A DNA stretch of 63,414 nt, counting the filler. It is 9 parts of 9 records of this genome, joined end to end, with 100 filler letters (N's around TTAATTAATTAA, not from the genome) between each part and the next. Parts side by side here need not be neighbours in the genome. Positions count along the whole stretch, not along the records: positions 18,014 to 23,247 come from SRR7504441_144; 8 more parts are not named here. One strand, given 5' to 3'. Shown here piece by piece: positions 1 through 63,414 of this stretch. The position numbers and the translations under genes were made by a program. How positions within the stretch are numbered: position 1 is the first letter of the stretch; each line of letters starts with the position of its first letter. The notes beneath the pieces were generated by a model. It had not been told where the DNA came from and searched no databases. It saw only the letters and a program-made list of their open reading frames with translations.

Positions 1-39
1 CAGCAGCTAGCCAGCAGCTAGCCAGCAGCTAGCCAGCAG
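1..39. repeat. 11-bp tandem repeat (CAGCAGCTAGC) x3.5
   Basis: Directly visible at the window start. Confidence 0.9.
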
Positions 40-284
40 TCGGCTTGCTTTATCGGATCTCCAGGGGACGCATAGTACTCGGCTACTATCCGGCTAGTTT
101 CAGCACTTTCTTCACACTTTGAATAACAAGTCATCAGCCGGTTGAGAGGTTCGACAACTCACGTGTACTGGAAGACTCTACGAGGAAAAAGAGGGCATTC
201 ATGTTTCGGAGCTAGCTACGAATACAATCATGACATTTGCTATAGGAGCCACAATATAATCATAATCCTATGTACAATTATTGA

Positions 285-1949
285 TCATGTTTTGATATAA
301 CGATTTCCCATTCCGAAATGATCAGACCGCGGCGGCAGCGCGACACAAGCGGGAGCCTGCGCGTCGGGGATATCCACGAAGGCAATACTGGAAGGCGGCA
401 TCTCAACAGGCAGCGAAACATTGACGAGTAGCGGATGAGCAAAGCTGCTGTCTTCTGCGACCGGCTGACCGTTCATGTAAGTGGTCCGGCTGGCTAGTCC
501 AAGCTTGCCTCCGGTGAGGTGGTACTGCTGTCTGTCCTGGTCAGACGGTGCCGCGCTTAGTCCGCTCAGCTCAACTTGCAAGGTCTGATCAGGTGACAGA
601 TTGATCAGTGCCAGGGTGACATCGGAAGGATAGAGTCCACACATGGCATAGCCTCGCAATGTCTGGTTGCCTGGCATCGTGATATTCACTGCAAGTGCAT
701 GAGCCGACATGAGCCTCGGCCAGAGGTAGGCCACCCAGTAATCTGGATTAGGCTGCCAGCTCTGCCGGTCCACGAGCTCATAGTAACCACCTACAATCGC
801 CTGCCTGGCCAGCACAGCCAGTCCCTCAGCCGCCATCGAGCCCAGCGCATCGAGATACCACAACGATGACTCGAATGCATCCGAGACCCCGTGGACTCCA
901 CTCCCGGCGCAGCTGGCCGCTTCGCCCAGCCAGAGCTCCGGTACTGTCGACGCATTCGAGTACGCAGCGCGGATCAGGCTGTGGAAAGTACGCGCTTTGT
1001 CGACATGTCTGTTGAGAAACTCCGGGGTGGGGAGCTCTCTGGCGAGCACCCCTGGAGCATGATCGGCCGAGTGTCCATCGTAATTGTGGAAGGTGAAGGC
1101 ATCCAGCACTGCGGGTCGGGCTTGCAAGTTGGACAGGAAGAGCTCCGCCCACGAGGAGCAGCAAGGGTTCATGTCCGGGCCTATCAGCTTGGGCCGCCCG
1201 CCCTCTGGCCAGATCTCGTCGATCATACCTCGAAGCTCGACAAACTGCTCGGCGTGAAACTGTGCAGACAGCCCCGGGTGTACGGCGCCGGGTGTATCGT
1301 GCACCGGGCCTTGGATTTCATTCCCGAGCTCAAACCCGAACAACGAGCCGTCTTCTACGAACCGGCGCTGCCTGGAGTACTCCAGTAGCGCCCGCACGTT
1401 GGCGCTGTCCCAACGGACTCCGGCCCGCACTCCTTTCTTCCCAAGGTATCCAACCGTCATGTTGGCACTCAGCGCGTTTAGGCCCAGGACGAGCCGGAGG
1501 TTGGACTGCCGGGCGAACAGGTTGAGCTCATCCCAACGGTCCATGCTCAAGCAGAGCGGGCCCGGGCAGCTGGACAGCCAGGGGCCGCTGCTGGCCGTCC
1601 GTCGGAGCACAGGCCGCGGGTGTCCGCCGACATCGTACACAACGCTGTCGGCTGGGCCGCCCCCGATCCGCAGCAGCCCCTGACCATAGGGCGAGAGTGC
1701 GCGGGCCAGCGGAGCCAGGCGGGTGAGGTTGGCGCGGAGGGCGGAGGCCAGGTGCCAGTCGCAGTCGGCGGGAGGAACGGTCGGTTGCTCGAGCGCGCAC
1801 AGGTGCCAGTCCATCGTGATCGAGACTAGCCTGGAGCTGCTGTTGGCCAGCAGCGCCGAGCCGTCCACGCGCAGCCGGGCCGGTTGATGGCCGCGGGCGA
1901 GGAGGAGCGAGAGACAGAACAGCACTGTGCACCGCCGTCGAGCCTCCAT
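285..1949 (-). CDS. Secreted heparanase-like glycoside hydrolase family 79
   Basis: Signal peptide after Met at 1949; motifs LRIGGGPAD, FELGNE (acid/base Glu), LWLGEAAS (nucleophile Glu), WYLDALG, RQAIVGGYY, PNPDYW. Apparently intronless. Confidence 0.9.
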   Translation of the reverse strand: MEARRRCTVLFCLSLLLARGHQPARLRVDGSALLANSSSRLVSITMDWHLCALEQPTVPPADCDWHLASALRANLTRLAPLARALSPYGQGLLRIGGGPADSVVYDVGGHPRPVLRRTASSGPWLSSCPGPLCLSMDRWDELNLFARQSNLRLVLGLNALSANMTVGYLGKKGVRAGVRWDSANVRALLEYSRQRRFVEDGSLFGFELGNEIQGPVHDTPGAVHPGLSAQFHAEQFVELRGMIDEIWPEGGRPKLIGPDMNPCCSSWAELFLSNLQARPAVLDAFTFHNYDGHSADHAPGVLARELPTPEFLNRHVDKARTFHSLIRAAYSNASTVPELWLGEAASCAGSGVHGVSDAFESSLWYLDALGSMAAEGLAVLARQAIVGGYYELVDRQSWQPNPDYWVAYLWPRLMSAHALAVNITMPGNQTLRGYAMCGLYPSDVTLALINLSPDQTLQVELSGLSAAPSDQDRQQYHLTGGKLGLASRTTYMNGQPVAEDSSFAHPLLVNVSLPVEMPPSSIAFVDIPDAQAPACVALPPRSDHFGMGNRYIKT

Positions 1950-1974
1950 TCGTCGATCCGCGGTAGAAGTGATT

Positions 1975-1980
1975 CCGTTA
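1975..1980. promoter_or_regulatory. CCGTTA (TAACGG) motif in a 47-bp divergent gap
   Basis: Lies between ATG 1949 (-) and ATG 1997 (+); same motif recurs in other divergent gaps. Confidence 0.6.
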
Positions 1981-1996
1981 TCCCGGCCTCGCAAGC

Positions 1997-2561
1997 ATGA
2001 CCAGCCAGCGACTGGAGCAGCCGTACACTACCGGCTGGTCCGACCGTGGGCAGAGCGAGCGGCTGGTTGCGTTTCCGGTAGTCGACCGTCAGGAGGAGCT
2101 GCTGCTCGCCGCCTACAACAACCAGCTCCGCTTGGCCACTGAGCTCCTGCGCGACCCCGAGGCTGCGAATCGCAAAGACAAGGCCAGCCGGCCTCCGGCC
2201 CGCCCTGAGTTCGGGGTGCAGTTTAGGCGCACGGCCCTCCACTGCGCGGCGTACAGAGGGCACCAGGAGGTGGCAGAGGCGCTGCTGCGGGCGGGGGCGA
2301 TGGTGGGTGCTGCCCGCGCCGAGCGGACTGAATCTTCGCAGCCGGAGCCGCGGGACGATAACGGAAACACGCCGCTGCACTTGGCGTCCGCGCAGGGGCA
2401 CGAGCGGGTGGTGGCGCTGCTGGTGGGCCACGGGGCACACTGCGGCACCACCAATCAGGTGAGCGGCTGCTGGCCAGGGCTCAGACTGTTGGTAGTTTGG
2501 GGAGACTGCGGCAGACATGGCGGCTGACGCTGGCATCAGAGTCGCACTCAGCGGGCGGTGA
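1997..2561 (+). CDS. Small ankyrin-repeat protein (spliced)
   Basis: TALHCAAYRGH and GNTPLHLASAQGH repeats; introns of about 37-39 nt including a GC-AG intron at 2183-2221; last exon FGETAADMA...SGR*. Confidence 0.8.
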
Positions 2562-2767
2562 CCGTCTAGTTGGACTCCTGGTGAAGAGCAGATCGAGCCA
2601 GCCCAGACAGGCTCTCAAGCAAGATAATATCACATAAGTATCACGGGATGTACAGTACTATAGTGCATGCTCGTACTACTCACGTAAATACGGAGCATTT
2701 TAGCCTCAAGCCGCAATGCTAGAATCCGTCGGATTTCATAATTAATCGAACCGGTCTTTTGGCACGG

Positions 2768-3754
2768 TTATCGTGTCTCGGCTATTGGCGGCAATGCATG
2801 CGACACGTGTCCTCCCAACGACATGGTCGACGACGCAGCCCCGCCACCGTCGGCTTGGCGACCGAGCACCACTCGCAGCGCGGCGGCGCACAGCGCTTCC
2901 TCGGGCAGGCTCCCGTCGAGCAAAGCAACCTGCAGCTCCGGCCGCTTCTCGAGCATCTCTTGGTACTCTTGGTGACTTGGCCAAATCAGTTGCTCGAAAT
3001 ACTCAGCCGGGACTGGTTTACTGGCCGCCCGCCTGGCCTGGCAGGTCTGCCGGTCGATGTCGATCCAAAGGCGCCAGTCCATGGCACTCGCCAGCACAGA
3101 GTCGTAAAAGCACCGGAAGCCCTCCGCAATCACCTGCAATTGCCAATCAAACCGTACAACAGCCGCCACACCCAGTCCATCCCCGCCTGGGAGGCGGCAG
3201 CAAACACCTTCTCCCGGAATGCTTGGTGGTCCAGCGCCCTGCCGCCCGATTCGGCCGGCACCCCCGAACAAGCCGCACTCCGACGCCTCCCAATTCCCGC
3301 CCAGCGCCGCCACTCGTTCGACTACAAAATGCCGGTCCTGGCAGAGCACCACCGCCCGGTCCTCCCCGAGCGCCTGCCGCAGTCCGCGCGCCAGCCGACT
3401 CTTCCCAGCCCGGGTGCATCCAGAGATCCCGATGATCTTACCGCCGCACGCCTGCCGCCCGCCCGCTGCTCGGGTGCTCGTCGCCAGCGCCAGCTCATCT
3501 GACCCAGTCGCGAACTCGGCGCGCGCCACCGTCTTGCCCCAGGCCCGGGCGGCCCGCTGCGCATCCACGCGGCCCGCCACGCGCGCCAGGGCTCGGGCCA
3601 CCACCCAGCTAGTCCGGCCGCTCTTGGTCGGCTGCATCACCGGCTCGTCGGCAACAGCCGGTGGGCGTGGCCGGGCGGCTGGCTGGTGGTTTTGATCCAG
3701 CGGTGTGGAATCGGAGCCTTCCTCTTCCACTTCCGACGGGCCACACACGCCCAT
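2768..3754 (-). CDS. Nicotinamide riboside kinase / uridine kinase-like P-loop kinase
   Basis: IIGISGCTRAGKS P-loop, CQDRHF; splicing two introns (40 and 38 nt) gives NWEASEALDH...VIAEGF; YFEQLIWP. Confidence 0.75.
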   Translation of the reverse strand: MGVCGPSEVEEEGSDSTPLDQNHQPAARPRPPAVADEPVMQPTKSGRTSWVVARALARVAGRVDAQRAARAWGKTVARAEFATGSDELALATSTRAAGGRQACGGKIIGISGCTRAGKSRLARGLRQALGEDRAVVLCQDRHFVVERVAALGGNWEASECGLFGGAGRIGRQGAGPPSIPGEGVCCRLPGGDGLGVAAVVRFDWQLQVIAEGFRCFYDSVLASAMDWRLWIDIDRQTCQARRAASKPVPAEYFEQLIWPSHQEYQEMLEKRPELQVALLDGSLPEEALCAAALRVVLGRQADGGGAASSTMSLGGHVSHALPPIAETR

Positions 3755-3934
3755 TGGCTGCCTGTCTGGGACTTGGAGGCCGTTATGATTTTCGTTTATT
3801 TTTACAGCGTAATCCTAATCGGTTCAGGCCTTCCGTTGGGAATCGTACTAAGAGTAACTCTAAGTAACTCTAAGGGGTTAGGGGTACCATGGGGTGAGGT
3901 GAACAGGTCTGTAGTAAGCTGTTGCACGCTACTC

Positions 3935-6309
3935 TTACGCTACATTTAGCGCTTCCTTGATCCAAGGAAACACCCCGATTCGGATGTTAGTTGACCCGAA
4001 AGGCACCAACCGGAGTGTCTGCTCATTTGGGGAGCATCGGGCCTTGGAACAGTCCACGGGCGAAGCGGGGGGCACATCGGTGTCGTTGCTTCCACTCCAG
4101 TAGGTCCACTCCTCCACCTGCCGCCCCCAGTCATTCAACCGCAGCTTTGCTGGCACCTGGCGGGCCGGCACTGTGATTGAGAAAGGGAACTCGCCGCTGT
4201 CGTCAAATGGAAACTCGATTGACCAGCCAGCACTCGGTGTCGGGTCGAACTTGAGTCTCGAGCCGGTCTGCCCGTCGCCAGGGAGTACAAGACCAAAGTT
4301 CCAGGTATCATTGGTCGAAATCTGATAGTCGACCGCCCGCGGGCGTGCAGGAAGAAGATTTGAGTAGTTCTGGATTACAACTCGCGTCTCGTGAGGATGC
4401 AGCGCAAACACTAGCGGGCCGCGGCTAACCCCGGCGGCATTGGTGCTTTCATTCCCCCAGCCGTACTCAACCCGGACCGCAGGCCTCAGCTCAACAAGCA
4501 GTTTGGTCTCACCAGGTGGGCAGCTCGCCACTGCCAGGGTACCATTGGCTACAGGCCGGCCGTTGACAGTTGCTTGGTCGGCCCAGCCTGGGATCCTGAG
4601 CTTGACAGAGGTGGCCAGTCGCGCCGTGACCGTTATGCTCGCCGAATCCCCGAAAGGATACGACGAGTCAACCAGAATTGTGGCGTTGGCAGTTGTGGCG
4701 TTGGCCGGCACCATAGAGGCCACAACGATTGCGCCGTCGGTCGGGTCCGTGACGATTGAGTGCATTGCAAACTTTGGCCAACCTGCCAACGGCTCAGCAC
4801 CTCCGACAGCGCGGTCCACCTTGAGGGAAATTCGTAATGCAGCACGCTGCCCGTACAGCTCAGCTCGAGCCGGCAGGGCGCACTCACGGAAGTGACTCAC
4901 GCCGTAATAGTTTGCTGTCTGGTCCTCTCCGGAGGGTCGGCCGAGCTTGCCGCACCCGTCACACTTGGGACCGGTGCGGCCCGCAAACACTGAATTCGCC
5001 TGCTGCACGTAGACATGCGTCCACCTAGCAAACGCTCAGATTGGACACGCAGCGCCTCACATGTCGGCAGTGAGCGCTGCGGGGAGGGCGTTGAACGCTA
5101 GTCGCTCCATTCGATCAAGCAAGCTGAGCTCGCCAAGAGTGATAAAACCAAACGCCAACGAGGCAATAGCCTCAACTACCGCACACGTCTCGGTTCCACG
5201 GTTCGGGTCGCGGCCACAGAACACCTCGTCGGCGCAAAAGAGTGATTGGAACTGGGCCTGCCGCCAGCTGCAGGGTGAGGTGGCAGTGGGCGCACCTGGT
5301 ATTTGTCGAGGGTCGACAGTGCAAACTGCATCTGAGCAGCATCAGACGCGTTCGAGCTCATTCGAAAGGCAACCGACGGCCACCGGAGAGCGCCCTCGGC
5401 GTTGTTGACGCCGTGGTCGTTAGTGTTCCAGTAGGCCACCGCCCCGGTTGGGAACTTGATAGGACCTGTCCGATGGTAGTAGCCATACCAATCCATGCCC
5501 CTCGCTTGGAACTGTCGCGACGCCGCCAGCAGCATCTTAACAGTCTGAGCGCCGCCCAACGGCATCACTGCAGGGTCGGCCCCGTACTTGGGCACAAGCC
5601 AGTCGACAACGTACTGGCAGAGCTCGACGAATGTCGGCCAGCGCGTCTGAGCCCACTTGATGATTGGATCAGATGACAGCAGGCCAGCCTCGGCCGCCAG
5701 GTGTGCCACCACCGCCACCGCCACCTCGCGCTCAATCGCCGGGTGCGCCTGCGCGTAATTGAGTAGCGACCGGAGCATATTCAACGGATCCCACAGTCCG
5801 TGCCCGTTGGCGTCCCCGGGCTCATTCGTGTACGGCCCGATCCACCCGTTGGTCAAGTTCCTGTGGTCGAGCACATAACGGACCCACCGGTCCACCACAT
5901 CTGACAGCCCGAGATCCGGGTCCAGCCGGCCCCCGGCCTGGGCGGCCTCGAGCAGCGCCACCAGCGGCACGTTACCGTTCATCCAATACGGGAGCCACTG
6001 GGTGGTCCCATGAGTGACATGCCCGTCCCCGCCGACCCACAGGCTCGAGTTGACCGTGTCCGCCCCCGGGAAGGTTGACTTGGCCATCCAACCCGAGAGC
6101 GAGTTGGCCTGACGCACCAGCTGCTCCTTGAGCCAGCCAGCCGGCGCCAGACGCCCGAGCTGGAGCGGTCGGTAGGCCGGTGCGGCCAGCTGGGTGGGCG
6201 GTGGGTCGAGCGCTGAGGCGGTGCACTGGCCGGTACAGAGCAGCTCGGTCGGCCGGTGGGCGTGCGCCCCCAGCGAGAAGAGCAGCAGAGAGAAGATCAG
6301 GGCGGCCAT
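3935..6309 (-). CDS. Secreted beta-L-arabinofuranosidase-like protein (GH127/GH146-like)
   Basis: Signal peptide; PAGWLKEQL, HGVN, GTETCAVVE, ERLAFNALP; spliced FPCCITNFPQGWPK; YPF, LRIPGW, RGPLVFAL, LVPFG. At least five introns of 36-41 nt. Confidence 0.85.
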
Positions 6310-6345
6310 GTGCTGCAGTGAGACGAGAACGCCTAGTCTGGGAAG

Positions 6346-6351
6346 TAACGG
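6346..6351. promoter_or_regulatory. TAACGG motif in a 55-bp divergent gap
   Basis: Between ATG 6309 (-) and ATG 6365 (+). Confidence 0.6.
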
Positions 6352-6364
6352 ATCTCCAACTGAC

Positions 6365-6914
6365 ATGGTGTGGCCGTTCACCGGCAAGTCGCTCAGCGAG
6401 CGCCTCGGCGCCAAGGGTACCTCTCAGGCCTCTGGCGCTCCCCGAGCCCCGTGGGACAGCGGAGGCGGTCCAGGCTAAGGTGAAGGATCAGATGGCCACG
6501 CAGTTGGCGCTCCAGCGCGAGATCCAGATGTCAGTCCAGATCGCCCAGGCCCGGGACATGCTCCAGTGGTACGGCGGGCTCTACAGCGTTGCTGTGACTG
6601 CAATCACTGTCGGCCTGGCGACTGGAAAGCCGGTGCCGCCAGTGGCTGCGATCCCGGTTGTGATGGGCGGCTTCGCGCTGACCAACATGGCTGACCTGGC
6701 ATATGGGAATAAAATGGTGCGGGTTGTGCGCGAGGCACAGAACATTCTGGAGCACGAGCGGCCGAGGCTGGTGCCGCCCAAGCAAGCCATCTTCTATGAC
6801 AAGTATTCCGAGGAGGAGAAGGCGGCCTACCCAAACACCCACCCAGTGTCCACGTACTGGCCCTCGATGCTGCCCTGGCATTTCGAGGAGCCGGCCCTGG
6901 AGGTTCCAAAGTAG
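6365..6914 (+). CDS. PLGRKT: Plasminogen receptor (KT)-like small membrane protein
   Basis: QMSVQIAQARDMLQWYGG...two hydrophobic segments...DLAYGNKMVRVVREAQNILEHE; intron 6417-6459. Confidence 0.75.
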
Positions 6915-6957
6915 CCGGTATGCTCCGAACGTGTTACGGTAGTTACGATAGATTTAA

Positions 6958-9900
6958 TTAGCATGCAAACTGCATGGCCATAGCTTCGTGCTCGCGTACC
7001 TTCCGGGCATCAATTAACGTGAAGAAGTCTTTTTGCTGTAACTCTAGCTCAGTGATTAGCAACGGCACTGTGGACAGCATGTCGTCATCTGTCACTTGGA
7101 ACTGGACCCTGTCGCTCGCATTGTCGGCCTCAATCATTTGAAGAGTATCTGCAAGCCGGCCGACGGCCTTGTTCTGGATCTCCGGACTACTCATTTCGGA
7201 CTCGCTCAGACCGCCAAAGTACTCTCGCATCGCCTCAGCCACGAGCATGGCCGCGTGCTTTGGATCGAACTCGGCCCTCGTCACCAGCAGCCCAGCAAGC
7301 ACGAACCTCACTACTGTCACAGATTCCGGCCAGCGGGGTGCGTGCCCGGGCTCGCGATACTGCTCGGACCGCTCGACTTCTCGGACCGAGAAGATTGTCT
7401 TGAGCAGGAATTTGGTCACCGTGAACAGCAGGCCTTGCTTCCAGTCGTCGTAATCCCAGGGCTGGCCAGGCCCGCCCACATCCAAAGGCAGCGGACAATT
7501 GTCACGGTTCATCTCGCTATCGCCAAACCTGCCACACTGTCGCTCAGAGCTGTACACAGTTGCTATAGACCAGAACAGCAGCCCGAGCTCAACATTCGCC
7601 ACCCGCAGCCGACCTTGCCTGTCTGGCGCCCCCCAGGCTGCACCACTCAAGTTGTGGCTTCCCATGTAGCACCAACTACAATCTCCAAACCTGCCACGCA
7701 TATTCAGCCGAGCGACCCCGATGCTGCCACTGCCTGCGAATGCAGATCTTGCTGTGATTGTGGAGCAAAGGCTCGCTGTTTGGAGGTTGACTAGCCGGCC
7801 AGCACTTGCGTAGCAGCCCTGATTGGTAAACTTGCCATGCTGCCCCACCGCCAATCCTCAGATAAAGCCTCCCACCAGGCTGCTGACCTGCAAACATCTG
7901 CTTTCCACCAAGCCCAACGCCACACGCCCCGACAATTGTCTCTGGTCGCTGCCACAGCCCGACTGACAGGTCGCCCCTGGCCTTGCTGAAGTTAACCCGT
8001 CTGTCGTTGATGGAGGCTTTGTCCTTCTGATCAAGTCCAGAGATTTCACCCAGCTGCGCCTTGGACAAGGTCGAGGCCACAAACGATTTGCCACTGGCTG
8101 CTTCACAGAATGCGCAAAGCCAGGCATGATCCATCCCGAGGCAAGGCGAGATGCACCCAAACACGACCTCCGGGCCTGGGTCTGCGGTTCGGCTGGCGAT
8201 CGCTTGCTTGAGCGCGTGCAGTCCCTGGTTGATCACCTGTGAAAGCCCTGAGAGCTGCTCTACTAGGATGGGAGCACCATCCTGCAGCTCAGCGCCCGCC
8301 ACTCGGGCATCCTCAGCGTGTCGTCAAACCTGCAGGAGCCGGTTGAGGCTGCTAGCGCCAAATGTGACCGTGAGCCCTTGAGGATCTCAAACGTGAGCCT
8401 CAGCGAAGTAAAGTCGTCCTTGCTGTCGTTGTGCGCTACGGCAGTCTACCGGCAGCCACACTCACACAGCGCACGCACACAGCGCACCGCAATCTCAAGT
8501 CCGCCATGGTCGGCCAGCGTGCGTAACGAACGGCTCAGCTCTGGGGGTATCCGACCCAGTACCCACTCCGCTGTTGGCCCGGTCGCTACCACCTCATACT
8601 CGTCCTCATTCTCGCGAAGCTCGACAGGCGTCTCGTCGTCCTCGTCGAGCAGATCTAACCTGGAGCGGCAGGATAGAGCGGCAGGCAGGGCGTATCAGCA
8701 GCACCGGCTAGGGCCGCACAGATGGCGGTAGTACAGCGAGCATTTGACAAACCCGATTGATCGACTGGACAAACTAACCCTGTTGCACGCCTCGATGTTG
8801 TAGCCCGGGGTGCTTGCAATCAAGTGAATCCCGTCCGGCACGGTGCTGAAGTCGTAAAGAGAGAGGTGCTCCTAGAGACAAGCTCAGCCGGCCCGGCTGA
8901 GAAAACAACCTGCCATCGGGCCTGCCCGGGAAGGTAACCGTCAATCCCGTGGGCGTTGCTCAGGTTTGAGCCCACAAGCCGGGCCATCACTGCACTGAAA
9001 ACCCCGCCAAACCTGCTCTGGTCCATCAGCTGCCCCCAGTCTGCTCCTCCCGGTCGGCGAGCAAAGTCCGCAAACCACAGCGCGTTGATATACCCACCAG
9101 CGGCCTCCCAGTGGCCTGCCCATAGATTGGCGCTCGAGATGATCACCCTATCCCTGCGTGACCACAAGCAGTGCTGCAGGAGCACCGGAGGTGAGAGGCG
9201 TAATAGAGCACCATCAACTTGGGGTGGAAACATCCGACATGACGCGGATTATTCTTGTTTTGGGGCATCATAGGCGGGAATATAACCGTCACATCCTGGC
9301 CCACCGGTCGGTCCCGGATCGAGCCAAGCCCTGACCGCAGCGCATGGCAGCAGCCCTCGGAAGTCTATCAGACGCTTCTCAGGGTTTCGCGAGGAGTTGC
9401 CATGTTCTGGCGTCTTGATAGCCTGGCCGGTCACATTCAGCGGGCTCTAGCGGGGCACGGACCGCAATGATGTCGCCGACGCCCGAGTCGCATCCATTCA
9501 GATGCTTCGCGTCGCACGCCACTGTGACCGGCACGCCTGCAGGCACTCGCTTCAGTAGAGACTGCGACACCCAGCCTGCCATCCAAGCTCAGCCGCAGCC
9601 CCGCGCGGCGCACCCACCGAGGTCGCACTCAAACCCGGTCACCAGCGCCCCCTCGAGCGCCTCGCAGCCCTCCCAGAGCTCATCAAGGCTCACCACCGAG
9701 GCCAGATCCTCAGGGTCAGCAACAGCTCGCCGGAACCACCACCGACGCTGCGGCGGGACCAGGCTGGGCCGGCGCGACGGCTCGGGCAGTGGCGCGGCGT
9801 ACTCCTCGGGTGGGCTGCTCATGCACGGCCATAGCGGGGCTGCAACCGGCCGCATCGCTGTAGCAAACGTTGGCTGTGCGCACAGCTGGGTAGGCACCGG

Positions 9901-10788
9901 CGATGGAGTGGACGGCATCGCTATACGGGACCAGCACCTCGTCGGCCTCCGGGAGCGCGCTGAGAGACGAGTAAAGCTCCTCTTCGGCCACCTCTTGCGA
10001 CGCGCCTGGCGCTATCGATCAGTGGCCCGCCCGCGGCTGGGGCTCACTGTTCTCTCCCTGCAAGTGCAGGAACACAAGATTGGCCTCGAGGTCTTCCAGC
10101 TGAGTGAGTACCTGCGACCGGACTGAACCGCTCCTCGGGCCATGCAGCCACCGCACGCCAGCCCGGCTCCACATCCAGAACGGTCGCCTCGCGGAGCACT
10201 ACCAGCCGCCTGTGCTGCCCTCGCAAGTCGTGCTCCGCCAGCTGCGCCATCCCCCGGCGAATCCCCTCCAGCAGCTGGCCGCCTGCCCCGGCCATCGGCC
10301 CCGGCGCCAGCTCTCAACAGACCGGTCACGTCGTCCTGGCAGTCACGCCACAGCCGAGACAGCCGAGCCTCCAGCCGCTCCCCTGCCAGCGGAAGCCCGG
10401 TCCACGACTGCAGCACCTTGCCGGGACTCACCACTGTGAGCGCGCCCGCCCGGCCCAGCCCCGCCTGCAGCGTGCCGGCCAGCGGTCCGAGCTCGTCCGT
10501 CGGGCTGAGCGCACAAGCTACCACCAGCACCACGGCGGCATCCTGGCTGTCTCTGTCGTCCGGCAATCCGAGCACAGCCCGCTCCGGCCGCAGCTCGGGC
10601 CGCGGGCGCTTTCGGATCGCGGGCGGGGCCGCAGGCGGGGGCGCGGACGGCTCGGGTCCAGGCACCGCGACAGCGGGAGGAGGAGCTTCGGCCGAGCCGC
10701 CCTGCAGGCGGCGCATGTGGGCCACGAGCTGCCGCTTGGCCGCCTGGCTCATGAGCACCGGCGGCTCGCCCGAACTCGTGCTGTTCAT
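6958..10788 (-). CDS. Large tyrosyl-DNA phosphodiesterase 1-like (PLD superfamily) protein, multi-exon
   Basis: Spliced first motif GCFHPKLMVL...LRVIISSANL; second motif HNHSKICIR...WCYMGSHNLSGAAWG...NVELGLLF. Start and some middle exons uncertain. Confidence 0.75.
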
Positions 10789-10907
10789 CTGAACGCCTGC
10801 ACTGCGGCGCCCTGTACCGCCCGGTGCAACCCAGCAGACATCTCAAGCCCCGCTTGCGACTTTGATCAGTTTGCCGCGGCCCACTACAGCTGCCCACTGG
10901 CGAAGGC

Positions 10908-11804
10908 ATGGGCGACGCGCGCCCGGCACCAGGGGAGACTGGCACGCTGCCGGAGCAGCTGGTGGCCTCCTGCCCGGAGCGGTTGCGCCGGGCGGAGGCT
11001 GTGATCGAGCGGCGGACTTCCCGGTTCTGCGTGGTGCTGGAACGGGTTCTGGACAGCCACAACCAGATGGCCGTGATGCGGACCGCCGAGGCGCTGGGGG
11101 TGCAGCGAGTGTGGGTGGTCCAGCCCAAGCTCGAGCGGCGGCCGCGGGGCAAGCGCAAGCACGAGTCCGACGCGATCGATACCGAGCTCAGCTGCGGGAA
11201 GCGGATCATTAAAAAGTGCGACAAGTGGCTCAGCGTGCGGATCTTCTCCACCCCGGCGGAATGCGTCGCGGCGCTCCGAGCGGAGAACTGGGCGATCTGG
11301 GCGACGGCAATGGGCCCTGAGGCATTCGCCCTTGACTCATCGGCGGAGTCGCGAGCGCAGCTCTGCCCGCTGCCCAGCCGGCTGGCGCTGGTGGTGGGGC
11401 GCGAGGGGGACGGTTTGTCTCCCGAGATGCTGGCGGCGGCGGATAAGAAGGTGTTTGTGCCGATGTTCGGTTGGACAGAGTCGTTAAATCTGAGCGTGGC
11501 GACTGCGATGGTGCTGCAGCGGCTGTTTGATTGGTGCCCAGAGGCGAGAGGAGACCTCACCTCAGAGGAGCGGAAACAGCTGAGGGAGCAGTGGCATGAG
11601 CTCCTCGCGAACAACCCCACCGCTGAGGCTAAGCACCGCGAATGGCAGCAGCAGGCTGCAACGGCGGTTGGCTGCACCGCTGCCGAGGTGCCAATCCCTG
11701 CACTCCCAGACCTGCGGAGAGACAATGCTGAGTCTTGGATTCCAAAGAGCATTCGGGAAATGGAGAGCGAGGCTCTTGGACAGCGTGATAAAAGCGCCTC
11801 CTGA
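10908..11804 (+). CDS. SpoU/TrmH-family RNA 2'-O-methyltransferase
   Basis: VVLERVLDSHNQMAVMRTAEALG, ALVVGREGDGLS, VPMFGWTESLNLSVA; intronless. Confidence 0.9.
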   Translation: MGDARPAPGETGTLPEQLVASCPERLRRAEAVIERRTSRFCVVLERVLDSHNQMAVMRTAEALGVQRVWVVQPKLERRPRGKRKHESDAIDTELSCGKRIIKKCDKWLSVRIFSTPAECVAALRAENWAIWATAMGPEAFALDSSAESRAQLCPLPSRLALVVGREGDGLSPEMLAAADKKVFVPMFGWTESLNLSVATAMVLQRLFDWCPEARGDLTSEERKQLREQWHELLANNPTAEAKHREWQQQAATAVGCTAAEVPIPALPDLRRDNAESWIPKSIREMESEALGQRDKSAS

Positions 11805-11864
11805 CCAACCTTGCTAGTTTTGTGGTTATTAGAATAACACATTTCCATTTTAAAGCTTGTAAAG

Positions 11865-12182
11865 TTAGTCGTCGAGGTCTAGGACGGATGCATCCCAAGA
11901 TTCCTCTTCCGAGAGCACCAAATCGTCCTCAAAATCAGACAGCTGCTCGTCGCCCCAGTCTATCGCGCCATCCCCGGGAAGATCCAGGCTGCCAAGGGCG
12001 GGAGCCAGGTCCTGCCCACTCGGCCTGATAGCCTGCAGCCCGGTAGGATCCAGGCCGGATTGCACATAGTGGTGCATCAGCTGCTGGCAAGCGGCCGTCG
12101 CGTATTGCTCAGGACTCGTCCCGGGCTCAAAGCCCTCCATCTCTACAAATCCAGCGAACTCGGGCGGAAGCATAGCGCACAC
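11865..12182 (-). CDS. Short acidic hypothetical ORF or gene remnant
   Basis: 105-codon ORF with acidic tail, preceded by an acceptor-like GCAG; no recognisable domain. Confidence 0.3.
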   Translation of the reverse strand: MCAMLPPEFAGFVEMEGFEPGTSPEQYATAACQQLMHHYVQSGLDPTGLQAIRPSGQDLAPALGSLDLPGDGAIDWGDEQLSDFEDDLVLSEEESWDASVLDLDD

Positions 12183-12500
12183 CTGCTCAACGGCTCAACA
12201 AGGGTTTGGGCTTGCAGCACCCGCACTGAGCTTGCGCCGGGTAGTTCAGTCCGGATTCTAATTACTTCTATTGGTTATAATTATTGGGAAGCTCACCTAC
12301 TGGTATCGTCTACTGGCTACTAGCTCCTGGTTACTTGACCTACTGGATGATCTACTAGCTTACTACTAGCTACTGCCTACTTCAATCCCATCCTACTCTA
12401 CCTGGTTGCCGGCTGCGGCTGGCGCGGCTGGCTCTGTCCGTTGGAGTTCGTTATCGTTTCCAAGATCGCCCGGGCTGCTCACATTGCTTAGCTCACACCC

Positions 12501-13108
12501 ATGGCTCAGTCGATCCCGATCAAGCTGCTGCTCAACCCGTTCGCCTGGCTGCTCTGGCTCCTGGACTTTCTCCTCTTCGTCGTCTACTTCGTGGTCCGCC
12601 CCCCTTCTTCTGCACGCGCCCGTTACCGGCCGGCAGGTTTACGGCTGGATCCAGACCGTGATCGCCCACCTCAAAGACACCGGCAACCCGGGCGTCCAGG
12701 TCCCCGCCCGACCCGGTCTGGCTCAGCGGGTGCGCCCAGTTGCCCGACGGCCAGTGGCGGCTGAACTCGCCGGTCTCAAACCCCGATTTGCTCGCCAAGG
12801 CCGGGGCGGTGGCTTCCGGGGGGAGGGGGGCACCGACCGGGTGGGCGGCAGGGACTGGGGCGGACCACGGCCTGGGGCTGCATCAAGAGCGCGTGCGAGG
12901 AATTCGGCAACACGCGATGCATGGGCACCCGGCAGTACGTTGGGACCTGGCGCAAGGAAGCCGGGCACAAGATCGTCAAGAAGATCTTTACTGCCAAGCC
13001 CGAGTGGAGCACTTACTCCGCCTTCTACGGCCAGGTACAGTGCACAACTAGTAGATTGTATGTGAGCTCGTCGCCCACATCTGCTCCATCCATTACCCCC
13101 CCCCCCCC
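12501..13108 (+). CDS. Probable long-chain acyl-CoA synthetase, N-terminal part (truncated by contig end)
   Basis: N-terminal TM, then spliced TTAWGCIKSACEEFGNTRCMGTRQY...EWSTYSAFY, resembling LACS/ACSL N-termini; AMP-binding motifs not reached. Confidence 0.55.
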
Positions 13109-13208
13109 NNNNNNNNNNNNNNNNNNNNNNNNNNNNNNNNNNNNNNNNNNNNTTAATTAATTAANNNNNNNNNNNNNNNNNNNNNNNNNNNNNNNNNNNN
13201 NNNNNNNN
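13109..13208. other. Artificial contig spacer
   Basis: 44 N + TTAATTAATTAA + 44 N; same spacer at 17914, 23248, 29481, 40424, 47121, 50668 and 57356. Confidence 0.98.
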
Positions 13209-13317
13209 GAATAGTCTATGAGGGTAGGGGCTCGTCACGGTATTAACCTATGGCCCTATGCACACAGCAGACTCGATACACGCTCGACAGGGGAGTGCTT
13301 CACTGTGCTTGATATCA

Positions 13318-14550
13318 TCACCAGCCCCCGCCGTCTCTCTCCACGCCGCGCAGCAACCGGAGTCCGGCGTGCAGCCTCTTGTTCTCAGCCTCCAGCTCAC
13401 CCACCCGCCCGACCTGCATCGCGGCCTCGGCTCCAGCCCTGTGCACCTCCGCCTGCATCCGCTCCAGCTTCGCCTGCGCCTCGCCCACTGCCCGCGCCAC
13501 CAGCGCTTCGGTTCTGCCTGCGGCCTCCGCCACCGCCGCCTGGGCCCTTCTCTCGGCCTGATCTCGCCCCGCCGCCGCCGCCGCCCGCCCGGTCTGCTCT
13601 GCCCTGCACGCCCTGCCGCCCCGCTCCACGCGGCCAGCGGCCCGGGCACCGCTCCAGCTCGGCCGCCTTGCGCTCCCAGTCGGCCCGCCGCCGGCGCTCG
13701 CTGGCCAGCTGGGTGTGCAGCTCAGCCCTCTCCGTCTCCCAAGCTGGCCCTCGATCCAGCCGGCGCAGCTCAGCCTGCGCCGCCTGCAGCTGCCCGGCGA
13801 GCTCGGCCTGCGCCCTTCGGTGCTCCGAGGCCTGCCCCGCCCTCAGCCGGGGCAAGGCTAGGGCAGGCCTGCTGGTCGAGCTGCAGGTCCAGTTGCCGCT
13901 GGAGCGTCTCACGCAGCCCCTGCCCGAGCCTCCCTCCGGGCCCTGCCAGCCGGCACCAGCTCTCTCTCGTACAGCTGGCGGTAATCGTCCAGCGCCAGAC
14001 ACACCGGCGGTGGTGGGGGTGTGCCTCCGCACGGCGAGAGCTGCCGTGGTGGCGGAGACATCGAGTGGGCCGGTGGGGACAGGATCGGCGGTGGAGAGGA
14101 GAATATGGGCGACAGGCAGAGCAGTCGGTCTGGCGGCGGTGAGGGCGGGAGTGGCGGCGGGGAGCCCGGCGGGGAGCCGGCCGGTGGCAGGCTGCGCTCG
14201 ACGGCCTGGCTCGCCTCCCGGCACAGCGCCCGGGCCAGCGGGCCAGCTTCTACCCACTCGAGCGTCTGCCGCATCCTCTCCATCATCCGCCGCCGGGCGG
14301 CCAGTCCGTGATGGGCCTGCCGGGCCTCAGCCCCGCCCGCCACAGCCTGCACCGTCCGCTCGAGCAGCCCCGCCCGCCCTGCCACCAGCGCCCGGCGGGG
14401 CGGCGGCATGGAGGCCAGTCGCGGCCTGGGCGCGCTAGGACGCGGCCGGGGGGGCGAGACGCTCGACGCCCGCCCCCCCCGCGGCTCCGGCCGGCTCGGC
14501 GCGTCCACGTCCGCCGGATCGGCCGCACCTCCTACGGGATCGGTCGCCAT
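13318..14550 (-). CDS. Coiled-coil protein with Pro-rich region (spliced), function unknown
   Basis: ATG 14550; E/R/A/L-rich heptads spread over three frames linked by intron-like segments. Confidence 0.55.
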
Positions 14551-14582
14551 TGATTCGAGCTTGAGGTTTGGATTCAACCAGC

Positions 14583-15863
14583 ATGGCGTCGTCGCCCTCA
14601 TCAGGCCGGCGGCTGCGGCGGCCCAAGAAGGGCGGCGCCCCCCGGACCCGGCGGCTGAGCGAGGTCAAGGAGAACGAACGGCCGCGGGGGGTGTGGCTGC
14701 CGGTGATCGAGGCGGCCAAGCGAGGCAACCTGCCGGCGCTGCACTCGATTCTTGCCGCCGACTCAAGCCAAGAGTGGGCCCAGGCCGCTGACCAGTCCGG
14801 GTGCACTGCCGTCTGGTGGGCGGCCGCAGGAGGGCACACCCCGGCGCTCTGGCTGCTGCTGGCGAGCGGGTGCGATCAATAGCTACAAAGCTGAGGGCGG
14901 GGCAGGGCCAGTGCCAACACCTCGCACCAGAACGGATGCTCGCCACTGGCCGCCGCCGCGCTCAACGGACACGCTGAGCCGATCCGTGCGCTGCTTGCGG
15001 CCCGGGCCGAGACCGATCGGCCGAGCCAGTGGGGGAGCACCCCGCTCTGGTGGGCGGTCTCCAATGGCCACCTGGAGGCGGTTGAGACGTTGATTCAGGC
15101 CAGGGCCGACCCCGGCGCGGCGGACAAGGAGGGCACCGGCCCGCTCGGGCTGGCGGCCGGCAAGGGCCGGGTAGAGGAGCTCATCCAGCTGGTGGCGGCC
15201 GGGGCCCCACTGGATGCGCTGGATGGTGGAGGCAGGAGCCCGGCCTGGCTCTCGAGCAGAGTGGGCGCACAGGAGGCGCTGGCGGTGCTGCTGGCGGCCA
15301 AGGCCGAGCCCAACACGGCCGATAAGGACGGCTGGCCGGCACTGTCTGCCGCCGCCGCGCAGGGGCACCTTGGGGCAGTGAGGCAGCTGCTGGCGGCGAG
15401 GGCGCTCCCAGACCAGACGTGTGGTGCGGGGCTTACTCCGCTGATGGAGGCCGCCGAGGAGGCCCACGAGCCGACCGTCCGGGCGCTGCTCGAGGCGGGG
15501 GCCGATCCGGGCCGGCTGAGCCTGCACGGGCGGAGTGCGTTGGGGATGGCGGCCAGTGGGGGGGACGGGCCGACTGTGCGGGCGCTGCTGGAGGCGGGGG
15601 CAGAGCCGGGCGGGGCGCTGCTCGAGGTGGCGGCCTGGGGCAGCCTGGGGGTGGTAAAGCTGCTGCTGGCGGCCAAGGCCGACCCGGACAGGCTGGACGC
15701 TGAAGGGATGAGCCTGGCCCAGCAGGCGGCTGCGAGAGGCAGGCTGGAGCTGGCGGAGCTGCTCAGCGGCAGGCGGCCCGGCCGGCGCAAGTGGGCCAGG
15801 CCAGACCCGCCCCGCAGCTTTATCGAGGCGAACGCAGCCAGTGAGTGCAAACCGAGAAGATAG
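14583..15863 (+). CDS. Multi-ankyrin-repeat protein
   Basis: About ten repeats (GCTAVWWAAAGGH, GSTPLWWAVSNGH, GLTPLMEAA); one 36-nt intron near 14870-14905. Confidence 0.85.
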
Positions 15864-15987
15864 GTGGTAGCTGCCAAGCATTTCAGCTTCGCTTAAGTAA
15901 CGACGAGTTAGAGTAACACGATAGTAACACGATAGGTTCACTAGCTTGTAGAATTACTGAGTGATTTCATTACCAGCTTAAGCTGTC

Positions 15988-16686
15988 TTACATATTAAGG
16001 ACGGTCTTCACGACCTGAATAGCCACTAGAGGGGGCAAAATAATTACCTTCTCTAACAGAGAAGGCGCGTGTCGCTCGGCCTGCAACTTGGCCTCTTGGT
16101 CGGCTTGCTCCCGGCGCTCGGCTTGCTTCCGGAGCTGCTCCGCCTCCTCCTCCCGGGTTTCTTCCACGCCGAGATATGCCTGGACGAGGGCCTTGTGATT
16201 CTCCAACTCGGCCTCCAACTTGTCCCGCTCGGCCTCCGACTCGGCCTGGGTTAGGGCTAGCTCCAGCCCAACCTTCCGCTCGGCCTCCAGCTCGGCCCGC
16301 AGCTCGGCCGCCCGGGCCTCGGCCGCCTGGGCCCGCTCCTCCGCTGCCTTCGCGTGGTCCTTCTGCAGCTCGGCCTTCATCTCGGCGTGCTCCTGCCCCC
16401 CGATCAGCGCCTTGGCGATCTCGCAGCGCGCCTTGACGATCAGCGTGAAGCTGCCCGGGATGAAGTTGCTCTGAATCCCGAGGTCGTCCCGGAGCTGCGC
16501 CGCCTCGTTCCGCGCCGCATCGAGCTGGAGGGTGAGGTCCTCGTTCTGCGCGACGAGCGCGGCGTTCTCGGCCGTCAGCTCGGCCACCACCTGGCGTCTT
16601 GTCTCGGCCATCACCTGGTACTGCCCGAACAAGCCGGCGGGCCGGGAGCCGGTCTCGACCACATGCTTGGAGAAGCTCGGAGCCAT
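15988..16686 (-). CDS. Coiled-coil hypothetical protein with hydrophobic C-terminus
   Basis: Open frame with E/A/K/L heptads; likely ATG 16686; CCGTTA upstream at 16792. Confidence 0.6.
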   Translation of the reverse strand: MAPSFSKHVVETGSRPAGLFGQYQVMAETRRQVVAELTAENAALVAQNEDLTLQLDAARNEAAQLRDDLGIQSNFIPGSFTLIVKARCEIAKALIGGQEHAEMKAELQKDHAKAAEERAQAAEARAAELRAELEAERKVGLELALTQAESEAERDKLEAELENHKALVQAYLGVEETREEEAEQLRKQAERREQADQEAKLQAERHAPSLLEKVIILPPLVAIQVVKTVLNM

Positions 16687-17913
16687 GTTGTGGCAGTTCG
16701 TATTGAACAAATATTTTCGCATCGTGGATGCACAACTCGTTGGTGTTATCCTTAGCTACCTACAATCTACCAGGTACCGGTAACTCCCAAGCCGTTATTT
16801 TTGCCGTTTTTTATATCTGGCGCGCCAGGCTGGCCGACCGCGAGGCGCTGTGGGGCGATGTGGGGTCATGCGACAGCGCTGTGGGGCGCGCGGCCGCACG
16901 TTGCGGTGAGTCCGCACCCGCCGTCCGTTGCTGGCCGCCCACCCGCCCGGGCAGGACCCACAGCCGCGGGTGCAGGATGCGCGCGGCCGCCGGCCCGCGG
17001 GGGTCGCGTGCGGCGGTCCAGGCCGCGCGGAGGGGCTGCGTCGTGGCCGGGCAGCTTTCTGGGCCGGCGCTGGCTCCCGAGAGGCCACCTGGAGCCCGGC
17101 ACCGGCTCGGGTGCTTGACATTCAAGCATAATTTGGCATCCGAATCCGAGAGAGTCCTGCCGTCTGCCCTCCCAACGGTTGTTGTATCTCAGGGGTGATA
17201 CCTCTCGGGGGGGGGGGGCAGCGGCTTGCGGACCTGGCACGCGCAGTTGCTGGGCCTGCCGCTTGAACCAGCGCTGCTGGGCCAGCTGGCCAGCTGCCAC
17301 GGAGCTCTGGCCAGAGTCCGCTCAGGTGTCAAGCTTGGTTGACCCTTGTCTGATCGGACTGCAGGGGGGGCGTCGGGCACGGCGGACGCAGCTCAGCGGG
17401 CGGCCGGGTGGGCTCGGGCCGAGGGAGTAGTGAACGCTAGTGCCCAACAGCAGTCCGCTCTATGGAGAGGACAGGCTGACCCTGAGGTGAGCTGGCTGGG
17501 GACCAATGCAAGGGGCTAAGGGCTGCCAAAACAGCGCCGTCTCGGTCCGGGCGGAGCTGCTCTAGATCGGGTAGGCCGCCGTGGCCTGACACTGTGCACC
17601 GGGCTGGCTGGAGGCGCTGCTGACAGGCTGGAGTAGCCCACGAGGCCGAGGCAGCCAGACTGCTGTCATGCTGGAATCGGAGACGGACAGGGCTGCAAAC
17701 CAACAAGGAGCAAGCTGTTGGGACTCGGGAGTGGTCTCGCCGGTGTTACGGGCGCTGGGAAGGTCGAGATTCCCGAAATTTGCCTGTTTGATGTGCCTAG
17801 TTCATAGATAGATAAGCTAGCATCTAGCTCGAGATTGACGGACTAAGCTTACGTACGAGTACATATATTTGTTGGATTTATATACAATGTTTAGTCTGAG
17901 ACTACAATGCAGT

Positions 17914-18013
17914 NNNNNNNNNNNNNNNNNNNNNNNNNNNNNNNNNNNNNNNNNNNNTTAATTAATTAANNNNNNNNNNNNNNNNNNNNNNNNNNNNNNN
18001 NNNNNNNNNNNNN
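17914..18013. other. Artificial contig spacer
   Basis: N44-TTAATTAATTAA-N44. Confidence 0.98.
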
Positions 18014-18241
18014 GATGACCCCGGGTATGATGCGAGCAACCTGAGCAGGAGTTCATGTTGGTTTGCCATCCACCACCGCCAGCCCGAACTCCAACGGCAG
18101 ACGAAGCTCGGCCTCGGCGGCGCTTACCTTGTAAGTCTCCCGGTTGGCCAACCGCGCAAAGCTGGCCCCGGCCGGCCACGCTTCCTCGGCCGCCCGCAGC
18201 GCTGCCTCCTGCCGCTCCTGCTTACTGGAGCCCCCTCCCAT
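18014..18241 (-). CDS. 5' fragment of a probably N-myristoylated protein
   Basis: Starts MGGGSSKQ (MGxxxS); GTAAG donor after ETYK; truncated by contig end. Confidence 0.55.
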
Positions 18242-18255
18242 CCTGGAGACTATAA

Positions 18256-18273
18256 TAACGGATAAGATAACGG
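18256..18273. promoter_or_regulatory. Two tandem TAACGG motifs in a 32-bp divergent gap
   Basis: ATAACGGATAAGATAACGGATG between ATG 18241 (-) and ATG 18274 (+). Confidence 0.65.
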
Positions 18274-19023
18274 ATGCCGCTGTGTTGGATCGGCGCCGCT
18301 CTCGCGGGAGCGCTCCTGCACCGGGCGCTCCGGCCACACCGGGCGCAGCCAGAGCACCGTGCTTCCTCCCGCGCTGACCGGCTTCGGGCCGCGGCCGGGC
18401 GCCGGCTGGCGGGGCTCCGAGTGGTTCTGGACCGGGTGGGCGACGCCGGGAACAGGGCCGCGGTGCTGAGGACCTGCGAGGCTTTCGGGCTGCTGCACGT
18501 GCACGAGATCCCGCCGCCTGGCGGGCTGTACGCCACCTCAGCTGGTCGGTCCACTGTTAACGGGGCCGAGAAATGGCTCCGAGTGCACACCCACGGCTCG
18601 GCTGCCGAGTGCGTCGGGGCGCTCCGGGGGGAAGGGTTCACCGTGCTCTGTGCTAAGCCGCCCCAGCCAGCTGATGACCGGCTGTCGAGCAAGCCGGTGC
18701 CGCTCGACCGGATCGACTTCGGGCGTCGGGTGGCTTTGGTGTTTGGGAACGAGCGGTTTGGTGTGTCGGCGGAGATATCGGAGCAGGGCGACGCCGACTT
18801 CTGGATCCCGACCCCGGGGCTGAGCGAGAGCCTGAATGTGAGCACGGCGGTGGCGGTGGCCGTGCACTGGGGACGGGTGTCGCGGGAGAGGGCGTTGGGG
18901 CGAGGCACGGATCTGAGCCCCGGCGAGGCGGAGCAGCTGTTGGAGGAGTATACAGAGCTCAAGCCGCACTTTGTAAAGCAGGTGCCCGGCCCGGTGGGGG
19001 GGGTGCGAGCCGCTGCAGGTTAA
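18274..19023 (+). CDS. Second SpoU/TrmH-family RNA methyltransferase
   Basis: VVLDRVGDAGNRAAVLRTCEAFG, ALVFGNERFGVS, IPTPGLSESLNVSTA; the 3' end may be spliced. Confidence 0.9.
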   Translation: MPLCWIGAALAGALLHRALRPHRAQPEHRASSRADRLRAAAGRRLAGLRVVLDRVGDAGNRAAVLRTCEAFGLLHVHEIPPPGGLYATSAGRSTVNGAEKWLRVHTHGSAAECVGALRGEGFTVLCAKPPQPADDRLSSKPVPLDRIDFGRRVALVFGNERFGVSAEISEQGDADFWIPTPGLSESLNVSTAVAVAVHWGRVSRERALGRGTDLSPGEAEQLLEEYTELKPHFVKQVPGPVGGVRAAAG

Positions 19024-19210
19024 GGTCAGTCGTCGGGCCCAAAGTCAGATCGCGCCGGGCTAGCAGGCATTGCTTGTGACTTCGATTACTGCTTAATGTT
19101 AGACTACGCACTCGTACGATAATGAGGTTACGACAGTAACGATGCGTATACGTACTCCGACGTAGGTAGCTGTATGGTTGCAATCGAATGGAGCACATTA
19201 TTTATTATTA

Positions 19211-20524
19211 TCAGTTCCCCCGCCCGGCCCCGTCTTTAAATGTTTTCATCGCCGTTGCAATTCGGCGCGCCGCCTCTTCGTGGGCCTCCGGCGGCGACGC
19301 GGCCCAGCACGCTCGAAAGAACCCCGGCTCTGACGCAAAGCAGTCCTGCCCGGGTGTTAGCAGAACACCTCCGCCGTCTGCGGCCGGGTCTGTCCCGTGC
19401 ATAGTGGCAAACAAATTCCGTTCGTCCTCAAACGTCGCCCCTTCCCGGGGCAGCGCCGACCTAAGGTCCAGCCAGGCAAACATTGCAGCCCCGCCACCGT
19501 AAACAGGCACCCCTTGGCCACTCAGAGCCGCTTGGAGGCCCCCGAAAGATGACCGCAGCGCGGCGCGGTTCTCCTCCAGGAATTGATCAACCCACCCGAC
19601 ATCGTTGAGCACCTCGGCCACTCGCTCCTGGTGGGGCCCGGGGACGGTGGTCATGTACCCAAGGTTCCCCCAGGCGCTCTTTACCTCTTCGTGGCGAGTA
19701 GCGATAGCCCCGATCCGAAACCCGGAGACACCAAAGTCCTTGGCCAGGCCGTAGACTACGTGCACGCTCTGCGCCGCCGCCTCCGGCCCTGGCAGCTCCA
19801 TGGCCATGTCCCAGGCGCTCTCTCGCCTCAACTCGAGGCCGTCCCCAAACACACTGGCGGCATAGATCTCGTCAGCCACAACGTGCATCCCCTTCCGCAC
19901 AGCCCATTCGATCGCCCGCTGCATCCATGCGCCTTTCCACACGGTGCCGAGAGGATTGGTCGGATTTGTCAACAGAAGAACGCGCGGCGTGTTTCCAGCC
20001 GCTGTGGCCGCCGCGTGGGCCTCCTCGAGCGCCGCGATAGTTGGGAAGAATTCACTCCGTCGTTCTGTTGGCACCAGCTGCACCTTCACGGCCGCGCGCG
20101 ACTCCAGGTCGTTGATGAATGTCGGGTACAGCGGGGCTGGCAGCAGGCAGGCGTCGCCCGGATCACACAGGATGTGGAACAGCGTGTCGAGGCAGCTGCC
20201 GCAACCATTCCCCACCACCAAATCGTCCGCCTCCACTGCGTGCCGGCGTGTCACGTGCCGGCTCATGAACCCAGCCAGGGCCTCCCGTAACTGCGAGGTT
20301 CCCCGAAAGTCCTGGTAATAGAGGGAATCGCGGCTCGGGGAGGAGGAGGCGGCCTTCCAACGATCTCGGAAGGTCTCTGACATGAGCCTGTTCTCGGCGA
20401 TGACCATCGTAATGTTGCCCTGCGGATCGGACGGGGTCCAGGGCCGCTCCAGCGCCGCGAAGGTTATCGGGAAGTAAGACGAGAGCGGGACCAGCGCCCG
20501 CGAAGCCCGTCGCGAGAGAGCCAT
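19211..20524 (-). CDS. ACC-synthase-like PLP-dependent class I/II aminotransferase
   Basis: IAENRL, YQDFRG, TNPTNPLG, VVADEIYAASVF, YGLAKDFGVSGFRIG (PLP Lys), EPGFFRAC; intronless. Confidence 0.88.
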   Translation of the reverse strand: MALSRRASRALVPLSSYFPITFAALERPWTPSDPQGNITMVIAENRLMSETFRDRWKAASSSPSRDSLYYQDFRGTSQLREALAGFMSRHVTRRHAVEADDLVVGNGCGSCLDTLFHILCDPGDACLLPAPLYPTFINDLESRAAVKVQLVPTERRSEFFPTIAALEEAHAAATAAGNTPRVLLLTNPTNPLGTVWKGAWMQRAIEWAVRKGMHVVADEIYAASVFGDGLELRRESAWDMAMELPGPEAAAQSVHVVYGLAKDFGVSGFRIGAIATRHEEVKSAWGNLGYMTTVPGPHQERVAEVLNDVGWVDQFLEENRAALRSSFGGLQAALSGQGVPVYGGGAAMFAWLDLRSALPREGATFEDERNLFATMHGTDPAADGGGVLLTPGQDCFASEPGFFRACWAASPPEAHEEAARRIATAMKTFKDGAGRGN

Positions 20525-20570
20525 GTGGCCTCGTTCACGCTGGCACACGCCCCGGTGCTGTCGTTGCTAA

Positions 20571-20576
20571 TAACGG
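20571..20576. promoter_or_regulatory. TAACGG motif in a 62-bp divergent gap
   Basis: Between ATG 20524 (-) and ATG 20587 (+). Confidence 0.6.
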
Positions 20577-20586
20577 AAAATCCCAC

Positions 20587-23031
20587 ATGTCAACAGGAGG
20601 TTCTGCTCCCCTCTGGGTGTGTGGAGCGTGCCTGCTGATCTCCTGGCTGCTCCGGCGGCCGCGTCGAGCACCCGCAGCGCTGGACGCACCGCCAGGCCCC
20701 GAGCAGCCGCCTCATATCTTCATCTCTTACGGTACTGCACCCTTGCCTTCTCTGTGGCCAGCGCAGTGGGTGGCGCAGGCCGCGGAGTGGCGACCAGCTT
20801 GGCCAAGGCGCTGTTCGCGCAGCTGTCGGAGCGCGGCTTCGCCGTTTTCCTGGACACAGCATCTCGCGGCACCCCAGCTATACCCGCTGGGGCGTGCTTT
20901 CGGAGCGCCATATTCCGTGCAATCGAAGAGTGCCCTGCGCCCGGGTCTGGCTGGGGCAGACACGGCCAACCAGGTGCGTGGTGTTTGTGGCGGTGGTCAA
21001 TGAGCGGTTTCTCCAGTCGAGGTGCGGCCTGCTAGCAGCAATCGGCCCGATCAGCGGGCCAGCTTCTGCGCCGCTGAGCTCAAAGCGGCACAAGCGGCCA
21101 ACAAAGCGATCCTGCCGATCATGTTGGATGAATTTGAGCCGCCGTCGTCCCTCGCGCCGGCTGTGGCACGCGTGCAGTGGTCGCTGCCTACCTGCGCCCG
21201 CTAATGTGTATTAAACTCTTGACTGCGGCAGGTTGCGGTTCCCTTCGGACACCACAGGCCAGCAGTACAGAAGAGCCTTTGACAAGCTAGTTTGCAGCCT
21301 GGAGGGTCACCACGGTGCAACTGCTGTGCAGCCGCTGCAGATGATTGCTGGCTGTCAGCCGTACATCCGGAATCCACTTACTACTCCCAGACTAATATAT
21401 TTCCTGTATCCGAGCTGGCCCAGGCTACAGACAATTTCTCCGACAATGCGGTGACGAAATGGCAGCTGTTAGCCAGCAGGCATGCAGGTTGTTGGAAGCG
21501 GTTCGTTTGGAACAGTGTATCGTGGCATAGTGAGGGGTCGCGCCGTTGCTATCAAGGCAGCCATCAATCGTGAAAACACCAAATTATGTGTCCGTACCTG
21601 CAGGTTCTCCGGAGTAGTCCCGACCTGGATGCCCGAGAGAAGCAACGCCGGGCCTTTGAAAGGGAACTGCGAGCTCTGTCGAATGTGGCGCATCCTAATA
21701 TTGTGCCATTTCTTGGAGCCTCGGTGCGCCTGAAGCGGCGGTGGCAAGTGAGAGAGTTTACAGGTCGCATCGCCACAGTGTTTAGTGTTTGAACTGATGC
21801 ACAACGGCACTCTGAGAGAACAGTTGGATGGAACGCGAAACACGATGCCACACAACTGGGGCTGCAGGTGCTTTCAATCATGAATTGAAACTGGGCCTGC
21901 AAAGTCAGAGGTAACAGAAGGCAGGCTGAATGTTCTGGTCGAAGCCGCACGTGGGCTAGCTTTCTTGCACGCCAGGACGCCGCCGGTGATACATAGGTGA
22001 CCGGGCTTGTATTGCGCGTTAGACGCATTCAAACGAATACGTGCGTGCAGGGACTTCAATGCGCGTAATGTGCTGCTTGATAGTACAATGAGTGCGCGCG
22101 TGGGCGACTTTGGACTGGCACGCGCGGAGCTCAACGGGGACTCTGCAGAGTTTGGTGGATCATTTCTCTACTTGGATCCAGAGTATGTCGGATAATGGCA
22201 GTAGTAGCAGTGGCGCACGCAATCGCGTTTGTGCTGAGCTCCAGGTGACTGCAGGTATGTGATGAGCGGAGTGGTGGCTCCAACGATTGATGTCTGGTGC
22301 TTTGGATGGTTCGCGTTAGAGGTGACGCGGCCTGCAGCCAGCCACCGCTGACTGTGACGTTGGCCAGGTGCTAACCGGCAAGCCTGCTCTCGATCGCCAC
22401 GGGACACACCTTCGCATGGTCTGCCCTCCAAGTTCTACTTGCGTTAACACCGGGTATCGACAGCTGTTGGAGACAGCAGCGAAGTCGAGAGTGGCACGTC
22501 TTAAGCTGTGCGATAAGCGTTGCCTGGATGCCCCGCCGTGCATGTTTGAGCGGGTTCTTGATATCGGTGTGCCTCGAGCCACTCCGCTGCTCTGACAACG
22601 CTTTGTGTGGCAGCTGAGGAGTGTATGGCTGTACCCAGCAGTGCGCGCCCACAAATGGCACAGGAACCCGCAAATACAAGGCCATAGCACTCCTAATGCC
22701 ATTGCTGGGCAGGTGGCTCGCAAATTAGAGGCCAAGCAAGTATCTCATTCCGCGACCGAGTGGCGCTGCACGGTCTGTCTGCAGAGAAGTTTGCAAAGCT
22801 CTAGTAGCTGCTCTGGTCCCAACCAAGCTACACTCTAGTTGTGCTGACTGGCGTACAGTGTGCGGCAGGAGTCGCGATTCCCCAGAGGTTCCTCTTAAAT
22901 CAGGCGGAATGTGGTTCAATCAAGTCAAAATCGACATGGCCAATTTACCTTCACCACGACAGTCAAAGAAGCGTATTGAATCGACTCTCCTGGTATTGCT
23001 GGCCGTGTCTCTCGTTTATAGTTTGGCCTGA
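20587..23031 (+). CDS. Membrane-anchored TIR domain - RLK/Pelle-type kinase - RanBP2/NZF-type zinc finger fusion (~555 aa, 16 introns)
   Basis: Hand-spliced introns: 20732-20778, 20930-20973, 21022-21062, 21180-21231, 21306-21358, 21451-21487, 21557-21603 (GC), 21724-21763, 21868-21924, 21997-22050, 22183-22254, 22322-22367, 22419-22463, 22567-22613, 22664-22712 (GA), 22816-22858. Result is one open frame of 1671 nt: HIFISY..GFAVFLD..FLQSSFCAAEL..ILPIML; FPVSELAQATDNFS, GSGSFGTVYRG, VAIK, HRDFNARN, DFGLAR, YLDPEY; WRCTVC-x10-CSVC. Confidence 0.85.
22664..22712 (+). other. Putative GA-AG intron
   Basis: CAG|GAACCC...CCTAAT...GGGCAG|GTG removes an in-frame TAG and restores RPQMAQVARKLE. Confidence 0.6.
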
Positions 23032-23209
23032 ATAATAGCTGTCACAGGAGAGGCTCTCGGCTCCGTTATCGCGACCAGCAAGCAATGCCCTGAAAATAAC
23101 ACCTGGCAAAGCCGCTGTGAGCGCGCCTAAGATAAATATCTGCGACTTTGCACGCTTCACAATGGAAACCGAGAGTAATCGGTCGAATCAGTCGACAATT
23201 AGCTCCTCC

Positions 23210-23247
23210 GGGAAAGGAAAGGGCAAGGGCAAGGGCAAGGGCAAGGG
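23210..23247 (+). repeat. (GGCAAG)n hexamer repeat, possibly encoding poly-GK, at contig end
   Basis: Visible; in frame with ATG near 23162. Confidence 0.75.
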
Positions 23248-23347
23248 NNNNNNNNNNNNNNNNNNNNNNNNNNNNNNNNNNNNNNNNNNNNTTAATTAAT
23301 TAANNNNNNNNNNNNNNNNNNNNNNNNNNNNNNNNNNNNNNNNNNNN
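23248..23347. other. Artificial contig spacer
   Basis: N44-TTAATTAATTAA-N44. Confidence 0.98.
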
Positions 23348-23702
23348 GTACTTTAAGTTCTCATAGGACGCAATAAATACATTGATTGATTGATTGACTA
23401 GGTAGTAGGTACGCGTAGCTACGTAGTACATCCCGCATACCGTTCATGAAAAAAATCAGATGGATCGTAGCTAGCTAATGTTAACTATTTATAATGTTAC
23501 GGTAGCTACAATACGTCCAGGTAGCGTGTATGCCAAATGAACGAGGTACCAAGTACCAGCTGGCCGACGAACGGCACGACCCCAAGGGGGTTTGGAAGGT
23601 GGTGCGGAGGTAGTGCGGAGGCTGTCCGGCAGAGGGCAGTACAACTCATGATCAGTACTACAGCGCACCTCTGGAAAAAAAAAAAAAAAAAAAGGCACAG
23701 CG

Positions 23703-25498
23703 ATGGCGGGGAAGCCGATCGATTTGGCCGCCGTGAGCGCTGCGGCCAACGCTGCGATCGCGGCAGTGGCCAAGAAGCCGCCCGACGCCAGGAACTCCGG
23801 CCGCAAATCCAAATTCTCTGACGGTCCGCCCCACGCCCGGCCGCCGACCGAACTCGGGCAGCTCCTCCGCCCGCGGTGCCGGCCGCCGCGGCGATGGCGA
23901 TGGCGGGCAAAGCCGGGGTGGCGGCTGCGATGATGGCTGCGGGGATGGCGGGGATCCCGGTGGCCCCGGCCCGCAAGACCGGGCTCGCGGTGCTGATGGT
24001 CGTTCCCCCGCGCCGCCCGGTGCCGACCGGGCTGGCAGGCCGACGAGGAGAGGAAGGCAAAAGCCGCGGCCAGGAACGCCGAATACCTCCGGCGGAAGGA
24101 CGCCGGGGAGGCGATGGACGGACCCAGGTGTGCCGCCGCCTGACCGGTCCTGAATCGGCTCGGCAGCGTGGCCAAGCGGCAGCGGGCCAGCTTGCACCAA
24201 GGGCTGGGGGCCAAGGTCGGGGCCAGCCGCGGCTGGCCGGGAGCCTGCGGCAGGCTGGGCTGGGGGCGGAGGCCAAGAAGACAGCGGTGTACGTGCAGGG
24301 GCTCCCGCCCGATGTGGTGGCCGCGAGGGCGGGCAGTAGGCCGAGGGAGCTCAGGTGGAGCAAGTAGTTAGTCAATTCTTCTCAAAGGTAGGCCCGGTGA
24401 CCAAAGTCAAGCTGTACAAGGACGAGACCGGCGCGCCCAAGGCCAGCTGGCCCTCCCGCCACCTGCTCAGCCGGCCCGCAGGGGGACGCGTTGATAATGT
24501 ACAAGTTTCCCAACTCGGTCACAGCTGCAGTCAACGTGCTGAATGGGGCCGAGCTCAGGGCCGGGTGCAAGTGCGGCCGCCGGGCCGGGCGTGGCGCTGA
24601 GTGCGGACAGGCTGGAAGTGCAATTGGCTGACTTTAACAAAGGCGCCCTGCTGGTGTAGCGGAGACTAACTGGAGGGTGCAGGCGAGGCAGCACCACCAG
24701 CGCAGCAGCAGCCAGAGCAGCCAGAGCAGCAGCAGGAAGAGGAGGCGGAAGGTGGCGAGCTCGACGAGAACGGGATGCCGCGCGGGCTGCCCAGTCTGGA
24801 CGGTGCCGGCTCTGCCAGCTGTGGGTGCGAGCTGTCGCAGATGTGGATCCAGCGCTGATGAGTCCGAGAGCGAAGGTCGAGTATGAGATACTAGGTGCGA
24901 GCCGGCCCTGCCTGGCTGAGCCGCGGGGGAGGGATCCGGGACGGCCGGGAGGACTTTCACGTTGTGATAATCAAGAACATTTGGACTCCGAAAGAAGTGA
25001 CACAAGACCTTGAGTTAGGTGCGGCCCCAGAGAGCGCGGCTCGGTGAGAGCGGCCAGGGGGTGGGGACCCCGCCACATTCTTCGCTGAGCTTGAGACGGA
25101 GATGGTGGAGGAGTTCCACAAGCACGGACAGGTGCTCCGGCTGGCAGCGATGACGGAGGTGTGCGCCTCATCCTGCAGGCTCAGGCCGGTGCTCAGGTAG
25201 AGGAGGGTCCAATCGCAGTCCGATACCCGGACCCAATCGCCGCAGCCCGGTGCGTTGATGTGATGGACGGGCGCGGGTTTGCTGGTCGGACGCTCAAGGC
25301 GTTCTTTTATGATGGGTCCAAGCTGTATGGCGAGCTTGCCCCGTGGCAGCCGGTGGCAGTTGCCGGTTGTGTAGGGCTGACTAGAGATGGCAGAGAGATG
25401 TCAAGGAGTCAGTTGTGCAGGAGACGGTCAAGGACGCGCCTGACGAGGTCAAGGAAGAGCGGGTGAACGACTTCTTGGCGTATGTCAAAGGGTTATAG
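23703..25498 (+). CDS. HTATSF1: Tat-SF1/Cus2-like splicing factor (RRM + UHM), heavily spliced
   Basis: TAVYVQGLPPDV..KVKLYKDETGAPK|GDALIMY..SVTAAVNVLNG; VVIIKNIW..MVEEFHKHGQV..MDGRGFAGRTLKAFFYDG..EERVNDF; at least two GC-AG introns. Confidence 0.8.
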
Positions 25499-25775
25499 TA
25501 TCGAGTCCATGATCGAGTCCACGCACATTAGTTGGCACTCGAATGCCCGGCCAAACACAAACGCAGAGACAGGAGTCATGCCATAGAGGGGGATTAGAGA
25601 GGGATATAAGAGTAATATAATCTTGAGAACAAGAGGGAGATCTATTAGATGTGCTTTTGATTCAACGTATTCTCTAGCACGTAAGAATGTCACGCACCTT
25701 CAACTTTTGGGCCCGGCTGCACGCTGCCAACGAGGCTGCATCTGATCATCCGGAACATTCAACTTTTGAGCACTT

Positions 25776-26115
25776 GATGATGTGATTCGAGCTCCAGAGC
25801 AGCCAGGAACTCCACAGGCTCCTCATCAAAGGCCCCGTCCGGCAACAGCGCCTTCTTGAGTGCCATGCCCATGCGCATGCCCGATTCGCTACCGATTCGC
25901 CCCAGCTTTTTGTAAAAATTAAAGCACAAAAATGGAGGTCCCGGCCGAGTGAGTGTTCGGCAGCGGAGGTTGGGGCATGCGCGCTGCTGGCAGGGGACCT
26001 GAACAACGCCTTCCACTCGTTGAGCCGGGCTGCATTGCTCGCGCCCGACGACCCACACGCACACTCATCTGGCCCGCATGCAGCTTGGTCATTCCGCTCA
26101 CAAATAATTGATTGA
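25776..26115 (+). pseudogene. Possible TPR-like relic without a start codon
   Basis: Stop-free frame containing GACALLAGDLNNAFHSLSRAALLAPDDPHAH; no ATG. Confidence 0.25.
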
Positions 26116-26291
26116 CAACCGTTTTCATCCGCTGACTACGTGCACCAAGTAGGCCTAGATCTAAATCTAATTAGTACAGCTGTAGACTGATCTACACGTA
26201 GATCAGTATGATCTGACTCTAGATAGACTGATCAGTCAAGTCTACGGCCAGGCGGGCAAGCTGAAAGCGGCCGCCTGTGTGCCCCCACCGC

Positions 26292-27401
26292 ATGGCACGT
26301 TACGTGCAGCGGCGCACGCCTGACCGCGGCGATGGGCTATTCGCCGCCATGGGCTGCGCGGCGGGGACAGTGCTGCTCGAGGACAGTCCCGCCTGCTGGC
26401 TGCCGGATCGGTCGGGCCGCACTTGCGCGCAGTGCCTCGGATGCGGTGCGGTGCTAGGGCTCCCTGGAGAGCAGCTGGCTCAGTTAGCTGGGACCGGGGC
26501 GGCTCCGGACCTCCCGCTCGACCGGCCGACCACACAGCTGGGCGGAGGCGACGCTGCGCGCTGCGGGGCCGATTGCCCGCGCCCGGACTCCCCGATCCCC
26601 TGTCATTGGGTGGGGCCGGAGCACACGACGGTGATGCTGGCTGCCGGGTTGGCCAGTGCAGTGCCGGAGCTGCTGGGCAAGCTGCAGCGCTGCCAGTGGT
26701 CCACACTCGACCGCGAGCCGGCTGCACTCGCCGCTCATTCGTTGGCGGCAGCCCGGCAGCTGACCGGCTGCGCCGAATTGTCGGAGCACGCCTGGTCGGA
26801 GACCCTGGGGGCGGTGGCACTGAACGCTCTAGAATTCAAGCTGCCGCATCCGTTGGTCTACTACGCCATGCGCGTGCAGCAGGAGCCGGGCTTTCTGACC
26901 GGCGAGCAGATGGAGCTCTTTGGTCAGATGATCGAACAAATCAAACGGGTCTCTGACAACAAGCGCCCGCGGGAGAGCACTGACGACGAGTCGGATACGA
27001 GCAGCGACTCAGCAGACGAGCAGTTGGTCTTCCAGCTCGAGCTCGGATCCGGCGAGTGCCATTTCAGCAGCGACTTGTTCCCTGCGAGTTCAGGCACGGC
27101 TCTCTACCCTCTTGTGTCGAAACTCAATCATGCTTGCGATCCGAATTGCGAGGTGGTGCATGTGCGCGACGTGCTGGCCCGGGTGGTCGCGCTCCGGCCG
27201 ATCGAGCCTGGGGAGGAGCTGCTGATCAGCTACCTTGGGCCGCTCGGACTAGCCGACACGGCCGAGCGGCGAGAGAGACTGGAGGAGGTCCACCGGTTCA
27301 CGTGTAATTGCACTTTATGCGCGTCGGCTCAGCCGTGCGACGTAGGTAGTGGCGGGCCGGGGGAGAGTTCTAATGATTGTAGTTCTAGCTCTGGAAGTTG
27401 A
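26292..27401 (+). CDS. SMYD-like SET-domain lysine methyltransferase
   Basis: RGDGLFAA, SKLNHACDPNC, ALRPIEPGEELLISYL, post-SET FTCNCTLC. Confidence 0.88.
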   Translation: MARYVQRRTPDRGDGLFAAMGCAAGTVLLEDSPACWLPDRSGRTCAQCLGCGAVLGLPGEQLAQLAGTGAAPDLPLDRPTTQLGGGDAARCGADCPRPDSPIPCHWVGPEHTTVMLAAGLASAVPELLGKLQRCQWSTLDREPAALAAHSLAAARQLTGCAELSEHAWSETLGAVALNALEFKLPHPLVYYAMRVQQEPGFLTGEQMELFGQMIEQIKRVSDNKRPRESTDDESDTSSDSADEQLVFQLELGSGECHFSSDLFPASSGTALYPLVSKLNHACDPNCEVVHVRDVLARVVALRPIEPGEELLISYLGPLGLADTAERRERLEEVHRFTCNCTLCASAQPCDVGSGGPGESSNDCSSSSGS

Positions 27402-27838
27402 TACATGTACTCATATCAATCTTTACGAGTATTAATTAATAGAAAAGTAGAAACTGAAGATCTCTGCCGGCATGGATTCAATGGATCTGACAATCATGAT
27501 CAGTACTACTATGATTGTACTCGTACGCAATACGTACCATTCTGGCACGAACCCTTGTTCAAGCTTAAAAGGAGGTAAAAAGATGATATTAAACACAAAA
27601 GTTGAGTGACTTGTTTAGTCTTGAGTACTAGCTAAAGTATATAGCCAGCCTCAGGACTACGGTATTCTTGAACAGTCTTGAAAGCAAGCACAAATCAATC
27701 ACGTAGTGTGCCTACTCTCGTCCGTAATAATAATAAAGCCGGCTGATCTAGAACATATGCAGCCTTGAGCTCCCTACTACAGATGCGCAGAACCATTTGA
27801 GATGGTCCCGAATCATGGCACACGCCGCATCAGCGCGC

Positions 27839-28954
27839 TCACATCTCCTTCGCCTCACGCGTCTTGAGGCTGGTCTCCATCTCCTCCTCGCAGGATGCCA
27901 ACTGGCACTTGATAAGAGTGCTTCCGTGCGAGGCCTTCTCCGTCATCTTGCCCGGGCCTTGCCAAGCGTTGGGGTCAGACGATGCTCCGGTCTCGCGTGT
28001 AGCGCCATCCGCACCGGTGATCTGCACAAGGCTCAGCCGCAGCCTGCGCCAGGCACGCGCACCACGCCAGGTTGACTGTAGTAGACGCCGTTGCCATAAC
28101 CGTCCTGCTGGTTGTTGGTGTTCACCTTGAACCAAACGCACTTCCAAGGGTCGTCCGCGAACGGCTTGTCCGAAACAGGCTTGATTTGGATCTTTGTGAC
28201 CTCTCCGACGTCCTTGGCCTCGACAGCCTGCGCCCAGTCAGCGGGTGGCCGGCTATGCGCGCACGATATTCTCGACACGGCCGGCGCGGGCCTTCCATTT
28301 GGCTTTGGTCTCGTCGTAGCCTGTCGTCCCGGGCTTGCATGGGCACTCTGCAGCTGGGTCCCGTTGATTGCCTGCAGCTTGGTGAGCGCCCGGTCTAGGC
28401 CAACACCCACCAGTGATATCGTTGAAGCAGCCTTCGGGTTGCTTGGCCGCGCAAGAGTACCTGCCCCCTCCGCTCGGGGGCCGCCAGAGGGGGGGGGGGG
28501 CGGCACCCGGGATGGGTCCAGAACTCGATCCAATCGGTTGATCCGGCTTCGCCGGTGATCTGAATCTGGAACGTGGCCTTGGAGGCGCTGACCCCCGAAT
28601 GAGCGCTTGCGATCGACCAGGCCAGGGGGGCTAGCTTACACTTCCTCTTGCATTGTTTCGTCGTCCCTGGCCGCCTCAGTCATCCACGACAGCCGGTACG
28701 GGATGTCGTCGTCCCCTGGCCGACGTGAGCCCGTGCCCGGCCGCTGATCGACGCACCGGCCCGGCCTTGGAGGAAACTGATGGCTTGGGCGCGCGGCAGG
28801 TAGGACATGCCCTCGGGCGGCGGGATCTCGGCCTCGAGGTCAGTGAAGTCATTCATGTAGACGGCAGACGCCACCGCAAGCACCGCGAAGCCGACCTGCC
28901 CCCGCCCGTCAGCCCCAGGGATCTCAGGCCAGAGCTCACCAAGAGCTTGGCCAT
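27839..28954 (-). CDS. Secreted PLAT/LH2-like domain protein (spliced)
   Basis: Spliced signal peptide MAKLL|VGFAVLAVASA; ATFQIQITGEAGST...VEAKDVGEVTKIQIK...DPWKCVWFKV fits the PLAT pattern; seven introns. Confidence 0.6.
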
Positions 28955-29213
28955 CTTCCTCCTTTTTGATGGAGAAGAAGTCCAAACGGCTGCCTCGGAA
29001 TTTCGGCTATTTTTGATTTTATGCAGAGAGCTACGGAGCTACGTACAGCGCGCAGCTCTCGCAGCTCTATTTGTGCTCTAACTACAACTATCTCAAATGC
29101 ACTATGATTGTGCTACTGATCTATGCTACTGCATATCACTACGGCTATAGTGAGCCTTAGGGCCCCGACTTTGTATTAATATAATTATTTATGTTATTGC
29201 GTAATAATCACAG

Positions 29214-29480
29214 TCACCCAAACGGATTGCGATAAGTGGCTGACACTTTGGGAGAGCCTTGCTGCCCCGCAACTTGCACCTGCCGCGCCCGCTCTAGGCG
29301 GCCGGTCCAGGCCACCACCTTCCCGGGCGCGCGCGGGGCCGGCGGCTTGGCAGCCTCTGTCTTGGCATGATCCACCTCGACTTGCTTTTCCATCCGGGTC
29401 TCGCGCCGCTTCATCGCCTCGAACGCCTCCTCCGCCTGCGCCTGGTGCTGTTTCAGCTTCTCGATCTGGGCCCGCTGCGC
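29214..29480 (-). CDS. 3' fragment of a coiled-coil protein
   Basis: Open charged frame running from the contig end to a stop at 29214. Confidence 0.45.
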   Translation of the reverse strand, partial: AQRAQIEKLKQHQAQAEEAFEAMKRRETRMEKQVEVDHAKTEAAKPPAPRAPGKVVAWTGRLERARQVQVAGQQGSPKVSATYRNPFG

Positions 29481-29580
29481 NNNNNNNNNNNNNNNNNNNN
29501 NNNNNNNNNNNNNNNNNNNNNNNNTTAATTAATTAANNNNNNNNNNNNNNNNNNNNNNNNNNNNNNNNNNNNNNNNNNNN
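29481..29580. other. Artificial contig spacer
   Basis: N44-TTAATTAATTAA-N44. Confidence 0.98.
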
Positions 29581-30119
29581 AGAAAGCTTCGAGGCACATA
29601 GCTCGGCCGGGTGCTGCTCGCAGAGACTGACACTTGAAAGGTTTGATCCGGAGACGGTAAAGCCAAGGGAGCAGCAGTTTATTAAAGCTACTTACATCGA
29701 CAAAGCTGAGTACGCTGCTAGTACTGGTAGGGAGCGAGCCACCGGCAGAGAACTGGATTCAGCCATCAGCCGAGCAAGCGGGGCCTGCACGGCACTTTGG
29801 GCCTGGGTTAAGCGACAACACCAAGCTGTGTGTGGCTGCATGGGCGGCGAGGACGATGCCGCTTTAGAGGAGCTAGCTGATGTGGAGCTCTTGAAGAAGC
29901 TCCAAGCTAAGCTGGTGACGGCTAGGCAGCTTGCTATTTTGAGCTCGTGGGCAGGAGGGCGAGGAGCAAGGCTTATCGGATGCTATTGAACAGGCCGAGG
30001 ATGCGGTGAGGGGTGCGAGAAAGAGCCATTGTGTGATGCTTATGCAGGTGAGCGATGCGACTCAACGGAGCGTCCAAGCCCAACGAGCGATCCAGAGACA
30101 CAAAGAGCGCTATCTGTAG
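29581..30119 (+). CDS. 3' fragment with dynein microtubule-binding-domain-like segment and coiled coil
   Basis: LERFDPETVK..FIKATYIDK..AISRASGACTALWAWVK, then ...RHKERYL*. Confidence 0.5.
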
Positions 30120-30465
30120 TATATCTCTATTGTAGTTGCACCATCTAGCGTGTGCGTGTATCTATAGCTAGCGTAAATATACAAAATTAATGTACAGGCA
30201 GTTCATTGCGCGAATTGCGACTCTTTTGTAATGTATTCGTAAGTAATGATAAAAATTGTGAATCGAACAAGTTCTAGCTAGTACTAGCTCTAGAGCCTAG
30301 GTTTATTTCATTAAAATGAATTGCCCAATATATTGAATGAGCCTTGCGGGCTATTCAAAAATTATTTTTGCATGCCGAGTATGCTAGTCCGGATAAGTCC
30401 GGATCCGCTTACTTGTAGCTTTCTTATGTCTAAACAGTGAGAGCTCTCTCTTAAACTGACAAGTC

Positions 30466-33400
30466 TTAAATGCCCGAGTCGTCCACCTTGCTGTCGGCAT
30501 TGTATTGAATTCCAATTGGCATCAACTCTGTTGTCACGGGCTGTTGAACCGTTCCCATCACCAAGGAAGCCTGTGCGATTGGGGTCGTGTTGGGTTCATG
30601 CACGAGGATTTGAAGCTCCGGCTCCTCGCGATAGTGCCCTGCCCTACCACACCAGTTGCATATCACGCACTTGATAAGCGCATATATGAAAACCACCAGT
30701 AGCAAGATGGTGAAAAGAATAGTGTACATTCCACCGATGGCTGAAAGTATAAACAGAAAAAAGAGCGGCAGCGCGCAGGCGCAGCAGTACTTCTTGCCAA
30801 TCTTTTGGAACAAGGTGGCCATGTAAGTGTTTCTCGGTAGTCCACTGTCCACCTCTTTGCCATCCACAAACAGGTAGCACGGTCTCGGCATTTGGGTGCC
30901 AGGAATTTCATTGAAATCAATGATTTGAAACACCTTACCCGAATGGATGAATACGCTGCTCGACTTCTGGCAAGAGGAGCAACAGCCCCCCTCGCCACAC
31001 CCGCAGCACCCACTGAGCCCACATCCTGGGTTGTTGTCTCCTTCAATCAGAAGAGGGTATCCAGGGGTCTGGTATCCGGATTCACTTACTGCAGCGACTT
31101 GCTGCCCATCAACAGTCACCACCCCGGGGTTGGGCTTGCAGCAGCAGCACAGCATGTCCCAAAACCCGAGTTGAAACTCGACTTTCACTTGAATCTTCTG
31201 CTCATCACTCGGAGCAAACCAACTGCTTCTGGCCTGCTTTCCTCCAGCAACGGGCACACTCCACTGGTATACCTTCTGTAACTCTCTGCCCTGACAGCTG
31301 CACCAAAAGGCGCAGCACAGCGAGCAATAATTCGGCGGAGGGTTGGGTATCAGCATGGCTGCCAGCGTGTCAGCGTCCACACCCGTCTCCTCTTCTTGCT
31401 CGGCAGCAAACTGCACGAATACCTGCTCCAGGGTCGTCTGGCTGACTGCGTACTCGGTAACGGAGTTCTGATGCTTATGGTCCTCCAGAATTTGCCAGGC
31501 TTCCGACAGCTGTAGCCCCTCCTGAGGAATCTCATATCGAAGCTGCAGACCCAGGTCCTCCTTCAGCACCCCACCAGCGAACTGCTCGGTTATCCAAGCC
31601 TGCAAAACAGGACTGACCAGCTGAAGCCTGAGAGCAGAAGTCACCTTGAGCGGGGCAGTCTGTCCGGATGGGACACGCACTTCGAGGCTGTAGCCTCGAC
31701 CAAACTTTGCTTTGAGATGCTGGTTGGTCCCTAGACAGCGCAGCCGACCGCCCACCTGGAGCAGTGTGCTCAGGGCTTGCCACTAGACCGAATACCATGA
31801 TCCCGATCTGGTGAGAAAGCGCCTCGGCCTCCTCCATTGAGTGGGTGGTGAGAATAACCGACCGGCCTGTCATGGTGCCTGAAATTACTGTCCACATGAA
31901 CCTCCGGGCTTCCGGGTCCATCCCAGTCGAAGGCTCTGCAGCCACGCGTCAGCGCCTTAAAACAACTAATGCGACGCACCGTCAAGGAAGACAATCTTGG
32001 GGCCTCCAAGGAGCGCAATTGCAACTGACAGCTTGCGCTTGTTGCCTCCTGAGTATCCCCCAGCCTCACGTTCGGCGTGCTTGACAAGATCCATAAGCTT
32101 GACCATGTTTTCGACCACGGCGTCTTCCTTGTCCTTGGAGATGCCCTTGATACGTGCATAAAGCTGCAGATGCTCGCGGCCCGTCAGCTTGGGGAACAGA
32201 GCATCAAACTGTGGACAATAGCCCATGAGTCGATTGATCTCTTCACGCTGACTCTTCATGTCCAGTCCAGCAAGCGTGCCATCTCCGGAGGTTGGCGGGA
32301 ACTCGCCAGCCATCATTGCAATTGAGGTGGTCTTCCCAGCCCCGTTTATCCCGAGATACGCAAACACATGCCCCACTGCACTCCGCAGTCAGCACTAGGC
32401 CCGAGCTACACACCTTCCTAATAAGGGAATTAGCGGCCGAGCTACCTGGCACATGGAACGAGACGTCCTTTACCGCCACTTTGGCGCCCGTGTTCCCACG
32501 GGCTGGAAAGACTTTACGAAGGTGCCTGACAATGATTGGGTTTTGGATGGGGTCGAGCTCCGTGCTGTCTAGGTAGTCCATCTCCTGCTGCACGTCCGAA
32601 TCGCGCTCATATGGCTGGTCCTCAGGCACTGTTGGAGAACTGTGGCACAGCTTGGAGAGCAGGCCGTCCATGCTGGTGGTGCCTCGCTGGAGCAGCATCA
32701 CCATAGCCATGAAGAACACTGCGCAGCAGGAGAGGTAGAGCAACGGGAGCCCGGCCACACCAAAGTCCCACACGCTGCTGTAGCTGCACTTGCACACTAC
32801 CGCGTCGAACCTTTTGTTGTAATAGTAGCTCTGCATGTTGTATATTCCCCTGGAGAAGGCAAATTGCGGTACCAAGTAAAAGAAATACTTGAGGATATCG
32901 TTGTTAGCCTCTCTTGTGTCGTCGGACACAAAGTCAAGAATCCAACTCGCCAGGAACAGCACAAAACCTGTGAAGGCGTAGATGGAAATACATGCCAGTA
33001 GAGCGTTGTTCTCAGTATTGAAAGCAAACGAGAACATATATGTCTGGGGGATACTCGCGATTCCGTAGAGGGCAAACAAGGCTAGAATAGCGCCAAACTG
33101 CTCATCTTTGTAAAATTGATCGTTCTCGAAGACACAGATGAGCCCGATTGATAGCCACATCGGGATCATGTAGAATAGCAAGTCAAAAGTGTACATGCCA
33201 AACCTGTTTACAGTCACTCCCTTGCAGACACAACGGCTTACCAGTAGGCGGAAGGTCGGAGCCCAGAGATCATTTGCTGATGCTTTGCCTGAACGTGCGG
33301 TCAGAGCGAGCAAACAAGGGCCGAGCACCTTGACTCTCACTTCAAACACAATATTGTAGACGTAGCTGGATGGTACGATCGAGAACGCGATGATCAGGAA

Positions 33401-36400
33401 GAAGGCGAGCACAATCACTGTCCGCTGCTTGCGCTCGCCCCGCTCCGCACTGGTTTCAGGCCCCGGGACTAGGCTTGTCTTGATCTCAGCTGTGCTGCTC
33501 ACAGCACTCTCTCTAAGAATCAAATTATTAGCAAAGTTGGCGTATGTCAGTGGTCCGTTGTACGCTGAGCCGTTCGAATAGGCCACGTAAGGGTAGCTCG
33601 CGGCCTTGTAATTGGAGGCTGCCAGGGTTGAATCGTAATTAAAGCTGATCGCCCCATACTTGGACTGCTTGATTGAATCAAACCCACTGGAGCCCCGATT
33701 CTCGTACAAGTAGTTGCCCATCTGAGAAACTTGACTGGTACCAGCAGCATCGCCGTTGCATTTGTACATGCTTGGAACGGCCGCATCATTGCAGGACGTC
33801 TCGATCCCCGTGGCACAAGAGGCAGTCAACCATGCTACAATCTCCTCAGAGTAATCAACCGGATTGGCTCTGCTTGCGGAAGGCTTTTCATATTTACCAC
33901 GACTAGACATCTCGCCAAGCGACGGCCGTGCAGCGTTCTCACCTGCAACCACAGGTGAGCGGCCTAAGCAGCCCAGCGGTCACCCCACGAGTAAGCCTGC
34001 TTGTTTTCATCCGAGTAGCTCGCGCAGCTGAACTGCGCAGTCTCCGGCTGGGCTGCCACGTCTGTGCCGTACGTGGTGGTACCAGTGCTCCCACCAAGAC
34101 CAGCTATCCCGGAGCCATAGGTAGCAGGGCAGTTAGAGCTCGTGGCGGTGACGGTGGTTGCAGTTGTGGCAGAAGTCGTGCAAGTGTAGGGAACGCTCAA
34201 CGGGCTGTTGTACTGGCCGGCGTCCAGATTAATGGTCTCAGAGACATTAGAGTTGCCATACTTGATAGCCAGACACGCAAAGAATATGAATATGAGCGGG
34301 ACCATGATCTGGATCATGATGTTAAACCAGTCTCGCATCGCGGTGTAGAAACGCTTCCAGAACACCCCCCAGAACTGGAGAACAAACGATACTTCGTCCT
34401 CGCCGCGCTCCCCAGTAAGCTCTGCGCTCGCGCTGAGTGCTTGCATCTCTGTCACGGTGCTCGCAGACAATGCCTTGTCGCTCTTAGCTAGCTGGAGGAA
34501 GACCTCCTCCAGGGTGGTCATGGAGATACCCCAAGAGTCCAGATCCGTGTTCCCTTTGATCGCGTCGAGCGCGTTAAACAGCTTTGGGAAGTCAGCCCCT
34601 TTCGGGATTTGATAAGAGAGCTCCGCACCCTGGTCTGACTGCAGCTGTGACCCGGGCGCCGCCTCGGCCACTGCGCTCCGTAGCGGTGAGTCGTCGGCAG
34701 CCGATCCGACGCGCTTGGAGAGTGTGAGTTTGAACCCTAAACCGAACCGATTCTTGAGGAACATCGCGCTCCCGCAGCACCGGAGCCTCCCCTCCGACAT
34801 GATCGCCACACGATCCCCAAGCAGATCTGCCCCGGGCTCAGCCGACCTCCCTACAGCCCGGCACCGGCTTCGTCCATGAAGTGCGTTGTGAACAGGATGA
34901 CGTGCGCCGGCTTGTGCGCCTTGATCACCTCCCAGGTAGAGCGGCGCGAGTAAGGATCCATCCCGCTGGTAGGCTCGTCCAGGTAGAGAACCTTGCTGTC
35001 TCCTATCGTGGCAATCCCAATGGAAAGCTTGCGCTTCTGCCCACCGGACAGAGTGCAGCTGTACTGCTCGGTCTTCTCTGTTAGCCCAATTGCAGCAATT
35101 GTCTGGATGCAGTACTGGTCTATTAACTCGTCGGGCACCTGCACCGGTCGGGTTGCTGCACGCCTATCGGTGGCTGGGCACCCCCTTGAGCGCTGCAAAC
35201 AGCTGCAGGTGCTCCATCACGGACAGCTGATCCCACAATACGTCATGCTGCCCGGCCCCTTCAGCCCCAGCCCGGGCCGGCGCCACCTGAGGACAAACTC
35301 CCAGGATTCTGCGCACCGCCGAGAGCGAATGCGTGACCGATTCACCGTATATGAAGGCGTCGCCTGAATCTGGCCTCATCAGCCCTGTGAGCATGTTGAA
35401 CGTCGTGCTCTTCCCTGCGCCGTTGTGTCCAAGCAACGCAGTGACTTGGCCTTCGTATACGTCCAGCCACAGCTCGCTCACTGCCACCTTCTCCACTCCG
35501 TTGCTGTGGAACACCTTCCGCAGGCCCATCGCTCGCACAGCCGGCTCGCCAAACTGACTATCTACAGGCTCAAAGTCGTCAGCAGACATGTCAGCTGGAT
35601 CGGCGCTGGTCGAGACCCGCCGGTTGTCGTTCTCAGACTGACCGCACCAGTAGCTGCCGCCTAGTTAGCAGAAGGCGGGCTGGGATGCGCGCCTTGGGAG
35701 GAAACAGAACCAAATCGGGCGCTTAGCACCAAACTCGCCAGGGACAACTTGGTCGGCGTAGCAGGCGAGCAGTAGGTAGATCGCCGCGTCCTGTATGTCA
35801 GCAGTCATTTGCTAATCAGGAAGGCAGCAGTCACCGCCAGGCAGATGAGCCAGAACTCGTACAGGTAGATGGGCTCCTGCCTCCCTCGTTCCGACACGTC
35901 GCCGATGTTGGTGAAATCAATAGGCTGCGATGCGCCCTCGTACTGCGCAAAGATCGAAAAGCCCCAGTAGAACGAGAAAGGCGAAAGGAGCACACAGAAG
36001 ACGATCCGGGCCGCCCTGGAAAGCCCTCCAAGGGCATCGGGAACGAAGATCCCTATCAGGTAGGCAAACACAGCAGTGATTGAGGCTGAATTCGGCTCGG
36101 AGAAGAGTGCGGCGATCAGCAGCCCGAGGGCCTCGACAGAGATGAGGAAGGTGGTGATGAAACCCCAGACAATGATGAAGTTAGACTGGCGGAAGATGAA
36201 GCAGTAGCACGCAATCGTGCAAGTGAAGCCCACGAACAAGTAGACCATGAGATATATCGTCACCCAGCTCAGCCAGAACACCCAGGTGTGCAGGCCCATC
36301 ATCAGCATCCCTTCCTTAATCCGGCGCTTCTTCTCGTCCACAATCGTCTGGACCATGGACGAAAGCGTGAAGATCATACAAAACCCAAACACCCATTGGA

Positions 36401-37364
36401 ACGTACCGCCTAGGAAGCCAAACTTGGCCGGGTTATACTCCCAGTCCTCGAACGGGAAGGCTTGGAAGTGCGGGTCCAGGTTGTCCGGGTTCTGGGCCGG
36501 GCTGGCGAATTGTTTGATGAAATAAGAGTCCACAAACCGCTGGAGAGGCAGCATCAGCAGCTCCGACCATCGGAGCCAATACGCGTTCGAATAGAACGAA
36601 AAGTCGTTGGTGCCTTCCACCGTGTTCGGCACCATAGTCCGGTTGTACCTGAAATTCCAGGCCACCGTCTTGCTGGCGGCGTCGTATTGCGTGATCACCA
36701 CAGCGGCGGCGACCGGGTTAGAGATTGAGTCGGACGCCTGCTCTGAGATCTTGGCGTCCAGGCTGGACAAGGAGGAGAACACTTGCTGGTACGCTCCGGA
36801 CGTGGCGCACCCGCACGTGCCGGTGCTCGCCCCCGCGCCGCTTCCGCAGCTGGCCGTCATCACCTGGCCCGCCCCCCCTCCGTTCGCTGTCATCACGCTG
36901 ACCGCATCGCTGTAGAATCCGTTAGTATTCATCACGTACGTGCAGAGATCCGAGGCCAGGTTGGCCGGGCTGCTCACCGTCTGGGCGAACAGTACCTCGC
37001 CCACCTGCCACCTGTTGTCCAAGATCCCGAGCGGGTCGTCCATCCTGTCGCTCATCGCGGCCGCCACCGACCCGTCCCGCATCGTCCCGGCCACCTCTAG
37101 CGCCATGTCGTACTTCTCCGTCTCCCCGAGCAGCGAGAGCGCGCTCAGTCCGAGCAGGAGCAGACCCGGGACCAGAGTGATACAGGCGGTGTTGTACAGG
37201 TCCCTCGATAGCAACCGGGCGCTCTTGAGGGTGACCAGCCGCCACTGCTGGAGACCGCTGACTGAACGGGCCTCGGGCGGGGGCGGGGGGGCGGCCAGCG
37301 GGTTGCTCTCGCGCTTGATCGCCGCCTGGCTGAGCAGCTCTACGCTCCCAGCGCCCGCCGCCAT
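30466..37364 (-). CDS. Full-size ABCA-subfamily transporter with extra C-terminal Cys-rich/TM module
   Basis: TMD1-NBD1 ([26 protein letters not shown]), TMD2-NBD2 ([26 protein letters not shown]), two TTLEE/QVF motifs; about 13 introns of 36-70 nt. Confidence 0.93.
35654..35692 (-). other. GC-AG intron (39 nt) in the ABCA gene
   Basis: Contains an in-frame TAA, no GT, branch GCTAAC; removal restores WFCFLPSYW. Confidence 0.85.
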
Positions 37365-37457
37365 GGCCTCAAGGCACTGGCTGCATTTGGCACAGTTGAC
37401 TTCCGTTGTTTCCGAGATTTGCCGTCGAAGCTCACATTGCGCGGCGCACCACTCATC

Positions 37458-38685
37458 ATGATCAGAACGAGCCGACACAGCCAGGCCCGGGCGGTCGCGC
37501 CGCTGCTGCTGCTGCTCGGGCTGGCGGCCGGCGAGAGCCCGGGCTGGCGCCGGGTGAGAGAGCTGCTCGAGCTCCAGCCGCTGGTACCCAAGCTCTCTAT
37601 GCTAGTGGGCAACAGGACCCGCCAGTTCCACCATGACCGTCAGCTCAAGCTCACCAGCCCGATATGGGTGGCCTCCGCCTCAAAGATGGTGTTCGCGGTC
37701 AGAGCGATGCAGGAATACGAGCGCGGAACTGTCAGGCTGGACGTACCTCTGAGTACATACCTGCCTTGGTGGACTTCAGACCCGGCCGACAGCCGGTCAA
37801 GGGTGACGCTGCTGCACTGCCTCAGCTTCCAGTCCGGCTACATCTTCGGGCTCACCCGAGTGCCGGCCTGCTGGGGCCGGCCGTGGGATGACTTCGGGCA
37901 GTGCGTCCAGCGGCTTTATGATCGGCTTCCGCACGGGGCTGAGCCGGGGCGGGTATGGGACTATAACGAGTGGCACCTGCAGCTGGTGGCGGCGGTGCTC
38001 GAGCGAGCGGTGGGCAGGCCGCTTTACCAGATATTGACAGAGGATCTGGAGAGGTCTGATAAGCCAATTTATTCATTTATTTATTGATTTATTTCACAGG
38101 TTTAACATGACACACTCCGAGTATGTCGAGCACGAAGGGCCGGGCGGGCCGGATGTGAGCTCGGATCTGGTGACCACCGGGCAGGATTACGAGCAATTCA
38201 TTCTGAGATATTGGAACGATCAGCTGCTCCAGCCCAACACGTCGCAGTTCATGGAACTGGATCACACTCCGAACAAATGCGCCGGGTTTTCTTGCTTCAC
38301 TGCATTCTTCGAGGGTCATTACGGGATAGGCAACTGGTATTCGTGTATCGGGGATGTCGGCCGGCCGGGTAACTGGACTGTGCTGCCTCGGCTGCCCCAG
38401 CGATGCGTTGAGAAGGCGGTGCACGCTGATATGGGCTTATTCGGTACATGGCCTCAGTGGGATAGACGGCTCGGGTACTGGTCGATATTGATGACAGAAG
38501 GGCTGCCGGTTGTGACCGACGCCACCGCGTTTCTGTTGATGGAGTTGATCAAGCCGTTTGTGGACCATGCGATGCTGGCGCCACCCGAGGCTGAGCCGCT
38601 GCCACTCCCGACTAGCCAACACTTTGATCAAGTTAGAGCGGCCGCGCTGGAGATCGAGGCGCTGATGGCAGGCTTTCGGGCTTAG
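37458..38685 (+). CDS. Secreted beta-lactamase-family serine hydrolase
   Basis: Signal peptide; WVASASK (SxxK), VTLLHCLSFQSG, EPGRVWDYN; one intron 38054-38099. Confidence 0.82.
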
Positions 38686-38913
38686 CATCGAGGCACCGAG
38701 GAACTGATTCTGCAGCACTGTTTGAATAGGATGACTGCTTATACGGTAGTGAAGAGCTTTATTATGACAGATGCGTAGTACGTAGAATGGAGTGAATCTA
38801 TGCATATTATGGAGTCGTGGTTTATTATGGAGTATATAATTGGTGCTCGTGGCATATTACAACACGGCTAAACGGCACCAGACCTGACTGCGATTACACA
38901 CCCGTTGGAACCG

Positions 38914-40104
38914 TCAGTCGTAGTGATCGTGGTACATGAACTCGTGATTGACTGCAGCAGAAGGCAAAACATTTACAACCAAGTGCGCCATCATTGCCGG
39001 CACATACACCAAGTCCCCCGGCTGCTGCGCGCACTCGAGCTGCCCCCTCAGCCGACGCGTCCACCACTCGGGGCCCCTTGTATCGGCCAGCTTTCTCACA
39101 AACTCCTCCGGCTCATAGTCGATTTCACCGCCATTGGCCGTCTTCCTGGTAGGAACCCCTATATCTTTCAGGCCCCGCCCGCCCCGCAGGAACCAGTACT
39201 TGAGCCCTTTCACGAGCACACAAAACGCCATCTCGTGTGAATGGAAGCCAGAGCCACTACAGGCGGGACCCATTGTTACGCTTGCAGACAGCACGTCGAC
39301 CGGTCGCTTCCGGGCGAGCTCAGCGATCAGTCCCGGGATGCGGGTGTCCTCGAGCGGGTGCGGCCAGTGTGATCCGTTGCTCTGTTTAGTCACGTCATCC
39401 CACAAATACAGCGCCGGGTAGCTCTGATTACCCTTCATGTACCGGAGAAATTGCTCCAAGCTCATTAAGTGCTGCATCAAAGGCGGTGAACTCCCCACAC
39501 GGAAGAGCTGCGCGCCATACTTGCCCGCCAGCCTCGCCTCGCTAGCCCATTCCGTACTCGCCGGCCAGTCGGTCCCCACCCCGCGCACCAGAACCGGCCG
39601 CTCTCGGTCCACAAACTCCCGCCGGAATCTTCCGGGGCTCAGTTCCGTTGCCAGCTCCACCGGCAGGTCGCACCGGCCCTCCAGCCCCGTCGGCACCGGC
39701 CGACCTCCCCACAACTCGTCCGGCCGGCCGCCCCCGAAGCACACCGACGGTCCTTGCCCGCCTGCTGGCGCCGACGGCACCGGCGAGACCCCGGCAGCGA
39801 ACGCCAGCTGCTCGAACTGCCTGAGCGTGAGGCCCGGCCCGCCGGCCCGTCGGAGCGCCCGGCGCAGCTCGGGGCTCGGCTCGAGGTCGAACTGCCCGGG
39901 CGGGCAGCGGGCCAGCTTGCGCTCCGTCGGGCTCAGCCGGCCGTCTCTGTTGCTATCAAAAAGCCGGAACTGGGCCTCGAGTCCGGTAGCCGCCCGGGCG
40001 TCGGCCAGCAGCCCGGCCGCCGAGTCGTCCCCCCGCCGGTAGGCCAGCCCGGCCGCACCAGCCGCCCAGACCAGCACCGCCACCCAGACCGCCCTCCGCG
40101 ACAT
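38914..40104 (-). CDS. Secretory JmjC protein (JMJD8-like) with EF-hand
   Basis: Signal peptide; FDSNRDGRLSPTE EF-hand; GSGFHSH (HxH), KYWFL, QQPGDLVYVPAMMAHLVVN. Confidence 0.8.
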   Translation of the reverse strand: MSRRAVWVAVLVWAAGAAGLAYRRGDDSAAGLLADARAATGLEAQFRLFDSNRDGRLSPTERKLARCPPGQFDLEPSPELRRALRRAGGPGLTLRQFEQLAFAAGVSPVPSAPAGGQGPSVCFGGGRPDELWGGRPVPTGLEGRCDLPVELATELSPGRFRREFVDRERPVLVRGVGTDWPASTEWASEARLAGKYGAQLFRVGSSPPLMQHLMSLEQFLRYMKGNQSYPALYLWDDVTKQSNGSHWPHPLEDTRIPGLIAELARKRPVDVLSASVTMGPACSGSGFHSHEMAFCVLVKGLKYWFLRGGRGLKDIGVPTRKTANGGEIDYEPEEFVRKLADTRGPEWWTRRLRGQLECAQQPGDLVYVPAMMAHLVVNVLPSAAVNHEFMYHDHYD

Positions 40105-40108
40105 GCAG

Positions 40109-40114
40109 TAACGG
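40109..40114. promoter_or_regulatory. TAACGG motif in a 65-bp divergent gap
   Basis: Between ATG 40104 (-) and ATG 40170 (+). Confidence 0.55.
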
Positions 40115-40169
40115 ACACCGTTGGGCAAACCTCCAAGCGGCCCGGTGGCGGCAGCCTTCCTCTCGGGTC

Positions 40170-40423
40170 ATGTCCTCGGAGGAGCCCCCGCCGGTGGCCG
40201 TCAAGATCTCCCTGCCCGGGTATTCGGCGCACGCCATCTACGACCTGGACTGGTCGCGCTCGCCGCGCACCTGCGCCGCAGTGGTGGCAGCGCTTCCCAT
40301 CCACACCACCGCATTCCATGGCCGGAACTCTGGGGACGAGGCGCTGCTGGTCACCCCGGCCGTGATCACCGGGGTGCCCCAGGACGCCACTGAGAACGCC
40401 ACCCAGGAGCACACCATGGACCG
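40170..40423 (+). CDS. 5' fragment, DUF3830/cyclophilin-like fold
   Basis: SPRTCAAVVAALP..FHGRNSGDE..ENAT resembles the DUF3830 pattern; truncated. Confidence 0.55.
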
Positions 40424-40523
40424 NNNNNNNNNNNNNNNNNNNNNNNNNNNNNNNNNNNNNNNNNNNNTTAATTAATTAANNNNNNNNNNNNNNNNNNNNN
40501 NNNNNNNNNNNNNNNNNNNNNNN
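40424..40523. other. Artificial contig spacer
   Basis: N44-TTAATTAATTAA-N44. Confidence 0.98.
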
Positions 40524-41168
40524 CTTCACTGTGCGCGCCAATACCTGCTGCAATAGCCTGATCCCGTGCACCCTGCCCCGCTGCTCGAGCTTCTCAACGG
40601 CTGCTGCAACAGCCACCACGCATTGAGTTGCGCTGTCCACAGCCGGCGCGCTCAGTCGTTCGACGGCCTTCTGGTATTCAACCAGCAGCCTTCCGGCCTG
40701 CCGCAGCTGCCCCGCGGCTTCCTGCTGCAGCTCAGCATCCGCCTGGGCCCGCTGCCGCGCCGCCCGCTCCCTGGCCTGCCCGGCCTGCTCGGCCGCCCTC
40801 AGCTGCCGCTCCAGCCCGGCCGCCCGCGCTCTGGCCTCTCCGAGCTCGCGCTCCAGCTCCTCTGAGGCCAGCTGGGCCGCCTGGGCCCGCAGACCGGCGT
40901 CTCGAGCCCGGGCGTTGGTCGTACGGCGGTGCCACTGCCCGAGCAGCTGGAGCATGTCTTGCTCGCCCGCCGCGGCTTGGGCCAGCGGGGCCGGATCCCG
41001 ACGACCTGAGACATACTGGACCGCCCGGGCGTACTTGCGGGTGAGCGGAGGGCCAGACTGCGGCGGACCGGAGCGTCTATCGGTGAGCCGCTGTCCGGCA
41101 CTCCGCTCCGCCGGCGGGCTCTCCTGAGCAGCCCGCTGGACCCGCCGCAGCAGCGCTGGACGATCCAT
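40524..41168 (-). CDS. 5' fragment of a coiled-coil protein
   Basis: ATG 41168; A/E/Q/R heptads up to the contig end. Confidence 0.55.
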
Positions 41169-41215
41169 TTCTAGCGCTGGACGGGCATCCGCAGTGTCGT
41201 TGAAAAATAACCGCC

Positions 41216-41806
41216 ATGGCCGAGGCAGAGCCTGTGCAAACTACTGAGGCAGTCCCCGAGCCTGCCCCCGAGCCCACCGCAGCAGAGCCGACCGCCGAGG
41301 CCGTTGCCGCGGCCGGGCCCGGGCCGGTACCGCCGCCGTACGGCTACTCGCAGATGGCGGCGGCGTACGGGATGTATCAGCCATACCAGCAGATGGGCCC
41401 GATGCTCTGGCAGAACAGGTACATGGAGTCGCAGGGCTTCCACAACGCGATGCCCAACTGGGCCCCGATGAGCGCCTCCAGCCCCTACCCGGCCGGGTAC
41501 GGCTCGGACGGCTATGCATCCCGGTACAACCGGGACGGCAAGGGCAAGGGGGTGCGCGCCCGGCGGGGCTACCCGAGCCCGGGGGCAGATGGCGATCAAC
41601 GCGGCCCGGCGAGGACACCACTTCGTCGCGGAGATGGACCCGAACGGCCGGTGCAGCCACACGCACCAGCCCACCTGGAACCCGTACTACTCGGCCAACG
41701 GACAAGGCTGGCCGCCCATCTTCACCTCCAACGAGCGGTGCGGCCCGGGCCTGGCCTGCCCCGTGAGCGAGCGGACAGGTACGCCTACGGCGTGGGGCTG
41801 TACTAG
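41216..41806 (+). CDS. Pro/Tyr/Gly-rich hypothetical protein (two introns)
   Basis: Two GT-AG introns flank exon MAINAARRGHHF...TSNER, ending YAYGVGLY*. Confidence 0.55.
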   Translation: MAEAEPVQTTEAVPEPAPEPTAAEPTAEAVAAAGPGPVPPPYGYSQMAAAYGMYQPYQQMGPMLWQNRYMESQGFHNAMPNWAPMSASSPYPAGYGSDGYASRYNRDGKGKGVRARRGYPSPGADGDQRGPARTPLRRGDGPERPVQPHAPAHLEPVLLGQRTRLAAHLHLQRAVRPGPGLPRERADRYAYGVGLY

Positions 41807-41980
41807 AGAGCCACCGGTTGATGCCTTCTCGCGGAGGGTGATGCTGGCCAACTGTACAAGATGTTCAAGCATAGTGATCGAGTCAGGAGTTCCATTTCGT
41901 CCATCTGTTGATTTAAGGTCCGACTAGACACATGTATGACCATCTCGATGATTAATCAGTTGATTTAATATTTAGTTGAA

Positions 41981-43744
41981 TTAAAACCAGCCTTTCACCT
42001 TAAAAGCGTACAAGATTAGCATCCCCAGAGTGAACGATAACAAAACCATGATCGTGAATGGTCTTGATCGTGCATCCCAGCTCCAGTCCGTGTAAGCTTG
42101 ATACGGCACGTCGCAGTTCATCCCCCAGAGCCCCGAGAACACCTGTAGCGGCATGATCACCGTGACCACAACCGACAGCAGCGTGTTGGTCTCGGCGTGG
42201 TGCGATCGGATCCTATTGTTGATCTCGTTGATTAGCAGCACCGCCGAGTCGTCTACTGCGCCCGTGATTGTGGTCAGCTCAACGGCCTTGCTCTTGAGCC
42301 GTTCGAGCAGGTCTTGTCCTCGCTCGTCCAGCGCCAGCACCTGGCTCTGCTCAGCCCGCTCACCAGGCCGCCACACCGGGTCGTCAAGAATCGAGACCGT
42401 GGTGGTAGCAAAGGAGGTCACAGTGCCTCGCAGCGATACGAGCACCTAACCCAGGTCGGGCCAGGCCGTGACTGAGGCACCGTCTGGAGCATTTTGATGT
42501 GCACCACGTCTTGCGTGAGCGCCTGCACCGAGTTCACTCCGCTGCCGGTGCCTTTCCGGCCGTGCAGCTGCTCGATGTGCAGGTCGAGCTCGTCGTGCAC
42601 CTCCTGCAAGGCGCTCTCGGCCATCCTGAGCAGCGCGAATATGGTCTGATAGAGCAGCTCCACCACACGGCCCGACCGCAGCCTCGAGTACGGCATGTTG
42701 AGCGCCTCTCTAAACTTCTCCCAGTGCCCCCAGACCGCGGCCCCGCATCTGTGTGTCTTGCGCGGCCGGACTGAGATCACTGTGTCGGTTGTGCCGTGCT
42801 TGAGCACAAACAGACTCAGGTTCTCGACTTCGAGCTTGAGGTCCTCCGGCCACTTGGCCTGCAAGAGCGTCAGCCACGCCCGCGCTAGCAGCACCTCGGG
42901 CCGGTGCATGCACAGCCGCCACTGCCGGCGCATTCTGAACTGTGTCTGCTTTCGCGTGATGGCAATCACAGGGAGCACGATGTGCGTGTGGTTGCTGTAA
43001 GTCTCCACCTTTGACGAGACAAACCGAACCGAGTCCGAGACCGCGTCCGGGTGCAGCCGGTAGGCCACGCCTATCCGGCGCATGGGCATCTGGGCTGGGT
43101 TCTTCTCGTCCACTTCCAGGTCTATCCAACGGGTCTGGGCGCCTCTAGCAGGCTGCTGGTACAGCCTTGCACCGGAGTGCGCAGAGTGACAGACCTGCCC
43201 TTCTGTCAGGGCGGCCGGGACAGGCAAACCTCGCTCGAAGCGCTGCCGAGCGACCAATCGGAGCAGTAGACTAGGTCCAGAGGGTCCGGCTTCTCCCTGC
43301 CCGCCGCTCGCCGGGCCCTGCCACGGCGCACAGCTCGGGCTTGGTGCTCGTGAACAGGTCGGCAAGCCCAATGTGCCAGAGCAGCCGGTCGTATTGCCCA
43401 AAGTCCAGCTCAAGCTCGCCCAGGTCCTCGGACGGCGCCGCGATATCAGCCTCGCGCAGCAGCTCGCCCAGCCGCTCCATCGAGCAGCTCATCCCGAGCA
43501 CGTCCAGAGAGCTGCCCCGCCCTCGGGCCCCGCCGCCGACCGACCGGCACCGGAGCAGCTCGCAGCAGTCTAGGGTGCCGTCGCCGTCGGTATCGGATGC
43601 CAGGAAAAGATTGCGCTTCTGCTGGCTATCCATCCCGGAGTTGACCGTGCTGGTGGCTTTGCGGGTCCACTGGCCGACCCGGGTCTCGAGCATCTCGTCC
43701 AGCCTATCCGAGCCCAGCGCACCCCACCGGCCCCGCAGCACCAT
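41981..43744 (-). CDS. CorA-family Mg2+ transporter with N-terminal EF-hands
   Basis: SDTDGDGTLDCCE EF-hand; TRWIDLE, YRLHPDAVSD; two C-terminal TMs with GLWGMN. Start uncertain. Confidence 0.82.
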
Positions 43745-43753
43745 CGCTCACGA

Positions 43754-45291
43754 ATGGTCCAGCTCAGGCACGCGCAGGGTAGGCTGGGCGGTCTTCCAGC
43801 GAGACCGCCTGGGCGCACTGCGCTGGTCAAGCTGCCGCCGGTTCCAACCGCCGGCAGGCAGCGACTCATCATACTTACGGCGAGCTGGCGGAGGCGGCAC
43901 GGATCACCCGGCTGCGGGTGCCGGGCGGGCGGGAGCCGATCTGCAGGAGCCGGCTGCTGCCCGCCGCCGCCTGCCGCCGGATCGTCAAGCTGTGCAACGC
44001 GCACGCCGGCTGGACGCGCGACCCGCCGGCCGATTATGCCCAGAGCACCACTGACCTGGAAGTGGACACGGTGCCGGCGCTGAGGCGGTACCTGGACCAG
44101 ATACAGTTCGTGGCCCGGGCGGAGGAGGTGCTCGCCCGGTGCTTCGGCCGGCGGATCGTGGCGTTCGACGACGCCTTCGTGATCAAATATGACGCCGGCG
44201 GGCAGCGCGAGCTGTGCACCCACACCGACGGCGGGGATACCTCGATACAGGTGGCGCTGAGCAGGCGGGCTGATTACTCTGGGGGCGGTACACACTTTGA
44301 AGCGCTCGATCGGACGGTTCACCTCAAGCGCGGCCGGATGCTGCTCTTTGACGGCAAGCTGCTCCACACCGGCCTGCCGATCAGCCGCGGCCAGCGGTAC
44401 CTGCTGGTGTGCTTCTGCCACACTGTGCCGTGTGCGGGAGACGCGGGCGACCCCGCATCGCACCGGGCGCGCTGCACGCGGGGCAAGCTCTCGCGATGCT
44501 TCCGGATGATCGGGCGAGACTCGCCGGCGCCCCAATTGGCGAGCGGATTCTCGATGCGCCCGCTCAGTCCAGCGTTGCGCCGGGCGCTCTTAGCGCTCCG
44601 GCGGCAGGCGGTGCTGGCCTACGGGCACGGTCAGTCATTCTGGGTCGGAGCGGGGGCAGCCAGTGGCTTGTGTACGCTCGAGCAGTTCGCTTTGGCCGTG
44701 CTCCGGTTCCATTCCGGAGCTCGGCGCGAGGAGTGGGGCGGGCCGCGGCTCGAGGGCGCCGAGTGGTGGGTGCAGTGCCTGGAGGGCCGGGAGAGCATCC
44801 CGTGGCATTGGGATAAAGACGAGGCCAGGCACGGCCATACCGGCGAATGGGCGCACCCGGCGCTTGCAACAATCAGCTACCTGTCGGATGATGGCGCCCC
44901 GACGGTTGTGCGCGACTGGCGGGTGGGCGACGAGGGCCGGCCCGGGGGTCGGCAGTGGGCACTGCGCCCGAGGCTTGGGCGGCACCTGGCCTTTGAGGGA
45001 GGCTTGTTGCATGGCGTGCCCAGCAGCTGCCCCGGCAAGACCAAGAAGAGGAAGCGCAAGCAAGCGGCCGGCGGGGGGGACGGCTGGGCTGACGAGGAAG
45101 GCCAAGGCATGCTGCGGGTGACGATCTTGGTCAACTTGTGGCAGAGCAAGCCGGAGGGGCTGGAGGCTTTGCCAGCTGAGCTGTCCAGCCAGATGGCCGG
45201 CGGTCTCGAGCTAGCGGAGCTGTGGCCGGCGCTCGCCGGGATGCGCCAAACCATGGCTGCGTTTCAAGACGATCCCGATCAACAACAATAA
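43754..45291 (+). CDS. Tandem 2OG-Fe(II) oxygenase-domain protein
   Basis: Domain 1: FVIKY..HTD..YSGGGTHF..HTGLPISRGQRYLLVCF; domain 2: EWWVQ..HWDKDE..HPALATISYL..HGV..RVTILVNLW. Start uncertain. Confidence 0.78.
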
Positions 45292-45438
45292 CGAGCATGA
45301 ACGAGTAACAATACGAGTAACACTAGTACGTAGACTACTAATACACTACTGATTAGACTAATGATGCTAGATACTGTTTATTAGACTAATGATGCTAGGG
45401 ACCGTGCCAGTACCGTGCCAGTGCCAGTGGGCAATAAA

Positions 45439-45839
45439 TCACTGGACCGCGCAACAGCCTGCCTCTTTTGGCTTGTTCTCGGACCGCGCACAAGCCTCCC
45501 TTACCGCGGGAGGCAGGCCCTCTGACTTGGGATTGGCCTTTCCCGAGGGGCCGAACGCGGCATCGAGAATCTCTTGCTCCTCTTCCGACAGCTTGGCCCC
45601 TTGGGCTTTCCCGCTGAACCACGGGCCTTGTTTCGCTGCCTTCTCCACCTTCCTGCCGGTGAACCAGCGGTCACACGATTTGTGCAGCTCATCGTCGATC
45701 AGGTCCTGGCTGGCCTTCTTCCGGGCTGCCCGGCCCTGCGCCAGCGCCTGCACCCGGGCGAGAGCAACGTCCTGCCCCGCAGCGGCTCGCGCTGGAGCCC
45801 GGCAAGCGGCCGTCTCACCTGGTCAGGAGCGGCTGGCAT
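45439..45839 (-). CDS. Small protein with C-terminal CaaX-like motif (CCAVQ)
   Basis: MPAAPDQ|intron|DVALAR...KPKEAGCCAVQ*. Confidence 0.55.
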
Positions 45840-46451
45840 TGTGTGAGCAGCCGCGCTCCCAACTTCCGGCGTGCGCGCTATGTGAGCGAGGCTGCTGGCT
45901 GCCGGGACTCCACCCAACACGCCTCACCAACCAGCTGGTGGCGCTTGCTGACTTCTTGCACGCTGAGGAGATTTATAACGGTCAAACGTGAGCTGACCTT
46001 GAAACCGTGTCTAGGCGACCGGCGTGCGATAGAGTATCGGCGATGGTGGTGAGGTCGATCGCAGAGGTTCCGGACGTCCGCCTTGAGTCAGTCATCGTCG
46101 GGGATCGAACGCACGACGATAGAATCAAAAGGGTGACTCACTAGGTCTACCGGTAGACTACGTAGAGACTCAGTCTCTTTTTCCCGATCATTTACCGATC
46201 TGGCCGCTACGATGCTGATGTGTGGGGGTAGTGTGGGGGGCGAGCAGCTGAAAATTGCTAGCCTAGAAACAAGAAACACTTGTTCCTAGTGGACACCATT
46301 ACCTTGTAAGAACAGGACACTCAAAAATAAAAGAACAGCGACTCTGCCAAACTCTCTCCGCAGCGTGTGATCCGACTTCCGCTTTGGGCAGCTGCGACAC
46401 CGCGTGACTGGGGCCTGCGAGTGAGGTTTCTGTCCGGGCGGGCGCGGCCGG

Positions 46452-47120
46452 ATGCGGTGGTACTGGCTGGCGCTGCAAGCTGCGCTGGGCCTGGCGCTGC
46501 GCGAAGACTTTGAGCGCGGCAAGCTGGACTCGGCCACCTGGCGGGCGAGTCCGTGGGTGACCGTGGTGCGGCCGTGCGGAGCTCGCAAGTCGGTGCTGCT
46601 GTTCCCGGACTCAACGGTCGCAACAGTCAGGCCGGTGCCGGTGAACAACACGCGGATCCGGTTCGAGCTCAGGGCGGGAGAGTTACTTGGCGGCTCCGGG
46701 CGCGAGTGCGGTCCGGTGAAGAGCTCGGGGAAGCAGCAGAATGTGCTCTTCGTCGAGGTAGCCAACGGGAAGAAGTGGGATCTTCTGCACAGCATTGACA
46801 TTGATTCGCAACACAGAGCCGGAAGCGAGTGGGTGCCATTGATGCTCCCTCGAAAGATTTCCAGCAGCTCCCGGACTCGCCTCCGCTGGCGATTCCAAGG
46901 TCACTCTTCTTGCTTAGAGTGCAGCACACGCGATGGTTACTGAGCTGGGGGCTCTGCAGGTACGGGTGACAACTTTGTAGCCCTCGACGACGTGTGGATC
47001 CCGGAAACACCGCATGAGGAGGCTGATCTGCTGGACTTTGAAAGCGAGGAGGCAACCAGGGTGAAGGCGGCCTGGGAGGAGGACGTGGCCAGAGCCAGGG
47101 GCGAGGAGGAGGCAGCCAGG
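46452..47120 (+). CDS. Secreted reelin-repeat-like protein, 5' fragment
   Basis: Signal peptide; REDFE..C..LLF..IRFELRAG..C..NGKKWDLL..LP..TRLRWRFQ|GTGDNFVALDDVWI (intron 46900-46959). Confidence 0.6.
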
Positions 47121-47220
47121 NNNNNNNNNNNNNNNNNNNNNNNNNNNNNNNNNNNNNNNNNNNNTTAATTAATTAANNNNNNNNNNNNNNNNNNNNNNNN
47201 NNNNNNNNNNNNNNNNNNNN
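47121..47220. other. Artificial contig spacer
   Basis: N44-TTAATTAATTAA-N44. Confidence 0.98.
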
Positions 47221-48870
47221 ATATGTCCTCCTCCTCCTCCTCCTCCTCCTTCACCTCGTCCTCCTCTTTCTTCTCCTTCTGCTCTTCCTGCTGCGGCTCT
47301 GGTTCCTCAGCTGCCTGCAGCCTGATTTTGGGGATCACCGCGCTGGCCCACGAGCGAGTTTGCTCCACCACTGAGTTGGTCCAGGACTGCGACTCTGATG
47401 GGCCTGAATCCCTCTCAGACGACCTGGGGCTCCCGGACTCCATCAGGTCCAGAGAAAGCGCCGCGATCGTCTCGTTCTTGAGCTTGAGCTGATGCTCAAG
47501 CATCATCCTGTCGTAGCTCTGACACTCGGCCACCGCCTGCCGGAGCACACACATCTCTGCTGAGTATCTATCCGGTTGATCAGTTTCGCTCCCTAAGTTC
47601 AGCTCTCCCATAAGCGCCACAATCCGGTCCATGACCCGCTTCTCCTCGGCCGATGCCAGCTCGGCGTACAGTTCCGACCGGCGGTATGCCCGCACCACAC
47701 CCTGCCCTGCTGTGGCTCGTTGGAATACATCCCCGAGCGTGCAGATTCCCCATGCAGCAGACTCACTCGCTAGGCTCACTACACTGTGCGTCCCATCCGG
47801 CTTGGTGAACGAGGGCAGTCCGCTCACCTGAGGCGTCCCTGGCTGCAACCGGACTTGCCCAAGCATTCGCATAGTCTCTGACACTGAATCATTTGAGGCA
47901 GTCAGCTCTGGCACTGATTCTAGCACCGGCGGCAGCCCTCCCCCCTGCACGTAGCACGCAGTGGCTATCGCCATGCTATTCTCCATGGCCCGCGCGGCCA
48001 GTGTCAGCGACCACTTGTCCACCGACCCCCCGTTGATTGCGCAGCGGTCCTGCAGCGGCGGCTGTGCACAAACGACCACCGCCAGCTGCACCCCCCGGAG
48101 CCCGTGCACCCTAGCCGGCTCAGGAGGTACAATCTCCTCGCCGCGCAGCACCCCGATCATCGCCCCGCCCAGCTCAAACCCCGGGAAGGCGTCGCCGGTG
48201 CTGCTGGCTTCAAACACGGCCGCCTCTTGCCCGGACCCGAAATGACTCTTCCTGTGATTGCACAGCCTGCTCCCGTCGGGTCCGAACCCCACAACGGAGT
48301 TGTACAGCACAGGCGGCTGACCGCTGCCCGGGTCAACTCGTTCAGGGTAACCCACCACGATCCCGATCTGGTGAAGCTCGGCCAACCCCTGCCGCCGGCT
48401 GGCCGGCCGCCCCCCCGGGCTGGGGCCACCTGCACGCGGACCAACGGTTCCCCTGAGCATTCCTGGGCGAGCTGGGCCACTTGGAACTGCCGGTCGGTCA
48501 GCCCACGGCCCAGGGCGCCTGGCACCCGATCGTACTGCCCCCGGCCGGCCAGGAAGAGCTCGGGGAATACGATCAGCCCGCACCCGGCCTCGGCCGCTTG
48601 CTTGGCCGCCACGGCCAGCGCCTGCAGGTTGTCCTCCGTCTGCAGGCTAGATCCCTCCCGCTGGTACAGCGCCAGCTTGTGCAGCGCGCGCTCACTGCCC
48701 CCAGCCTCCCCCGCAGCAGGCCGGGACACGCACCGGGCCGGCGGCAGCGCGTCAGGGTCAGAGAAAGCCGAGCGCGGGGTCACAGTGCCCAGCCCGAACC
48801 CAGCTACGGCCGTGGTCGTCCGGCGAGCGGCAGCCGTCCGCCGGGAGGCCCGTGGCCGCCGACCCCGCAT
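47221..48870 (-). CDS. Carbon-nitrogen hydrolase (nitrilase)-fold protein lacking catalytic Cys, with coiled-coil/acidic tail (3' truncated)
   Basis: LIVFPELFL, LYNSVV, NHRKSH, ARAMEN; GVLRGEEIVPPE replaces GxLICYDxxFPE. Confidence 0.78.
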
Positions 48871-48912
48871 CACCGGCTTTCGATTCTCTTCCGCGGGCCG
48901 TTGCAATCGATT

Positions 48913-48918
48913 TAACGG
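48913..48918. promoter_or_regulatory. TAACGG motif in a ~100-bp divergent gap
   Basis: Between ATG 48870 (-) and ATG 48974 (+). Confidence 0.55.
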
Positions 48919-48973
48919 ATTGGGAGCCCAGCTGGTGCTCAAGCATACCCGTGGGGGAGGGGACAGGTGCGCG

Positions 48974-49637
48974 ATGGACCCGCTCGACCGGGACTTTGGT
49001 AGCTGGTGCTAGCCCCGCGGCCAACTGAGCCGCCCTGGCAGAGTCTTGGCTGGCCACGCAGCCCGAGCAGCCCTCCGCGGAGTGGCAGCGGGCCCGGACC
49101 GCGGCGGCGGTGGCAGACCCTCTATTCCGCGACTTCGAGGAAAGCCTGTCCGAGCTGAGCCCGTGGGAGCGGACGGCCTCGGACCGACTATTCGGACTGC
49201 TTGACCGGAATCAGGACGAGCTGGTCAATTTGGCCGAGATCGCGGCGGCGGGCCGTCTGGGCGACATGCTCGACCCAGCCGAGCTGCCCTCGGGGCTCGA
49301 CCGGTCGGCGTTCGGGGACTGGCTGCTCGAGCTCAAGCTGCGGCACGGGGCGGTCTGGCTGGAGACGCTGCTCCGGGCCTGGACCGCGGCGGCCAACGCC
49401 AGAGTTAGCGACCCGCTATTCCCACTCGAGGAGCCACCGCCGGAGCCAAAGGTGGAGCCGGAGCCGGAGGCAGAGCCGGAGCCGGAGCTGGAGCCTATAA
49501 TCGAGGGGGAGGATGAGGATTCGGGGCTCCTGGATGACGAGGCACGGTCGCGGATCCTCAAAGAGCGCAGGGCACGGCAGGCTGGGAACAGGCGGAGGGG
49601 CAGGCGAAGGTCTCAGAACCAGACAACTGCGGAGTGA
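48974..49637 (+). CDS. EF-hand-like protein with PE-rich tail
   Basis: LFGLLDRNQDELVNLAEI; 5' exon structure uncertain. Confidence 0.5.
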
Positions 49638-49863
49638 ATAAACCTTTTAATTATCTATCGGTACCTGACTCAAAAATATCAGCCGGCGAATGTGCGCTGT
49701 CTAGTGCTGGCGTTGCGTAGTTGACTACGTAGATGCTCTTTTACATGTATTTAGAAATTAAAGATCTTGATGCACGCGTTACGCAATACTCGTACACCTC
49801 GTTTTAGAGTGAAAAGGAACTCCGTGTTGTCTATGTACACTGCGAGTGGGAAAGCTCTTCCAC

Positions 49864-50667
49864 TCAGCTGGTCGCCGCCGGATGCGACCGCACCTACAAC
49901 CCATCACGTATCCCCCAGCGTGCCAATACCTTCATTGTGGCTGCATCAAACGCCAGTCCTGCCTCGACCGCCCCGGTCTCGAGCAGCAGCCTGGCCGGCC
50001 ATGAGCCCGAGCCCGGCCACCATTACGCACTTGAATATGTTTTGAACGAGCATCCCAGACACGACCGATGCCGTCGAGACCTGTAGCGCCTCCCAAAGCG
50101 CCGGCTTCAGCTGTACGACCACTCAAACCGGCCCGCCAGCTCCACCCACCGGCGCCGCGTCCGCCTGCGTGAGCTCAACAGTCGGAGCCGCCTCGGCGCC
50201 GTCGAAATGCATCTGGTACCATCCACACCCGGCACTGCCAGCGGCTCAGCAAGCCATGCCCGGACCGCCCACCTCTCGTCCAGCCGGAGCACGGCCCGAG
50301 TGGTACTGAGTTGCTGGCACGCCCCGGCCAGCTCGGCGCTCTCGCTGGCTGCGTCCACCACTGCATCCGCCTGCTTGACCATGTTCTTCATTGCCTCAGA
50401 GTCCTGCCAACCCTCAGGCTCGCCAGACCGGATAAGGCGCCTCCAGGTCGACTTGGACGATCTCGCTCTGGCCGCCGGCCGAGTTGGTCAGCCGCAGCTG
50501 CAGCGCCTCAAGCCTGGCCATGCCAAGCTGGCTTTGATCGTAACCCCACCTGCACGACGGCTCACCCACGCCGTGCCGCCGGAGCACCGTGACACGTCCT
50601 GCTGATCCACTTGCCCCTCCCCGCAGATCAGCAGCTGCCGGACTCCCGCTTTGGCAAGCATCTCAGC
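49864..50667 (-). CDS. Divergent UBA5/ThiF-like protein, 3' fragment
   Basis: AEMLAKAGVRQLLI; spliced LDESAGCGWYQMHFDG; STASVVSGMLVQNIFKLLLETGAV..LAFDA parallels UBA5 TMGVVAGILVQNVLKFLL. Confidence 0.6.
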
Positions 50668-50767
50668 NNNNNNNNNNNNNNNNNNNNNNNNNNNNNNNNN
50701 NNNNNNNNNNNTTAATTAATTAANNNNNNNNNNNNNNNNNNNNNNNNNNNNNNNNNNNNNNNNNNNN
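50668..50767. other. Artificial contig spacer
   Basis: N44-TTAATTAATTAA-N44. Confidence 0.98.
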
Positions 50768-51550
50768 TGGTGCCTGCAGTTCTCCGACCATCGAGTCAAG
50801 CCAGCACTGGCCGGGACTGTGGTGGCCCAGGTCGTGCTTATGATCATCACAAACCATCTGTCGATTGCACTCAGCCAAAAGCTGCCTCCCGGTGAAGAGA
50901 ACCCCCTCCCCCATTGCAGCCCGGCCAGCTCTGACGGTGTGGTTGCAGAGACTGATTGGGTGTTTTTGAAGACATTTATCAGCACATCGGTATACCTCCA
51001 GGGCCTGCACCTGGTTAGCCACTACTTAAGGATGCATCTAGCGATGGACAAAACTCACGTGTCTGAGAGGTGGCTATGGATCGTGCGCCGCTCCTCACAG
51101 GTCGGCGGACTGGCCTTATTTGCCGGGATTGAGATCATCGTCGCACTAGCGTATCTGCATGTAATCATGAGTGCCGCAACTATAGCCACGCTCATCTTCA
51201 CGTGCGTTCTGCTGTCTGTAACATGCGCTGCCTACTTCACTTGGATGGTCAAAACTCACCAGCGCTGGCGATGGGGGGAGCACGGCGAGGACGACGGCCG
51301 CGCTAACAGAGAGAATGGCGACATTGGCGAAGGCGACTCAGATGGGTTCGTGGTGTTTAATACGAACCGTTCCGTTAACGAGAGCAAGCGGCAGGTTGAG
51401 CTCGAGATGAACCCGGCCGTGGGGCCTGTGAATGCGTCTGGGATTTCCAAGCGGACAGCTATGGCGGTCGTAGCTAAGCACGCCACGGATAATCGATCGC
51501 AAGAGTCTGGCGATGACGAATCTGGCATCGAGGCAGCGGTCGCATTTTAA
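50768..51550 (+). CDS. 3' fragment of a multi-pass membrane protein
   Basis: About four hydrophobic helices followed by a polar tail; open from the contig start. Confidence 0.6.
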   Translation, partial: WCLQFSDHRVKPALAGTVVAQVVLMIITNHLSIALSQKLPPGEENPLPHCSPASSDGVVAETDWVFLKTFISTSVYLQGLHLVSHYLRMHLAMDKTHVSERWLWIVRRSSQVGGLALFAGIEIIVALAYLHVIMSAATIATLIFTCVLLSVTCAAYFTWMVKTHQRWRWGEHGEDDGRANRENGDIGEGDSDGFVVFNTNRSVNESKRQVELEMNPAVGPVNASGISKRTAMAVVAKHATDNRSQESGDDESGIEAAVAF

Positions 51551-51665
51551 TGAACGTACACGCTTGATTTATATGGTGTATGAATGTGTAATTATAATAA
51601 CGTTGAACATTAGTTGAACATCAGACTAGTTACGGTCAAGCGCAGCCGATATCCATCCAGTCGTG

Positions 51666-52820
51666 TCAACTACTCGCAATTACAGTGGATGAATTCGCCT
51701 CTTCGGCTCGGCCAATCCTCATCCCAGTTGACGCCGGAACCAATGCCGCCAACCTGTCCTCAATCTGCGCCAAATCCGGCAGCCCGAGCTCGCTCAGATC
51801 GGGCATCCGCTCGCTCGCCTGCGCAGCCAGCCCAGCGGCCGTGTTCCTAAACCGCTCCGGGTCCCAAAGCACTGCAAGCCCGGCCAACAGCCCAAGCCCC
51901 GCACACGCCGCCACGCCGACATGTGCCCCGCCCACCGCCACCGGGAGCGCCATCGGACGCGAGAGGAACGAGAGCGACATAAGCAGTGACATTGATTGAA
52001 GCGATTCCCTCCGGAGTCTCGAAAGAGCCTCCTGATAGCCAGTCCCGGCGAGCTGCGCCTTCCGCTGGAACTCGCCCCAGCGCTCCAGCCCGGCTAGCAG
52101 CTGCTCATTGGCCTCGGCCGCCTCGAATGCCTCTGTGGCCGCCTCCCTTGCCTCGGCGAGCTCCACTGCGGGCAGCTTCCCCGCCACCTCGAGCCGTTCC
52201 CCATGCAGCCACATGCACTGTGGGTCCGCCAGCAGCCCCCGCGCGCTCAGCTCGGCCTGCCGCTCCAGCTCGCCGGCCTCGCGCGCCCGCCGCACGGCCG
52301 CCAGGTATTTCAGCTTCACCGCCGCCCGCCAGGCATCGGCCGCCGCCCGACTGACCAGGTCTACAGTGGGCGGCTGGTCCAGCTCTAATGGAGCCCGGGT
52401 GAGCGGATCGGTCCCGTGCATCCCCCACCACTTGACGATCGCGGCCAGCTCATACCGGTGCCCGGAGGGCATCAGTGCCGGCAGGAAGAAGCCGGAGTGT
52501 GTGATCGGGCACAGCAGCTCGGGCGGCGGATGGGGCTCCGGCAGCGCTCCCTGCTCGTCGTGGACCAACGGGTCGGTCGGCAAGGAGCTGAACCGGGCGC
52601 AGAACGGGCGCGGTTGGGCGGCGAGCAACTGGACCACCTGCGGGAGCGGGAGCTCGGCGCACTCGATGCCGCCCACTTCCAGCAGCCCACGCTGGAGCAG
52701 CCCGCTGTGCTCCGAGCGGCGCGCCGCGGTGACTAGCACCGGGCCGTCGTCCGGCTGCGCCTCGAGCGTCAGCCCCAGCGGGCCCGGCCGCGCGAACGCC
52801 ACCACCACCGACATGTTCAT
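51666..52820 (-). CDS. U-box E3 ligase-like protein with PDZ-like N-terminus and C-terminal TM
   Basis: PELLCPIT..SGHRYELAAIVKW..TDPLTRAPL; FARPGPLGLTLE; hydrophobic segment near the C-terminus. Confidence 0.75.
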   Translation of the reverse strand: MNMSVVVAFARPGPLGLTLEAQPDDGPVLVTAARRSEHSGLLQRGLLEVGGIECAELPLPQVVQLLAAQPRPFCARFSSLPTDPLVHDEQGALPEPHPPPELLCPITHSGFFLPALMPSGHRYELAAIVKWWGMHGTDPLTRAPLELDQPPTVDLVSRAAADAWRAAVKLKYLAAVRRAREAGELERQAELSARGLLADPQCMWLHGERLEVAGKLPAVELAEAREAATEAFEAAEANEQLLAGLERWGEFQRKAQLAGTGYQEALSRLRRESLQSMSLLMSLSFLSRPMALPVAVGGAHVGVAACAGLGLLAGLAVLWDPERFRNTAAGLAAQASERMPDLSELGLPDLAQIEDRLAALVPASTGMRIGRAEEANSSTVIASS

Positions 52821-52862
52821 GAGAGGCGCCACCAACCACGACTGCCAGTCCTCGCCGAAAGT

Positions 52863-52868
52863 CCGTTA
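52863..52868. promoter_or_regulatory. CCGTTA motif in a 61-bp divergent gap
   Basis: Between ATG 52820 (-) and ATG 52882 (+). Confidence 0.6.
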
Positions 52869-52881
52869 TTAAATTCCTGTG

Positions 52882-54759
52882 ATGGAGCTCGGCCTCGACG
52901 AAGGCACCTCGGACCCGGAGGCGCTGCAGGCCAGGCTGGCCGAGCTGGCCCAGCGCACCCGTGAGGACCCGGCGTACCGGCAGGCAGTCTGGGCCGCGCC
53001 GGGCTGACGGCGGACAGCGCGGAGCTCGGCGGATGTCCGGCGGGGCTGGAGGCGCTGTGCCGCTGCCTGGACCGGCTCGCCCAGCTGCCCCCGGGGCCGC
53101 TCCGGGAAGCGGCCACCACGGAGGGGCTGCGGGTGCTTCGCAATCTCCTCGCAGCCGGGCCGGAGACCGGAGAGCGCCTGACGTCCCACCCCGGCGGCCA
53201 GCGCTGAGTGGCGGCGGCAGGGCGGGGGGACTGGTGGAGCGGGTGGTGGCTGTGACGGGCGAGCAGTGCGTGGATGGGCCGCTCGGGACGGTGGCGGCTC
53301 AGCTGCTCGCCAATATGACGGCGGCCGGGCCCGAGCCGCGGCGGCGGGTGTGGTCGGCGTGCTTTCCTGGGTTGCTCTGGTGGCCCGCCCTGCGGCCTGG
53401 TGGTTGTGGAGCCTGGGGGACAGCCGGCTGGCTCGGACAGCCAGCTTGAAGGTGCTGGTGCCGCTGAGCAAGCTGGTCTGGGACTGCATGCGCGAGGAGG
53501 CCGACTGTCGGTGTGAGCCCCCAGGGGGAGGCCTGAGCACCGTGCAGCCGGGCCCTCACTAGCGATAGCGAGCTGGTCTCGCTACTTCTCGGGAATCTAG
53601 TGGTCGGCGGGGAAGCGGCTGACGGGCTGGAGTGGACGTTGCGCGGATGGCTGGCCCGGGCCTGAGCTGGGGCAGGCTGCTGATTGTGAGGCAGTATGTA
53701 GCCTGTGGTGAGCTGGCAGAGCTCTACAAGGCGGCCGGTAGTGTACACGCCCGGCGGGACCTACTCAACCTGCTAGACGCACAGGTGAGCTCGCCGGGCG
53801 CCCAGCTGACAGGCCGGCAGGTGAGTGTCGATGAAAGCGGCAAGCAGTCTGCTGCTGAGCCGAAGATCACACTCTCAGCGGGCGACAGCGCTTTTTTGGC
53901 CACGCTGGTCCGAGGTATTGGGCTGTCGGGATGGCCGGGATGGGCGGCGCAGAGGAGGCCGAGCGTGGGTCGCTGGAGACTCTGATATGGTCGGACATGC
54001 TGGCCATGAGCTGCCAGGTGCCTACGAGCGCTAGTAGTCCTAGATGTAGTTACGGCTGTGGTATACTAGCGATAGGCTGAGCCTAGGCAGCTGCTCGCCA
54101 GTCTCTCTGCGCACTTCGAACACGAGCAACGGGACGCGGTCTTCCAGGGAGGCGGGCTGGCGGCGATTGTCGGTGAGGATACCCCCTGTGTGAGCTGACT
54201 CTTGCTGCAGCGTTGCTCGGCCGGCTCAACCAGCTCGAGGGCAACGCCGATGGCGCCAAGATGCACTCGCTCTCAGTTTGCCTAGTCCGGACCATCGGGA
54301 ACTGCTGTTATCGGCACACCGCTGCGCAGGACCAGGCGAGAAGACCGTGAGCAAGCTTTCTGAGTGCAGGCAGGTTCGAGATCTGGATGGGATTCCTCTG
54401 CTGCTCTCCAGCTGCCAATTTTGCCCGGAGTTCCCATGTGCCGCCCCAGCCGACCCTCAGCGCCAGCCCGGGCGGCAGATAAGCGCGAGTGGGCGATCTT
54501 GGCCCTCCGGAACCTCACAGAGGGCAACGAGGCCAATCAGGTGACTGATCGTACGGTGGGCTAGCCAACCTGGATGCAGGCGGTGATTCGGGCGATGGAG
54601 CCCCAAGGTCCAGCCAAGAGTGAGGAGCTAGCCAAACTCGGGTGCGCCCTGCGCGGTGCGAGGGTGACCGGGCGCAGGCTGGAGCTCGAGGTCTCACCGG
54701 CTGGCCAAGTCACAGTCCGTAAGAAGCCTGATGACCCGGAGTCGTCCAACAAGGACTAG
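52882..54759 (+). CDS. ATXN10: Ataxin-10-like armadillo protein, heavily spliced
   Basis: LVRTIGNCCY..AQDQ|VRDLDGIPLLLSSC..PYKREWAILALRNLTEGNEANQ; GC-AG intron 54336-54373. Confidence 0.85.
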
Positions 54760-54937
54760 TTCATCTAGATACTGGTATAGACTTTCTGGACGTGTTGTAA
54801 CGTGTTGCAATGTACATGGAGTTGCGAGGAGGGGCGTTCATCTCGGCTTTATTTAGGTTTGAATCAATTGACTAAATTACCGCGACTCAGAAACGGAGGA
54901 TTGACTCAGTATGTATTACTTCAGGTCTGGTCCTCTG

Positions 54938-56089
54938 TTAGTGGCTGGTGACAGCTGCAGGCTTTGAAGCTGAGCATTGCGCATCGCAATCGCAAAGGTC
55001 GACGCAATCGGTGTTGGTGCCACACGGACCCGAGGAGTAAAGTATCCATCCGTGCAACGTATTGGCCCAGCACATCTTAGGCTTATCGTCACTTGTCGTG
55101 GCGCCGCCGATGAAAGCTTCTCCCTTGGCATTATTGTCTGCATCATAGAAGAGAAACGCTTTGCCATTCTGGACGATCGCAGAAGGGTCGGCAACCTGAT
55201 CATCCTCGACTCCCGACGAGTTGCCTAGGTGCGAGAGCACAGGCCCCGAAGGCGAGACAGTCCACGGTCCGAGAGGCGAACGCGCCGTCGCGTGGTAAAT
55301 ATTAGTCGGGAGGTCTCCTCGGTCCTCAGCCGCATGGTACCAAAGGTGGATCAGACCGGCGTCGTCCCTTGGTCTGAGCTGGCCCTCCACCACAGCAAGG
55401 CTGGGCCCGCCGTACATTCCACCTTGCGCCCTCTGGAGAGCAGAGAGTGGTTTCCCCTCATTGAGCACAGACCACTCGAGCCCGTTGTGGCTGGTGTAGA
55501 CATAAATCTCCCAGACGGGCGCGTTGCCGACCTCCTGGAACATGATCCAGGTGCCGTTGGCCTCCCTCCAGGCCGCCCGGTTACCAGTGATGCTTTGCCC
55601 CGCCGGCATTGGAAACGAGACGTTCTTCGCCTGCAGCCAGCGGATGCCGTCGGCGCTTCTGGCCACATCGAGCGTGCCATCGCCCGAGCTGAACAGCCAC
55701 CAGTCGGTCGGGCCGGCTTGGTACACCCAGGGCTGCGAGAAAGAGCCGACCACGCCGCTCCCGTTGGTCAAGCCGCCGTAAACTGGGTTGCCAGGGTGCT
55801 TGGCCCACTGAACGCCGTCGCTGCTGGTAGCCAGCCCGATCCCATTTGGCCCGCCCCATCCACCTCGATAGTACAACCGCCAACTGTTGCCCAAAGGATC
55901 CTGGACCACTGTGGCCTGCGGCTCGCAGACGCACGGGTGCGACCCCCCGGCGCCTTCCCAGGGCGCAGAGGCCGCCAGGATCGGATTGGTGGCCAGCCGG
56001 TGCCACACGGCCCCGGTCGGCGGGAACGCCGCGCCCACGCTCGAGGCCACGAACGCCAGAATGGCCGGCAGCAGAATGGCCGGCAGCAT
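54938..56089 (-). CDS. Secreted five-bladed beta-propeller glycoside hydrolase-like protein (GH43/32/130-like)
   Basis: Signal peptide; NPIL..WE..CEP, IGLATSSDGVQW.KHPGNPV, DQVADPSAIV..LFY; intronless. Confidence 0.7.
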   Translation of the reverse strand: MLPAILLPAILAFVASSVGAAFPPTGAVWHRLATNPILAASAPWEGAGGSHPCVCEPQATVVQDPLGNSWRLYYRGGWGGPNGIGLATSSDGVQWAKHPGNPVYGGLTNGSGVVGSFSQPWVYQAGPTDWWLFSSGDGTLDVARSADGIRWLQAKNVSFPMPAGQSITGNRAAWREANGTWIMFQEVGNAPVWEIYVYTSHNGLEWSVLNEGKPLSALQRAQGGMYGGPSLAVVEGQLRPRDDAGLIHLWYHAAEDRGDLPTNIYHATARSPLGPWTVSPSGPVLSHLGNSSGVEDDQVADPSAIVQNGKAFLFYDADNNAKGEAFIGGATTSDDKPKMCWANTLHGWILYSSGPCGTNTDCVDLCDCDAQCSASKPAAVTSH

Positions 56090-56134
56090 GGTTTGGGGAC
56101 CGCTCAGGCGGAGGCGGCGGAGGACGCTGTAAGT

Positions 56135-56140
56135 CCGTTA
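56135..56140. promoter_or_regulatory. CCGTTA motif in a 62-bp divergent gap
   Basis: Between ATG 56089 (-) and ATG 56152 (+). Confidence 0.6.
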
Positions 56141-56151
56141 CTGGCAGGGCG

Positions 56152-57272
56152 ATGGCCTTCCGGTTCAACTTCGACTGCGGGGAGGCGGAGGAGGAGGCCC
56201 CGGCCAGCAGCCCGGCAGCCGATCCGCCGGCCGTGCCACTGGTCCCAGCCCACCAGGTCCACCCGGCCCAGGGAGGGCTCGCAGCCAGCCAGTTCACCCC
56301 GCGGCCGCTCGCGGGCGGGGCTGTGGTGCTGGCCCAGGGGGTAGCCCCCGCCCAGCCGGCTAGCAGCGCCCTGGGCGAGGCAGTCTCGCACTCGGACCTG
56401 GTCCCTGGGGGTGCCGGGCTGGGCGGCCGCTCTCAGCCCGGGTGGCAGTATACGAGGGCGGGTTCAAACTATGGGAGTGCGCCATCGACCTCTGCGAGCA
56501 CCTGATCGCCCGCCACCAGGCCGGGCAGCCGGACGCGCTCAGCGGTGTGCCCGGGCGTCCCTGCCGATTTAACGGAAGGCGGCAGGTAGGAAGGTGCTCG
56601 AGCTCGGCTGCGGGCACGGTTTGCCTGGGATCCTAGCGGCGCGCGCCGGTGCCGGCTCGGCGCTCGCAGGGTGGATGTGTTGGCAGGGGCGGTGGTAGAC
56701 TTTAGCGATTACAACGCGGAGGTTCTCCAGCAGCTCACAATTCCGAACTTCAGTCAGAACTGCCCGGATGCTGGGAGCAGCGTGGCAAGGCATCGGCTGG
56801 CTGGCTCGTCTGGAGGGAAGCGCAGGTTCTTCGGGGGAGATTGGGGCTCTCTGCCGCCAGTAGTCCAAACTCAGTATGATGTAATACTCACTGCGGAGAC
56901 AATATATTCGCCAGAGTCGCTGGTAACAGCTGGCAACGGGCTGGGGTTGATATCGGACCGCAGGCTACGCTTGTGGAGGTTTTGCCGCGGCTTCTGAAGC
57001 CTACGGGGGTTGCGTTGGTGGCGGCTAAAACGTACGGCTCGGGCACGGGGCGGCGCGAGGGTCAGGCAGGTATTACTTTGGGGTGGGGGGTGGGACTGAC
57101 ATGTTCAAAGAAAAGCTGGAATCGAGCACCCAGCTAAAGGCACGTGCCACAATCATGATTTTGTGGGCTCAATGTCGATGTTCAGGCAGAGACGGTGCAA
57201 AGCTACCAAGACGGGGTATCAAATGTGCGAGAGATTATCAAAGTGCACCATCGTACAGCAATGATAGAATAG
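56152..57272 (+). CDS. METTL18: Histidine protein methyltransferase 1 (Hpm1)-like
   Basis: SDLVPG|VYEGGFKLWEC, KVLELGCGHGLPG, DYNAEVL, YDVILTAETIY, AAKT|YYFGVGGG, NVREII; six introns. Confidence 0.88.
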
Positions 57273-57355
57273 TTCTAAAAATCAGCGATTTAAGAATTGC
57301 TTGTCGTATTGTACACTCGTCGGTGGCACTCGAACGACCACCCGCCCCGGAACAA

Positions 57356-57455
57356 NNNNNNNNNNNNNNNNNNNNNNNNNNNNNNNNNNNNNNNNNNNNT
57401 TAATTAATTAANNNNNNNNNNNNNNNNNNNNNNNNNNNNNNNNNNNNNNNNNNNN
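57356..57455. other. Artificial contig spacer
   Basis: N44-TTAATTAATTAA-N44. Confidence 0.98.
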
Positions 57456-57473
57456 TACACTGCGCTGTTAGCA

Positions 57474-59002
57474 TTAGCTCGGGCTTGCGTGCGATTTAGT
57501 GTTTGGCCGCTCTAGCAGCTGGCCGAGCTGGGTGAGCACCCCACTGAGCCCCTCGATCTCGTCCTCCCACCCCATACCTGCCCCGAGTCACCCAATCTGG
57601 ACAGCCCGCTCCCACCGCCGTCCCACAGCCGCGCCGCCTCCTCGGCCGCCGCCTGGAACACGCTCCGCACCTTTCCAGTCCATCGGGCCCTCGCCGCCGT
57701 CACCAGCCGGAGCCGGCCCTCTGCCCTCCAGTCAAGCCAGCCTGCTGTGCCTGTACCGAGCACTTCGAGCCGCAGTCTGCATTGCCCGGCCTCGTCTGCG
57801 TGGCTCATGCTAGTGGCCAGCCCGCGCAGCTGCTCCCTAGCCGCCTCCAGAGACCCCCAGCGCAGTCCGGTCCCCGCAGTGTGCACAGCCCCTGCAAGCT
57901 CCTCCAGCCCCGCCCGGTGCAGCTCCCGCGCTATGCTTGCCATCTCGGTCTGCACCCCGAGCAGCTCCGTCTCGCCCGCTCGCACCGCCAGCGAAGCCCA
58001 GCCCGGCGAGTCAGCGCTGCGCTCCGCAACAGCATCCAGACGGGGCGCCCCAAACAGGCTCATGCGTGGGTCGCCGCCAGCAGGCGCAGGACTCAGCGCG
58101 GCGGCCAGCACCACCTGCAGCCCGTTGGCTGCCTGCCGAGCCCACTCGGCCCGGAGCAGCTGCCCAGCCTCCACGTGCCCCGCCTGCGCACGGCTGGAGA
58201 GCCCAGCAGCCGCGTGGCGCACCGACTGTCCGAGCAGATCGCTGCAGCGTGCCTCAAGGGAAGGCTGGCAAAGCCCTGCCTCCAGCTGCCCGCCCGATCC
58301 GCCCTGGCCCGCCACAGCGGCCACCTTGGCCTTGGCGGCTTGCAGCGCCTCAGATTGCGCCTTGTGCTGCACTGGTTCAGGGCAGGATGGCGGGCGAGCG
58401 AGCGACCTTGATCGCTGTGTGGAAGTCCTCCGCCCGAGCGGCCATCGCCTTAAGCTCCTGCTGTTCGTCCAGCAGCCCCTGGCCCGCGGCTACCGCCCAA
58501 TCGAGCCCTCGGCACCTGCGCAGTCCGGACCGCCGCCACCCGCCGCGCCACCGACGGGCGCAGACTGCGCTCCACTTGCCTCTCGGCTTCGGCCACCTGC
58601 CGGCCAGCTGGCCTCGGGCCCGAATCGCAGTCTGGGCCTGGGCCACGAGCTTCTTGATCCCACGGGCGGCGGACGGCTCCAGGGCGGCCCGCAGCCCCCG
58701 GTCCTCCGCCAGCAACCGAACCAACTGAGCAAACCCGAGCCCGTCCGCCTAGCCAGCCTCTCCGGGGGGCAGCGCGGCAGGGCACCCATCGGATCGGGCG
58801 GGACGGGGCCGGCGGCGGCTGGGTGAGCAGCCCGGCCCGGCGCATCGATGCAAGCAGCGAGTCCAGCTCGGCCTGCTCGGGGCTCACCGGGCCAGGCGGC
58901 CAGGGCGCCGACCGGACTGCGGAGCTGGAAGCTGCCGTCCGCGTCGAGCTCGTCGAACAGCCCGCGCAGCCGGCGCAGGAACCCCGCCGCCCCCTCCGTC
59001 AT
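57474..59002 (-). CDS. EF-hand-like / coiled-coil hypothetical protein (spliced)
   Basis: LFDELDADGS near the N-terminus; helical segments in several frames; exon structure unresolved. Confidence 0.45.
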
Positions 59003-59100
59003 CCCCTGTCTTGTTGGCGCTGTTGAACCGGCGGCGGTACGGCGGTCTTAGCACGGGACCGGCGGTACCGGCGGCGGTACGGGGAGGCGTGAGGGGCGGG

Positions 59101-59834
59101 ATGATTGGACCGGGGCGGCCGGCGCCACACCACCTGGTCTCCTCGATGAACTCCACCCCAGGTGCCGGCAGCACTGTGCGGCCCGACCGCCTGCTGCAGG
59201 TCTGCACACGCTGCCGGCCGGGGCCGTGATGGGAGTGCCCGTCGGAGGCAACGCCGGGCAACAGCAGTGCGCTGGGGGCACCCAGCCCTGGCTGAGCCGG
59301 GGACAGGAAGAAGCCGGGGGCGGGGGCGGTGCAGGCGCGGCACAGCACGCTGATCCAGATCGAGAGGCAGAAGATGCAGCAGCAGCTGGCTGATCTTGAA
59401 AAGGGGGTGGCCAATGCCAAGCGGGGCAAGCGTTACGATAAGCTTTGCGGCGAGACCGGAGACTTTCGCAAGCAGCTCGATCGTGATTCAGTGGCCTGGC
59501 GACGGGCTGACGGGCGGGCCAGGCGAGAGGGAGGCCAAGAAGGCCGAGCGTGTGTCCACGCGGGCGCCAAATGCGCCAATAGAAAGCTCGGACGAGGAAG
59601 AGGAGCCGGAGAGTAGACGGTGTGGCATGCCGCCCTAGGGAGACGGGGATCGCGGCGGCGGAGGCTGAGCTAGATGCGTGGTGCAGGCACAAGCACGGGA
59701 AGCAAGAGAAGAAGAAGGAGAAGAAGGAGAAGAAAGATAAAAAAGAAAAGAAGAAGAAGAAGAAGGAGAAGAAGCACAAGTCACATAGAAGTAGCGACGA
59801 CGAGGCTCAAAGGAAAAAACGCTCAAAACATTAG
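59101..59834 (+). CDS. Small protein with Lys/Glu-rich C-terminus (spliced)
   Basis: KHKHGKQEKKKEKKEKK.. tail; intron-like segments between frames. Confidence 0.5.
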
Positions 59835-59887
59835 CCCGTACTCGTCTAATCGTAGTCTAATCGTACAGCTGTATGTCTATCCTGATT

Positions 59888-60342
59888 TCAATAATCGACG
59901 TACATAGTGGACGCATCTGGCCTCGGCGGCGTCCGGCAACGTTCGCGGGCGCTCGACCGACGATCAGCGCACTGCTTCGGCGGGACAGACCACCACTGCA
60001 ATGCCCAAGTTCGGCCTGTCATCGCGAACCTGCCCATGCGTGACCCAACCGGTCTAGCAGCGGGAGGACCGTCGGTCTGGACCGCCGCGTGAACGATGTC
60101 GTGCTGCAGCGTGCAGAGCAGCACCAAATTCTGCTGCAGCTGCTCCTCTAGCCTGACCCCGCCGCTCGGCCCCGGCCGCCACCCCGGGCACTTGAGCCGC
60201 TCCGGGTGGCCGCGCTCCATCCGGTTGATCGCCTCGATCAGCGCCGTGTTCTCGCACAGGTACTGCCCCGCCCGCTCGCCGGCCGGCAGGGCTGGCCGCG
60301 CACCCATTCGACCGTCTCGGTGCAGAGCGGCACCGGGGGCAT
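59888..60342 (-). CDS. SSXT (SS18/GIF) N-terminal domain protein
   Basis: TETVEW|YLCENTALIEAI...QLQQNLVLL; both ends uncertain. Confidence 0.6.
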
Positions 60343-60559
60343 CCCATTGGTTATGCCGATCCCCGAGATCCGGGGCAGCCCGCCCGGCCCGGCCGCCCCG
60401 TCCGCTCCGCCGGCGCCGGCCTCCAGCTCCCCCGCGCCCTCCCCTGGACCGGCCTCCAGGACTTGTTCGCCCTCCGGCTCGAGCAGCTGATCGACGAGGA
60501 AACGGCACACTTGCAGGGTTGAGCACTGCAGTGCTCGTCGTGGTCTCCAGCTGCTGGCG

Positions 60560-61817
60560 ATGTCGGTGGACCTTCTGTCCACCGGGGCGATGCTGCTCCA
60601 GCAGCTGATCAACGGCGGGTACACCGTGCTCGCCCAGGCGCGGCCCCACCCCCGGCCCACCGCTGATCCCGCCGGCAGGTGGCGCTCAAGACCATCAGCC
60701 CCGAGTTCTTTGCGCTGCTGCGCGACTCGGGAGCGAGTGCGGTGCTGCTCGTGGCGGCCCGGTGCAAGGCCGAGAGCTTCTGGCCCCGCCCCAGGCACTT
60801 TGGGCTGCTGGCGCTCTGTGGGCTGTGCGGGGTGTGGGGAGGCCAGCTGCTCGGAGCGATAGCGATCAAAGAGATCGGCGCGGTTCTGTTCTCGGTAATG
60901 CAGCCGGCCCAGCCTGTGCTCACGCTGGCCATCTCCGTGGCGATCGGGATGGAGCCGCTCTGGCTGTGCAGCGGGGCGCCGGCCCAGCGGCTGGCTGGCT
61001 GGCTCAAGCTGCTCGGGATGTGCCTGACGGTGGCCGGGGCGGTGCTGATCGTGCTTCTCAAGCATCACGACAAACAGGAGACCGGCTCCAGCCCGGGGTT
61101 CGGGTACGCCGTTCTGTTCTTGGAGGTGAGCCTCGGCGCCTGTTACGGAATCTTCCAGAAGCAGCTGCTCCCTCACTACGACCCGCTCACAGTGACAGCG
61201 TGGGGCTACCTGTTTGGCACTCTGGAGATCGTACTCACTTTAATCCTCTTCATCCCGCTGGTGCACCTGGTCCCATCGGTCAGCTCAGTCATACCCCAGC
61301 CGGCCTCCGCCCAGTTTTGGCAGTTGCCAGTCCAGGACATTGGGCCTATTGTGTACGCAATCCTGCTCAATTCTGCCCTCGGGTATTATATAATGACCTG
61401 GGTCAACAATCGGACCGGCCCGTTCTTCTACACCATCTTCTTCCCGGTCCAGTTCTTCGCGGCCTCGCTGCTCTCCTTCATTTTCCTCTCGCCCCACCGG
61501 ATCTCGTACATCGTGTTCGTGGGTGGAGGGCTGATCACTCTGGGGCTCTGGTGTGTACTGTGGGCTCAATCGAGTGAACGCAAGCACAGCCAGGTGCAGC
61601 AAGACCTCGAGAATCTGATGGCAGGTAGCTGGATCCATGGTTGGGCGATCGTGAGTCTTGTGCAGGTATACGCGAGGAGTCGAGCGACTTGCTGGGGTCT
61701 GAAGACGGCAATCATGGTAAGCCCGACGAGAAGGACGAGAAGGACGGGAGTCGACAATCGATCGACAACAGCACATTAAATCCGATAGCCGCGAGCGCAC
61801 TTCCCGTGGCTGATTAG
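60560..61817 (+). CDS. EamA/DMT-family transporter (WAT1-like)
   Basis: About ten TMs; QPAQPVLTLAISVAIGME, YGIFQKQLL; GC-AG intron 60638-60678 with no internal GT. Confidence 0.85.
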
Positions 61818-61950
61818 CCACCTGGGGCGTGCGTCGGTACATGCAGCACTTGATCATGCATGATCTTGAAACTAAAGGTTCCATGAACTAATTAATTAAA
61901 CTACTGTACGGTACATGTAAACTACCGGTACCGGTGCAAGCCATGCAGAT

Positions 61951-63414
61951 CTAGAGCTTGAGCTGGCTCCCATCGAACACCACCCCGAACAGCACCTTCC
62001 CGTTCAGCCGGCCCTCGAACCGGACCGGCTGCCCTTTCAGGTACGGCAGCACGCTCTTCCGGATTCCAAGTGAAACCTCAAACTGGCACCAGTCAGCCAG
62101 CCAAGCCCGCCAGCCACCGTGGTGAAGTCGACCATGCTCGACAGAAACTCCAGATCCAGCAGCTGATCCGGCTTGAGCGTCACCCGCTGCCGGTTGGGCT
62201 TCTTGTCAAAGAACTTGCGTCGCTTGCGAAAGTCGCCCCCGGCCTTGGCACGTACATCGGCCGGCAGGATGAGCCCTGCACGCACGCTCAAGCCGGCGTG
62301 TTGCGCCGGGCGTACCTGAGTCTTCTTCTAGCCTGGCTCGGCCGCCATAGCTCCACTTGCCGAGCGAGCTGGTGTCGGCTGGTCGGGAGACCTTGATTCG
62401 ATTCATCCCGCAAAACATCGGGCTCATCAGCCACGGCTTGCTCCCATGCAAGTCCTCGCGCAGCGCCGGGTCTATCTGGTGCGCCAAGGCCAGCATAATG
62501 CTGCTGCCCCAGGGCAGGTCGATGGGGTGGTCGAACACGGCTCCAAACTCGAGCTCCTCCACACACACCGCCCTGGTGAACCGGCCCTGCACTTGGATCG
62601 AAAACTTACGCGATTTCCCCTCAAAGTATCTCGTGGTCGGCTGCAGCCCGAGCACCCGCACCACCATCCGCCCGCTGAAATGTGGACCCGTGATCGGCAC
62701 CGGCTGCGTGTCCACGTTGGCGTCGACCGGCACCTTGCTCGCGACGCCATCCGCCCCGAATACGAAGCACTTGAGCGACTGGGCGCGATGGACTGGACCT
62801 GCCACCGGCTTGACGATTGCTGGCTTGACAGGCTTTGGGGGCAACTCGGCAGGTGGGAGGGTAGGCTCCGGTGGGGCCACTGCAGAGGCGAACATTTCGT
62901 CCTCCCGGCGTGAGGGGACGGCCGGCTCGGTGGGCGCCTCCTGCCGGTGCTTGCTGATGCGCTTGAGAGACTCCTGCTGAGAGCTTGCTGCCATGATCGC
63001 TGCGAGCAGAACCAGAAGCAACACGAGCGACGTGATGATCAGCCCGCGGGCGGCCAGCACACAGAGCACGAGCCCAATCAAGCCCCACGCCCGGAAGTCC
63101 GAGGCAACAAGCCTAACTAACTGCAGCGGGCCTCCGTCAGGGCCAGCCGGTTTAGCTGGCGCCCTGCTAGGCATCGGGCGGGCTAACGGCGCTGGCTGCT
63201 CTGGGCTCGGGCTCTGGGGCTCGGGCAAGTCGGCGCTGGCCTTGAGCTGATCCAGGATGTCCTGGAGCACCTTCGGGTCAGCCTCCTGACAGTCGAGCTC
63301 TTCTATCCCGTCAAGCAGCTCCTTCACACGGAGCACAGGCGGCTGCTTTCGCCTGTTCAGCCGCTCTCGGTCACTCAAATCGGAGGTGAACCGGTAGAAC
63401 AGGTAGCCGTCCTC
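61951..63414 (-). CDS. DUF1769-domain protein with TM hairpin (5' truncated; possible upstream DEP domain)
   Basis: YFEGKSRKFSIQVQGRF, FGAVFDHPIDLPWG, IDP, PWLMSP, RRKFF, GQPVRF; frame open to the window end (EDGYLFYRF). Confidence 0.8.

Follow-up and report, generated by a model that had tools for sequence, protein, structure and literature searches.

No other parts of innate immunity are as widely shared between animals and plants as TIR domains and kinases of the Pelle/IRAK/RLK family, which normally meet only via adaptor proteins. In the animal Myddosome (MyD88-IRAK4/IRAK1) as well as in MyD88-Tube-Pelle of Drosophila, TIR domain and kinase are carried by separate proteins which are joined by death domains. 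Kinase and TIR domain in one chain were described for the choanoflagellate "Kinase TIRs" and "Kinase TLRs" (Richter et al., 2018, eLife; PMC6040629). According to excerpts of that paper, its authors propose that these proteins make it unnecessary to recruit separate kinases like IRAK, and within the data set analyzed there the architectures are described as exclusive to choanoflagellates (PMC6040629). Furthermore, an excerpt of a plant catalogue lists "TIR-Pkinase" as a class of R genes (PMC4234491). For Gephyrocapsa huxleyi, parts of a further report describe TIR genes with the conserved Glu which were induced in virus-infected and resistant cells (PMC12489294). In the literature retrieved, partly in excerpt, the choanoflagellate case and the one plant catalogue category were the only TIR-kinase fusions found, and nothing was found there for a TIR domain with RLK/Pelle in algae.

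Here, we analyzed a gene within a window of 63,414 nucleotides, i.e., the whole stretch of DNA under study, which represents a binned genome with its contigs joined by linkers. The predicted gene product carries a TIR domain, an RLK/Pelle-type kinase domain and a four-cysteine finger between two hydrophobic ends. The following features were assigned:

20587..23031, +, whole coding region, 17 exons, 559 aa plus stop
20587-20731, 20779-20929, 20974-21021, 21063-21179, 21232-21314, 21359-21450, +, exons 1-6
21488-21556, 21604-21723, 21764-21867, 21925-21996, 22051-22182, 22255-22321, +, exons 7-12
22368-22418, 22464-22566, 22614-22663, 22713-22815, 22859-23031, +, exons 13-17
20605..20652, +, N-terminal hydrophobic segment, aa 7-22, followed by RRPRR; possible, marginal signal anchor
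20716..21289, +, TIR domain, aa 44-173, exons 1-5 with introns 1-4 inside (HMM and hhalign)
21076..21078, +, codon of Glu120 (CAAEL motif); the residue falls in the Glu column conserved in the TIR_2 set
21315..21358, +, intron 5, 44 nt, GT-AG, all that separates the last TIR exon (exon 5) from exon 6 on the kinase side
21397..21441, +, juxta-kinase motif IFPVSELAQATDNFS, aa 195-209, exon 6, in a linker of about 30 aa
21488..22730, +, protein kinase catalytic domain, aa 213-474, exons 7-16
21494-21511, +, G-loop GSGSFG
21554-21556, +, Lys235 (VAIK)
21557..21603, +, intron 7, 47 nt, GC-AG, follows the VAIK lysine immediately
21992-22069, +, catalytic loop HRDFNARN, split by intron 10
21997..22050, +, intron 10, 54 nt, GT-AG, skipped in an RNA contig (run X5)
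22106-22114, +, DFG
22183..22254, +, intron 11, 72 nt, GT-AG, skipped in the same RNA contig (run X5)
22664..22712, +, intron 15, 49 nt, GA-AG (non-canonical donor), skipped in an RNA contig (run X10)
22761..22863, +, four-cysteine finger W-x-C-x2-C-x10-C-x2-C, aa 485-504, by pattern match only, intron 16 inside
22816..22858, +, intron 16, 43 nt, GT-AG, splits the zinc finger, skipped in the RNA contig of X10
22981..23028, +, C-terminal hydrophobic tail, aa 544-559, after KKR; candidate tail anchor

Like the Myddosome, the protein places a TIR adaptor upstream of a kinase of the same family, and IRAK4 and IRAK1 were among its best matches of solved structure; unlike it, it is a single chain, has no death domain and carries a catalytic loop without the Lys of the family (HRDFNARN). 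The plant RLKs and RLCKs SymRK, BRI1, FERONIA, CERK1, PBL2 and BIK1 were best kinase matches with a common juxta-kinase motif, but possess ectodomains or lipid anchors instead of a TIR domain. Judged by published description rather than by sequence homology, the choanoflagellate Kinase TIRs and Kinase TLRs likewise combine kinase and TIR in one polypeptide, and Kinase TLRs are membrane proteins, too; however, the excerpts give the order kinase then TIR, whereas here the TIR domain precedes the kinase (PMC6040629). As described there, Kinase TLRs have an LRR ectodomain, while here neither an ectodomain nor upstream coding space is present, and Kinase TIRs are without a membrane segment, while here two hydrophobic ends and a Cys4 finger are found (PMC6040629). 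The plant class "TIR-Pkinase", compared by the category name given in the excerpt only, contains the same two Pfam domains in one predicted protein, but the organism investigated here is not a land plant (PMC4234491). The TIR proteins of G. huxleyi are also marine microalgal, possess the catalytic Glu and are in some cases membrane-bound with a cytosolic TIR; the available parts of the report describe them without additional signaling domains, whereas here kinase and finger follow the TIR domain (PMC12489294). The initial annotation did not know this architecture from described proteins; precedents exist in choanoflagellates (PMC6040629) and in the plant TIR-Pkinase class (PMC4234491), both known from excerpts.

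After removal of the 16 introns a single open frame of 1680 nt including the stop codon remained, encoding 559 aa. Introns were 37-72 nt long (mean 47.8, n = 16), and their ends were GT-AG in 14 cases, GC-AG for intron 7 and GA-AG for intron 15. All peptides quoted by the initial annotation were found in the three forward frames of 20500-23100, and its 16 introns within one frame of about 555 aa were confirmed by the 17-exon model, which joins these peptides. We demonstrate here that a single nuclear gene, dense in introns, occupies 20587-23031 (+) in an uncultured marine eukaryote. Intron 7 was placed as given because this position alone keeps AIK and joins VLRSS in frame; its junction is gap-free in the kinase alignment and without RNA cover. 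Intron 15 was the sole AG-ending option among the five allowed by a 4-nt repeat. For intron 13 the frame would persist upon retention; its GT-AG ends, its typical length and a fragment of a relative (P0028) support it. A shortest-path model that minimized the number of GT-AG introns yielded 9 introns and a junk translation, since GC-rich frames stay open by chance, and was discarded. The GC3 of the gene was 0.61, compared to 0.75 and 0.82 for its neighbors.

Splice junctions were directly visible for 4 of the 16 introns (10, 11, 15, and 16, the GA-AG intron included) in metatranscriptome contigs from two studies, and the exon joint of the finger was seen in the contig of run X10. An RNA check of all 16 junctions, as proposed initially, was thus successful for these four, while exons 1-9 were without a spliced contig. 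Among the RNA contigs no spliced cover was found for exons 1-9 and 13-14, which we do not take as lack of expression; TIR and kinase on one mRNA were not directly seen, as no spliced RNA contig covers exons 1-9. Contig X13 from an RNA library (21780-21988) retains intron 9, and this retention leads to a stop after 5 codons. At 95-99% identity, 21242-21847, 21999-22262, and 22952-23200 are also represented by contigs of another sample. Compared to the related strain X1, all 9 exonic substitutions (exons 5, 6, 7, 8, 9, and 11) were synonymous in the predicted frames. The X1 DNA contig at 21242-21432 runs from exon 5 through exon 6 and spans intron 5, with 3 of 3 substitutions in the two exons synonymous and 1 further substitution in the intron. 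Gene and frame are more than chance, and the gene is real and partly expressed.

The N-terminal 43 residues consist of the hydrophobic segment and a Pro-rich stretch. An N-terminal hydrophobic anchor had been claimed; the segment is present, but with only 16 residues it is marginal as an anchor by hydropathy (Kyte-Doolittle mean of 1.99 over 15 residues, no 19-residue window above 1.6). The TIR domain was recovered with a profile of our own making. Using a local HMM built from 15 bacterial stretches above the cutoff of Pfam TIR_2 (PF13676), a proxy for Pfam's own model, aa 44-159 of the spliced protein matched profile positions 1-118 with 33.2 bits (i-E of 1.8e-9), while the best of 500 shuffles reached 5.5 bits and the best of 150 kinase hits 2.9 bits. 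The hhalign comparison gave 97.4% (E of 9.2e-12) over 117 columns. Single TIR exons (1, 2, and 4) yielded no TIR match with Pfam. With exon 2, weak Pfam matches to FR47 and GNAT were noted (E of 0.062 and 0.23). PDB searches with exons 2 and 4 returned chance matches (OMP decarboxylase, E of 1; a designed TIM barrel, E of 0.044), and GNAT clusters obtained for exon 2 in the ESM Atlas at 0.92 were rejected, as 114 of 256 shared features correspond to chance level. Glu120, at the place of the catalytic Glu in TIR NADases, aligned with the Glu column of the W-x-x-x-E-L / C-L-x-E-I motif at the catalytic position in helix alpha-C. The proposed Glu at the catalytic position was thereby verified, and by this residue the domain would belong to the NADase-competent TIR subclass.

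Residues 174-212 form the linker to the kinase. Here, IFPVSELAQATDNFS aligned with the motif F-S/T-x-x-E-L...T-x-N-F, which 6 of 7 aligned full-length kinase domains carried; these included the plant RLKs, the sponge IRAK4-like kinase P0079 and the Pelomyxa kinase P0048. The kinase motifs were all present, namely G-loop, VAIK Lys, HRD, DFG, DPE, and RP-x-M. Pfam PK_Tyr_Ser-Thr scored 49.2 bits on the read-through P0001 and matched exon-wise as well, with the exon matches collinear along the kinase HMM. The spliced kinase aligned end-to-end with library kinases at 127-167 bits, gap-free at all 11 junctions. The domain is complete and looks active. In the PDB search the first 31 rows were plant RLKs or IRAK4, and the 20 best full-domain matches comprised 15 land-plant proteins, 1 sponge IRAK4-like protein, 1 Pelomyxa protein and 3 unnamed ones. 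For the relative's fragment P0028, 56 rows preceded the first B-Raf; 50 of these were plant RLK/RLCK or IRAK1/4 and 6 had uninformative names. The initially proposed RLK/Pelle-type kinase with its juxta-kinase motif agreed with these results, and the domain would accordingly be placed in the RLK/Pelle/IRAK family by best matches rather than by a tree with outgroups.

The catalytic loop HRDFNARN resembles that of tyrosine kinases, with Asn in place of Lys and an Arg two positions further on, and differs in this from the Ser/Thr-type loop H-R-D-x-K-x-x-N. It is common to the relatives P0028 and P0016; among the 150 nearest matches 127 carried x-R-D-x-K-x-x-N and only 4 (P0028 included) the Arg type. 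No N-terminal death domain was found, and the roughly 80 aa of such a domain would have no room, because aa 1-212 are filled by anchor, TIR domain and linker. Lacking a death domain and having a catalytic loop of the tyrosine kinase type, the kinase is not an IRAK/Pelle orthologue.

RanBP2-type or NZF fingers (PF00641) follow the pattern W-x-C-x(2,4)-C-x3-N-x6-C-x2-C, and ubiquitin-binding NZF fingers possess a T-F pair after the second Cys. In the protein, the Trp, the four Cys residues and their spacing fit this pattern, with Ser at the place of the expected Asn and L-Q at the place of T-F. A zinc finger analogous to the NZF of TAB2/3 had been suggested; the C-x2-C-x10-C-x2-C core stands, but the analogy is groundless here, since neither the Asn nor the T-F pair is present. 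A scan of five bacterial genomes for PF00641 gave none above the cutoff. The C-terminal hydrophobic tail was present as annotated and shows the highest hydropathy of the protein (2.36 over 15 residues), including its only 19-residue window above 1.6.

No TIR-like N-terminus was found in the 150 nearest library kinases (0 of 150), and they therefore provided no second example of the architecture. A local phmmer search with aa 1-200 and aa 470-559 against these 150 best kinase hits remained without a match at E up to 10. Searches for longer homologous proteins with exons 2 and 11 as queries gave none that scored, and a scan of JGI metagenomes with exon 2 gave 598 pattern matches and 0 confirmed ones. 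In the large protein libraries relatives were present only as ORF fragments. Two loci located via the aminotransferase gene next to the TIR-kinase gene, one of 2.4 kb with 64% identity (L002) and a second one (L003), contained no TIR-kinase similarity. This neighbor lies on the other strand with an ORF end at 20563 and a start which was placed near 20526 by reading the sequence. Its best named relatives (green algae, Euglena, Pyramimonas) are at most 40% identical, and a 56% match is a EukProt transcript. The divergent starts are about 60 bp apart in a very compact genome, and with the next gene starting so close upstream there is no room for a sensor ectodomain. On the 5.2-kb contig the neighbors are a SpoU methylase and the aminotransferase, nothing related to defense, and no NAD-related partner was found. 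The window contained no Rfam families or tRNAs, and the rest of it no further TIR or kinase exons.

The compactness of the genome also speaks for two adjacent genes, one for a TIR-only protein and one for a kinase-finger protein, which were wrongly joined, and the joint of exons 5 and 6 is absent from the RNA contigs. We consider this very unlikely. The two halves are only 44 nt apart, the spacer has GT-AG ends and the frame is continuous across it. Ahead of the G-loop, Met codons occur only as M1 and as M135, which belongs to the TIR domain, and the next in-frame Met is M287; hence, the N-lobe of the kinase has no start of its own. The TIR half, in turn, has no prompt terminator, since upon read-through of intron 5 its frame stays open for at least 34 more codons, with a stop only inside intron 6. 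Finally, the independent X1 DNA contig from a second sample spans both exons. An assembly chimera or a decaying pseudogene, which could be suspected from the joined contigs of the binned genome and from the deviating GC3, is highly improbable: The gene lies wholly within one contig, nearly identical contigs exist in another sample, the kinase motifs are intact, substitutions are synonymous, and spliced RNA is present.

With regard to function, we give about an even chance to a membrane-held TIR adaptor-kinase in which TIR clustering switches on the kinase for a stress or immune signal. Both hydrophobic ends would tether the protein to the cytosolic side of a membrane, and in the absence of a sensor ectodomain an adaptor-kinase role would follow. 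Association of the TIR domain with itself or with another TIR protein may cluster the chains, and the clustered kinase domains would then phosphorylate each other and relay the signal. By analogy, the protein would correspond to MyD88 and IRAK fused together, similar to the choanoflagellate Kinase TIRs, with activation by induced proximity borrowed from the Myddosome. In addition, such clustering might bring together a complete TIR NADase site around Glu120. We infer that the function is probably TIR clustering that switches on the kinase, and a role in immunity or cell death may exist.

The roles might also be exchanged, with the TIR domain as output and the kinase as control of a membrane-bound, NAD+-cleaving cell-death or signaling enzyme which is switched by auto- or trans-phosphorylation. 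Glu120 in the catalytic column of TIR_2 and the induced Glu-containing TIR genes of virus-infected and of resistant G. huxleyi, as reported in parts of the source (PMC12489294), point in this direction. Nevertheless, we regard it as rather unlikely, since activity requires the catalytic Glu but is not guaranteed by it, TIR before kinase is the layout of adaptor then effector kinase, RLK/IRAK kinases are normally the signaling output, and the 5.2-kb contig holds no NAD-related partner. RLK/Pelle kinases have many non-immune roles. An ordinary stress, nutrient or developmental kinase, with the TIR domain as generic oligomerization module and no role in defense or cell death, would fit this as well as the SpoU methylase and aminotransferase neighbors and the purifying rather than diversifying selection (9 of 9 substitutions synonymous). 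We are doubtful about such a function, as TIR domains across life are overwhelmingly linked to immunity and cell death according to excerpts of PMC11249213, and the conserved Glu suggests a retained enzymatic constraint.

ORF-based annotation of metagenome bins misses genes cut by many introns of about 48 nt, some of them with GC or GA donors. As the libraries hold only ORF fragments of the relatives, immune-type architectures of protists are therefore probably under-counted. The fusion of TIR domain and kinase in a protist offers a simple test object for whether TIR clustering alone can switch on this kinase family, and for a possible coupling between phosphorylation and NAD+ cleavage. Seen alongside the Kinase TIRs of choanoflagellates, it points to more than one origin of a direct link between TIR and kinase. 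Only tentatively, and as an unlikely outcome, we propose that a lineage outside animals and land plants has wired an NADase-competent TIR domain to a Pelle/IRAK/RLK-type kinase in a sensorless "one-chain Myddosome" which is held at the membrane by both ends. If true, the link from TIR to Pelle-type kinase would be much older than animals or would have been invented repeatedly, and the tyrosine-kinase-like loop, kept in environmental relatives, would mark a new subfamily, possibly of dual specificity.

Translation by the fewest frame-preserving GT-AG introns yielded nonsense and was dropped, since open frames arise by chance in GC-rich DNA. The peptides quoted in the initial annotation were all found in the plus-strand frames of 20500-23100, spread across three frames, and introns were positioned so that recognisable TIR and kinase pieces join. 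The resulting model at 20587-23031 (+) has 17 exons and 16 introns, with 1680 coding bases including the stop, and predicts 559 amino acids. Introns were 37-72 nt long (mean 47.8) and exons 99 nt on average. GT-AG borders were found for 14 of the 16 introns, the two others being:

21557-21603, + strand, intron 7, GC-AG
22664-22712, + strand, intron 15, GA-AG, shown by RNA

Mixed GT, GC and GA donors are known from dinoflagellates. All 16 introns end with CAG, a G precedes the donor in 14/16, and the following exon begins with G in 11/16 (given as GT for those 11). Intron ends of CAG followed by exon starts of GT resemble a proto-splice-site context. The gene is real, since RNA, selection, homology across the junctions and relatives, four lines in total, agree with the model.

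For the RNA evidence, public metatranscriptome contigs were aligned to 20400-23200. A contig from a poly-A library (X5) skipped exactly 54 nt and 72 nt, corresponding to introns 10 and 11, while a contig from a different study (X10) skipped 49 nt and 43 nt, corresponding to introns 15 and 16. A 4-nt repeat permits five placements of the 49-nt skip; the sole placement with an AG end is 22664-22712, whose first bases are GA, therefore the non-canonical donor is real. The X10 contig also shows that a single RNA carries the kinase end, the finger and the C-terminal exon. Direct RNA evidence covers 4 of 16 junctions, and no spliced RNA over exons 1-9 was found among the contigs aligned to 20400-23200. 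A contig from a third RNA library (X13, 21780-21988) retained intron 9 (21868-21924), which would lead to a stop after 5 codons; unspliced RNA, DNA carry-over and regulated retention are candidate explanations.

DNA contigs of a related strain (X1), 95-99% identical to the window, covered 21242-21432, 21439-21847, 21999-22262 and 22952-23200. Together with the RNA contigs 15 single-base differences were counted. Nine of them were X1 substitutions in exons 5, 6, 7, 8, 9 and 11, and all nine were synonymous in the predicted frames. Four were non-coding (3 intronic, 1 past the stop) and two non-synonymous, namely Ala482 to Gly in an X10 RNA contig and a stop-codon change in an X1 contig of low depth. 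This X1 contig (depth 3.7) lacked one base at 23015 and read GGA for the stop TGA at 23029, which may reflect an altered tail-anchor end or an assembly error.

In the N-terminal half, single TIR exons are too short to assign a family, and Pfam gave no TIR hit on them. PDB searches with them returned chance matches only, and a GNAT acetyltransferase reading of one TIR exon (Atlas) was weak, with an overlap at chance level. A TIR HMM was built from 15 aligned, above-cut-off Pfam TIR_2 stretches of five bacterial genomes, as a proxy for Pfam's own model. It matched residues 44-159 of the spliced protein over profile positions 1-118 (33.2 bits, i-E 1.8e-9), compared to 5.5 bits for the best of 500 shuffles of residues 31-200 and 2.9 bits for the best of 150 kinase hits. 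Using hhalign, residues 30-185 aligned with the TIR_2 alignment at 97.4% probability (E 9.2e-12, 117 columns). This full-length match supports the TIR domain proposed in the initial annotation. The match passes through introns 1-4 with a sole insertion of one residue, at junction 1. Glu120 (CAAEL) falls in the conserved Glu column of the TIR_2 set, the position of the catalytic residue in NADase TIRs.

In the kinase half, exons 7, 8, 9 and 11 matched Pfam PK_Tyr_Ser-Thr in series (profile positions 7-34, 39-69, 74-102 and 127-155), and exons 7 and 9-12 lie in the same frame. Translated straight through with X at stops, 21488-22321 (P0001) scored 49.2 bits (E 5.7e-13) against this family. Among solved structures, rows 1-31 were SymRK, BRI1, FERONIA and IRAK4, with EGFR as the first other family in row 32. 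In a search of 1.84 billion representatives, 752 sequences matched with E-values of at most 0.001. After re-scoring with the full spliced domain, the best 20 comprised 15 land-plant proteins, 1 sponge IRAK4-like protein, 1 from Pelomyxa and 3 unnamed; the land-plant matches with a Pfam run were WAK-, LysM-, malectin- and LRR-type RLKs. The top representatives hit (P0002, 1069 aa) is built from a piece of about 53 residues of the kinase catalytic-loop/DFG region, repeated 15 times in tandem, and could be an artefact of repeats or an unusual repeat protein. Alignments of the spliced domain (residues 190-480) to library kinases extended over its whole length and scored 127-167 bits, and none of the 11 kinase-region junctions coincided with a gap in the multiple alignment.

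Three ORF fragments of environmental relatives were present in the protein library (P0028, P0008 and P0016). P0028 was 53% identical and ran unbroken across the positions of introns 10-13, and P0008 (62% identity) covered exon 9 only, its similarity ending at both predicted exon borders. P0016, P0008 and P0224 are fragments of a related environmental gene on ENA contigs of at most 4039 nt and keep the HRDFNARN loop. In P0016, LLD and STM are separated by 18 additional in-frame residues. This suggests an extra intron in that relative, and thus that introns were gained or lost as the family evolved.

The complete set of kinase catalytic motifs is present. Six of the 7 full-length kinase domains in the alignment have a counterpart of the juxta-kinase motif IFPVSELAQATDNFS; they include those of the plant RLKs, of the Pelomyxa kinase and of the IRAK4-like kinase from a sponge. 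In PDB searches with P0028 the first B-Raf appeared after 56 rows, 50 of them named plant RLK/RLCKs or IRAK1/4 and 6 with uninformative names. The catalytic loop HRDFNARN carries Asn at the Lys position of Ser/Thr kinases and Arg two residues on, in the fashion of tyrosine kinases; among the 150 kinase hits the loop was of the Lys type in 127 and of the Arg type in 4, P0028 being one of the 4. The Pelle/IRAK-type assignment of the initial annotation is favoured by the best matches and the juxta-kinase motif, while the loop speaks against it, and a predicted membership in the RLK/Pelle/IRAK family rests on the best hits. The protein has no space for a death domain.

Indirect evidence points to TIR and kinase in one predicted chain. 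That they represent two separate genes is very improbable: the TIR exons end only 44 nt ahead of the first exon on the kinase side, the frame is unbroken from one to the other, and ahead of the G-loop Met codons occur only at M1 and, within the TIR domain, at M135. Moreover, an X1 contig from another sample runs from exon 5 through intron 5 into exon 6, with 3/3 exonic changes synonymous and one change intronic.

Hydropathy peaks at the C-terminal end of the protein, in its last 16 residues (2.36 across 15 of them), with KKR before, a candidate tail-anchor layout. An N-terminal hydrophobic stretch (residues 7-22, 1.99), followed by RRPRR, is marginal, as all 19-residue windows in that region are at or below 1.6. 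The finger matches W-x-C-x2-C-x10-C-x2-C, as a pattern only. RanBP2 fingers have an Asn in their pattern and ubiquitin-binding NZF fingers have T-F; here Ser and L-Q stand at these positions, therefore the comparison with TAB2/3 drawn earlier is unsupported.

The window joins nine contigs by N44-TTAATTAATTAA-N44 linkers, and neither neighbourhood nor a shared organism can be assumed for genes on different pieces. The linkers, and the neighbours of the TIR-kinase gene on its own contig (18014-23247), are:

13109-13208, 17914-18013, 23248-23347, 29481-29580, 40424-40523, 47121-47220, 50668-50767, 57356-57455, linkers
18271-19020, + strand, SpoU methylase, one open frame, full Pfam coverage
19211-20563, - strand, class I/II aminotransferase, one open frame, full Pfam coverage

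About 60 bp (20526-20587, read by eye) separate the divergent start codons of the aminotransferase and the TIR-kinase gene (ATG 20587), a very short shared promoter region. An upstream exon of the TIR-kinase gene is unlikely, and hence also an ectodomain. Within 18271-23031 the TIR-kinase gene, at 9.5 introns per kb of CDS, has two single-exon genes as neighbours; codon use differs too, with a GC3 of 0.61 for the TIR-kinase gene, 0.75 for the aminotransferase and 0.82 for the SpoU methylase. A GGCAAG-type microsatellite (23215-23247) at the contig end, just before the linker, probably caused the assembly break. Runs with parts of the locus were marine, seawater, estuary or aquatic metagenomes, and the aminotransferase showed at most 40% identity to named relatives. 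The host is a marine eukaryote.

The protein lacks a sensor domain, its TIR precedes an RLK/IRAK-type kinase, and both termini carry a hydrophobic segment. As the most parsimonious interpretation we infer an adaptor-kinase held at a membrane. Chains would cluster via TIR-TIR association, and the clustered kinases would activate one another through proximity, in the way known for IRAK4 within the Myddosome. Clustering could also build an NADase site around Glu120. Alternatively, the kinase may be the regulator of a TIR NADase effector, or the protein may signal outside immunity.

None of the 150 nearest kinases carried a TIR. Literature searches for TIR-kinase fusions brought up no description of an anchor, TIR, RLK/IRAK-like kinase, finger and tail protein. 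G. huxleyi TIR genes lack extra domains (PMC12489294), a plant catalogue holds a "TIR-Pkinase" class (PMC4234491), and choanoflagellates have "Kinase TLRs" with LRR, TM, kinase and TIR as well as "Kinase TIRs" with kinase and TIR and without TM (Richter et al., 2018; PMC6040629). For the choanoflagellate kinase-TIR proteins the same short-cut logic as in the membrane-held adaptor-kinase was proposed there. The gene described here is a variant of an already known kind of fusion.
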